A stretch of DNA of 64,000 bases from positions 495,267 to 559,266 of the forward strand of contig NW_027192191.1 in assembly GCF_041956535.1 (NCBI RefSeq), in the 5' to 3' direction. The notes beneath the pieces are model-generated. The model was not told the origin of the DNA. It did not search any database and was given only the letters and a program-made list of their open reading frames with translations. This DNA is from Calcarisporiella thermophila CBS 279.70 (Eukaryota > Fungi > Calcarisporiellomycota). This document shows positions 1-64,000 of the stretch, piece after piece (the first letter of the stretch is position 1; the number at the start of each line of letters is the position of its first letter). The position numbers and the translations under genes were made by a program.

Positions 1-647
1 TATCGTTGACTATTAAGCATACCTCGAAGGAATAGTTTCTGTAAGCAGGCATGCAATTGATTGAGAAATAGGTTACCAAGGAGCCCTGCAAATCCTGTTC
101 AGTGGTAGTTTGATAAGAAACGGTGGCTGTTCCGTTGGAAATGGTCTCATCGGCGGCAAAAACTGCCGATTTTTGTGCTTGTGCATTTCCGATACTTCCG
201 AATGCAGAACCACCAGACATGCCGCCACTAGTCAAGCTAGTTTGTTGAGGTTGTCCAAATGCACTTTGAATTGGAGCAGAAGCATCTACTCAGTCCAGCA
301 AAATAATTACTATTATATGTGCACATCAAATAAACAAAGTTGAAACACCCACTTCCAAATCCACCCAGCGCGCTTGTAGTAGATCCTCCAAAAGCAGACT
401 GCGATTGACCAAATCCTGACTGACCAATACTAGGGGTCGTGTTGAAGCCTGCTATAATAAAGTGTAGTGTGAATTCCTCTCATCGGTTCCATTATGCCTA
501 TGATGTTATCGACTTACTGGATCCAAATGCGGGAGTCGCGCTCTGCCCAAAAACAGACGACTGTTGTGGTTGTTGTTGTTGTTGCTGTGGTTGGTTTTGT
601 TGGCCAAATGCGCCAAAACCGCTCGAGCCACCTCCTGACCCAAACAT
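1..647 (-). CDS. NUP98: FG-repeat nucleoporin Nup98/Nup98-Nup96 (Nup189-like), 5' part; multi-exon, runs off the window start
   Basis: ATG at 647 gives MFGSGGGSSGFGAFGQQNQPQQQQQ..., an FG-rich sequence. A later exon encodes NGTATVSYQTTTEQDLQGSLVTYFSINCMPAYRNYSFE, which matches the GLEBS (Gle2/Rae1-binding) motif. GT-AG introns separate the exons. Confidence 0.85.
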
Positions 648-1029
648 ATTACAATTTTTTTAAAAAAAGATCAGAAATGCTCAATGAAAGCTAAAGAGCT
701 TTTCCGGCAAGTTAGACACAATAACTTCAGCGCGTTTCAAACCTCCGGGAGGGGACCTCTTGAGGTCAAATAGTTAAAACAGGTCTTAATGTGGCTTATG
801 AAATTGCCGTCACGGATTTGAATCAGTTAGTGCAATCGCAGTAAACAACTATGGAGGTTCGTGTGTGTTCCCCGTGGAAATGTCAAAGAATCACGTATTA
901 TTAAATACCTTCCATAGATGTTTGTCACATACTCGGACATTTCCGTGTGGAAAAGGTCTGCAATTATCTCGATTGCATACAGGTTAGTCGACATCACACA
1001 CACAACATATATGTCCATTTCCTATCCCT

Positions 1030-2992
1030 TATGTTGACGCAAATTGGTCTCCATGCTTTCTAATCGCTTCGTCTTGTGTCTTTTTTTCTACAGTTAATGC
1101 GGCCAGATCGGCCTCTTCCAGTCATTCCACCACAAAACGCCATATCATATTGCACTCATATCCAACCGATCCGCTGAGTGTTTATAATCGAAAATTAGAT
1201 CATTTGTCCAGTAAATCTTTTCAAGCAAATGCGGTGTTTCGAATATGCGAACAAATCAAATCACAGGGCTTGAAGCCAGACTTAATTACTTATAATGCCT
1301 TGTTACGGGCCTACCAACAGCTGGGAGATACTTCCAAGGTCATGCAGACATTAGAAGAAATGAGACAAGTGGGCATTTCCCCGACAATAGGAACCTATAC
1401 TGCTTTATTGCAAGTAGGTATTAGGTTATGTTTGCCAGATAAAAAAGTTTCATATCTGGTCGGAGGGTCTGAAGCGATACTAAAGAGAAGTGGGCATTAC
1501 TTATTTCTCTATAATAGGCATGTGCCAAGGTGGGTGATCCCGTCCAACGCGAATGTATCATCCGTCTAATGAAAGACGCAGGATTTGAGCTGAACCAAGT
1601 GGCCTATGAGCACATCATTGATGGCATGTGCAACAACGAAGAACTTGAACATGCCCTCTCTACGCTCGCGAAGATGGAGTCGGAGGGGATCCAGCCCTCA
1701 TTGCAGACGTTTATAAGGTTGATACGGCAAGCTGTCGATTTCTGGGAGCCTGAGGTAGCCATGCGATTGCTACGGAAGGCAACCGAGACCTATGTGGAGG
1801 TGTATCCATCCCTTTACCTGGAGGTGTTAAGAGTGTGTGCATACGAACACGAGGTAAATTTTTGATGGATACTGGATAACTGGGCGGCGGAAATTTTTTT
1901 AGTTTCACTTTCCTGCCGGCGTATGCCCAATGCAGCTTTTCCACTCACCCCCTATCCTCTCTTCATTTCTTCTTTTAGGTGGAGGGTGTATTGTATTGCT
2001 GGCAAAAAGCGGTGCGAGTGCATAAAATCCGACCTGACCAAGGTCTTTGTCTCCTTGTGCTGAACTGTGCAGCACGCCTGAGTCATCCGCAGCTTGCCAA
2101 GGATGTGATCAAGCACCTTGGCGAGACGGGTGTTGCCTGCAGAGAGCATCATCTCGCACCTCTTCTGCAGGCGCTTGCGCAAAGCCGCGACTGGAAGAGC
2201 GCCATGAGTGTTCTAGAGGTGATGCGGAAGGCTGGCATCACGCCCTCCTTGACCACCGCGACCCCGCTTGTTAAATCTATCGGACGGGACAGCCACAGCC
2301 TTGACCAAGCCATTGAGGCGGCAGAGCAATTGTGTGGGGAGTCGAAGCACCTCGATATCACGGCCTTCAACTCGTTAATTCGGGCCTGTGCCAATGTGGG
2401 GACTCTCGATCGTGCGGTCGAATTGTGGGGAAAGGAGAAGAAGCTTGGCGTGACCCCCGATGTGGACACCTACAATGCACTACTCGATGCTTGTATCCAG
2501 GCGCGGGATCGCGTGGTTGGAGATAAAATCGTCGCAGAAATGCGCGAGCGCGGCGTGGCGCCCTCAGTCAAAACATACACTAAACTGGTCACCCTCGCGT
2601 GCACGCAAGTCGACTATGAGGATGCGTTCACATTCCTGGAAGAAATCAAATCTCATGGGGTGGTTCCCCCCGAGCACACCTATGTAACATTGATCAAGAA
2701 ATTGGCTAGGGCCAAAGACTCGCGGTGCTACGTGGCTCTTGAAGAGATGGAAGCTGTAGGGTACAAAGCTGGGAAAGGACTTCGAGAATTTGTTGAAACA
2801 GGTGGGCTCAATGTGCGGGAGCGGGCGCGACGCAGCGTCATGGAGGATTTGGAGGTTTCGAGAACGAGCCAAGAGGAGAAGGATAGAAGTCCAAAAAGTA
2901 CTCGAATACGTTCCAAACCTACATGGCGAAGCAGCGAACATGAAGAGACTCTCCCACCTCCCCCTCCCTCTAGTGCTAAACTGGAATTGTAA
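1030..2992 (+). CDS. Pentatricopeptide-repeat (PPR) protein, probably mitochondrial RNA-binding; multi-exon, start approximate
   Basis: Repeated 35-aa PPR motifs (PDLITYNALLRAY, PDVDTYNALLDAC, PSVKTYTKLVTLA) across ORFs 1150-1569, 1530-1865 and 1979-2992, joined by GT-AG introns. Confidence 0.88.
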
Positions 2993-3586
2993 AAAATATA
3001 TTTAATTGTTTCCCTTTTTAATTGATGGTGCACTCCATATGTGTCAAAGCATGCTCCTCCTCGTAATCAATGGTTTGAAAAAATCCCGGAGTTAAACGAC
3101 TTAAGTACTACCAGTTTTGGAGAGTCTCCGAAGTGTGGGAGGTCTTTATGAAACTTCCCTCTATAGTGGTGAAACCGGGAAAGTTCCGTCTCCTCGCGCT
3201 AATCCCATGTGCAATACGATGATCGCATCCATGGGAGGGGGATGCTGGGTGAATTCGGGAATGTTCTTGTCATAAGCAGCCAACCCATGCGCTAGATGGC
3301 TACTTAGGCAAGGCCTTTCGATCGGGAGCCTGCAAAATAAAAAATAGTGGAGCAAGGAATACAATAAAAATTGCCTAGACCAACTGGGTTTCACTTCTAA
3401 CCCAGGATTGTTTCGCTCAGGTACAGCGATAAATACAAACATTTATGTCGCCCTTGAGGCCGCTATTCTCTTATTTCTAACCTGAAACTAAATAGAATTT
3501 GTGCATTCTCTCTTTATCATCCGCACACGTCAGCTCCCTACCATCCTTTCTTTCGGTTGCTCCATTGGTTGAATTCGTCCCCCAAC

Positions 3587-4857
3587 ATGGACCGACAACC
3601 CCCCTTCCACCTATCGACCCAGAATGTTTGGCCGCCAATCCAAACTTCGCAAGCCTCGCAAAACGCTAATCCCTTTCCACCTCCATCCCAGCCATTATCC
3701 TCGACACCCGTGGGTACCGCAGGAAAACCCTGGTATTCCGTTCATCCAGCCCCTCAATGGCGCTCTTTACCTGACGATTCTAGTGTTAGATCCAACGTCC
3801 AAAGTATGTTCTTTTATTTTAATAGTCTGAAATTCATCAACCGTTATGTACTCACCTCCCAATTCCTCTCTGCCAATAGCAGTGCCAAGTGGACATGGGC
3901 CAGCTAATGCTCATGCTAACATGTCAGGCCACTCTCCACCAGCGATGCATTTCCCTTTGCAATCGCAATACGGCGTCGACCCTTCCCATTCTGCAAAACG
4001 CGCTGCTTCGCAAGCACGCCGAGCAGAACAAAATCGCGCTGCGCAGAGGGCATTTAGGCAAAGAAAAATCCAGTACGTGAAGGATCTCGAGGAAAAGGCC
4101 AAAGAGCTTGATGAGTTGAAGCGAGCATATGAAGAGATCGTAGAGGAGAACAAGCGATTGAGAGAGGAGTTGAGTCTTCAGAATAAGGAGCCTGCAAGAT
4201 CAGGGGGACTTAAAAGAAAGCTCACGAAGGCCGAGATTCCAGAAATCAAGGCCGAGAAACTTAACGGTAATTTGCTAAAGAATGAAATCTCGCTCCCCCA
4301 TCCGACTCATGACTCTGTTTATAGATAATCCAGCGACGCAAAAGAGAAATTCAGATAGTAGTGGCAACCATTCTTCCGATGCTTACTTGAACTCTTCATT
4401 GAACTTTCAATCGCTAGTCTCCTCTTCCATCCTTCACCCCCCGGACCTGTCTATATCTGAAGACACAAGTGATGAAGGCGATCCTACCCCACCCTCTCTC
4501 CCTTCATCCAACCCGATCCCCTTCGATTCCAAAAGTAGCCTTACCAAACAGCAGGAGGTGGATGCAACTGAAGGGAGAAATGGTGTGCATTTCTTCCCCG
4601 ATCAACGTTCCGTGAACGCGCAATGCCCTATTGCGGCTGCTTCTCTCACGCTAATGGACATTCTCGAGCCTGGGCGGGCACCAAATAGTGTAGAGAATGC
4701 GTCTAATGAGACAGCATTGATGGACAGTCTTGGAGAACCAGCTGCAGCCGATCGCGATGCCATGGAGAATTTGTGCGAATTGATGAATGCACGGCCCCAT
4801 CGGCCGAACTTTCCACCCGACTATACGATTGGGCTGTGGCATGTTTCAAAGTGCTAA
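3587..4857 (+). CDS. Yap/AP-1-family bZIP transcription factor (3 exons)
   Basis: Basic region RRAEQNRAAQRAFRQRK followed by a leucine zipper. Introns at about 3804-3879 and 4266-4324 keep the frame. The C-terminal MENLCELMNAR resembles part of the Yap1 C-terminal Cys-rich domain. Confidence 0.85.
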
Positions 4858-5887
4858 TCTGTTAATACATATTATACGCATATACACTCTGGTACTTTTT
4901 GTTTATTTAATTTATATATTTAATTATTTTTTTTTAATATTTATTTATTTCTCAGTGCTTGTTGTTTAGTGTTGGTTTATATTTCCTGACTTGCTGTTTT
5001 ATTTTTCCCTAACCTCCCCCAACCCCCTAATTCTCCCTCATGAACATAAGTTTACATTGATCTTCTCTATTTTATTGCATTAAATAAATACTGCATAGCT
5101 TTAGAGTTCCATTTGGAAGAAGGGAGGAGGCGCCCTAGGCTGGCCTTGGAACCCCACCACCACACATGGAGAAGCCGGCCAGGCCATCTCCCTGGGCGAG
5201 GAGAAAGCCTCCGCAAGCCCACGAGTGACGGCCGGAGCAGGGTCTCAAGCATGAGCAGCGCGTGGAACCTCTGGAACGGAGAGCTTATGCGTTTCAATAC
5301 CAGTCGGCAACAACCGCCTTGCCATTCCGGTTGAAGCAGTGGGAGTGGAGCCATGGTTGCGGTCTCCGGTCGATTGGAGTGGGCCGCTTTATTCTTAGCA
5401 CGGATGGCTGGATCTCGACAGTTCCTTGCAGCCTGCTCCCAAGCCGCGGCAGAGAATTGCGCGCCTAGTAGCATGATTAATATCGGCAGAGGGTCCGCCT
5501 TTGTTCTGTTTTCGTTGAATGGAGAGCAGAGATACCCTGGTGGGCGTGCATCGATTACTGCGGAGGGTCGATGAAAGGGGAAATGAAAAAAAAAGCACAG
5601 ATGGATGTGCCGAGCTTGTAACTCCGCATTCCAACAGAATGCATTTCGCGCGTCTCAGAAAAATTAAGAAACGCGTTCTTTTGAGTTCTAACTTGCTCAG
5701 GCCCATTCTCCTTTGCATTCATGCTGCTTGTAAAGCAATAAGTGGTGCCATGGCATTCTAATCTTTGCTCTCCATATTGCTGCCCAACTCTGGCTCACTC
5801 TTCATTACGCAATCCGCTCTCAACCAGCAAAACTCGCAGAATTTCGCCTCCAAACTCGTCGATTGCTAACTTGGTGCCGTTTGAGAA

Positions 5888-8800
5888 ATGCAAGGAAAAA
5901 CAGATAATCTCTTGGGCCAGCCTTCGGAAAAGGCCGGATGTTTTCAGAATCGTCGCGAGAGCGAGCAGACCGCTCGGCGTGCCATGCTTGAAGAATACAG
6001 GCAGAGGAAGAGAACAATCAGTAATTTCCACCCGCTAGAGTGAGTAGTCGTGCCGAAAATAATAATAGGATGATTATTTTACTAATTCCTCCCTCCAGAA
6101 AATCCTCCATGGCTCCAAACTTACAGCTAACAACCAGAACTTGTAATAGCACTCGCGTTTCTTTAACATCTTCAGGTATGATCCTAAGAACACTTAGCGA
6201 ATTAAGCACCCCGAGTTAAACTTGCCTCTTTTTTCCAATTTAGAACGCAGTCTGCCTTCGTATAGAAGCTCCATCACCATTCGCAGCCATCGCACTTCTA
6301 CCCGTCTCTCCATGGCCACTAAACCGATGCAGTCAGCCTCGTTAAGACAAAGCAAAGAGGCAATCAAACCATCCACAAGTGCAAGACCGCCTCCCGACCC
6401 ACGCCCCTGGCGCCACAACATGAAACGAACCCTCAAACAGAGCCCTAGGTCCAATGCTGCCCATTCCAGTTGCAACAACGAAAGTTCGTGTGTTAGTCTA
6501 AGCAAAAGCGGCCTCAAAAGAACCACGTCGAAACAGATTTCATCCCGAGTCTATCCCAAAGCACCATCCATGGCAGTGAATCTAAAAGCAGAGAGTGAGA
6601 GCGAGAGTGAATGGAAAGATGAAGGCCCTCTAACAGTGGCAGAGCTAGGAGTAGTGCGGAAGAAAAACAGAAGACCTTCGGGGATGCTACAAGGCGCGGC
6701 TTCCAGAGTAATAGTGTCATCCAGCTCAGCGATACTCAATAAGCCAGAAAATGAAGCCTTGGCGACAGCAATGAGCAACAGTTCATCTTCTTCAGATGAG
6801 CCAGGGGATCAACAGGTTCCCCGCCAAATAGTGTTCGTTTCTAACAAAGTGGAGGAAAGACGTAGAAGCTTTCGTCGCAAATCTAAAGTGATCATTCGAC
6901 GGATTTCAAACAATCGCCCTTCTCTCTCTCCGTCTAGAAGGGTGTGCACTGCCAGACACATGAACAGTTTTGATGAGCTGCAGCAAGTGGATGGGGAGGT
7001 GGAGGCATACCCATCCGAGCACAACATCCTGCAGACATCTCCGTTGAATCAGGAAAATGAATGCCAGGATAAGAGTTCAGAAAAAGCCTCTGATCGAGAA
7101 ACTGATGGCGAAATCTCTGAAAAGTGTGACGAGTTTTCTGTTCCCGATGGTACGGCTTCGACCCTGGTCAGTACACTTGGCCTCTCGCTTGGGCCAGAAA
7201 CAGGTACTCAACCTTCATCCACCAGCTATTCAGGGTCGGTTTACAAAAATGGAGTGATTGCAAATGCCTCTGAACTTTCATCCCAGCTCCAAGCTCTCAA
7301 AACCCCTTGTCGCCGTTTGAAGACCCCCGATCGTCGCCATGTGATTGAAATGCTAGAAAATTCACTCTTAGATCGTGTTGCTGCTGGCACAGCGAGGGAG
7401 GTGACTAAACCGATTCAAGCCAGCACAAGCTTCGATGGCACTCTAAATTCAGGCACGAACACGACAGTTGGCTTAGTGGACTATGACGAGAAAGATAAAA
7501 TGGCAGAGAAGAAAAATCCTCTGGTAACTCCTGCCCGCTCTGTTCAAGCCACCACTTTTGTCTCTCAATTCACGCAGACAACCCCGACGCTGCTATTACT
7601 GAACAAAAAGGAAGCTAAAGAAGATGTCCTTGATATATTTCCAGTCAGCGTATCACGAGATACTAATGGGTGAGTAGCATTTCTACATTCCTGTCGCCCA
7701 CTTAATCCCAATACTTATATGGATGGATAGTCTACCGCCTCTGAAGCTCCCCAGCTGCGATAAATACCTACAAGTAATTAATCCTAAGACCGGACTTGCG
7801 ATCCAGCGCGAACGTATCCCCACTCGACCTTTCGAACTTTTCTCGCTCCAAGATGCCATCCGTATCTCGCAGGTAAGCATTAGCCTTCGATATCATTCGT
7901 CTCTCCAGAACTCTCTAATCTCTACTATTCCATTAAATAGCTTGCCGATGAAGCGGTTGCTCGTGCTGTTTTCGAAATAGTGGGCGCACCACGGCCATCC
8001 GGCCTTGGCTGGCGCCGTTTATATGTGACAGATCGAGCGGAATACTGGATTGAGCGTGCAAACTTCGAAAGGCGTGTCGGTCGCTTGGAGGAGGCAGTTC
8101 GAATATATGAAAAGGCTTGGCAAAGAAAAGTGGTGGTAAGCATAGGAAGCTTCGAGATTATGGAAGAGTAAAATCGTATTGATACAATGGGTCATTGTAG
8201 CCCATAGAAAGTTTGAAAACGGCTTGGATGCAATTCGTGCAGGAGTGCGGATATCAAGGTGAGGTGAAAGTGTATTTGTCTCCTACAATTTTGTCTAATT
8301 TGAACTTCTCCTCATAGCCAACTCTGAGATGCTGAAAGAGCTAGAAGCATTAGAGATTTCAGACCTTCGGGATACTGCTTCCGTGACAAAAAACCCTCTC
8401 GGTGCTAACAAAATTGCACCCATCTATGGTGTTGGTCACAGTGAAGCATCTCGTATGGTTCCCAAGATGGACACTACGCAAGGGAAGAGTTTGCCGCAGG
8501 TCACGGTTAAGGCCCATAGCGAAGATCTAGGAATGGATGAGAGCGAAAAATCCACATTAGTGAGTTCAAATGAGGAGGACCAGTTGTGCCTTCCTGCAAC
8601 TCCTAAAATGATAGAGCAACTTAAACCAAATGAGATTGCTCTTTCGGGTCAGTTTACAACAGGAGAAATTATCCATACACCGCCCCCTTCAATCCTTCAA
8701 AATGAAGTCCAAAGGAATGAGGATGTTGACCTTCCACCACAGTTCCGGGAGCTTAACTCATTTAGATTGCGAAGACGGCTGACCGGCTCTGCACGCCGAG

Positions 8801-9675
8801 TCACATTTAGAAATGTTCCACTGCCCAATGATACTTTCTCAGAGGAGATGACAGAGGATCGAATGACTCAAGACCTGGGACAGAATCTTGTGTCCGAGGA
8901 TGAAAAAGAATCCGAGAAAGAGTCGACCCCTTCCATGGCACTACCATCGACTCTTGGCAGATTGCCGGATATCACGTTTGATGAAAGCCCCGTCACTCCT
9001 TTGAAAAAAGATAAAATCAACGAGACTTTCTATGGGATCCGACTGCCTGAGGATACATTCATGACAACCTATTCTACGTTTAGCCGCGTGATAGCCACTC
9101 CAGACGAAGACGAAGACGATGAGGATGAAAACGGAAATGATGACGAGCGCGATAACAAGGTTCCAGAAATAAGTCGCGAGACCCAGGAAATTATTGAGCG
9201 CATTGAACGGGATGAACGTCGCAAAAGACAGCTGGCTTCAGTGCGCGAGTTTGCGGAATTGATTCGTGAGCGATACGGGATTAAAAAGGAGTCTACCACG
9301 AATGAGAAGGAGGAGAATGAGGCCAAGGGCTCACGCATCAGGTATGCTGCCATCACTCCCTCGCGTCGTCTGCGCAACTTTCTTCAGACCGATGTCGTGA
9401 TGAGCCCGGTTAGACGGTCGGCCAGAATCGCGACCAAGGTGCAGCCCCTCGGCGACGCGGAAAATCGTGCACCTGTGGCCGCTGAGGAAGAGCTCTGTGG
9501 TGGTGAACTGCAGAGACGGGGACTCGATTCGATTGCACAAGTGTCGCAAGAGGAGTATGCGTTTGTTCCTAATCGCTGCTTGGAGGTTAGAATCGCATCG
9601 AAAAATACCACACCATCGAGGAAAAGGGGACCCGTCTCAACATCGACCCCACTAAAATCACGGAACGCTGGTTAA
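5888..9675 (+). CDS. CKAP2/CKAP2L-like basic, disordered microtubule-associated protein; multi-exon
   Basis: The spliced ORF starts at ATG 5888 and has N-terminal ARRAMLEEYRQRK. A central helical module reads AEYWIERANFERRVGRLEEAVRIYEKAWQRKVVPIESLK. The C-terminus has SRIRYAAITP...VMSPVRRSARI...YAFVPNRCL. These match the CKAP2_C motif order as I recall it. Confidence 0.6.
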
Positions 9676-10750
9676 TGCTTCCGTTTTACTTTGAGCATAA
9701 AAGCATGGGTCGCTTGGATGTGGGTGTAAGTTTATGATTTCAATTTCGTTTTTATATTCTGCTTGTATTTTTTCCATTAGAGTTTTATTAGTGTGAAGTT
9801 TTCTATGCTATTTCTCCTAAATTATTCATATATCCTATGTGCTATCTATGTTGCTGTGTGTTTATGTTTTTAGCTTTCGTGTTTATATAGTCTATCCACC
9901 ACTGGATTATTATTATTCCATTCCTATAACCATGTGCTGATATCCCATCCATAGCCCCTTGATAATGAAACGCCTGGCTACTTTCCCGAAAGTATTTTTT
10001 TTTACAGATTGAATATATCCCCTTGACTGAATTCCAAACTACTTATTCAAATGCAAATGGGATTCCTGGTATAAAGGGATCTGGCAGACTTGGTCGATGC
10101 AGAAGATGGGATTGGGGGCAAGACAACATAGGTGATTTTCCACGGTTTCTTCCCATGTTACCAAACCAAAATGACGTGTTGGTTTTTATGTTCGGTAGAG
10201 AATTTTTTGTTGAGCTATGACGGTGATCTCATGGGTCAGCGGTGCAGGAGATATCGGATGTCAATCGTTATTGTTTCTTTGCCCACAGTCTTTTTGAGCG
10301 ATTTCACGGTGCTCCTCGTTTACTGACTTCTGTTCCAACCCTATATCGATTAAAAATAGGTATTTTGAATAAAGTCGAAGTATTATTTATTGCTCTAAAT
10401 CGGGAAATAGAGTTGACACTCCATCGTGAAAACAAAAGAAACGAGCGCAAAGATACCCTCCTTTCCTCTCCCGCTTCCCTTGCACATTTACAAAATGAAC
10501 GGAGTGCCAATATAACGGTTTTACATATCATGTCCTCCTTTCCCTTTTATTTCCTACTCTGACGCAACTTCTTCTGATTAACTGAAAATCTGTCCAACCA
10601 TGGTGCCTATTTAGGAAAAACTTCGATTTTGTTTCTTCCTCGCCGTCAGGGTTTTGAACAAGGGTCGTGAATGGAAACTAATAAGTACCTCCTGTGATTC
10701 GCGTAGGGAACATCTTTCCATCTACACACTCTCTTTTTAACAAAAGCATC

Positions 10751-11293
10751 ATGAAGTATTACAGCTGTTTAGCCGTCTTTTTGATTTTCTCGCTGGCCGC
10801 CGCTAATCCAGCTCCACTTGAGAAACGCTGCAAGGTCCCTTCCGCTCCATCGGGTGCAGCCGGTTTTCCACCAGTTGGAGCCGGAGCACCGCCAGGTGGA
10901 GCCGCTTCTCCATCAGGTGCAGCTGGTTCTCCACCGGTTGGAGCCGGTGCACCGCCAGGTGGAGTCGCTTCTCCGCCGGTTGGAGCCGGAGCACCGCCAG
11001 GTGGAGCCGCTTCTCCATCAGGCGCAGCCGGCTCTCCACCATTCGGAGCCGGAACGCCGCCAGGTGGAGCCGCTTCTCCATCAGATGCAGTCGGTGCACC
11101 ACCAGTCGGAGCCGGGGCACCGCCAGTTGGAGCCGCTTCTCCATCAGTCGCAGCCGGTTCTCCACCAGGTGGAGCCGCTTCCCCATCAGGTGCCGCAGGC
11201 TCTCAACCAGCAATTACAGAGGAGAATCCTGTCACGGCTATGGTTTATCTCAATCAACAAGGTTCTGCTGTTTCTACCTCGGTCATGGAGTGA
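10751..11293 (+). CDS. Small secreted Pro/Gly/Ala/Ser-rich tandem-repeat protein with a Kex2 site
   Basis: Signal peptide MKYYSCLAVFLIFSLAAA, propeptide ending LEKR, then about 5-6 imperfect copies of PPVGAGAPPGGAASPSGAAGS. Confidence 0.8.
   Translation: MKYYSCLAVFLIFSLAAANPAPLEKRCKVPSAPSGAAGFPPVGAGAPPGGAASPSGAAGSPPVGAGAPPGGVASPPVGAGAPPGGAASPSGAAGSPPFGAGTPPGGAASPSDAVGAPPVGAGAPPVGAASPSVAAGSPPGGAASPSGAAGSQPAITEENPVTAMVYLNQQGSAVSTSVME
10845..11203 (+). repeat. Coding minisatellite, unit about 63 bp
   Basis: Recurring ccaccagttggagccggagcaccgccaggtggagccgcttctccatcaggtgcagc-type units, with one internally deleted copy. Confidence 0.85.
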
Positions 11294-11958
11294 TGGAGTG
11301 AATAGTGTCATTCTCAACTCGATTTTAAGGTATATAAGGAGATTATAATTAATATTATCATTAATCTAATATTTGTTATTTCTATATTCTTATTTTTTGC
11401 CAAAATTTGAAGCTTTTTATAATGATCATGAATGTTTTTGTTTAATATAATATGCTATAGAGTTGAACACTCATAAAGACGCTTTGGCAATCCTAAATTT
11501 ACTAAAAATAATTTAATTGATATCGCAACTGCCAAATATACTAGAACTCTTACATAAACCGACCCACAGCAGGAGGTGAATGGTGCGGATATTTACACTA
11601 TAGCTTTGAAAATAATAGGAGATTAAACAGGAATGGTTTTAGAGACGATATTTATATTACCCGCCTTTACAGTTTGCACGAAATGGTTGCATTATGATCA
11701 AACACTTTGCCTGAGATTCGGTATGGTTGTGGCGTTGCCACACTTTTATTTCTATAAGGAGGAGTTTTACTTTCCAGCGGATCTTGAAAGAACCTCCTTT
11801 CGAACTTTAATAAGTACTAAGAAAACGCTGGAAGTTGGCTCGAGTGTTAGATCGGCTGGATTCAATAACTGATCTCATAACACCATGCGAGATATAGGCT
11901 CTTATTTTCCGAGTCCAATTGGTAACCGCCTCTGGCTGGTACTATCGAATGCAATAAT

Positions 11959-13657
11959 ATGAGCATTCTTTTTATACTCATAACCCATTTATATTTGTTA
12001 TCAAAGGGAGCATTAATCTTGGCTCCAATGTTTGCCTATGTGATGTATCATCGCATCCAGGGCCAGCCTCCATCTTCTGATCGTAAGAAAAAGTTGACTC
12101 AGCACGATGTTCCAGGGCCAATAGTGGATCCAGGACAAGGAAGTTTGCCTGATATTGCCGTTGCCGGTGGGCTTATTCCTTTCGTTCGAAGTTTGCATTC
12201 GAACTACGGCCCCATCGCCCGTTTCTATCTGACTCCTGGCGAACCTGTAATAAGTGTTGCAGATTCGGAGATTATAAAGAAGTCTGGATTACTTCAAGCT
12301 GGTAGCCGTCCAAAGGACATGTTTGCATTTCTGACTCCATTAATTGGAAGTGATAATCTACAAATCTACGATGCAAAACGAGCGGACTTAGCGCGAAGAC
12401 GGTTTGCTCCCGCTCTTAGCCATCAGGGTAAATTCTTTTTCTTGAAAAAAAAAATGTAAAATTTTTTCACCTGCTTTCTTCTGGTTCATAGTGATTTCAA
12501 CCAAATACCGCGATATCCTTGATATCATCCACTCTCTTTTCGATAGGTGGGACAGGCAGATAGAGAAAGGCCAGGACATTATAGCAATGCAAACCGAACT
12601 CATGTGGTTCGGTCTGATGGCGATAGTTAAAACTGCACTGAGGTAAGGGGTTTCATCCTAACTATCCTGGTTGGTAGTTAACCTGCTACATTTTGTAAGC
12701 GTGGACCTGGGAAACTATGACATGCAAAAATTTAAGAGTGCTTATGATGCATCGATGAGTGGGCTTTTTGACAAACAGTTTGGTAACCTTGGCACGTACT
12801 CCCAGGAGGAAATTGATACATCCCTTGCTTTCTTACACCAAACCATTCACTCTTTGGTGGAGGATCGGCGCAATACCAGAGCGGCACAGTCCAAAGGGCA
12901 GACTACTGACAGAGACCTCTTTGATATCCTACTCACCGAAACCGATCCCACCACCGGCGAGCCGTTTTCGGAAGAGATGATCTCATCGCATTTCTCAGTT
13001 TTTATCCTCGCAGGTTATCATACAACGGCCATCTCCATTGCATGGGCTATCTTTGCCCTTACGCAGCATCCTGAGATGGAGCAAAGGCTCTACGAAGAGG
13101 TCTCCTCGGTTTTAGGAGATCGGGTCCCGCAGCTTAGTGGTAGGCCCTTTCTTGCAAGATTGTGTGCTGAGATCAAGTCAGACACCCCTTTAATCTAGCT
13201 TCACTCCACTTCAATAGATTTCGACAAGATGCCGTTTCTCAACAACTTTATCAAGGAGACTTTGCGAGTGCACACAATAGGCCCGTTTGCTTCTCGTCAA
13301 CTTGATGCGCCCACGCTTATCGGTGAATATGAGGTCGATGCTGGAACCACTATATTTCTTCCTATTTGCGTAATCCATTCGAGTGAAGCCGAGTGGGGAC
13401 CCGACGCCGCTAAATTCAATCCTGACAGATTCGCCAAAGGATTAAAGCCACCCATCTCGTACTGTCCTTTTGGGCTTGGAGCTCGGATATGCCCAGGCGA
13501 TCGGTTAGCAATGGTAGAAATCCGAGCGGTGATCGCTTGTTTGGTGCAGCGCTATAAATTTGAGCTTGCGATGCCGCCCGAAGAGGTGGTGCCGATGGAG
13601 CGCTTTGTAGCCATGGCCAAAAATGATATCCATGTGAGGTTATGCAGGCGTTCTTGA
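11959..13657 (+). CDS. Cytochrome P450, CYP20-like (4 exons)
   Basis: N-terminal TM anchor, I-helix AGYHTT, ETLR (ExxR), FNPDRF and the heme motif FGLGARICPG. The segment GSLPDIAVAGGLIPFVRSLHSNYGPIARF resembles the animal CYP20 N-terminus. Confidence 0.9.
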
Positions 13658-14181
13658 GCACTTTTTCATAGTGATATATATCCATGCAGACAATTTATTC
13701 TCACCCTTGTGTATTCTACGATTTGCAATATATTCCTTATAGTGCAGCACGAGAACATTTCTCAATATCTCTTATCGATTATGCTCTAATTTTGATTTGG
13801 AATCTATGAAGCAATAAAATTGTGAGCCCGTACTTGCGCTGCCTAAGGAAAGCTAGGTGATTTTGTATTTTATGATGGTGTACACACCCTTGTCTATCTG
13901 GGGGAGGGAGATAAACGGGGATAAAACCGGTGTGGCATGGAATATATCCGACTTTGGGTTGAGTGAAAAATTACATAAAAAATTGAAATTCGAAGGAAAT
14001 TAGATGCAGATAAATAATCGAAATAAAGGGATAAATTGTGGAAAGGGGTCCAAACAGCCGATGGTATAAATGCCCCTTTATGGCGGTGAATAACAGAAAC
14101 TATTTACAAATCGGTGAGGAGAGCAGAAAAATAACAAAACCGGATCTGTCAAAATTGAGGGGTAAATAGGGCGAAGTCGAC

Positions 14182-16693
14182 TCATTTAGAATCCCACTTA
14201 TATACATGCAATTGGTTATCCGTCAAGGCAGCCAAAATATCTACGTTTGGCCCGAGAACACATCGTTTCACATCGATTACGTTGACACGTGTTTGTTGAG
14301 CGCCGAGGCTTAATTCTTCGGTCGTGCCTTGCTCATCCCAGAGTAACAACTATGTGCACTCAATGTAAGTTTTGGTTAACTGAGAGAAAGTTTTAAGCTC
14401 CATGAGATAAAGTGTCCTTACCGATCCTGAAGCTTCGTCTCCAGCGCACACATAAGTTCGAAATCTATTTTCCTCATCCCATCTTGAGAATATGTGAGTC
14501 CTTGCGAGATGTGCTTGTCTTGATTGCCATCGATCGATAGTGATGCCTTGATTCAAAGTGGGATTAGTCCCATTGTTAGCGAGTGCACTCAATACATGTG
14601 TGGTGGCACACTGAGGAATGCTACGAAGAGAAGCAAGGATCTTGGAGGAGATGGGATCATAAGAAACTGAATAAAAAGAGGTTCCTGAAGGGGGGGGACA
14701 AGAAAATGAGTCAACACTGTTCGTATGGAGGAAATGCAGGAGCCTACCAGGCTTCTTGATATCAAAGACAGTGCACTGTTTCGTTTCTTGCGGCTGAGAG
14801 TTTGTTTCCGTCGGATCACATAACATGAAAGTGTTTTCGGTATTAGCGCCAAGCAGCCCCCGTAAGCCCGACTCTCCCGGCTGCGAGATGTATACCAGCG
14901 AATGTACTGGACTCCCTCCAATCAACCCACGGTCTCTGAAGCATGAGACGTGAGTACGAGTGTTGCGAATGTCAAATGTCATCACTGAACCATTAGCGAG
15001 ACCAGCGAAGAGATAATACGGTCGATCAATGTCCCAACAACATGACCATCCCGGCGCCTCCAATGAATATCTAGACATTCCACAATAAAGTTGGCATTTA
15101 ATAGGTTCGGAAAATAAAAACGAGAGTAATATTGGATATTTTACACTTGAATGGCCATATTCCCAACTAAGGAGGATATTTTCAGGGTTCGGTCGAGGCC
15201 GGTAGTCAGAACGTGCTTCTCTCCATGCGGGTTAAATTGCACATCGCGCACGGGCTTTGAATGAACGGGAAGAAACTCCTGGTGAGCGCTGTCGTGTAGA
15301 CTAATTTTGACTATTCCGTGATGTGTGAACGCTTGATTCGCACCCCAAGACTTGCTTACAATAAGCATTTCGTCATTTGAATTAAAAGCCATGACACGAG
15401 CTGCGTTTGGCTGAAAGAGACAAAGAAAATGTTAAAAAAATAGAGATAAATCAGACTGGTGAGATACCCCGTACTTGATTGGAAATAGTAATTGTTTCGC
15501 GAGGGTAGAATTTTTCGATAACACTGGGCGTACTGCTTCTATTACTGTCCGCCGCCATTGGAATGTTCTGGAGTGCCAGCAGTCTCTTATATCTAAATAA
15601 ATAGAGTCGATTACCACAAATCTCAAATGAGCGGTTTTACTTGAATATGCTTACTTAGTGACCTCTTCATATAGAGCAACATTATCGTTTCGTAGGCGTT
15701 CAATCATGTCATTCTTTTTAACGAGCTCATTGCGAATCATTTGTAAAGCGAGATTCATATTTGCATGTTCAATCTCTGCACTTTGGCGAGCAATTTTTTC
15801 GCGCTTTAGTTCCTCCAATAACTCCTCTTTCTCTGTGGTGTCTGTCGCGATAACCTTCTTAGCATATATTACTCGGATATCCCTAGTTTTGCCTGGTGTG
15901 CTATTTTCAAATGAATATACTTAGGTAAATAGGAATATACTAAGTATGGAAAAACATAGCAACCAGCTTACTTGCACTCCGGACATCGTGATATTTTATC
16001 TTTCTTTGATCTTAAAAACCATTTCTTTATACATCTAACAGTTACGACATTAGTGTTGCAAGAAAAAGGGTCAGCTTTTAAAACATAACTTACTGCATCC
16101 CGAATATGTGTCCACACTTAATAGATACCATCCGGTGCGCTCCATTGGAAGCTAGAGGCTCAAAGCAAATGGAGCACAAATTCCCCTATATACAAGGAAT
16201 TTAAGGCTGCTTTCTTGATCAAAATGTGAATTATGATCTTCACCTCTTCTTCTTCTTCCTCCACTTTCCTGTCTCCATTCGACTCATCCTGTGATGGAGG
16301 GGTGTTTTCACGCTGTCGTTTCTGAGGAATGATAGGAGTCTGAAACACATCAGAAGATGAGTTTTGCTGTGCGAGCTGTGGGATCCTTTGTGGTTGAGAT
16401 GGAAGTTGCGCTGCCTCTTCTACCTGTTCTCCTTCCTCTTCTTGATCCTCTTGCGTGACTACGTCTGGAATTTCCCTGCCTGCCACCTCGAAAGCGTTTG
16501 CTAGTGCATCTGGTATTACGATTGGTTGGATCTCATGTTGTTCTTCTATAATAAGCTCTTCCACCCCTATATCTCGTTGTGCAGGCACTACTTCAGGCGC
16601 TGATTCTAGGAAATCCTCATTTTCGGTTTCTGCCTCTTCCTCAGTGTCACTTCCAAGAACAATTGCATCTTCAGTATTAATATTAGTTGACAT
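14182..16693 (-). CDS. RFWD3: RING + coiled-coil + WD40 E3 ubiquitin ligase, RFWD3 homolog; multi-exon
   Basis: Acidic N-terminus, then a RING exon CSICFEPLASNGAHRMVSIKCGHIFG...CIKKWF...CPEC and a coiled coil. The WD40 region includes VHSKPVRDVQF and WSCCWD...LFAGLANGSVMTFDIR. Confidence 0.85.
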
Positions 16694-16912
16694 TGGTTGT
16701 GATATTGGAGCGCTCCTTCGCGTCAGCAGTCATAAATCCGATTTTGACATATGCGGCGCAGATTTGGACACATTTAGTTAATGAGGTTGACGAAAAGTCA
16801 AACTGGTTATAAATAATGAGTCACTTGGCAGAGCGTCAAATATAAGTAATTGACCCTTGGGTCAATTTTTCATTTTCTATTCATTGGCGTCCAAAAAAAA
16901 ACCATTCAGGCC

Positions 16913-17746
16913 ATGGCAAGAAAATTTGGTAAGCGCTCTTCCCCTTACATTATCAAGGATGGAAGACGCATTCGGTTAAGAGCTGGGATGCCTAAGGGTT
17001 CGCTTGATCACGTTGATATTGACGACGATGTTGAAAGTTAGTTTTTTAACCCCAAGCAATTTTTATGTCTGCATAACCTCATTCCAATTTTTAGCCCTCA
17101 AGGTCTACCCCTTAACCAAGGAGGAAAGATTAGTTTTCATCAGTCCGAAAAGCCAAAGACGCGTTACAGAATTTCAATTTAAGGTCTACGACCTATGTTC
17201 ACAGGTATAGTCTTCATTGCCATCTTCATTTCAAATCATTCTAACTGTACGTATATTTATTTTGCCCTAGGTTCCCCGCGGTAAAACTCCTTTCCTCCCT
17301 CTGTCTTAGCTTTTTAGTTCTTCTCGTCATAGCTATTACTAATACTAGAGCAAAAAAATTTTTTTATATTTATCAGGCTATGTAACCACATATAAATATA
17401 TCTCCGACGCTCTAGGCGGTTCCCCTCGTGCCGTTGGTCAAGCATTGCGCAACAATCCATTTGCGCCACTTCCTGTTCCATGTCATCGAGTTATCTCTTC
17501 GGATTTCTACTTGGGAGGTTTCGATGGGTATATGAATACAGATTGCTTTTTAAATGGCAGTGGTTAGTTAAGGGTCTAATGATTCATTTTCATTGTAATA
17601 GCGAATGGGGTGAGGGTGGGCCGTGTGGATTTGTGAACGCGAAGCGCGCCAAACTGTTGAAAGAGGGATTGCAATTCTCAGAGGATGGCTATCTTCAGGA
17701 GGAGATGCAGAAAACGCGTGTATTCAAAGATTTCAAACCTGTGTAG
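16913..17746 (+). CDS. MGT1: O6-methylguanine-DNA methyltransferase (MGMT/Mgt1); multi-exon with a 10-nt microexon
   Basis: Spliced product [22 protein letters not shown]...[25 protein letters not shown] contains the catalytic PCHR motif. Confidence 0.9.
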
Positions 17747-17993
17747 TTCAAGCTTTATTTTTATATCATATTCATCTGTCAAAAGTTGCCATCATTATTA
17801 GTAAATAAACTGAAATATAATCGCATATAGAGTAGTGAATTGGTTCTCTCTGTTACTTTAAGCTTTATTGTGGCTTATACTTCTGCTTTTCTTTTATTGC
17901 AAAGCTTTCGTTTAATTGAGCTTGAGACGCGTCAGTTTACTATTGATTTCCAGCTATTTAGACGAGCGTAAGTGTGAATTTCTGTTGCATCCA

Positions 17994-19037
17994 ATGTTTC
18001 GAAGAGCACCCAAAAAGGCCACCTCCGCTCCTTCATCGACTACGACCTCGTCACAACATTCCCTCGCGGCGGTTGGTGATCTCTCCTCAGTCGACCTCCC
18101 ACGCTTTCTGCAAGGATTACAATCCGCTGACCAAGGGGCCTGGCGCCGCCTCGTCGAAAAGTACAAGCATCTCAATTCCATCGAGGATGAACGCGCCGCT
18201 CATGCCAACGATCCCTCTTTTGAATACTCAATGTGTGCGGGTCTCTCAGATGATCGGGACCGCAACCGCTATGCCGACATTTTACCTTACGATCATTCCC
18301 GCGTGAAACTGACACCGGTTGGGAAAAATGGTGATGACTATATTAACGCAAGCTATGTAGAGGCCGGGGCGACGAAATATGTGACAACACAGGGTCCACT
18401 AGACAGGACTATCCCAGATTTTTGGCAGATGGTGTGGGAAACTCGATCAAGGGTCATTGTAATGCTGACACGTGAGCAGGAGGGAAGCAGAGGAAAATGC
18501 AGCCGGTACTGGCCGGTGGGCGATAAATCTGATAAAGCGTTTGAGTTTTCGAAGTGGGGTGGAAAGGTCTCGTTCGTCAAACAAGAATTGGACAAGCGTG
18601 CCGAGTGTATGGTGCGTGAATTCAAGCTGACACGTAATGGTGAGGAGCGAATTATTTGGCAATGCCATTACTTGGGGTGGCCGGACCATGGGGTGCCCGA
18701 GTCTCCCCAGGGTGCGCTCGAACTCGTAGCCCTGTCGCGTGCTCTTAGACGTCGAGCTCCCGACGCCGGGCCAATGATCGTCCACTGCGCTGCGGGGGTC
18801 GGTCGCTCTGGTACATTTTGTGTCATTGACACATGCCTCTCGCGGATTAATGAATGGATGCGTGCGGAGAAGGAGGAAGCTCCGGGTGAAGCTAGAGATA
18901 TGATCTACGAGGTGGTGAAGCGGTTCCGTGAGCAGCGTCGCTCCATGGTTCAAACGCTCCCCCAGTACGAGTATTGTTACTGGACGCTCTTTCATGCTCT
19001 CGCTACGTCCTTTGACCCTGAAGGGCGCGAACTGTAA
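17994..19037 (+). CDS. Classical protein tyrosine phosphatase (single exon)
   Basis: RNRYADILPYD, DYINASY, DFWQMVWE, WPD loop, HCAAGVGRSG P-loop and Q-loop MVQTLPQY. Confidence 0.95.
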   Translation: MFRRAPKKATSAPSSTTTSSQHSLAAVGDLSSVDLPRFLQGLQSADQGAWRRLVEKYKHLNSIEDERAAHANDPSFEYSMCAGLSDDRDRNRYADILPYDHSRVKLTPVGKNGDDYINASYVEAGATKYVTTQGPLDRTIPDFWQMVWETRSRVIVMLTREQEGSRGKCSRYWPVGDKSDKAFEFSKWGGKVSFVKQELDKRAECMVREFKLTRNGEERIIWQCHYLGWPDHGVPESPQGALELVALSRALRRRAPDAGPMIVHCAAGVGRSGTFCVIDTCLSRINEWMRAEKEEAPGEARDMIYEVVKRFREQRRSMVQTLPQYEYCYWTLFHALATSFDPEGREL

Positions 19038-19498
19038 CTTAATTGGCTATGGGCTTTATGCGAAAAAAATTATTTTTATAGACTTGGCCTTGAAAGAGTA
19101 CATAGCTTTGATGCTATTCTCAATGTTTCTGATTTGTTGTGTTATCTTTTAACCCTTGACCCACAAAGGACATTATCCCTCTTTATCTGATGGCTTTCTT
19201 TTGATTCTCTTTTTTTCCCTTTGAATTTAATCTTGTGTGATATTCTTATTCGCTTATTTTATAATGGATATTTATGTAGAATATAAGAAAAAAGAAAGTG
19301 ATATACATTTGGAAAAAAAACAACATAATTGTCCAAATTTTGCGAGTCAACGCGTCAAAAAAAAAGGAAACAAAAAGAATTAGATATGCCTTATATATAG
19401 AAAATAGAGTAATTAATAAAAAAAAATAGAGCCAATATAATCAAAGTTGAAATTATTATAGAATAAAAATTTTAGCTTAATATATATATTCTTCTGCC

Positions 19499-22400
19499 CT
19501 AATCAGGTACAACAGCATTCTGGTTATTTGCTTTCTCCTCACCAGCGACGGTATGGTCATGATTCCCTGACCATCCAACATCGCTCGATCTCCGCTCAAT
19601 GGAATTCGGCTCCGGAGAATCAGGTACGAGACGATATTCTGGGAAGCTTGCCCGCCGTGGAGAGATTAGATCGGCAGGTGCTGGATCTTCACCACTCATG
19701 GGATACTCAGACCCCATTGTCGGCAGTGTAATTTCCCTTAAAGTTTCGTCGGGGTCGATGTGCTCAATCAAATAGTCACCAGTCGATTCTGGGACGTAGT
19801 TGTGGAGGACTTGGTTGTCATTTAGTAAGGAATTCTCGTGTTCAGAGAGGATCGGTGAATCTAGGTCCTCTTTTTTTCTGGTAGTATACAGGTCTAATGC
19901 TTCTGAAATCTCGACTCTTTCTCTATCATCCGAATCTTTCTTAGGACCTTCCTCCGCCGACAATTTCTCATCCTCCACTGCGGCCTTTCCTTTTTCCTCG
20001 TCTCTCGCCTTTTCCTTTTCCTCCTCTTTATCCACTCCTCCACGCAGTTCTACCGAGGAGGCCACACGTCTCATGCTAACTCCACCCACTCCTTCACCCG
20101 CATCTACCGTATCAGACCCTCCCCTCTTTCTCCATCGCATTGCCCCACGACGGCCAGGGTATCCATTCAAATTCAGATTCGCCATCGCAAGCATTGGGAG
20201 AAGGGCGTTGAGACTCCCCCGCGAAAACACCATAAACATTAGGATCACTAGGAGAAGGAAGAGCTGCACAAAGTTCAACCGCTTCTCAAATATTACTTCG
20301 TCTGCCATTAAAAGAAGTTTGGAGGTAAGCTCGTTGATCTCCATGCGCGTGCGTTCTCGGTTGGTTTCCATTTCAAGAATAGTGGCCTGCCAGAGATGCT
20401 CATATTTACGCTTTAAAAACTCAATTCGTTTGATTGCCGTGTCATTAAAGTGTCCAACTAGCAAGCGAAGCTGCTGTGTGTGCGAGTTCTCCATTTTCGC
20501 AAGGACCTCGTATAGCATTTTGCTCTGCTCTTCCAAATACTGTTGAGATAGCGTTGCATTAAGCTCAAGAACGCTAAGACGTTTCATGATATTTTTATAG
20601 ATTGACTCTTGGGTGCCAGGTGCAGAGGCACCAAACTGAGGACCAGTTCCTGCAAATTGGAGAGGCTCCTGTTTTATAGGTTGCTGCTGTGGAATCTGCT
20701 GATGAGAAGCTTGTTGCGATGGCTGTGGTTGTTGTGATTGGGACAGCGAAGCTTGTGCTTGCAACGTGGATGAAGCTAGAGAGTTATCATCAAGTGAAGG
20801 CGATGCTACCTCAGGAGATCTTGACAAACTCGTTGGCTTTGTCTCGTGATCCTCCTCACTAGAAATCGTTCCATTCGAAGAGACATCCATATCAGTTGAT
20901 GCTGTGGCTGTGGTTGCTAGAGTCTCGCTGGGAAGAGGATGGACTTCTGGAAGTGGCGTCGTGATAGACTCCACGCTATCAACATTCTCAGTCGCTTCTA
21001 AAGTGCTCTCGACTCCAGTACTGCTAGAAACCATAGGCTCTGTATTCTTGGAAAGTGAAGGCATCTCGGGGGTTTCCTCTGCTTTACGGTCGGGCCCAAA
21101 CCATTTTTTAGAATTTAGAGATTCACGCAATTCCGTAAGCACGCTAGATGTAATCGGTAGGGTTTCGACTTGGGGGGTTTGTGCTTCTGCTTTAACGCCT
21201 TTTTCACTCTCCATTGAGACCGGTATACTCCGCGATGCAGGTTCTACCCGCTCGCTATGTCTTATCGAGGAAGTGGACACAATCTTGAATGAGGAGGGCA
21301 ACCATTCTGCATCCTCTTCTGGCTGCTGAACCCCAGCATTTGCCTGTTCTTGAATACGCGTTGATAATTGTGATGCTATCCGGAACTCCTCTTCCTCTTT
21401 CTTGTAACGTTCCATCTGTGACGATCCATACACACGTAGTAGTGTAAGTGGGCAATAATGTTCTTTACCGTAATGCGTAAGAAAATCGATCCGAATATAA
21501 CGCGCCCATATAGGTGGATTTTCGACATTGAAGACCTGCAGGCACACCGTAAACAGATGAACAAAACTTAAAACACCATTGACAATTAAAAGGAATTACA
21601 TTACCTGAATCTCTCGGGCATTGCGGGCCTGAAAATACCCAAGCAGCCTCCACACATCGGCTCGGTGAGGATTTCGATCCGACACGGATATCTTCATATC
21701 CTTAAAGATCGATGAGAAGAATTCAAAGTTTGCCAACATTACTGTATCTATAAGAATTTCATCGCACAATTCAACAACAACATATTTTTGCGCCGAGCAT
21801 TTGTTAAGCATGTAACGGTCTTTATCCTCGGTGAGAATGGCGCGAGCACCTTTGGCTTCTTTATTGGCGCCAACTACAACAGCACCACAATCAAAGGAGG
21901 CATAGTTTAAACGCTCTCTAGTCTCTTCCAGGAGCTTTTCCACATCTGATACTACCGCGTGCCTGAGCTGCTTCTGGGGAGGAGATGTGTTTTTCTGGTT
22001 TATTAACTGTTGGTCATCGGACTCGTGGTAATCTGACGTAGCCGAGGAAGGATCTGAACTCTCAAAAATGGCTCCAATATCCCCAGCACCGTCAATGCTA
22101 TCTAGAAATTGATCGCGTGGATCCGCAACCCGACGTTTCTGTGTTCTTTGACGTCTGGTATCTTCCTCTTGGCCCATTAAAGCAAGTGCTCGTTTACGCC
22201 ATTCGGAAAAGAAGAGGAATCGAGGCCTTTCACCCGCTGAGTTATTCCCATTTTCGGTGGCAATTCCTATCTCAGGAGAAGAAAGCGAAGAGGAAGAGGA
22301 AGAATAAGAGAAGGAAGAGGGTGAAAAGGAGGGCAATCCCTCTGACAGCATTTCAGATAATGTCGCGTCAGAAGAAATAGTTTCCGCCTGCAACTCTCTT

Positions 22401-22771
22401 TCGATACTCTTCACAGTAGGCAATGGCTCATCTCCAGGAGTGAATGTCAGTGAATCTCCTGCTCTTCCTTCTATGAAAGAAAGTGGCGATGAAGAAGTCG
22501 ATAGTAATGAGGATGACGATGGAATGGGTAAAGATACAGAGACCGGATGGAGAAGGTCATCCCCTTCTTTTACAAGATCTATGGGATCACTAAGGAAGGC
22601 CGGGATACAGGCATGATCGTCAATAGCAGGAAGGGGACAAACAAATGGATTTGGTTGTCGTATAGAGCAAACACAATTATCTATATCTTGTTGGTTAATT
22701 GCTGCAGTGACGAGTAGGGCATTGTACAGTGTGTAGACCCAAAGGGTGGCTGTCAGCACTGCATTCCGCAT
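19499..22771 (-). CDS. SLP1: Mid-SUN-domain ER membrane protein SLP1/SUCO (2 exons)
   Basis: Signal peptide; SUN domain (NYASFDCGA, DKDRYMLNKC, ANFEFFSS, HYGKEHYCPLTLLRVYG); coiled coil QESIYKNIMKRLSVLELNATLS; a TM helix. Intron at about 21538-21604. Confidence 0.9.
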
Positions 22772-23199
22772 TATAGGAGGTGATCCAGACTTGAAATCAT
22801 TAAAATTGGCAAGTTTTTAGAGCTATTATTATTTTTTGGGGAAGCAACAGCTAATAACTTTAGAATAATATCTGAAACTAACGTGACGTTTGTTAATTCT
22901 CGGACGTGTAAATCAATCATTGAATGTAGCAATATTAACATATTAACTGTTAATAGAGCAAGTTTGGGAATGCAAGTGTGCAATGGAAGCGAGAATTGCT
23001 CAAGCTAATCCTCAACAAAGTATCACTCTACTCTCTTAAAACGAACCCTAGTGGTTACAAAATAGAGTTTATTCGCTCTCCAAATTCTCTTTGTACATCA
23101 GGGAATGGGAATGCAAAAAGAACATGGAAACGGTTTCAGTAAGGGACAAGTAAACGTAATAAACACACAATTGGATGGTAAATCCAGCTCCCAAGAGGC

Positions 23200-23736
23200 T
23201 TAACGGTAACTCTTCTGGTAGCGTGCGCGGGCACCTGGACCACCGAATTTCTTGGGCTCGCACCGGCGAGGGTCCGCAACCAACAAGGTCCTATCATACT
23301 GAACCAAAATGTCGCGGATCTCCTTCTTCGAAGCCTCATCCACATACTTCTGGTAGAAGGCAACAATAGCCTTTGCGATCGCCTGACGGATGGCATAAAC
23401 CTGCGAAGTGTGACCACCACCGCTGACACGGACGCGGATGTCCACGTTTTCGAACTTGTCCTGCCCAACGAGGAGGATAGGCTCGTAAACCTTGAACTTC
23501 AGGATCTCGGGCTCGAGGAGTTCGATGGGAGAACCATTGATGCGGATCAGACCGTGGCCGCGCTTGCAGTGAGCGACGGCAGTTGCGGTTTTCTAAGATG
23601 AATACCAAAACACATTAAACAATGAAAACGACAAAACTGTTGAGATCGTAGCATTTTCACAAAAATGGAAAAGCTAGATCCAAGAATTATAGGAATCGAC
23701 AATCACCTTACGGCCGTAAGTCTGGACGGCTTCCAT
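23200..23736 (-). CDS. RPS16: 40S ribosomal protein S16 (uS9), 2 exons
   Basis: [10 protein letters not shown]|[10 protein letters not shown]...[17 protein letters not shown]...[17 protein letters not shown]. Confidence 0.97.
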
Positions 23737-24600
23737 TTTCTATCAAAGATGAATCGATGTTACAAGAGATTAGCCCATATAGTAAACAGGAGAGAGAAAA
23801 AATCCTTCGGAAATCTATCCCTCAGTATGATGGATGAATGGATGGATGTCTTTACCTGTTATCAAAGGATGCGAAAAAGAGGAGGAAACTCAAAATTCAA
23901 TGTCGAGCAAATTTCAACCCATCCAAAGAAATCGTGGCGCAGTACTTTCAAATAGTTCAATAGGCACTTGCCATTCGTATAAGAATTATTCAAATATAAA
24001 CTCAAATCAGCAATTAGCATGATTGAAGTATTACATCAAATTGCAATAGCGGAATAGTGATCCTTAGAAGTAGATAAAAAGATAGCTTGGAAGGAAAACA
24101 CGTATATATTGATTTTTTTTTTTGGTATCCAAAACTTAGAAAATAACACGATAGTTAGGTGATAAGTTTATAGTTTGAACCCGATCTATCCATTTTAATT
24201 TTCAAGGTCTATATACACAATTCGCTTCGCTTTATTTGCAAGATACAAGACATATATGATTAATAGTGTAGTAAAATTCCAATTTCTCTCCTTGATTAAT
24301 TTAGTAACAATATAGTATCCAGATTTTATGCAAGTGGTAAACATATTCTAAAATTGGTGTTGAATAGATAAGTAGATTCAAATTTAGTAAAACAAAGTAA
24401 AAGAAGAGAAGCTGCATTCATCCATATACAATGCAATAAGAGGAGAGAAGATAAATCAAGTTGGGAATAAAAATAAGTTAAGAGATTATATCAGAAATAA
24501 ACAGAGAAAAGAAGAATAATAAATTAAAGCTTTCTAATAAGGAAAGCATAGTTGAATTCTTTAGATTGGGTAGATCCTGCGAAATGCAGGCTGGCAGCAA

Positions 24601-27600
24601 TCATTTCTTATTTTCAAGCGACAGTAAGGTTTCGCTAGTGCGGTTGCTAGCTGAGCGAAGAGCCAAACGCTGCCACCACCATTTGGAATTCACAACGGAG
24701 GAAAGTGCCTTTTTTGTTTGTACAGTGCCTGGATGCTCAGATCCTAACAGTTTCTCTCGGATCTTTAGTGCTCGCTCAAATAACGGTTTGGCTTTTTCGG
24801 GATTCTTCTGATCAGAATATAGCATCGCCAAGTTGTTTAGTGATGTTGCGGTATTTAGGTGCTCAGATCCTAGAGTTGCCTCACATATCGCTAACGCTCG
24901 CTCGTACAATGGCTCTGCTTCGGAATATTTCCCCTGTTTATAGTAGAGCACTGCTAAGTCATTTAGAGATGATACTGTGTCAGGGTGCTCAAGGCCTAGC
25001 ATTTTTTCCCTAATTGCTAACGACCTTTGGAAAAGTGGTTCAGCCTTGTAATAGTTGCCTCGTTCATAGTAGTATGCGGCGAGATCATTTAAAGTGATCG
25101 CTGTGTATGGATGCTCATGCCCCAGTATCTTTTCACGGATCACAAGACACCTCGTATGAAGATATTCTACTTCATCATACATATCTTGTTGAGAATAAAG
25201 TAGGGCAAGCTCGTTTAGAATCAATGCTGTAACTGGATGCTCATTTCCCATTACTTTCTCACGAATTGCAAGTGCTTGTAGATAAAGCGGTCGGGCTTCG
25301 TCATATTTTCCCTGTAGACGATAAAGGGTGGCTAAATTAGTTAAGGTTGAAGCGGTGGAAGGGTGATCGTAACCCAGAGATTTTCTTTGGATGTTTAATG
25401 CTTGTTTATAGTATTGCTTAGCTATTTCATAATTTCCTTTATAGCGATATAATAGTGCCAAATTGTTGAGTGAGGAGGCTGTAGCAGGATGAGTCATTCC
25501 CAACTGCTTTTACCGAATTTGTAGTGCTCTTTGGTGCAATGGCTCCACTTTATCATGGATGCCTTTGCTGTGATAGCACTTGGCAAGATCATTTAGAGAT
25601 ATCGCTGTAGCTGAATGGTCGCGTCCAAGAGTTTTTTCTCTAATTTCCAACACCTTTTGAAATCGGCCCTCTGCCTTAGAGTATATACCCTGATAATAAT
25701 TGAGCAGAGCCAAATCATTAAGCGATTTGGCAGTGGATGGATGGTCAATCCCAAATATACCCTCTCGAATCGAAAGAGCACGTTGAAATAGCATAAGAGC
25801 CGTATTAAACTGGCCGTGGAATCTATGGTAGGAAGCCAAGTTGTTCAGGCTAGCTGCTACGGCAGGGTGTCCCTGTCCCAGAGATTTCTCCCGAATTTGA
25901 AGCGCCTCTTGGTAAAAAAGTAACACGCCATCATAATTGCCACGGCTCACGTTAAACGTAGCCAACTTATCTAGTGACATAGCAAAGTCAGGGTGTTCTG
26001 AGCCAAGCAAATTCTTTCTGATTTCCAATGATTGTTGGAGTAGCGGCTCTGCTCTGTCAAAGATGGCGCGCTCAAAGTATACTACGGCAAGGCCACATAG
26101 TGTAAATGCTGTCTCAGGGTGCATATAACCAAATATTTTCTCTCGGATTTTTAGCGCCTTATGATACAGCAATTCGGAATTATCATATTTACTCAATTTA
26201 CAATAAAGTAAGGCAAGATTATCAAGTGATTTCGCAGTATATGGATGATCTGGCCCAAAAGATTTTTCTCGTATCGCTATAGCTTTTCTTAGCAATGATT
26301 CAGATTTGTTATACTTTCCCAAAATATAAAAGAGTATGCCCATATCATTCAGTGTTCTCGCCGTTGCTGGATGCTCATGTCCTAAATATTTTTTTCGAAT
26401 TGCCAACTCACGTTCATAGAATTGTTCAGCCTTTTGGTACTTGCCACGGATTTGGTAAAGCAGAGCTAGGTCATTAAGTGATCTTGCAACATCCGTGTGT
26501 TCAGATCCCATGACTTTCTCTTGAATTCTCAGGGCACGCAAATAGAGCGACTTCGCTTCATTAAACTTCCCAAGGGTACTATAGAGTGCGCCCAAATTAT
26601 TAATGGAAGTGGCGGTGTCCAAGTGATCTTCACCCAGCAATTTTTCGCGGATTGCTAATGCCCGTTGAAACAAGTTTAGTGCCTTATCGTACTGACCGCA
26701 GGACTTATAATGCATAGCCATATAATTTAAGGAAGCTGCGGTATCTGGGTATTCTGGGCCTTGTGTTTTCTTACAGATATCTAGTGCACGTTGATAAAGT
26801 AGTTCAACTTTTTCATATTTTGCACAGGTGTTGTAGAGTGCTGCTAAATTATTGAGAGATGTTGCAATATCCGGATGCTCAGGTTCCAGTGTTTTCTCTT
26901 GTATTTCGAGTGCTTATCGATAGAGTTGTTCTGCCATATCATATTTGCTCTGACAGTGATAGAGAACAGTCAAATAATTAAAGGATAATGCCGTTTACGG
27001 GTGTTGAATTCCAAACAAGTTCTTCCGAATAGTTAGCGCCTCTCTGTGCAGGATTTCCGCTTCAGAGTAATTGCATTGGTATTGATAGAGAAGTGCCAGG
27101 TCATTCAGCGATTTTGCTGTTGCTGAATGTTGTATTCCTAACTTCTCTCTACACATTGTTAAGGGCCGGTGAAAGTATCGTTCTGCTGCACTATAATTGT
27201 ATTGTTCAAAAAACACCCTGGCCAAACCGCTCAAATACTTGGCAGTATCTGGATGGTCAGGACCCTGAGCATTTTCACTTATTCCCAGTGCTCTTTGGTA
27301 CAACGGCTCTGCCGTAGCATACTTGCCTTGTGAGGAATAGAACCAGATTATTGATCGAGGTCGCAGTATCAGGGCTGTCTGAGCCATAAATTGCTTCCGA
27401 AATCTTTAAGGAATACTGTGCAAGAAGCTCCGTTCCTGGATATATTCGGTTGCGAATTATATAAGGAATTATTCTGGACAACATGGATTCCAGGTCCTCT
27501 GATTGCTTGTGAATCGCTAATGCTGAGACAAAATGACGAAAGTGTGGAAGGTAGGTTTTCATAATCTCTCTGGTGCGAACAGCATATTCATCGTCATATT

Positions 27601-29008
27601 CTGTTTCACGATTTAGTGCATCAGCAATTCTATCGGTCCAGCGGTACTTCTTCTCTTCACTCATTGCATTGTATACAACCTTATGAACAAGGCGTGGTAT
27701 TGAAACTACATTAGTTGGAAAGCTTTCCTCGTTATCTTCGTTTTCAGAATAAGTTAGTGTCACAAACAAATACGAATTCAATTTGGCAATAGCGGATTTG
27801 ACAGCTCTTAGGGGCCCTTCACTTATCAAATCATTTAGTGGGGAGGGGTGTAAAGTGAGATTTAATCCAAGCACAGAATATTGTTTTTCAAATAGGCACG
27901 TAGGAATAGAGTTAGCTTGCAGAAATACACATATTTCAAGGATTTGGACAGTTGCCGGATCTTGAACGCGGATGCGTTCAAAAGATATATTCCATACGGT
28001 AGCAAGAGTATGTTCATATACATCATCTGCATTGTAAAACGAAAACAAGATACCGCGATGTTTTTGCAATGCGGCAAGGTAATCCAGGAAAGAAAACCCG
28101 GAATTGCTTATAAATGCTCGTGCAAGCACGATTGCAAGTGGCATGTAATCGAGCTCATTGACAATTTTGCAGGCATTACGAAACCTTGTTTCGTTTCGAT
28201 TAATCGAATTTATAGGATCTGGGTGGAACAAGAGAGAAAGTGCCTCCTCTTCATTTAGTTTCTCTATCCGAATGATATTTGCTCTTATCAGAGGTATAGG
28301 TTCACGAGTGGTCAGTAGAATATCACCCCCATAACGTGGTAGACAATTAAAGATATTTTTTAGAGTAGTTTCGTCCACATTATCTAATAGGAGCAGCCAA
28401 TTCGATCTTGCTTCGAGTGAAGAGCGGACATAAAAGATTGCCTTTTCTTCCGCACCGTTTTCCTTCGCAACGGCCTCATCGTATCCAAGATTAATGGCCA
28501 GGTTCCGAAATTCATCAACTGTTGTGGCCCAGTTTTCTGCACTGAGCCAAAAAATGTAGCCATATTTTTGGCGATTAGCATAGCAATATCGTAACATTAT
28601 CTGAGTCTTCCCGATACCACCAAGTCCGAAGAGCGCCACAACTTTACATTCGCCAAAAGAGGTTTTTGTATTGAGAGCAATTGTTATTTGCCTAAATATG
28701 CTAGGACGGTCTATAAAGCTCTTGTTCTGAGAAGGAACTCCAAAGAAAGGATCATGAACTTTCAAATTGAGATCAGGAAGCGAAAAACCTTTGGGTGGAC
28801 TAGTAGGCGGACTAGTAGAAGGGCTGGAAATAGGACTAGTAGCTAATAGTATTAGAAACTAATTAAGTGTAATTGCCCGCAATCATTCAATTGTGCGAAA
28901 AACCATACCAATATAAATAGCAGAATCGTGTATATGGGTATTTCAAGGTATCACTATTCCACCTGTTTCAGCATGAACTCCATGGGTTGAGAATGATTGT
29001 GCACTCAT
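24601..29008 (-). pseudogene. NLR1: fungal NLR (short N-terminal motif + NB-ARC + about 21 TPRs), disrupted
   Basis: P-loop GLGGIGKT, Walker B LLLLDNVD, ILLTTR and YMPLAI, followed by 42-aa repeats (HPxTAxSLNNLAxLYxxQGKYxEAExLYxRALxIREKxLG). In-frame stops at 28943-28945, 26995-26997, 26914-26916 and 25510-25512, plus a frameshift near 27340. Intron at 28843-28908. Confidence 0.88.
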
Positions 29009-29553
29009 TGTGCCATGAATGTGGTAATCTTCAAATAAAAAAACAAACTTGTCAGCAGTAATTGAATTGGAGTGTGATTTATTCCTCCAAATTAGCTGCG
29101 GGGAAACCAAATTGCAGAAAATTCAGGCTATCAACACGTTACCGAAGTTTATACCAGCCTTTCAAGGCCAGTATATGGCTTTAAACAATTGATAAGCATA
29201 GGATACTGCAACACAAGTAAGTGCATCCTAGCAATAACGACAATTTCGCGTAGTGCTACTACATTAAAAAATTACTTATCTGTTCTCCTAATCTAAACTA
29301 AATGGTTTAGACACAGTATTAGGGCCGCTGGCAACCCCTATGTGCCAATAGGATTGGGTAAAGCATCGAGTGATTCAACTAAAGTTTATCTGGAAGTAAT
29401 TGTTAACCTTAATTAAGGTCTACATTGTTTTCGCCCCTATCATTTATATAAAATGTCTGATTCGTTCCGAGCAGCACAGCGTAATAAGACCACAAAGTTT
29501 TCTAGGATGGCGATTGATTTATTTAATATGGATGATAGACATCCCTTTTAGAG

Positions 29554-29588
29554 AATATATATACATATATATACATATATATATACAT
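29554..29588. repeat. AT/ATAC microsatellite
   Basis: atatatatacatatatatacatatatatatacat. Confidence 0.7.
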
Positions 29589-29931
29589 GCTCTTCATCTC
29601 TTTGGATTTCACGAATTTCTTTATACATCAGTTAATACATCTACAATTAATATATCCATTGACAACTTCAACATCACATTGAGGACTAAGCAAGCACGTA
29701 AGTTATAGTTGCTATTAACTAACAAGCTTATCCCAGTATGCAGTCCACATCGAACCAAAGAGAAGGGAATGACCTTCGTCCCTGCAGAAGAGGCAAAGTA
29801 CGAATAAATATATATTACAACAGAAGATTGAAAATGATGAGCCGCAATAAAAACCTATTAGAGACCTCAAGAATATCATAGCTTAAACATATTAATAAAA
29901 AGCAATTAACCCGTAAACTAACTGTTATTTC

Positions 29932-31916
29932 CTAGTCGCAACTTTTCACCAATTCCAAGATTGTAGTTTTTAGCCATTGCCGGAGACGTCTAGCATGCTT
30001 CCATTGACAAACTGGCTTGTTTTGCACAATCCGAGACGTAACTGCTAAATAGTGAATTGAACTTCGTCGCGTCAGCTGATCTGGGTGGTGCTTGGCGACA
30101 TATTTATGCATGCGACAGGATGCTTGCGTCGCACTTATCGGTAGAGTATGGCACCAGTCATGACGTCGGGCAGTTTCTTCAAGAAGGAGGGTGATCCAGG
30201 AGGCTGCTCTGGAACATTCATTTAATGCGAGAGAACGTAGTGCTTTCATTTTAGGAGTATCCATGCGATTAGGAGGAGGAGGCTTCATTAGAGATCTGTC
30301 AGGTTCAAGAAAACGATACCATATCTAGGAGCGGAGAGGATGATTGAAAGTGAATGCGATTCATCATATGAGGGAGGAAATGTCTCTTGGTAAATGTGAG
30401 GAATTAACTTACTTGGCCCCATGTACTCCAGAAATGCGGTGGATAAGCGAGATCCACCCATGTCATTTCAGCTAGCCGCGCCTTGAAAAATTTCGTATCT
30501 TCACCAAATACCGGCAACTCTATATCCAGCGAACGAATGTATGGACGCAGATCTTCAGAGATGCATAATAATGTCTGTAAAACTGCTTCATCCGATGTAT
30601 CCCAGTCTATTTCCGGTAATTTCTTGAGGCAAGTAAGCAATTCCGCTTCCTTGATTACATAGTCCTGGATGCATCACGTTCAATTTAAAATATAAATTTA
30701 AAGGGCGTGAATGTATTTGATACAAATTCAATGCTTACCAAGCAGTACCCTATAGCCTGACCTTCTCCTGGAAGACACTTAGGTCGTACTACTTTAGATG
30801 CCTGTGGAAAGAGCAACGTCTGCGTTTTCCTCGAATAAACAGCAAGCCCACTATCATGAGTATAAAGAGCCCACCTGAAATCGTGATTGTAAAGGATTAG
30901 ATTTATAGGATGTAATCCGACATGATCGTTTGATCTTACCAAATACGGCGTTTTGTCTCTGCTCTTATAGGATCGGGTTCGTTCAAATCTTCGATGTATA
31001 TCCCCAGTAGCCTTGCCATTGCAATTGCATGCCCTAACTGAACATAAAATTCGTCTGGCCGTGAATTTAATAGATGGTACATCCCAAGATTGAAGGATGC
31101 GACCACAAGTTGTTCAGAAGGCTCATCAAATACTTCCTGTAAATGTCGCTGAGCCTCTAAGTATGCAGAGTTAGCTAGTCCTGGTAGCAAGTCGGCATAG
31201 GGTGGATCCTTATGACACTGGTATATATGGAGGGCAGCCCATGCAACAGCCGAAAATAGGAACGCAGGCTCCAGTTCCTTAGCAAAGAAGAGTTCCATTA
31301 ACTCATCGCGATTAGCAGGCTGGAGGAAGAAGAAGCACGGCGAGAGATATGTGGTAAAGAGTTGGTGCAGCAAAGGGTGGTGTGCTACTGAGGCGTTGGT
31401 GGGCAGCTTGTCTTTGTCAAAGATAACTGCGTTATCCGTGGGCTCTTCAATAAGTAGCAGACGACGGCTCACTGGGCCTTTTATGGATATGTGAACACTT
31501 ATTTTTGGATGATCCTTTGGAGTGAATGAAGTAAGGGTAGCGTAGTCAGAGCCGAAGTTCTGGACCATTAGTAGGTGGAGGTCAGTGATGTTACGAAGGT
31601 AGACTCCATACCATAACCCATTCCCCACAACTGTTTCTCCATCCTCCGAGTCCGAGAGCGTGGATATTGAGGAGAAGGAGGACCTGGTGGATGATGAGCG
31701 AGATACCAGGGCAAGTTCTGTACTCACGTCATCTTCGCTGTCTTCGCCCTCTTCAGAATCGAGTGAAGGTGACGCTTTAGGTCGGTCGTTTCCTTGTTGT
31801 ATTTGACGTAAGTATTCGTCTACTTGTCCAGTAACTTTCTCTACCTCTGTTGTGAGTTCGTCAAAATTTTTGACCAGCGGGTTCAACGCTTCGTAACCCT
31901 CCTCTGAACTTTTCAT
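29932..31916 (-). CDS. Fungal-specific transcription factor middle-homology-domain protein with no visible Zn2Cys6 cluster; multi-exon
   Basis: HAIAMARLLGIY...EPDPIRAETKRRIW|WALYTHDSG is typical of the Fungal_trans/MHR domain. ORFs 30936-31916, 30685-30942, 30404-30640 and 29932-30288 are separated by GT-AG introns. Confidence 0.7.
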
Positions 31917-32899
31917 TTTCGTCGAGCTCTTTTTCAGACCAGTGGAAAGAGAAAAGGGTTATAGAGAGCGGAAAATAAATATCCCTTTCTCACCAAGGTA
32001 TTTAATTTGGCCGCTCCTACCCCTTAGCTAAACTGTGAAACTTGGTGGCTAGTACTGTGCCGGTATGGGGCAATAAAAAAAAGCTAGTCGCCAAAACGCA
32101 AACCTGTCAACGTATGAGGAGGGAGAGTTCGCTAAGAACACGGGGACTTTAAGGAAAAACTAGTGCCATATATATAAACTGAGTTTATGGCAACCGTAAA
32201 AATCTGATGCTAGTTAAATGAGATAAATACGCTTGAGTGAAGAAAGGAATGAAACCAAAGGTTTCGCACGTAATGAATGAAATTGGAGCAAGACACTTGG
32301 TCAGGTTCGAAGGAGTTTACAATGCAATAAGAAACAGACCGATTGTTCTCGTCCAAAACCCTTTCTTCCGTTTTTTCTGAGACGCATGAATAACACTTTC
32401 CTTGCATTGCATCTAGCTTCTGCAAAAACACCCCAGCGCTATACGGAGGAGTAACAAAATTAACAAATAACCTGAGTTGCATATATGCCCCTGAAAAATC
32501 ATCAGTCGATCCGGCTTTTGCCCTCTCTTATCTATAAAACGGTTGCTGCTGCTTCTTATCATGACATTTTGGTATATTCCAAATTCGCGTTTATACTGTT
32601 GAATCCAACAAGTTTTTCCCCAAAGTGTAAATTTTAAGTCGTTATGATTATCCCTAGAACTCGATTTTTCTGTTTCTCTATTCAAACTTTTATTTGAACT
32701 AAAATAGTGAGTAAAAACTGTGTTCCATAGCGTGTCAGAAGCTAACAAGAGATGTGACAGCTAAATAATATAAATGCCCGGGAATAGTTAGAGAATCCTC
32801 GCCTATATTAGCTAAAAAACTCTCCACTGCTGATGCACGGTTCATTCTATTTAGCTCGCTAATTGAGGAATAGAAATGACAAAACCACCAAGAGGGCCT

Positions 32900-34300
32900 T
32901 GCGCTGGAATCCTGAAATGGATTTTATCTATATCACTCGCCTGCATTGGAACAACGTTTGGCGCGTTTGAAAACTGACCAGCGCGCTCTAAGGAAATCTG
33001 AAACTCCGTTGACACGTTATCGTTTCGAAGCTGCTCGTCACCAGTTTAGGTCTGCCTGAATTTACCCAATAGTCTAGATCTATGCCTTGTACCCAGAAAA
33101 TAGATATCTCATCATCATTGTCCCTGATTTCGAGACGACAATGTGCGGTCCCATTGAGTGCGATCTGAAAGCCATATATTGTTGAATTCATCCTTTTATA
33201 GTTGGTCATTGGCGATATTACGACTGAAGGAGACGTTGTAGTACTTTTGTTCGAAAAGCCAAAAGGTGACACAGAGAATGAACAATTTTCAAATTGATCG
33301 CCAATACATTTCAAGGTCGAGATATCCCCATCAGTCCTAATTGCATTTTCAATGGTTTGTTTCAATGGTCCTTTGGATAGAGTGAATACTCCTGAGTCTC
33401 CAGAGAATGACTCATAGTTGTGCAAAAACAGTATTCGTTGTGGCGAATGTTTACTAAAAGGAGAGAGACGAATAAGCGGAATAAAGAAGATTATAGCGAC
33501 GACAAGGAAAAGAATTGAGGTAGCACTTTCGTAGTCGGCACGCGTGGTGTACGGCATGGTAAGACTGGTTCCGACTACAAACATCAATTTGATTGAAAAA
33601 TAACAAACAAAGGACTGGTGAGTAAACAGATCCTCAGTAAACTAGTTAATACTTTCATATCAAAAGGTTTGTGATTATTACTAATAGAAAGAATTAGAAA
33701 AACGTGAAAATTTAGATTCCTAGGTCGTCTAGCTTGATCGAAGAGAGATACTTACGATATGGAATAAATTCTGGTGATCCGTCGACGAGGTTGGGGCGGC
33801 AGCGCAAAAATACTGGCATAAATAATGCCCACTAGAATAATCAAAGGAAAAAAACATCCTACTAACAGCCCCACCGCCCATAACCAGGGCAATTGATCCT
33901 TTTTCTCGCACCCTCCAAGGATAAAACACACTAAAGTAGCACCCAAGGAACACATCAAGAAGAACACAGCAAGATATCCGCTCGCCATTGTATATCGAAT
34001 GCCTAATACTAAAGCTGCAACCACAAGCAACCACCATATCCATGTCATAGCGTAATGACATATGTAATCAAGCAATGACAAAAAGACTTGGTGAAAATAA
34101 GTGCAAAATAACGAAATGTGCGCGTTTCCGGTATATTATTTTCGATATGGACTGTAGATCCGCTTGTTTCCGGATATAGTGCGCGTATATTGGAGTTATT
34201 ATGAATCTCTTTTGATGCAAGCGCTTGCTGTCCTTGTAGGACTCTAGTTTTAGAGGAATTATTGGATGAATATGTGATTTCCTGTTGTACTTCATATTGA
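32900..34300 (-). pseudogene. Decayed C-terminal (TM + lumenal) remnant of an ERMP1/Pff1-like M28 membrane peptidase
   Basis: Several TM-like segments broken across frames, then SPFSKHSPQRILFLH, similar to the PF/Y...PKRxFxxH motif of this family. No catalytic M28 domain is visible. Confidence 0.4.
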
Positions 34301-35352
34301 ACATCGGGACACTTTTGTGAATCCATATTAACTTTGTTTACTCTGGGGTGATATCTTATCTGCTCAATTGAAGTTATCGTTTAATATAATGGATAGCTTA
34401 TAAATATCTTCCTTAATTTATACTAAGAAATGTTAAGAATTTTCCTGGAAATGCAGCAAAATTTACTCATTTCTAACGACGTACAGTCACTGAATTTATT
34501 ATTAGGAGTTCGACTGTATTTTAGTAGTTTGACTTGATTTTTTAACGACTGACTTACATTTTATTTCTCGAAGAGTATATCTCTTCCTTGAAATAGATAT
34601 ATTGCTTGGCCCTTCAACTTGAGATGCCATTATCCTTTTCATAATTTAATATGAATGACCAACGAATTAAAACTCAATTTTAAAACCCAAGTTTACTCTC
34701 CGTTATTGTCAGATTCATTTTATTTTCAAAGCTCTGTGTAGTATATGGTGTGGTGAATTATGACTAAACCTGATAGTGTCGTAGATAACTCTAGGAATAT
34801 AAACAGCATACCGAGGAAGACTATATTAATGTTATCTATTCTTCTGGATCAGTTTATATTTAAGGGCCTTGTTTCATCGACAGCATAAATTTCCTTAGAG
34901 TACCTCTAACGATTAAAATTTGCCTATTTTTAAATCATTTTCGTTGTCTACTGCTCCAGTCTAATTTCATGTCAAAAGAGTTCAGTTTTATCCTATTCAA
35001 TCGAGGTTAGCTATTAATTGAAATATAGCCTACTTAGAAGAAAAGTAGCAGCGTTTCAAGTTTTACAAACACAGAATCTAGGACTTTCTCATTATCTCAT
35101 GAGTTCACAGTATATAAATATTTCTTAGCTTTTGTCCATATTTTATGTCGTTTTGATTTCTAAGCTCGTATAATTTGGGAGTAAGAAATTTCAAGTGTTC
35201 CTTATTGCCTGAACCGACTGTCTGTTTCATTCATGCCGCTGTTAGTAATTGGCCATTTGGGGCTTAGTTTCGAAAATGAAAAGACTCCGACATGTGAATA
35301 AAGGTGCGCTTCTTTAGAAACGATATTACTTGCTGAATGCTCTTCTTAAGAC

Positions 35353-36777
35353 ATGGCTAATCAACCCCAACTGTTTACCATTACTACTCCACCTGGTGCA
35401 ATTGAGCGTCTTCGTGAACGCCTTGCTGACCCCATATTGCCTAATCAGCTTGAAGGGGTTACTTGGGAATATGGCACTGAATTAGCAACTCTAAAGGAAT
35501 ATATTTCTCGTTGGCGCGAATTCAATTGGGAAAAAGCGCTGGACAAAATTAACCAGTTTTCGCATTATAAACTTGAAGTTAATGATATTGATCTTCATTT
35601 CATTCATGAGCCACCTCGCAAACATCCTGAGCGTGCTATCCCTTTACTTTTAATTCACGGTTGGCCAGGAACATTTTGGGAATTTAACAAAGTCATCGAC
35701 CCTCTAGTCAACCCCGAGAGCGATGACTTGCCCGTATTCGATGTGATTGTCCCTTCCTTGCCTGGCTATGGCTACTCCTCTCCCCCCATGCGCCCAGGTT
35801 TTGGCATAGCGGCTATGGCAGAGACACTTCATACATTGATGCTCAAATTAGGCTATGAGAAGTACGCGGTACAGGGAGGTGACTGGGGCAGCATTATTTC
35901 CCGAGTAATTTCTCTGAAATACCCACAACACTGCAAAGCTATGCACCTTAATGGTGTCTATTGCTTTCCTCCAGTGGGATGGAATCTCTGGAAAACGATC
36001 AAGCCTGCTCTATGGTTCGCTGGCTTAACATCTATCTACGACAAGCAGAGCGAAAAATTCATCCGGGATACCTACGAGTTTATGAAAAAGGAGACAGCTT
36101 ATCAGCAGATTCAAGGTACAAAGCCCCAATCGCTTGCCTACGGATTGACAGACTCTCCAGTTGGCCTACTAGGTAAGTGTATTCATGCCAAGGAGCATTA
36201 ACACAGCTAACGCCAACACCTGGATAATATAGCATGGCTCCTGGAGAAGTACCATACATGGACTGATACTCGGGGTGACCCCTCCAAGGCCTTTAACGTC
36301 ACTGATGAGGATTTTCTGACCACTGTCACAATTTATTATCTCACTTGCACAATAGCCTCGAGTATGAGAATTTACTACGAGTTTATGCAGAAACCCGAGA
36401 CCGTTAAACTTCTTCGACAGTATGCCACGGTGCCCACTGGATGCGCTTTATTTGATGGTGATATTATTAAGGTATAGTACGTCTATCCGTCTATATCACA
36501 TCCAAGTAATATGCTACATTGAAAATTAATTCACGTATTTCATAGGCACCAAAAGAGTGGGCGGAACATTATCTGAATGTGCAAGATGGGGCGTTCAATA
36601 CATACAATAAGGTCAGTCCAATGTATGTTGTAGACTCCAATATAGTTTAAGTAACTCCATAACTTTCCATTACAGGGTGGACATTTCGCTGCTCTGGAAG
36701 AACCCCAGATTCTCATCAATGATATACGAAAGTTTTTCAAGAAGCTTAAGATTTTCGGACATGATGCTAGGATGTAA
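35353..36777 (+). CDS. Microsomal-type epoxide hydrolase (EHN + alpha/beta-hydrolase), 4 exons
   Basis: LLLIHGWPG, VPSLPGYG, nucleophile GGDWG, LTDSPVGLL and GGHFAALEEP. The C-terminus is ...GHDARM*. Confidence 0.93.
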
Positions 36778-37172
36778 TTTTGCTGTACAATAATAAAGTT
36801 AGTTTTTATCTTTTAGATCTACGTCTATTATTAAAATAGAAACTAGATATAAAGATCAAAGATGCTTATGCACAATTCTCTTTAAAAAATCTCAACAATT
36901 ATGTATTGCCAGTTATGTAAGATGCATGCGAATAGATCTCACACTAAACTATAAGCTATTTATGTTTTTACGTAATGGAACGTACTTATTCAACAAGATA
37001 CTATAAATACCAAAAATGCAGGAGTTTTCTAGGCGTCCTTAAAATTAATCATCATTCAAATCTCTTCTCTCATTTCCTTAGTTCAATTAAAGATATGTAT
37101 ATAGCCTTTAATGCCACTATTGACGAGGAGCATTAGATACTATATGGATATTAAGAACAATATTATAATATA

Positions 37173-37399
37173 CCCTACAAAAAACTCGCACGGTGAAAAT
37201 TGCTAGAAAACGTATAAAAGCATGTAGAAAAGATGGAGAACGTTTTCGATTCCTCAAAATTTTTTCCTTTCACCTACTTTTTACGAAATTTATAATGGGA
37301 GAGGAGTCTACAAATTATATTGAAATTGCTAAAAATTTATAGGGAATCGCGAATGTTCTCCATGCTTCTATACGTTTTTTCCGGGTGGTTTTTGTAGTG
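37173..37399. mobile_element. Non-autonomous CACTA (CMC-EnSpm)-type MITE, 227 bp
   Basis: Left end CCCTACAAAAAA and right end TTTTTGTAGTG (reverse complement CACTACAAAAA). Long imperfect sub-terminal inverted repeats (aaaacgtataaaagcatg...ggagaacgttttcgattcc versus ggaatcgcgaatgttctccatgcttctatacgtttt). 3-bp target-site duplication ATA on both sides. Confidence 0.8.
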
Positions 37400-37602
37400 A
37401 TAAATGCATTATACTCTCCAGCGTTGGCTAGATAAAGTATTTTCAGTTAAATATTTAGCTGGAACTGAATTAGCTAATCAAATCATTATTTAGACATTTT
37501 TCAGAAATACCAAATTAACCATTTATTTCCTATACAAAGGGCATCAAAATAGATATACATTAAATACATTGCTCAGTAATCCAACAACCATGGAGTATGA
37601 TA

Positions 37603-38508
37603 TCACCTTCTCCTCCACCTCCACCACCTACACCACCAGTAATTAGATTGTGATATTGAGGCTAGTGCATCGAGGGCATTTGATGCCATGGGGTGGTTGG
37701 CTCCCAGAGCATTATCTCGGATCACTCGTGTTTTATAGTAGAGTTTTCTTGTCTTGCCAGCATTTCGTTGTTGTTTCTGTAGTTCGCAAAGACATTGCCC
37801 AGCACATATATCAGGCTCAACGTTTAATTTAGCTAATATGCTTAGATATTCAAGTAAATTTGGTTGTTCGCACCCTACACACTTATTCTGAATTGCCATG
37901 GCCCCTAGAAAAATATCCACCGCCCTCCAATAGTCATCTCCCTCTCCAATAATCTCTCCCTGTTCTTTTAGATATATCGGCGACTTTGAATAATCAAACC
38001 CCAGGTATTTTTCAATGAGTTCTAGCCCCTTCCGGTACAGCTGTCCTGCTTCGTTCCTTTTACCTTGTTTCGAGTAGAGTCCAGCAATTCGATCCAGTAA
38101 ATACAATATATACAAGTGATCACTCCCTGACAATTTCTCCTGTATGATCATTGCTTTTTTATACATCTTTTCCGCTTCAATATACTTTCCTTGCCTAGCG
38201 TAAAATTTTGCCAATTGGTCTAAAGAATAAAGGGTATTCGGGTGATCATGGCCAAATGCATTCGCCTGGATTTCCATTGCCCTCAGCAATAACGGCTCGG
38301 CTTTGTCATAGCTACCTCGTTCGATATAAAATTCGGCTAAATAGTAAAAAAATTCTACAGTATCCGGGTGCTCATATCCTACCGCCTTCTCTTGAGACTC
38401 GAGTATTCCTCTATATAGGCTTTCTGCTTTGTCATAGTCGCCTTGAAGCATATAGAATCTGGCCAACTTTTCCGGGGAGCAGATAATGATTGGATAAACA
38501 GATACCAT
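37603..38508 (-). CDS. Stand-alone TPR protein related to the NLR repeat domain (no NB-ARC)
   Basis: Open ORF of 42-aa TPRs (GYEHPDTVEFFYYLAEFYIERGSYDKAEPLLLRAMEIQ) that degenerate toward the C-terminus and end NYWWCRWWRWRRR. Confidence 0.7.
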   Translation of the reverse strand: MVSVYPIIICSPEKLARFYMLQGDYDKAESLYRGILESQEKAVGYEHPDTVEFFYYLAEFYIERGSYDKAEPLLLRAMEIQANAFGHDHPNTLYSLDQLAKFYARQGKYIEAEKMYKKAMIIQEKLSGSDHLYILYLLDRIAGLYSKQGKRNEAGQLYRKGLELIEKYLGFDYSKSPIYLKEQGEIIGEGDDYWRAVDIFLGAMAIQNKCVGCEQPNLLEYLSILAKLNVEPDICAGQCLCELQKQQRNAGKTRKLYYKTRVIRDNALGANHPMASNALDALASISQSNYWWCRWWRWRRR

Positions 38509-39783
38509 CAATTCCTCCTTATTCCCCAATAAAAATACAGTCAATCAGTAAACAACAGCTTTTCAGCCTCAAATTGATAATTAGTGCACACAGCAAATAG
38601 CCTTATGTTATAATCCGCTGAAGACTAGAGAGAGCGATAAGGAGATTTAGAGCCTCTACCAAGTGAAGGTTATATAGATATGGATAGAGATATTCGAGTA
38701 ATTTTAAGGTTAAACACAATGAGGTTATTGTTTCGACCTTAAAAAAGCGGAGCTAAAGTATTTTGTATAACGAGATGTAACCTAAGCAAGAGACGAAACT
38801 CTGATGAACTCTTCACCCCTTTAAATATAATTTAATATCATCAGTTAATTCCAAACACTGATGATCAGAGGAGCTATTTTGATTCTTTTCGTAAGAAGCT
38901 TGGTTCTATTTTATTGAGTTTGATCTAACTCGAAGCAAATTAAAAAGCGAAATGATATTTCTATCAGAGATAGAGTGCTCAAATAGATTAATTCACGTTC
39001 TGCAAGAAGTTGCTCTATAAGATTGTACCAAGCCTCAATCCAGCATACGGAATAGTCTGAAGTTTATACTATATACTGCGAGTACTATATCTAAACAGAT
39101 TTCAGTTTTTTTGGATAGTCCTTTCGGTTCATTGGAAAATTTCGTGCTCCGTTTGAAGGGGGATCCTTGTAGCTCAAGCATCAAACTGTTAAAAAAATTA
39201 ACGCAACGCCAGAGGTATTTTTTTTCTATTTGCTCTACGTATATGATAAAATTATTAACTTTACAGAGTGAAAAGGAGGAGGAGGGAAGCCATTTTTTTG
39301 GTCTGGTGACTTGAGAATTTAAAATATGCTTATATCAAAATTCAAAAGTAAATGATAGAGTCACAGCGAGAGCAAATTGTAGGATTGATGAGATAGACGC
39401 CACTAATCAACTGAGCAATTTACTACCGCTTATTCTGCCATTGGCTCTAATTAATTTTTCTCGAGCGCAAAAGTTATATTCGGCTTAGAAGATAACATTA
39501 ATCAATATTCATATTGGCAAGCTTATTTATCACTGAATTATTATTAAATGTTAAATAACTTGAAAATGATGTTAATCGCACACTAGGTCTATACCAATTG
39601 GTTATTATATATTGATTAAATATATATGATATTGCCAATTGACTTTTTCATCTCTTTATATTTGAAAGGGAGCTGAGAAATGGAAAGATGAGTTAAAGTA
39701 TTTTTCTTATACTCGTTGCTTCTCTCAGAAATCCATCAGATAAAGAGACACTGTACATGAGCACCTTAATGTATTGTTACATT

Positions 39784-42095
39784 TTATTTATTGGAAGGAT
39801 AGAGTACGATTCTTCTCCACCAAGTAGAATCATATTCGTATGAAATAGCCTGGCGAGTCCGGAATGTTTCAGAATGCGAGCGCCCCAGCACACTCACTTG
39901 TATCACAAGCACGCGTTCATAAAGCATATCAGCTTCGTCATATTTTCCTTGGAAGCGGTTCGCTTTCGCTAAATTAGTCAAAGAAGCCACCGTATCAATG
40001 TGGTCGGACCCCAAAATTTTCTCTCGGATTTCAAGAGCTATCTTGAACAATGTTTCTGCAGTCCTGTAGTGACCTCGGATGAAATAGACGACTGCCAAGT
40101 TATCCACCGACACGGCGGTTCTCAAGTGCTCGCGACCAAGCGTTTTCTCTAGAATATCCACTCCTCGCTCTAAAAGAGGAATTGCCTTATCATACTCCCC
40201 CTCGGAACAATAGAATACCGCGAGATTATTCAAAGGAGCAACCTTATCCAGCTGTGTTTGACCCAGGTGCCTCCCTATAATTGTTAGCGACCGTTTGAAT
40301 AGCGCCTCGACTTTATTACTTCTACCCGTCTGGCTATAAATAATGGCTGTACAATTCAGTAGGATTGCTATATTTGGGTGGTTATGTCCTAGCGAAACTT
40401 CCTGACTAGCAAGCAATCGCTGAATGATCGGCTCTGCCTTGTAATAGTATCTTTGCTCGAGATATACAATGGCCAAATTGATCAGAGAAATTGAAGTATT
40501 CGGATGCTCCGCCCCATATAGCAAATCTGAGATATACAAGGTGAGGAGTGCAAGATGTTCCAAGCCAAAATAGAATCCATGGCTTATCTGATAGGAAACT
40601 GTGTGTATAAGAAGGCTGACCAATTGTTTAGAAATAATCGGTGCTTGGCTTAGAGTCTCGAGCACAGTGATGTATTGGTGAATATGGGGGAGATAATTTT
40701 TCATCATCGCTTGAAGATGGCCGGCACTGGAGAAGGAAACTTCATTATTGAGTGCCTCAGCTATATTCCATGCCACCCGTAGCCTATTCTCATGTTTCAT
40801 TAGCTCAAACATGGCCTTCTGAATGGCCCTAGGTACTGTGATTGTCTTTATTCGAGTGCCCCTCTCTTTCTCGCTTTCTTCCCCGATAGAACCGATGAAA
40901 ACGACAGAGAATAGCGACAAAGAAAAAGCAGCTGATTCAATAAGTCTTGGCATCAACCCAGCTTCTACATTTTGTAATAAGGAGGTTTCATGAAATATAT
41001 CGAATTCCAGAGCAGAATGTTGTTTTTCGAAGAGTCGTAGCGGAATTGCATCGGGTTTTAGAAAAACAGAAGTTTCGAGGATGGGCAAGGTCAAAGGATT
41101 AAGTGTCCTAAGTCTCTCCAGTGAAATCCTTAGCGTCTTTGCAACTATACGCTCATATCTAATAGGCCTATCGCCAGCTTGACAGAAGAGAGGAGGTTCT
41201 GGGCTATCTCTGATTTTGTTGAGGTATTGTTGAAATGAATACACGATGCTTTTATTAATATGTGCTCGTGCAAGTGCGATCGCTAAGGGTATTCGGTCGA
41301 GTTCATCAACAATTTCACGAGCGACGTTCATTATTGCAATATTGTTTCTGATTAGCGAAGGTTGAAGCAGGAGTTCAATGGCCTCATATTCTTCCATCTT
41401 ATCCACGCGAATAGTGCTTGCCTCTTCTGGAGAATTGTCATCGCGAGTGGTCACAATGATATTCCCACCACAAGATGGCAATAGTTCGAACAATTTCTTG
41501 CTCGTGATAGTATCGAGATCGTCCAAAAGAAGAAGCCATTTCCTCCTTTCATTGAGCCAGGAGAAAACCCAACGGATCTTGTCCTCGGAAAATTCCAAAC
41601 TGTTGCAGCCAAGCTTGTGTGCTAGCCTATTGAAACCATCAAGGGCAGATGTCCAACTGCCAATACTTAGCCAAAATATATATTTGTATTGATGGCGATT
41701 TCGATGACAGTAGTGGAGCGTCAGTTGGGTTTTGCCCATTCCGCCGTGCCCACTTAGTACTAGGGTCCTGCTTCTACCCGGAAGTAGTTTCCTCTCAAAT
41801 GTCTCTTCCATTTGTCTCATAAGAATGGGTCGCTCGACGTAATCTTGGCTCAGCTGGAAAGCACCGTATGAATAATTAAATATTTTAGGGGCAGATTCCG
41901 ACTTTACTAGAAAATCACAACTAGAGAAGGATTCTGTAAGACGTTTACTATGAAATTAGTTGAAACCAATCTAATTCCTAAGAATGGCCACCTACCATGA
42001 TCCACGATGAAGTCACTTGAGGTTGTATTTTCTGGATTTGCCACCACGTTGTCAGCAGGGCTAGTCTCTTGAGTGAGAACTGTTTGTGAAGCCAT
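39784..42095 (-). CDS. NLR2: intact fungal NLR (short N-terminal exon + NB-ARC + about 5-6 TPRs)
   Basis: Exon 1 (41996-42095) and intron 41907-41995 splice in frame to the 678-aa ORF. P-loop GHGGMGKT, LLLLDDLD, IIVTTR, RIPLAI, then TPRs. Ends STWWRRIVLYPSNK. Confidence 0.9.
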
Positions 42096-44479
42096 CTTGT
42101 AGATGATGATAGGAAAGGCTGAGAATCTATAGGTATTAGCCAGGTTAGTGCGGAAGCCTCCAGTGTATTAAATAGATGCTATCATGCGCTGCTGTGGCCA
42201 ATAGTGCATAATCCGATTCTGGAGAGGAAAAATAGAAGCACTTCACCCGGCTTTTTTTATTGCTGTGTCCTGCTGAAACCGTTCCCAGCTCGCCCGTCGC
42301 ATAGAAAACATGGGAGAGACTGAAGTTAAGGTTGGCTGAGCCTTAACCTTTAGACAAATGTCGTCTGCCGTCTATTGGTCGACTGGTTCTCGTCCCCCAT
42401 AGCACACCCATCCGATTCAGCCAAGTTGTCCTCGAGCTTCTCAAAGCAGAGGTTGCGTCTAATCTTAGTGGATGGGCCCCTCGGTGGCCAATGTCTCCTC
42501 GCAGAAGGTTAAGCTCCATCTTCTTTTTCTCTGATCGATGCCCGTGAGTAGAGCTATAGGCAACAGACCACCTTGTGTAATATCCGATTTATTATTCTAT
42601 AGAGTGTACCCGTGTCATGTATATTCCCATTGAGCAAATCAATAGAGTGCCGTAATTCATCCCGAATTCTAAGCGATTTGAGTCCTCTAATTCAATACAG
42701 CGATGGAGAATCGTGGGATACACTAGGAATTTTCAAAGTAACACTAATCCTCCATCAAACGTATTAATAACCTAGAAGTGCGATGAATATTCAAGTATTA
42801 TTTCAAGCATTATTTATCCAATATCAATCAATCGAAGAGTGTGCATTCCTGCTATGGTTTTCATTTCAAACCCATTTCGATAGAAGCTCGATAATCTGGC
42901 CCAGGGAATAAATCTAGTTGCCGAGTATGTCGACTATCTGATAGACCTATGCTTGTTACTCTCTTATTTTTGTGAAGCCCTAATTATATTTCCTCATCTA
43001 TCTAATAAAAAAATGTATTCATTCAAAACTTCTAAACATAAGGGAATGAATCATGCCCTAATTGTGGCGTTCACAAGCTATTGCATCGGGAGAGGATATA
43101 AATGTATATAGGTGTAAAATGTAGAAACAGAGTAGCCAGATTAGCAGCAACATCATGTTCAAATGGTCAAGGAGAGGATAAATAGAGCAGTATTCAAGGA
43201 TAGCGCAACCCCATGAAACAGTTCATGTGGCCGTTATAATATTGCAATAAAACTATGATATAACAGATATCCTAAAAATTTGACTGTTACCGACTTTCCT
43301 CCACCTGAAAATCATAATGACCAGCTTATAATGGTATATTTCTAATTCGCAATCTTTGACAAAATTCAGAGGCGAGTAATTTCTTTGTTGCATGTCGAAA
43401 ACCAAACTTACATGATTGTATCCCTGTACTCTCAGGCTTACAAGTACAATGACTTAGCAAGAGCTATATCCTTACATGCAGTAAATAATTCGAGAGCTTT
43501 TCCAGCAGTTGAAGGCTCTTTCGCCCTGCATTCACTCTTTCGCTCGGGAACTCAATACTTTTTACAAAAGGGGGTGGGTTTATAATGTTTAAAAATAATA
43601 TGAAAATTAAACGCTGGAAAACCGCCTGAGTGAAGTATCTCTATAGTTTCTTTTTGTGTATAGTCACTAAGGTATAATCTATGAAGATATGGTATTAGTG
43701 ACAAAATACTAGAGTTTGATGGAATAAAAGCTGGGACGGTTAGAAGAAATTCCAAATTAGCTGAACAAATAGATTAAGATTGAACTTCAACGATGTATTA
43801 AACTCGTAAACAATGAGTATACTACACAATTAATCATGTTTGCTTCGGCTGATGCAATATTAGTCAAAGTTGAATTTTCATCGATCCTCGACTAAGAATG
43901 GCCGAAAAAATATAAAATATTGTTATAATTTGGCCGGATCAGATCATTGTTATTCTTTCATTTTCTATTCCGCTAAGAAGTGAGTTAATTAAGACTTTAG
44001 GATTATTATTTTTTTCGAACATCTTGGAGCAACTCTGTTCCAAAACACTTAATAGGCTGCTAATAGAAATGTAATAAAATCAAGTCATTTTGTATACTAT
44101 CACATGATATGATAGGTTTTAAGGGTTAAGTTAAACGTTAAAACAAAAACACAGTTCCTGACTGACTGACATAGCTGCCGCGAAAATAAACAAGTGTGTA
44201 AGTACCTTGTACTAGAGATAAACAATTAATACCGGAAGGCTCCATTTCATCTCTTCCTCATCGCATCGTCTTTTTTCATCTTTTTCATCGATTTTTTTTT
44301 TTTTCATCTATTAGCTTGGTTTAGACCGAACTAATAAAAGCACAGGGTAAATAATTCCGATGAAATTCTTTGCGCTTGACGTTTTGTTCAAGAAACACAG
44401 AGCAGTTTCATCCGCATTTTTAAATTATTATCCTCTAATCTATGGCTTATAAAATTCCACCGATTTCATAATATAGATA

Positions 44480-46668
44480 ATGTCATCCGAAAGTTACCCC
44501 GCAAGTTCCGCTCTTGAAATGCTAACAGATCCGAAGGCTCGCTATAAGCGCATTTTCCAAAAATATGGATCCGTAGAGCGAGATGGCGAGCGTTTTATGA
44601 CACAGGATGATTTCGTGGCTGCGATCGCTGGGGATGATCCCAAGATTCAACACGAGCAATTCGCACTTCTATTCCGATTTGCCGATCGCAGCCATCGGGG
44701 GCTCGTTTCCACTGATGATTTCGCATATTTTGAGCAGCAGATATTGACAAAACCAGATGTGGAATACGAGATTGCATTCCGGTTATTTGACACCCAGAAT
44801 ACTGGCAAGATTACCTTTGGACAGTTTAAGCAAGCCCTTTCATCATTTTTGGCTCCTGGCTCAGCACCGATCGACTTCAACAGTGATTGGATGCGGATGT
44901 TTGTTGGCGGAGGAAAGAAGGCCGAAGATGCAGACAGCCGTACGCTGACTTATGGGGAATTCTCACAACTTCTCAAGGGCCTGCAAGGGGAGCGTCTTCG
45001 CCAACAGTTCAAACGCCACGACCCCGAGGGCACCGGGTTCATCTCCCCTGAGTCCTTCCAGCAGATTATTTCGGATGTAGCTCGACACAAACTTTCCGAC
45101 TACGTTATCGAGCGCCTGCCGACTATCTCCCAGGTGTGTCCCGACGGAATAGGCTATGCGCACGTACTCGCCTTCCATAATGTGATTCGGCAGCTAGACC
45201 AGATAGAGCGGATCTTACGCGAGGCGATAACAGCGAGCCGGGACGGGCGAATCACTAAGCGCGAATTTATGGAGGCAGCCGCTCGTTCCACTCGATTCTC
45301 TATGATCACGCCTCTCGAGGCCGATGTTATCTTCCATTTTGCGGGGTATGATGTGAAGGACGCCAGACTAAACCTACGAGACTTTGCTCGGCTTCTCGAT
45401 CCGGCGTGGCGGCCACGCGTTGTTGCCGAGGAAGTGAAACTGCCGAAAAAGGAGCCTAAAGGTTTCCTGTGGGATTTGCTTGAGAGTGCACATTCTTTTG
45501 CTCTCGGATCCATTGCCGGTGCGGTCGGCGCAACCGTCGTTTACCCGATCGATCTCGTGAAGACTCGCATGCAAAACCAGCGGTCAAAAGTAGTGGGAGA
45601 AATTTTGTACAAGAATAGCTGGGACTGTTTCAAGAAAGTCGTTAAGAATGAGGGGCTGCTGGGTTTGTATCGTGGGCTTGGACCGCAGCTTGTGGTATGC
45701 TTCTCATCCGTTTAGCGGGCAATTCGTATTTCGCTTATTCTGATTCGAGATACTCAATGTTTGATTGCTTTTTCTTTTATTAAGGGTGTTGCTCCAGAAA
45801 AAGCAATCAAACTGACGGTAAACGACCTTGTGCGTGGCAAGCTGAAGAACAAGGATACCGGTGAAATTTGGTGGGGCTACGAGGTGATTGCTGGTGGTAC
45901 GGCTGGTGGTTGCCAAGTGGTAAGTTGGATGAATGCATATAGTTCTTAACAGGCCCAAAATATTCACCGGCTCCATCACGAAACTAGATTTTCACGAACC
46001 CTCTCGAAATAGTAAAAATTCGCCTCCAGATTCAGGGTGAAATGGCCAAACACATTGAGGGTGTGCCAAAGCGCTCGGCGACCTGGATTGTGCGAAATCT
46101 AGGTATTGTGGGTCTCTATAAGGGTGCAAGTGCATGTCTCTTGCGCGATATTCCCTTCTCAGCCATTTATTTCCCCGCCTACGCACACCTTAAACGCGAT
46201 GTCTTCCACGAGGGTCGCGACGGCAAGAAGCTCTCCATTGGCGAGCTGCTTTTGTCGGGTGGTATTGCGGGTATGCCGGCTGCTTATTTGACCACTCCGG
46301 CTGATGTTATCAAGACACGTCTTCAAGTGGAGGCAAGAAAAGGTCAGACCACTTACAGCGGCATTACGGATGCGGCGCGAAAAATCATGAGAGAAGAAGG
46401 GTTCCGCGCCTTCTTCAAAGGCGGAGTTGCCCGCGTCTTGCGCTCATCGCCGCAGTTCGCCACAACGTTGATGGTGTATGAGCTGTTGCAGAAATGGCTC
46501 CCATTGAAGACAGAGGCTGTGGAGAAAGTGATCTCGCCCGAGATGCGCGCAGACTCGGATCTAGGCCCCTTGCGATCCAGGAATGCTATTCGCACCCTCC
46601 TAGATCTTGATTATCGATTTGGGGTTGTGCCGCAAGGAGTGAAAATGCCTAATGTTGGAAAAGCATAG
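44480..46668 (+). CDS. AGC1: Ca2+-binding mitochondrial aspartate/glutamate carrier (Aralar/citrin type), 3 exons
   Basis: N-terminal EF-hands ([28 protein letters not shown]) and three carrier signatures ([30 protein letters not shown]). Confidence 0.95.
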
Positions 46669-47104
46669 CATTTTTATTTTCCTCCCCAAGCATAGAATTT
46701 TTTACATTTTGATTTTAGGAAAAAAATTTTTAATGCTTATAATATTTTCTTGAGTGTTCTCCTCAAAATATTTTTGGTGTTTTTTCTTTGGATGGACAAA
46801 GGAGCGTCAATATTATTTCACAAGGGTTGTTTGTCTTCGCATTAGATACCATTTATTGCTTTTTAACATTTCCCCCCTTTTAGAATCTATAGAGCAAAAA
46901 ACTAAAACACGCTCCTTTAGTTTATCGATGACTTTATCCTTTGAGCTTGCCTTTTCCTTATATTTTTTGTCGAATATACAATCGAGACTGGGAAATGGCT
47001 GTAACTGTTTTATTTTATTTTATTTTATTTGGGAACCACAGCGGAGTAAGTTAATTTTCTGATATATCTACAACAAAATCCAATGTTCTCTTTCATTAAG
47101 CCTC

Positions 47105-48553
47105 TCATCTCCTCCGCCTCACGGTACCGGATCGAGTCTCCCACATATTCTCGATCTCTCTTGCCGCCTTTCTAGACCCCTCCTGAGCACCACTTCTTCC
47201 TTTCTCATCGGGATCACCTTTAAATGCCCACACATCATGCTCTCCAAACGAACTCATGGCGTCTAAATATTTTCCATCACCAATGCTCGTTTCTACTTGC
47301 CCTTTCACCCTATCTGATACCGGTCGAAATTTTCTCGTGAGCTTTTTCTCTTTTAGCAGCTTGTGAAAGAGCGCGTTTGCACCCTTTGAAGATGATTGAT
47401 ATGCTATATACACAGGCTTCTTTGCCGCAACGGCATCGGACACCATTGAAGGGGAATCCGCAGAAACTACAACGCGGTCGGCAATCGCGAGGGCTGCCAT
47501 ATAAGCTCGGGGGTCTCCATCTTTGGCATCAACGCTCAATGTTTTTACCCTGGATGCGTCTCGACTTCCGAGTTCTGACAATCCCCTTGAGATTATCCCT
47601 CTAACATTGGACGGGGTCCTATCGGTATATACTACAAGTACACGCGCACTATGCTGCTCCACCAGTGTATTGATAGCCCGACTTAATCTTTCTATCTGCT
47701 TTGAGTCGTAATTGCATTCGCGCGTAGGGCCACCAAGCAAAAAGGTTACCAAGGGGGCAGTCTGGTCTCGTTTGAGAAACTGCGTAGGTAAAGCAAGCCA
47801 ATCCGATTTGTGGACATCTTGTGATGCAACCGCGAGACTCTGCGGATTAACTACGGAGAGGGGGAGCTCGGTGCGAATGAGATTCCTTTGAGACGCCATT
47901 GGGCCGTATTTAATGAGCCGACCAAATACTTCAAAGCTGGGTAGAATGACCGCGCCAAAATATAGGAAGGGTAAGGGGGGGAAGCGTAAATAGACAGAGA
48001 AGGTTTCCCTACTAAGCTTTGTTGCAGTCAAACACGCAGGAACGGACTCACGCCCCGATGCTAGCACATAACGCGGGAAGGGCTGAGAAAGGGTGTCACC
48101 GCGTGGAGAATAAAGATACCATGGTAACTTCTCTACACACAGATACCCAAGATAGGATGAGCCTACGCATTCTCCCGAAGAAACAGCAGGATAAATGTTT
48201 ACCTACCATTGATTTTCTTTCCTTTGAGTGAAGAGCTCACATCAATTAACCATTTCTGGAATATGGAGGGCAACCATTGCAGAGCTGGAAAATCATCAAT
48301 ACAAAATTACTCGAAATGACGACTATATACAAGTCCGGAAATTCTTACATTTCCTCAAGTATATACGTTTAATCTCGAATGGGAGATTCAGTTCCTTTGC
48401 AAGCGCAACGCATTGTCTTTCCGAATCTGCAAATCCATCGCTCAAGATCCATGTCTTAGGTTGCGAAGAAATGGGACGCTTTGCAAGGAATAGGCGAGAA
48501 ATGAAGTTCGATCTACGAGGTATATATATCGCAGAGCGATAGGAGGCGTACAT
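47105..48553 (-). CDS. Mito_fiss_Elm1 (ELM1/DUF1022)-family protein; multi-exon
   Basis: WILSDGFADSERQCVALAKEL, FLLGGPT and YMAALAIADRVVVSADSPSMVSDAVAAKKPVY match the family motifs. The N-terminus is basic and free of acidic residues. Confidence 0.75.
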
Positions 48554-48765
48554 TGCTTCGGGAATCCTATGAGCCAAGCTGTCTGCCTCGATTAAGCAAT
48601 ATCAATCAACAAATGGCGCAGCAATTTAGATTAAAGGGGGAAATCTTTTTACGTGTTTTTTTGGACATATTCTTGTGGGATTTGAGCTAATGGACATTTA
48701 ATTCCATTTTTTTCTTTTCGAATGATTGAAAGTTTTATCGCGCGATCAGAGTCAGAGTGTAAATA

Positions 48766-49601
48766 ATGGCACACCGCTCCACTCGACGCGGGCTTTTTTC
48801 CTCGGCGACGCCTAGCAATCCGGACCCTACCAATTCAAATACCAATCCCAATAGCTCATTCTCATTCAATCTCTCACAAAACTCCTTCTCTCTTTCGCCA
48901 AATACCCCCACGAATGTACCTTCATCCTCCAACCCAAATGGCCGGCACCATCTACGTTCCCCCTCCTTTTCACTAGCACCTGCCGCTTCCATTTCTTCGC
49001 CGTCGCCACGGCCAGGTCGGGAAGCAAGACAGAGACTACAGATTAGCAGACATTACCCAAGTGCAGTAGATAGCTCTCCGCCAGATATAACCAACATAGT
49101 GACTCCTGTGGCGAGAATTAAGTCAGAAATGAGTGGTTCGCGAGATATGGAAGGGGATGAAGAGGGTGAAGAGTGTAGAGCGCTAGGAGAGCAACTTTCG
49201 GCTGGAGGCGCTTTACGGCTAGAGAGTAAGTGTTGTCGCAGAGCTCTATAGGGTCAGACGGAATCGTTATTTATGATGTATACGTTGCTAGTGTTAGAAG
49301 ACTGGAGTTCAGTTGCACATATCGTTGAAACAGAGTCAGAGCTTCGCGATCGCACAAGAGAAGGTAAATTGCTCAGTTGGTACTTTTTCTGGAGTTCCCC
49401 TGACATTCCATCCGTATTTACAATACCAATCAATTTATGTGTTCAATAGATATGGTAGAAGATGTTGTGGACCGGCTACGAAATATAGTGGGCAATTTGG
49501 ATAACGACGCCTGGATGTTTTCTTCCAAATACAATCCCTCTATTCCTCTGGATATGTCATTGACGGACATGGGGGCGAAAGAGATGCCTTTTCTTAGATA
49601 A
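48766..49601 (+). CDS. Small disordered protein, APC16 (ANAPC16)-like; 3 exons
   Basis: The spliced product has RRGLF near the N-terminus, then LEMLEDWS and VDRLRNIVGNLDNDAWMF. These parallel RKALF, GEMLEDGS and MEKLAGLVEELEADEWRF of animal APC16 as I recall them. Confidence 0.5.
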
Positions 49602-50227
49602 GCCTTGTTATGAATTAGCGATATCGCTAATTCTTCATTTCCTTGCTTATATAGCCGAAGTATTTAGGCGTTGTTTGGTTCACTTTCACGTCTTAGTACT
49701 GACTCTTTGATCCATTCTCCCTTAGTTTTTCATACTTGCTCTCCCACCGTGTAAATAGATAGATTTTTGAATTTCGCTTCCAAAGTTTGACCCGATTTCT
49801 GGCATTGTTCAGAGATCAATCAGAGGATAGTTAAAAAAATGGTTCTATCAGTTTGCAATTCTAAGAGCAGCAACGTACATGAAGAACGTGAAGAAAAAAA
49901 AATGAAAAATCAAATAAGTAAACAATAGAAAGAGAAGGGAAAAATAAAAACATGGTTCAATGGGAGTTAGAAAGAAATCTGCAGATATTGTGTTTTTGTT
50001 TGACAATAAAAAGGGTAGACCGAGGGAGAAATTCGTGAGATAATTGAGATTGCGTTAATCCTTTTCAGCATCCACCTTGGAAGAATTAGTCAAAATAAAT
50101 AAAACGGGAGAGTACAATTTCTTCTTCCCTGCGTCGGAATATCAAGCGAAAAAAAAAAACCACGGAAAAAAATAGCAAACATCTAAAAAAAAATTAGGAA
50201 ATATACGGAAATACGGCCACCATGCAA

Positions 50228-53200
50228 CTAAGCTACGATATGGAACGCGTAGCGGGTCACGGCATTGACACGCTCCGATGGATAGCTTAAAGACATTTGT
50301 ACAAAGGAGAGGGCGGTGGAGGGGTCCTCTTTGCACATTCGGTCGAATGATTCGCGCTTCAAACACCAAACATCACTGTCCATATCAGCGACCAACCGGG
50401 TGGAATGCGGCCGGTTTGCGAAAAGGCTTAGTTCCCCGACCATCGTGCCGGGCAAGATGGACTCGAACGCCTGCGAAACCGATTCGCCGAACATAGGCTT
50501 GCCCTCGACTGGCGCACGAGGGGCGTCCTGGTCGTTGTTGCACAACCCAAACTCGTGGATTACCCGCAGGAGTCCATGCTCAACCACATAGAGGGCGTCT
50601 GCCTCGTCCCCGGAGTTCCACAGCACCCTGCCGCGCTCCACCTTCATCCCCTCGAAATGCGCACCCAGTCTGTAAATCAGATCATGGTCCATGTCGGGGG
50701 ATATATCCTGGAACACTTGCCAGAGCAAGGCGAAGGGCTGTGCGAGATGCGCCTGCGGGAGAGGTGCTTCCTGTTGCATCGTCAGCCGGGTCGCCTCGTC
50801 AATGAGGGCACCTCGCGGCGTTCCCACCTGGGATAGAACTCCCGTGTCGCTGTTGTAGCTCCGCGCATTTGGCACGTCCAGGGTGCCCGTCTGTTGTTGG
50901 CGACGCTTGGCCAGTACCGATAAGCGGCGGTAATATTGCTGAAGCAGTGAATTCTCGCACCACTCCAGAGCCCCGTTTAGATTTTCAAAAGTCTGCACAA
51001 TATCGTCCTCCTCGGACGACCAGATCCCGGCGCCTTGCAGTGCACGAGCTTCATCACTTCCCTCCGTTAGTCCGCAGAGCACCATGTACACGTCTTTTGC
51101 GCGGAGTAGCCTCCGAATTCGAATGAAGGCCTCGGCAGCGCTAAAGTCAATGCCGTTAACCTGCTGGAAGTCAAGCACTAGAAAGCGGATGGGGTGGTAC
51201 TGCCACTGCCGGTGGGCGAACATCGCCTTGATGGACCCCTCCAGGGCATTGACCGTCCCGAAAAACATGAACCCCTGCAGCTTCATCACCAGAATTTGGC
51301 TCGCCACTTGCCGCAGGAACTGCTGTTGTCGGTAGAGGCGACGCACCGTCGACTGCGCGGATGCGCCAGAAAAGATGGCACGGATGGGCGACTTGCGTGA
51401 ATTCATCACGACGAAAAAGACACAGGCCATGATGATGCCGGCGAAAATCCCCTCGATGAATCCCCACACCGCCATGACGAAAATGATCGCGAGAATAGTG
51501 AGATATTCCAGGGGGTGCACGATGCCCCAGGTGTCGAGGACGGCCTCCTTAATGAGATCAATGCCCAAATGAAAGATAAGCGCGCCGACAATCATCACAG
51601 GCACATAACCGACCACCCACGGGCCAACCAAGAAAATGACCAGGGTGGCACCCGCCAGCATCAGGCCCGCCACCCGACTATCGCCTCCGCAGCGCATGAA
51701 GAGGACCGAGTTGGTATAGACAAGATAGTTTTGCACGGAGCCAGCCAATCCGGATATCATGTTCGAAAGACCGTGCGCGACTAGCTCCCGGTTCGTGTCC
51801 ACATCCTCCTGGCCTGTCGTGCGCTGAAGTGCAGGCAGGTTCACCGGGACGTGAAGAATGCCAAAGAAGGTCAGAGCGAGCATGGCGGGAATGGTAGCGG
51901 CAATTGCCTCCCAGTTAGTTGCTCGGAAATCGAAGTACTGGTAGAAATGATAAAATGGCACGTTGCTCTTTGGCATCGGGAAGATCCAGCCATCCCTGCG
52001 CAGGTCCTCCATAGGCCATCCCCCGATGGCGATCACCACATAGAAAATTACGGGGATCGCCATGAAGAAGAGGGGCACTAATAGGGCATTTTGAATACGT
52101 GACTGGAGGAAACGGAGCAGAAGAGCAAGCGAAAATGCCGAGAACCACAATGCAAACACATGGCCGTCGAGGAATAGGTGTCGAAACATGGGGAGGGTAT
52201 AGGTGAGATTCGTTTTGAGTCGCGCCGATACCTCGACCCCCGTCACCACCAAAAACCAGCCCACACCACCTATTCGGGAGAGGGGGAACATCAATTATAG
52301 CAAACACGGCTGGCACTGATCATACGCAGACGCTTACCAATACAACCCACCAAAATGTGCCTCGGGAAGAATTCGATGAGCGATCCGAGCTTTGAGATTT
52401 TACCCAACGCAAATTTGGTCAGCCTTTCCTCGAATCAAAAATCTCGAGCGGATTTACTCACCTTGAACGCTCCAAGGGCAAGGAACACAAGCCCGGTAAG
52501 AATCGAGCTGATGGCAAATGCGAGAATGGTAGTAGCAATGGCTTCATGTGGCTTATCTTCACCCACAATAGAGACAATGGTTTCCGCTCTATAGCGTTAT
52601 GTATACGAAACGTTAGCATTAAACTCACAACCCATTCACTTAATACGCAAACTGACATCAAATGCAAGAAGGGGACCACTTCAATCATCATTGACCCATT
52701 TGCACCGGCAAATGCACTCCCGCCCAGTGAAAAAACTAATTGCGACACAATACAGCTACAAATAAAAAATGAAAAAAAAAATAAAATAAAATGAGGTTTA
52801 GAACTGGAGCAGGGCCAGTTTCGGGGCGATGAAGCCGATTACCTAACGAAAAACATGGAAATACCGTCCGGCCCAAACGAACTAAACAAGGTCATATTCA
52901 AGGGAAAGGTGATCATTCCTATACAGAGCCACCATCAGTGCGCGTGTACTCTCAGAGTGTAGATAATCAGTGGAGTAGGCCTACCGTAAGATATCGCGTC
53001 CAACAAGTTCAGTAATAAACCCAAAATCACCGCAGGTACATAGGTAATAGGATCAATAAACACTTTGCGCAGAAGCTGCGATGGCGACACGCATTTTGAA
53101 AATTTGTACAGCCCGCCATCTTGCCGTCTCCATCCGTTTCCCAGCAGCGGCTCTTGCTCAGTTCCCGCCTTTCTACTTTTGTCGGAGCCTAGCCAGCCCT

Positions 53201-53915
53201 CCCAGAAGGAGCCATGCCCAGGCTGCATCCCCTTGACCAGGTGAGAGTAGTCCGAAGGGGTGACATAGGAGGCGGGCAGTGGTTCCCTCCATGTGTCATC
53301 TCCAATTGAAATGGAAGGACCTTCATCCAGAACTGTAGACGACTCCGTCGCCGACGGTGGCTGCAGCGAAGGAGGAAGAGGCGCCGGTAAAGGAGGTGGG
53401 GGAGGTGGAGGCGGAGGATTATACGAAGTTCTATCGTAGCCTACCGTGGACTTGACCGTGGTCGTCCTGCCACGCTGCTCCTCCTTCTGATGTCTCTCAG
53501 CCTCCTGCAGGAGGAGAGAAAGGTTGCTCCGTCGCGAGGACTTGATGTTGGAGGCAACCGGCTTCTTATTGAGCGTGTCTGCGCCGAATAAATCCAGGCT
53601 TTCGGTGGATTCCGCGTCTCGGCGAGGCCCCATGGTTGGGGATTCCTTCATGCCCAAATCGCCGAGGGCCAGGGATTGTTCGCGAATTTTGTGAGGGGAA
53701 GCAGAATATTGCGCCATCTCTGTTCAAGAAGGTTAATGAGCGCCAGCAAGAAAAGAGCAAGAGGAATCGGGATACTTGCCGGCATCCAAAACATTGTGTG
53801 TCCCCACATAAGAGCGTGCGGGCATCCCAGAATCTCCCATTTGGGATCGAGTGGACGACAAAGATCGGCGGAAGGTCGGCGGCTCCTCCACGCCGGCATC
53901 GTTTGGCATAAGCAT
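50228..53915 (-). CDS. SulP/SLC26 transporter with STAS and cNMP-binding domains (Vsb1/YGR125W-like); multi-exon, start approximate
   Basis: PAVILGLLLNLLDAISYG, GANGSMMIEVVPF, ALTFFGILHVPVN, GSVQNYLVYTNS; STAS KLQGFMFFGT...DFSAAEAF; cNMP PGTMVGEL. Confidence 0.9.
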
Positions 53916-54511
53916 GATGAAGCGAGATGTAAAACGATCAAGTCACTTGGCAGAGAAGAGGGGGGAGGGGAATATAATGTAGTGGTGGATTCGTAGTGGA
54001 TTTCCTTAGAATCGAATAGCCATTTGATGTCTCTCGAGATATCAAGGCACGAGAATTGAGAGCTGTTAATTAAAACGATGAATACAGGGGGGGGGGACCA
54101 AACTCTCCGGTCTAGCTCAGCTGTCTTCACAAAGAGCCGATTTACACAGCGATGGTGAACAATTCAGACCAGGCGAAAGAGTATCTGGTTTTTTGGTTTT
54201 TTAGTTCGTTTGGTTCGCCGACTAAAAACTGAGTAAATTTGAGTACAATCGGATAGATGGCGAAATTTCTTTCCCCGATTCCTCCAATTTTTCACGCGTT
54301 GGAGAGGAGCCGGGCAGCAGCTGCGGCAGCGGAAGAATTTCTCGAGGTGCATACAGGGTGCAGGGCCTGAACGGGCCCCGCCTTTTGCATGTTGAAAATC
54401 CATCCTTTTTATTCCATGGAGAATTGACACTTAACAGACTCTTAACTTGTAGGGTTTCATACTTTGCGATAGAAAAGATAAGCAAGAGATAACCTTAACA
54501 CTAGGACTAAT

Positions 54512-56436
54512 TTAGCTCAATTTCGCAGCCTAAGCACAACCATAAAAAGAAATTTCATTTAGAAGACGAGAACAAAAGTGAAAAAGAGAGGGCTCGCGGA
54601 AATTACCTTCTCATACAACGACGATACCACATTGCCCATCTGCTTCAATGTTTCAATGGCGGCATCGTAGGTTTTCTGTGTTGAAAAAAAAAAAAATCGT
54701 ACCAATTTCTTTAAATATAACCCCGTCCGCAGAAAGGTTCCAACACACAAGTTAACACCTACATCTTCACACGGCTCATCAAATACAATCAAGCACCCTG
54801 CGCCTTGGTCCAAGATCCCATGGAATACTTTATCAAGAATCATCTGCGAGAGTCTATGGTGGGAGAAAGTGGTACCCTACATTATTCCCGGCAGCAGAAG
54901 CGAAAAAGAGCAGAGATGCTTACTTGTTTTCCACTTGCGCAGTGGGCATCTTCACGAGCTCTGCGATGTGTGCAATCTCCACACGGGAGAACGGCTCGAT
55001 GATGCGTGAGAGATTCTGCTCAAGCAGAGTATCATAGAGCGCAGCCAGGTGATTGCGGATGATAGGATCTTCGCTGAGCTCTATAAACGATCGGGAGGTC
55101 AGTATCTTGAACGAACCGATCCAATGAGGCTTGCGGGCAAAATACCTTGGCGGTAGGTGGCCAGCGCCTGTTCGAACTCCTGTAGTGATCTGTTTTGATG
55201 GGCAACCGCCACTGCCTTCATTGCGTCAATATCAGACCCTTGGTAGCGCAGGGCAAGTTTCCCTGTGATAATGGAGTGGACGTCCTCCGCCGAATTTAAC
55301 ATCACCTTGCAGAGCAGCATATATTTGAGAGCAAGGATGGCGCGTGGGTCCTCCTGAGAAGAATACCCCTCGAGTGTTTCGTAGAAATAAGAGTACGCCG
55401 TCTTATAGTCCTTCTCTTCCGCATGCAAAATACCCGACTGCATGTCAAGAGCGGCTTGCAGCAATGGCGGGCAGTAGATGGAGTTGGCTGATGTCCGTGC
55501 AGAGGTGAGGGCAGCCTTTTCAATGAAAATAAATCGTCAATAAAGGATAATAAACGGATCTGCAACTAGCGCGAGCAGTAGAAAATAGCTGAAGCCTACC
55601 CTTGCTTTAGGAAGATTGCGAAGTGCGTGGCACGCTCGGCTCTCGAGCAGCTGCACCTCAACTAGGACCATCTTATCATCCACCCGCTTCAGCTCCTTCA
55701 GCAGCGATGATATTAAAGTTAGTGCCTCGCTGTACATTTTACTGTCCAAATATCTGTTAGAAAAAGAGAGAGGGGTGAGCAGCCATATTTATGAGGCACC
55801 AATTGGAGAGGATATAAACTTACAAGGCTACGAGGCGTGTCTCCAGCGATTGTTTTAAAAATACACGCTTGTCATTCATCGCCCACTCAATGTTCTCCTT
55901 GCACACCTCAATTTGCAGTGCGATCGAGTCTGGGATTTCCGTGAAGTAGTCAATCAGGGATTTCACTAGTAGGATAAAGGAGATGGGAATCCGTAAGCTC
56001 GGGTAGAAATTGGATGTGTCGTCGTGAGCATTAACCTACCCAGTTTGGCCGTTTTTGCTTTAGCGATGGAGTTCATAATTGTGCGGGAAGATCGAATAAG
56101 CTCAGCCAGCTCGGCGGGTTTTCTAAAGAGCAATCGATTAGGAGGGCAACGAAAGAGAATGCAAGGGTTGTTTATTGAGAATGAACTGAGGCTCAGTCTT
56201 ACCGAAGATTTTTGTAGAGCTCTCCAAGCTGCAACAGAGCCTGCTCTTGATCACGAAGGCTGGATTCATCCGTCGCTAAAGGGTGCAATGTCGAGGATTA
56301 TCCGAAAACAAATCACAATGTCACAAAAATGAACGATCGATCCCTTACCATTCTCCTTGAGGACGGCCTGATAAAGCCGAATTGCTTGCTCTGGCTGGTT
56401 CTCCTTAAGACTAGCAGCTTGTTCAAGCAATGACAT
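54512..56436 (-). CDS. RPN6: 26S proteasome lid subunit Rpn6 (PSMD11); multi-exon
   Basis: [54 protein letters not shown] and [18 protein letters not shown]. Confidence 0.95.
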
Positions 56437-56629
56437 GATAGTTTATATAATGAGGATTCTAGATTAAAAAGGGTTGATCGCGTTCCAGCTACCAGAGTAG
56501 AGCCAAACCAAAAATTCGCGTGCGTCATCGATCGAATTTGAGTACGTGGACTATTTCTCGCGACTTTGTTTTTCGCTCACTCTCCATTAGCCAAAGTATC
56601 CAAGAAAGCATAGACTAAGCAACAGCATA

Positions 56630-58244
56630 ATGGAAACAGAAATCCCGAAAATCCCCAACCTAGATCTAGCAGTATGTCTCTCACTAAGTGATGGTCGACT
56701 GGCACAGAGCAATTTCTAATCTCTTTTTTACGCGATCTATCTTTATTTCCTTAAAAAAAATAGCATTACAGATTTATATTGAATCAAGGTCCAACTGAGC
56801 TGCGCGAAGATGCAAAGGCAAAACTCTTCCAAGAGATCAAGGACAATGGTACATTCCCGTCCACTTCTCCAGGCTATTCAATTATGCTGATACTAATTGT
56901 ATTTTACGATTGCGCATTCTCTCTTGCTAGCTATGGCGCCTTTCTACCAGCTCATTTGTGAGGATCTCAAAATACAACCCGATCAAGCCTTTCTGAATCA
57001 AATGCGGGAAACAAACCAGGAAGAGCTGAAAAAACTGGATGAGCGCTTGGCCGATGCAGAGCAAAACTTGGGAGAAATGGAAATTAATGATGCATTGCTG
57101 GCAAAAGCGGAGTATTTGGCCAAAATCGGTGAAAAGGTTAGTGTACTTTTGCCATGCTCCAATTACAATACACTAGAGCTCACAGTCCTCTCTATTATGT
57201 AGGAGAAGGCGATCTCTGCCTTTCGTGTAGCTTATGACAAGATCACGACAACGGGCACACGTATCGATATTATCTTCTCATTAATGCGGATTGGCTTCTT
57301 CTTCAACGACAACGATATTTTGAGCCGGAATATAGATAAAGCAAAAACGTAAGTGGGTGACCTGGGGGGTGCTGTGCTTTTTTCATTCTAATTTTGCTTT
57401 TCTCAACTTGACACAGACTCATCGAGGAAGGTGGCGACTGGGACCGCCGCAACCGCCTCAAGGTCTATCAAGGCACCTACCTCATGTCGATCCGCGACTT
57501 TAAGAATGCTGCAAACCTCTTCCTGGACACGCTCTCCACCTTCACATCCACAGAGCTCATGGAGTACAAAGAGTTCGTTAAGTACGCCGTTATCACAAGT
57601 GTGGTCAGCCTTAAGAGAGTCGACTTGAAAAAGAGGGTATGCCATTGGGCCACTTTGCAGAGATGAGGGTACAATTCGAAAGCTAGACTCTGATTCATTT
57701 TTTCTTTTGCATAGGTACTGGACTCGCCCGAAGTCCTCGAGGTACTCCATGAAATCCCCCACCTTGAAGACTTCATCACCTCCCTCTACAACTGCAACTA
57801 TGCCAAATTCTTCATTGCCCTAGGTAAAACAAAGCAAATCCGCCAGCATCATCCCACGCGCTTATTTTCTAACCTCCTCTTGTTTGTTGATGGTTAGCCG
57901 ATGTGGAACAAGCACACCTTCGCACCTCCCGCTTCCTCTTCCCCCACATGCGCTATTACGTCCGCGAGATGCGCATTCTGGGATACACGCAGTTGCTCGA
58001 ATCCTACCGCTCGCTGACCATGGAGAGCATGGCCAATGCGTTCGGCGTCTCCGAGGAGTTCATCGACCGGGACCTGTCCCGGTTCATTGCTGCGGGGCGG
58101 CTGAATTGCGTGATTGACAAGGTCAACGGCATTGTGGAGACGAACCGGCCTGACGCGAAGAATGCGCAATACCAGGCGGTGATCAAGCAGGGAGATCTGC
58201 TATTGAATCGGGTACAGAAGCTGAGTCGTGTCATCAATGTTTAA
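56630..58244 (+). CDS. RPN7: 26S proteasome lid subunit Rpn7 (PSMD6); multi-exon
   Basis: [42 protein letters not shown] and [14 protein letters not shown]...[17 protein letters not shown]. Confidence 0.95.
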
Positions 58245-59866
58245 TTGTTCTCTTGTTTTGGTTATATATAAATATAAATGCTCCTCTTTCTTTCTTCCCT
58301 CCTCCCCCTTCCCCCCCAAACACGGGCTTGTGGACCCTCAAGCATGAGATGAGAATAAAAGGCTGATGCGAGTTTGGATGGTAAACAGAGGGATCTTTGT
58401 TGGACACCATCCTGCATCCTGGCTTTTCCAGCCATTCGGCCTGTAATAGGAAGCGATGCTTTCCATCCGGTACCTGCGCCTCGTCCTTATGCCTTATCAT
58501 GCATCCCATTACGTTGAAAATCAAGCTCTGGGAAAACAAGCATGTGAGGAGATTTGCAAGCGACGGGTTCGTCATCACGCTTTTCGCAATAGGCTATTTC
58601 CTCTAATCCCGCGTGATTTACAGAACTCACGCCACCGCAGCTCCGAACCAATGACCTGCGCTACCCTCACTTGCCTCACGACCAAGAATCATGGTTAGAT
58701 CATTTCTCTCTGCTTCTCCGCTCAGGGATGCAGCAGAGCAAGACTCCTGTTTTCTTTAATTATTTTTGATGCGCGCTTTTGGTCTGCAATAAATATTGTG
58801 GCCCAAGGTGGATTACACAAATAAAACCAGATGCGCCTGACGTTAGCATATATACCTGAGGAGAGAGAACACCAGAGCCCTTCACCCTTACGCATCTTTG
58901 GCCCCAATTTCATGATGCAGCCGGACAAGGTTGGGCCACCATCAGATCCCAGTGTTCCGAGCGAATCAACTTAAAATGCCTCTCCGAGGAGTGCAGCGTG
59001 CATCAAATCTTTCTAGGCGCTCAAAGCATGAGGCTCTCTGCGAATGGGCATCGCGTTACCTCACTTCCGACCATCGCCCTATCTCTGCGTGTTTTCAAAC
59101 CGGCCGGCCCATCTTTTTTTATCCTTTTTCCCAGGCACCCCTTTGGAAATGAGACGACGAGGACAGGGAGGGCCGGGCAGTATCGAATCCTCCTGCACAT
59201 GTATTTTTGGCCGGCGATAAATCCTGCCATTCCAATCGATGTCCTTGGGGGGATGCTGGTGCTAATAACAGATGGATATTCTAATTGGGACTCACGTGTG
59301 AGACGAGTTCAAAGCCATTTATTTCCATTAAAAATTGGATTGGGACTTAAAATTTGCACACATGCTTTTATTAACTCTGGATATTTTACAATAGATGTGA
59401 CTGTGCGAATCTGCTCTCCAATAAACCCGAGTGTCACTGACACTCAACGATGGGACAAAACCCAAGTAAAATAGATGCACTGAAGGAGCCACCTTCACTC
59501 TTTCCGGGTAAAGCATACTTACCCCCTCCCCCTTCAGGGGATATCCCTTTGTACGCACACAAGTCACACGAATCTCCTGGAAAATATGAACAAGGGATCC
59601 ACCCGCACCCAGAAATCGATATCTCTCCTTCAATCACTCGACGGGAAGATATTGCACTGGCCTCCTGCTTGACTTTGAGTAGACACTGGATCGGATCTCC
59701 TGCCAGGGCCGCGAAAAGGCCTCCCCACTTCCATTCCCAATTCCTTGGAAGGGGGCCAAGATCCTCGCGGTAAGCGTTTCTTACAATGTGCTATATTGAG
59801 ATCTTATTTAATAAAAATCAAAAGAGAGAGAGAGAGAGAGAGAGAAAGAAAAAAAAAGAAGAAGAA

Positions 59867-60205
59867 NNNNNNNNNNNNNNNNNNNNNNNNNNNNNNNNNN
59901 NNNNNNNNNNNNNNNNNNNNNNNNNNNNNNNNNNNNNNNNNNNNNNNNNNNNNNNNNNNNNNNNNNNNNNNNNNNNNNNNNNNNNNNNNNNNNNNNNNNN
60001 NNNNNNNNNNNNNNNNNNNNNNNNNNNNNNNNNNNNNNNNNNNNNNNNNNNNNNNNNNNNNNNNNNNNNNNNNNNNNNNNNNNNNNNNNNNNNNNNNNNN
60101 NNNNNNNNNNNNNNNNNNNNNNNNNNNNNNNNNNNNNNNNNNNNNNNNNNNNNNNNNNNNNNNNNNNNNNNNNNNNNNNNNNNNNNNNNNNNNNNNNNNN
60201 NNNNN
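59867..60205. other. Assembly gap (N run) flanked by (GA)n/poly-A tracts
   Basis: N run; both flanks carry near-identical gatcttatttaataaaa...(ga)n aaaa sequence. Confidence 0.95.
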
Positions 60206-60425
60206 TATATTGTAGATCTTATTTAATAAAATACAAAGAAGAGAGAGAGAGAGAGAGAGAGAAAAAAAAAAAAGAAGAGATAAGAGAAGAGAAATCAAGA
60301 AATAAAATAAGAATAAGAAGTATAATATATATATATATATGCAAGCATAAAAAATTAGTGTATAGAGTGGAGAAATACAGTAGAGCGCGACTCATATCAA
60401 CAAAAAAGATCACCCCTTCATCCTC

Positions 60426-62299
60426 TTAAGTTTCATCGTCCTCCTCTGGACCTGGATCTGTGAAAAAGTAAGGGTGCTCTAGAGCCTCGCGAGCGCTAAT
60501 CCGCTCGTCTGGGTCGTAAACAAGAAGTTGCTTTAGTAGATCCAAGAGAAGCGCATTGATTTTGTTACGAGGGGGGATGATTTCCTGGGAGGAATACCAA
60601 GGATTAGTATTCGAATTGGGAAGGAGAGGGAGGAGGGGCACCAGGCCGTAGGTTATTTACCGCCAAGGGTTTCATTGCCTTTACGTATTTACGGCTCTGA
60701 CGATTTGTCTCCTGGTTAGGATAGTCTAACCGCCCGTGCTTAAAGTATTTTTGTGAAGCACAGCTGTGGCGAGCGTCGGTTAACGGTTAGTATCAGGCAA
60801 GGTTACGAACCAAAAAAATATTCGAAGGAAGCAGACTTACTTTGCGTTCCGCATCATTCGATCGGAAATTCGCCCCAGCACGGTCTCCATCATGGCCAGA
60901 TGCTCCAGATTGTCGTGGGTCTGGAAGAGGGCATCTCCTGTGCTGAACTCGACCAAGATGCACCCAATGCTCCATATGTCGCAAGGAAAGGACCAGCCCA
61001 TGCCGAGGATAATTTCTGGCGCTCGATAGTGCCGTGTAGAGACGACGGAGGAATGGTATTCAGAGTTAAAGGTGGCGCTCCCGAAATCGATCAGCCGGAT
61101 ATTGGTGTCGAGAAGTACTCGTTTGTTGGGTGCCTTCTGCAAGTACAACAAAGGAAGCACGCACACACACGCGCAGAAGAGAGGAGCGGGTTAGTTTGCA
61201 AAAGAGGAGGCGGGGGAGGGGGAGGGGCACAAAGCAAATAGAAGCCAAGAGGATACTTACTGTCTTGCTCGGCACCACCTTGTACTCTCCATTGACCAGC
61301 AGAATATTCTCTGGCTTCAAGTCTGTGTGAATCAGCTCCAAATCATGCAGGACTAAACAAGGTTTTCGTTAGCTTTCCATAGGTTTGCTCAAGGGAGATC
61401 CTTCAATTTACAGGCCACACTCTGGAGAAGCTGCTTTGCAAAATGTTGGATCTGGCGCGGGGGAAACGGACAAAAGTGATTCTCTTTCAAAAAGTCGAAC
61501 ACCGACTGCCCAAACAAGTCGAACACCATGCACACATGGTTGCGAAAATCAAATGTCTCCCTTAGGTGGATGCATTTGCTATTTCCCAAAAACGAGTCGG
61601 CCTCAGTTATCGCGAGGAGAAAGGAGGAAGAGGAGGGAGATGAGCTCGGATCAGAGGAAACTTACTTAAGGTTGCGGGGATCGTGCTTTGCGATAGTATT
61701 CAGGACCCGTATCTCGATTTTACTGGCATCACGGTATTTCTGCACGGCACGGATAATCTTAATGGCGACAAACGACCGTGCCACCTTGTCCCAGCACTCG
61801 ACCACCTTTCCGAATGTGCCCTGCCCCAACTGGCGAATGATGCGGTCTAGGGTTCCCCCCAATCAGATGCTCCGTCAATACCAGGCAATCAATGTAACAA
61901 CTAACAGATACCAGGGGATACATACATCGAGGCGTTAGGTCTTCATCCGGAACAATGACGTAGTGTCCATCCTTATCATCGTACGACGCAACCACCGGCT
62001 GATTAGGCTACAAAAGGCCCCGCCCCAAGAAAGAGAATGAGTGGCCCAGCCATGGAGCTATTCACGAATGCCACACCCTCATCACACATTACCTTGGAGT
62101 CCGCCACATTGTCCTTCCTTCGCTTCTTGGTGGTCGGTGTTTTTCGTTTGGACGAGGAAAGTGCATGTTTGTTGGTGGAGGGGGTGGGCGGCGGGGTGGG
62201 GGAATTGATCACAATAACTTCGGCGGGGTACCCGTTCCTGTAAAAATCCTTCTCCCAATCAGGATTAAACCGCTTACGACGGGAAGTGATGGCAGCCAT
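60426..62299 (-). CDS. LAMMER dual-specificity kinase (Kns1/Lkh1/CLK family); multi-exon
   Basis: [37 protein letters not shown] and the signature EHLAMME. Confidence 0.95.
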
Positions 62300-62571
62300 C
62301 TTGTAAGGCGGTGATATTCAAAGTGGTGAGTATTGCTCGAGCGGCGTTAATTAGGGGGGAGTGGGTAGTCAATGGTGTAAAAAAAATGAGTGCATTCTCA
62401 CTTCGTCGCCTGCTCCTTTCTTTTTTCCCTCAGTATTCAAAAATTATTAAGCACTTAATAATTTTATAAAAAATTACACACGAAAAAAAAAAAATTCAAA
62501 AACTAGTGCAAGAAATCAGTAGCCAAGCCGACACAAAAAAAAACTATTCGCAGTTCAATAGGTTTCAATTA

Positions 62572-64000
62572 TCAGGATTGTTCGTTCTTGAATGGAGCAG
62601 CTGCAGCGGGTACAGGCTCGCTTTCGCCTTCCGGTTTCCGACCCGGAGGTATTGTTGTGGTTTGCGGTGCGGGCTCATCAGCATTGCTTCCCTGAATTCT
62701 TACCATGGACTCCTCGGTCCGCAATGCTCCATCCTCCTCCCCATTGACATCGACCTCCATACTTTCGGCGTCCCCAGGTGCCTGGCTCGGCATTGCCTCC
62801 CCATTCCTTCCCTCTCCGGATTCCTTATAGTTTTGCTCTCGCCGCCGCTCTGGCTCTCCGTCCGAGTCGTAGTATTCATTCTCCGGGACAATGAGCTTAT
62901 CGGCGATTCGCTGTGGGAGACGCTCCTCGGGATCGTCCATATCCTCGTCGTCGGACTCGACCTTATCGGCGGGCACCTCCTGCATTTGCACGCTGGGTGC
63001 GAACTGAGTGCGCGACAGGTTCTGCAGCACTTGAACCCTGAAAAAGAGCGTTGATTACCCATTGATTGAGCCTATACTAAGTGGAGTGGGGGGGAGGGAA
63101 GAGTTTTGGCTTACTTGATTTTTTCCAAGTATTCGGGTGTGTTCAAATTGTCCATGTTGCTCGACAGCACATCCAGCTTGTAATCGGGCCCGAAGTATTC
63201 ATAATAGTCGTTGTATGGCATGGTCGGCCCAATGTCCTGCCCGACCACGACGCCCGTCTCGTACGCCCACGCCTTCGCGACATTGCGCATGGTATATCCG
63301 CCGCCGCCGAGAATCAAGGTTGGTAGATTGAAACTCTTCACGAAACGCACGCAGTTGGCGTGCCCTTTCATGGAGAGATTGAAGCAGCCGAGTTTATCCC
63401 CGCTCAACGAATCCGCGCCACACTGTAGTACAACGGCAGACGGCCGATACCAATCCATCGCTGCTTGAATCACCTACATATATACCGCGGGTTATTTGTT
63501 GGATGGTCCCATTTGCAAAAAAAAGCACAAAATCATTGCAAGGGAAAAAAAAGAGCTACCGGCTCGAATACACTCTTGTAGGATTCGTCGCTGATTCCTT
63601 CCCGCAGAGGAAAGTTAACTGCGTAGTGCTTCCCGCGTCCGATGCCAATATCCCGAAGCTCTCCTGTGCCCGGGAAAAACTCTCCATACTTGTGGAAACT
63701 CACGGTCATGACCCGATCAGTAGTGAAAAATGCCTCCTCCACACCATCCCCGTGGTGGATATCAATATCAATATAGAGTACACGTTGATGAAACCTTGGA
63801 ATGTCGGAGCAAGTGTTAGCAAAAATGTTCCCCTCCCTTCCATGGCAGCACCACAGAGCGACATTCCACGCTTCAATGCTTACCTCAATAATTCCAATAT
63901 GCCCAATACAATATCATTGACATAGCAAAACCCGCTTGCCTCTGCCTTTTTTGCGTGATGCAAACCTCCTGCCCAGTTGATCGCAATATCACACAGCCCA
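62572..64000 (-). CDS. RPD3: Class I histone deacetylase (Rpd3/Clr6), 3' part; runs off the window end
   Basis: [56 protein letters not shown] and FAPSVQMQ, followed by an acidic tail. Confidence 0.93.

Follow-up and report, generated by a model that had tools for sequence, protein, structure and literature searches.

A putative amyloid signalling motif shared by NLR receptors and caspase-like proteases in the early-diverging fungus Calcarisporiella thermophila

Introduction

Can a first exon of 33 codons, at the start of a broken NLR gene, be a remnant of the receptor half of an amyloid signalling pathway, and if so which protein carries the other half? The question is raised by a locus in a 64,000-nucleotide stretch of the Calcarisporiella thermophila genome, referred to here as the window. 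A preliminary description of this DNA had read the exon as encoding a HET-s/NWD2-like motif, interrupted by a TGA possibly derived from GGA, on an NLR devoid of an effector domain.

NLR amyloid signalling in fungi has been described for Ascomycota and Agaricomycetes, with effectors of the HeLo, hydrolase and PNP types. The broadest fungal survey covers 19 effector families, PF00656 not being one of them, and the word caspase is absent from its main text. A review contrasts fungi, in which caspase-like domains form part of the receptor protein, with mammals, in which the caspase is separate. In bacteria, BASS motifs have been reported on CHAT proteases. In the literature accessible without subscription we found no paper that describes a fungal NLR signalling to a protease through an amyloid, and none on such signalling in Mucoromycota-type fungi.

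Results

The window gene is a pseudogene whose first exon encodes only the motif peptide

Exon 1 of the NLR gene occupies positions 28909-29008 on the minus strand, as do all parts of this gene, and its 100 nt comprise 33 codons and one base. Its translation matches the earlier reading exactly, including the in-frame TGA at 28945-28943. The motif core of 19 residues (28937-28993; positions 3-21 in the numbering of the HET-s-related amyloid motif family, HRAM) is rich in Gly, Asn, Val and Ile and is beta-arch-like. A predicted 66-nt phase-1 intron (28843-28908, GTATGG...TAG), whose position is shared with the paralogs and with three foreign orthologs, would join the exon in frame to exon 2, which opens with a Ser/Pro-rich linker (28760-28842). 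The linker is followed by an NB-ARC domain (28109-28654; Pfam PF00931, E 1e-10; P-loop at 28627-28604) and a long TPR sensor array of 42-aa repeats (24601-27405, final stop at 24601-24603). In database searches, each exon of a spliced gene, and each segment flanking a stop, served as a separate query. The window gene contains no effector domain and has no space for one, in agreement with the preliminary description. An upstream effector exon was considered and rejected: no candidate ORF was seen between 29008 and the upstream gene, and the paralogs share the start Met. NCBI model P0046 uses the same exon-2 acceptor but fuses the upstream gene on instead of exon 1. That gene (30936-31916, minus strand, with downstream exons) is of the fungal transcription-factor type (PF04082), and its fusion with the NB-ARC exon of the pseudogene is probably an annotation artefact.

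The reading of this copy as a pseudogene is confirmed: besides the TGA in exon 1, the TPR array has a frameshift near 27340-27325 and three stops (26995-26997, 26914-26916 and 25510-25512), which brings the breaks in this assembly to five. No receptor is made from it. Gly stands at the TGA codon in 10 of 11 ungapped paralogs, encoded by GGA in seven, and the Pro codon that precedes it is absent from all 11. Since the paralogs have Gly at this position and none has that Pro, both changes look like decay of the window copy. With itself left out of the matrix, the window peptide (T5, P18 and F3 in HRAM numbering) scores 24.5 bits, a value reached by none of 3,000 shuffles.

The motif is retained in a family of NLR paralogs

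The NB-ARC region of the window copy has 36 matches in the genome. A homologous exon 1 is carried by 12 paralogs and by one more found later, making about 14 receptors. In the 12 paralogs it is 75-103 nt long with a phase-1 intron at the same position, and the NCBI models of four include it. The peptides align to the consensus Q-S-S-x-x-x-G-x-V-H-A-x-x-G-x5-G-N and score 16-41 bits when each is left out of the matrix in turn (shuffle p <=0.0013 except for one gapped member). The paralogs are divergent, their NB-ARC regions being 29-53% identical to that of the window copy, and their sensor repeats are of the TPR or ankyrin type. Many are broken, several being pseudogenes or showing degeneration of exon 1; in at least four (L003, L005, L007 and L021), exon 2 has an open frame of over 1,000 codons. 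Across the collected peptides the G-N pair and the hydrophobic pattern are retained, as the preliminary description anticipated of intact paralogs.

A second NB-ARC-TPR paralog lies within the window (39784-42095, minus strand). It has an exon 1 of 100 nt (42095-41996), a phase-1 intron and an exon 2 open for 715 codons, and its motif is degenerate, with two prolines (score -6.3, p 0.61). Likewise, NLR L009 has kept the first exon and lost the motif. After the second window NLR comes a separate TPR piece of 313 codons (37603-38544, minus strand), and a Trp/Arg-rich tail terminates this piece, the second NLR and the pseudogene alike.

Two caspase-like proteases and a patatin carry copies of the motif

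A profile built solely from NLR exons was run against the whole C. thermophila genome and gave three non-NLR matches. The best of these genome-wide (E 4e-7) is exon 1 of a patatin gene (L044, G000:C16:694923-696360), whose product stands alone and keeps both the GxSxG and the DGG motif. Here the shared peptide has the first exon to itself and so sits N-terminally on an effector. Another patatin piece, a fragment, was noted at C10:749112, 14 kb from NLR L004. The other two matches (E 0.28 and 0.64) fall within the C-terminal 45 residues encoded by two Peptidase_C14 genes that lack introns, both on contig C1. Because these E-values on their own are not significant genome-wide without a positional prior, shuffle and ranking controls were run. 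The two caspase tails take the top two places among 512 ORF tails, and again among 247 protein tails. Ungapped cores in the same register (caspase 1, NNYGSITASNGGYVNTGNF; caspase 2, ARTRNAHATNGGVVISGNF; patatin, YTHGNIHAKDGAFVNSGIM) score 29.8, 23.9 and 29.1 bits, respectively, and none of 20,000 composition-preserving shuffles scored as high. The window peptide is nearest to the caspase 2 tail, with 8 of 19 residues identical. In the reverse direction, a caspase-tail profile did not return the NLR exons from the same genome; scored directly, the exons give weak positive values. Adding the three effector copies to the profile yielded one more copy, immediately upstream of another NB-ARC remnant (p 0.0014), and no further effector in the genome.

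Both caspases match PF00656 (E 4e-16 and 5e-12) and have an intact His-Cys dyad, H89/C140 in caspase 1 (P0001). AlphaFold predicts a caspase/metacaspase fold in which residues 287-351 are disordered, with a short hairpin of low confidence at 311-320, and the nearest Foldseek neighbours of the model are metacaspases and MALT1; the caspase fold and dyad that characterise Peptidase C14 are both present. Two residues before the catalytic Cys, P0001 (residues 138-140) has Asn instead of the usual Asp, invariantly so in 14 aligned fungal proteins, and substrate specificity may differ from that of metacaspases. A third caspase paralog (L056) has an internal stop and lacks the motif; a methylaspartate ammonia-lyase gene adjoins it (L056:2583-3626, plus strand). 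Head-to-head with caspase 2 is a hydrophobic orphan of 599 codons lacking any Pfam match (L051:4172-5968, minus strand), possibly a substrate or partner. Gasdermin, sought in the genome as a substrate with PF04598, gave no match to this profile, which divergent fungal gasdermins could escape, and no other substrate was found.

The preliminary description had expected an effector with the same motif, ideally duplicated, and of the HeLo/HELL type. An effector-side motif does exist, C-terminal in two caspase-like proteases and N-terminal in a patatin; duplication does not hold, each protein having one copy, and nor does the HeLo/HELL identity, as the single HeLo gene is without the motif and HELL has no match. 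This HeLo-domain gene (L047, G000:C38:7175-7831) runs into a long unannotated region. The genes are dispersed: the window gene is 241 and 377 kb from the caspases, the closest motif-bearing NLR remnant is 30 kb from one, and in the NLR that lies 9.5 kb from caspase 1, exon 1 does not match the motif (score -6.6). No adjacent NLR-effector pair sharing the motif was found in the C. thermophila genome.

The motif is HRAM-like

We compared the peptides with the positional definition of HRAM (PMC4518210). Gly19 is present in 10 of 11 paralogs and in all three effectors, and N/D20 in nine paralogs; the window copy has its TGA at the Gly. The hydrophobic positions 8, 10 and 16 are occupied accordingly in 11/11, 10/11 and 11/11 paralogs. 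Agreement is looser at positions 5 and 18 (hydrophobic in 6/11 and 9/11, Ala counted; the effectors have S/T at 18) and at position 3 (N/Q/H in 5/11), and the R/K of position 15 is found in none of the 11 paralogs and none of the three effectors. In HRAM systems a HeLo/HELL protein ends in the motif, mostly in two copies, and NLR and effector genes are adjacent; neither arrangement was found here. The earlier assignment to the HET-s family in the strict sense fails on these points, namely R/K15, a tandem r1/r2 and an adjacent motif-sharing pair. By sequence, the motif is HRAM-like, not a strict HRAM.

The Pfam models for HET-s, sigma and PP/RHIM matched none of 13 peptides, a weak test given that only about 25% of HRAMs match PF11558. 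The PP core NxGxQxGxN is absent on inspection of the peptides, and motif searches of Pfam, PDB and the ESM Atlas returned nothing. In amyloid signalling motifs generally, N, G, V and I (also Q) are over-represented, and K, P and L under-represented. The present motif is enriched in N (3.1-fold), G (3.5-fold), V (2.1-fold) and I (1.7-fold) and depleted in K (0.2-fold), P (0.1-fold) and L (0.1-fold), the exception being Q (0.5-fold), which is not enriched. It also has the general layout of NLR amyloid motifs, with 20-30 residues at the N-terminus of an effector-less NLR and the same motif on a separate effector-type protein. The central claim of the preliminary description, that an early-diverging fungus has a family of NLRs with an amyloid-signalling-type motif and no effector domain, is thus upheld at the level of sequence by the paralogs and the matching effector-side copies.

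Relatives of the caspase and the NLRs occur beyond the species

The closest caspase homologs come from Jimgerdemannia flammicorona, Endogone sp. and further assemblies. Most of 24 fungal-clade caspases have an acidic or Pro-rich linker followed by a tail of 30-40 residues rich in N, G and aromatics. Scored with the NLR motif, the C. thermophila tails come out highest, in line with co-evolution, and the foreign tails differ from its NLR motif. A further profile, made of foreign caspase tails only, was used to rank 1,827 open segments from six foreign NLR loci. Ranks 1 and 2 went to segments that directly precede the NB-ARC exon, in L064 and L082 (about 6e-4 by position). These two loci and L067 have a hidden first exon of 100-115 nt with a phase-1 intron (shuffle p <0.0005 for L064, 0.003 for L082 and 0.006 for L067). 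No motif exon was found at two Jimgerdemannia NLR orthologs (L063 and L078), so matching of NLR and caspase within one species is seen for C. thermophila alone. No NLR neighbours the caspase on five Jimgerdemannia/Endogone contigs (L058, L059, L062, L077 and L079). One close NLR ortholog (L066:2-900) has a longer unannotated N-terminal region where a motif exon would sit, and the Jimgerdemannia caspase ortholog P0106 adjoins a GVIN1-like very large GTPase gene (L077:1-7476, minus strand).

In a quick, unrooted IQ-TREE phylogeny that left out fungal metacaspase outgroups, the 24 fungal-clade caspases cluster together (SH-aLRT 100), joined by a single long-branch intruder, and the surrounding proteins are prokaryotic where named. 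This topology fits acquisition of the family by transfer from prokaryotes. At two prokaryotic metagenome loci, a caspase of this C14 family adjoins a P-loop/TPR NLR (L071:9980-13537 and L073:6367-11461), and a motif of 40-50 residues is common to the caspase and the N-terminal end of the NLR (the alignments score 81 and 148, where the best shuffles reach 55 and 57). It is by adjacent pairs of this kind that amyloid signalling motifs are defined, although the motif sequences here differ from the fungal one. The L073 caspase has several G-rich repeats behind its protease domain. A shared motif suspected in bacterial locus L060 failed (p 0.55), and a GTDB scan gave one uninformative locus.

Discussion

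Here we have described the anatomy of an NLR gene family, a motif shared between these receptors and two proteases with intact His-Cys dyads, its placement at the receptor N-terminus and in a disordered protease tail, and conservation beyond the species. We consider it likely that the window peptide is what decay has left of an amyloid signalling motif of the receptor side, and that intact paralogs template the caspase tails by means of an amyloid fold. On the model of NWD2/HET-S (PMC9815663), a ligand would be sensed by the TPR or ankyrin repeats of an intact paralog, causing the NB-ARC domain to oligomerise. The N-terminal motifs clustered in this way would nucleate a beta-arch amyloid, and the fold would be templated onto the disordered C-terminal tail of the stand-alone C14 caspase-like protease, for which contig C1 has two intact genes, and perhaps onto the patatin N-terminus as well. 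Crowded protease domains would be activated through forced proximity, and cleavage of substrates would lead to defensive death of the cell compartment. The amyloid fold, templating, activation, substrate cleavage and cell death we infer by analogy with that system.

The same peptide might instead couple NLR and effector through a stoichiometric beta-strand or hairpin contact that does not propagate itself. The single copy on each effector and the low-confidence AlphaFold hairpin at 311-320 would suit such a contact, and the evidence comes from sequence. Against this, the length, composition, G-N arc, terminal site after a disordered linker and homotypic sharing fit known amyloid motifs, and the prokaryotic pairs of the same caspase family resemble BASS pairs; we regard a non-amyloid contact as unlikely. 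Slightly less probable again is that the motif is amyloid and serves NLR self-assembly, or mainly the patatin or an effector not yet found, the caspase tails forming a parallel channel that these NLRs do not drive. Such an arrangement would be in keeping with the rank of the patatin exon as best non-NLR match, with the lack of linkage between NLR and caspase genes and with the dissimilarity of foreign caspase tails to the C. thermophila NLR motif, but the caspase tails of the same species score inside the range of the NLR paralogs themselves, and the iterated search yields no other effector. Finally, that exon 1 is a vestige or a low-complexity coincidence with no signalling role is very unlikely, for although several paralogs are decayed and composition alone can make G/N-rich sequences match, composition-preserving shuffles never attain the observed scores and the motif persists in paralogs with divergent NB-ARC regions and in the first exons of foreign NLRs, which largely refutes this reading.

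Templating of caspase tails by NLR motifs, the reading we prefer, can be extended to a wider proposal, to which we give an even chance: that Calcarisporiella and the Endogonales have an inflammasome-like pathway in which many NLRs signal by amyloid templating to a separate caspase-like protease (and a patatin), the protease family coming from prokaryotes that already paired it with NLRs through shared motifs. If true, this would extend amyloid signalling to an early-diverging fungal lineage, add a stand-alone caspase as executioner and an effector with an N-terminal motif, and provide a traceable link from prokaryotes to fungi. The peptides are short enough for direct testing in established Podospora or yeast reporter assays.

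Among known systems, NWD2/HET-S of Podospora anserina and the HRAM family (PMC4518210, PMC9815663) likewise have an effector-less NLR with one N-terminal motif of about 20 residues, and the C. thermophila motif shares hydrophobic positions 8, 10 and 16 and G19-N20. The C. thermophila effector differs in being a C14 caspase-like protease or patatin in place of a HeLo/HELL protein and in having one motif copy in place of r1 and r2; R/K15 is missing, the genes are unlinked, the NLR combines NB-ARC with TPR or ankyrin repeats, and the lineage lies outside Dikarya. The Agaricomycete NLR05/08/22/29/44 motifs (PMC9815663), compared by description, are similar in the many NLR copies and few, unlinked effector copies per genome, the extreme N-terminal position and the terminal G[DN]; they pair with MLKL/HeLo-like proteins, whereas the C. 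thermophila partners are enzymes. Bacterial BASS motifs with a CHAT effector (10.1101/2020.01.06.895854; PMC7889193) are likewise common to an NLR N-terminus and a caspase-fold protease, and prokaryotic relatives of the C. thermophila C14 family form adjacent motif-sharing pairs of this sort (L071 and L073). The fungal system differs from BASS in its protease (Peptidase_C14, PF00656, vs CHAT, PF12770), its eukaryotic host, the placement of the motif on its own exon and the motif sequence. Fungal CHAT- and patatin-NLRs (PLP-1 and the CHAT-gasdermin clusters; PMC10197012, PMC12881547) also place a caspase-fold protease or patatin executioner under NLR control, but there the enzyme is fused to the receptor, whereas in C. 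thermophila the proteins are separate and no gasdermin was detected. In the mammalian inflammasome an NLR controls a separate caspase, coupled to it through death-fold domains and not a beta-arch motif. From these sequence comparisons, the C. thermophila system probably works in the manner of HRAM and BASS signalling, as a variant of NLR amyloid signalling with a caspase as its executioner.
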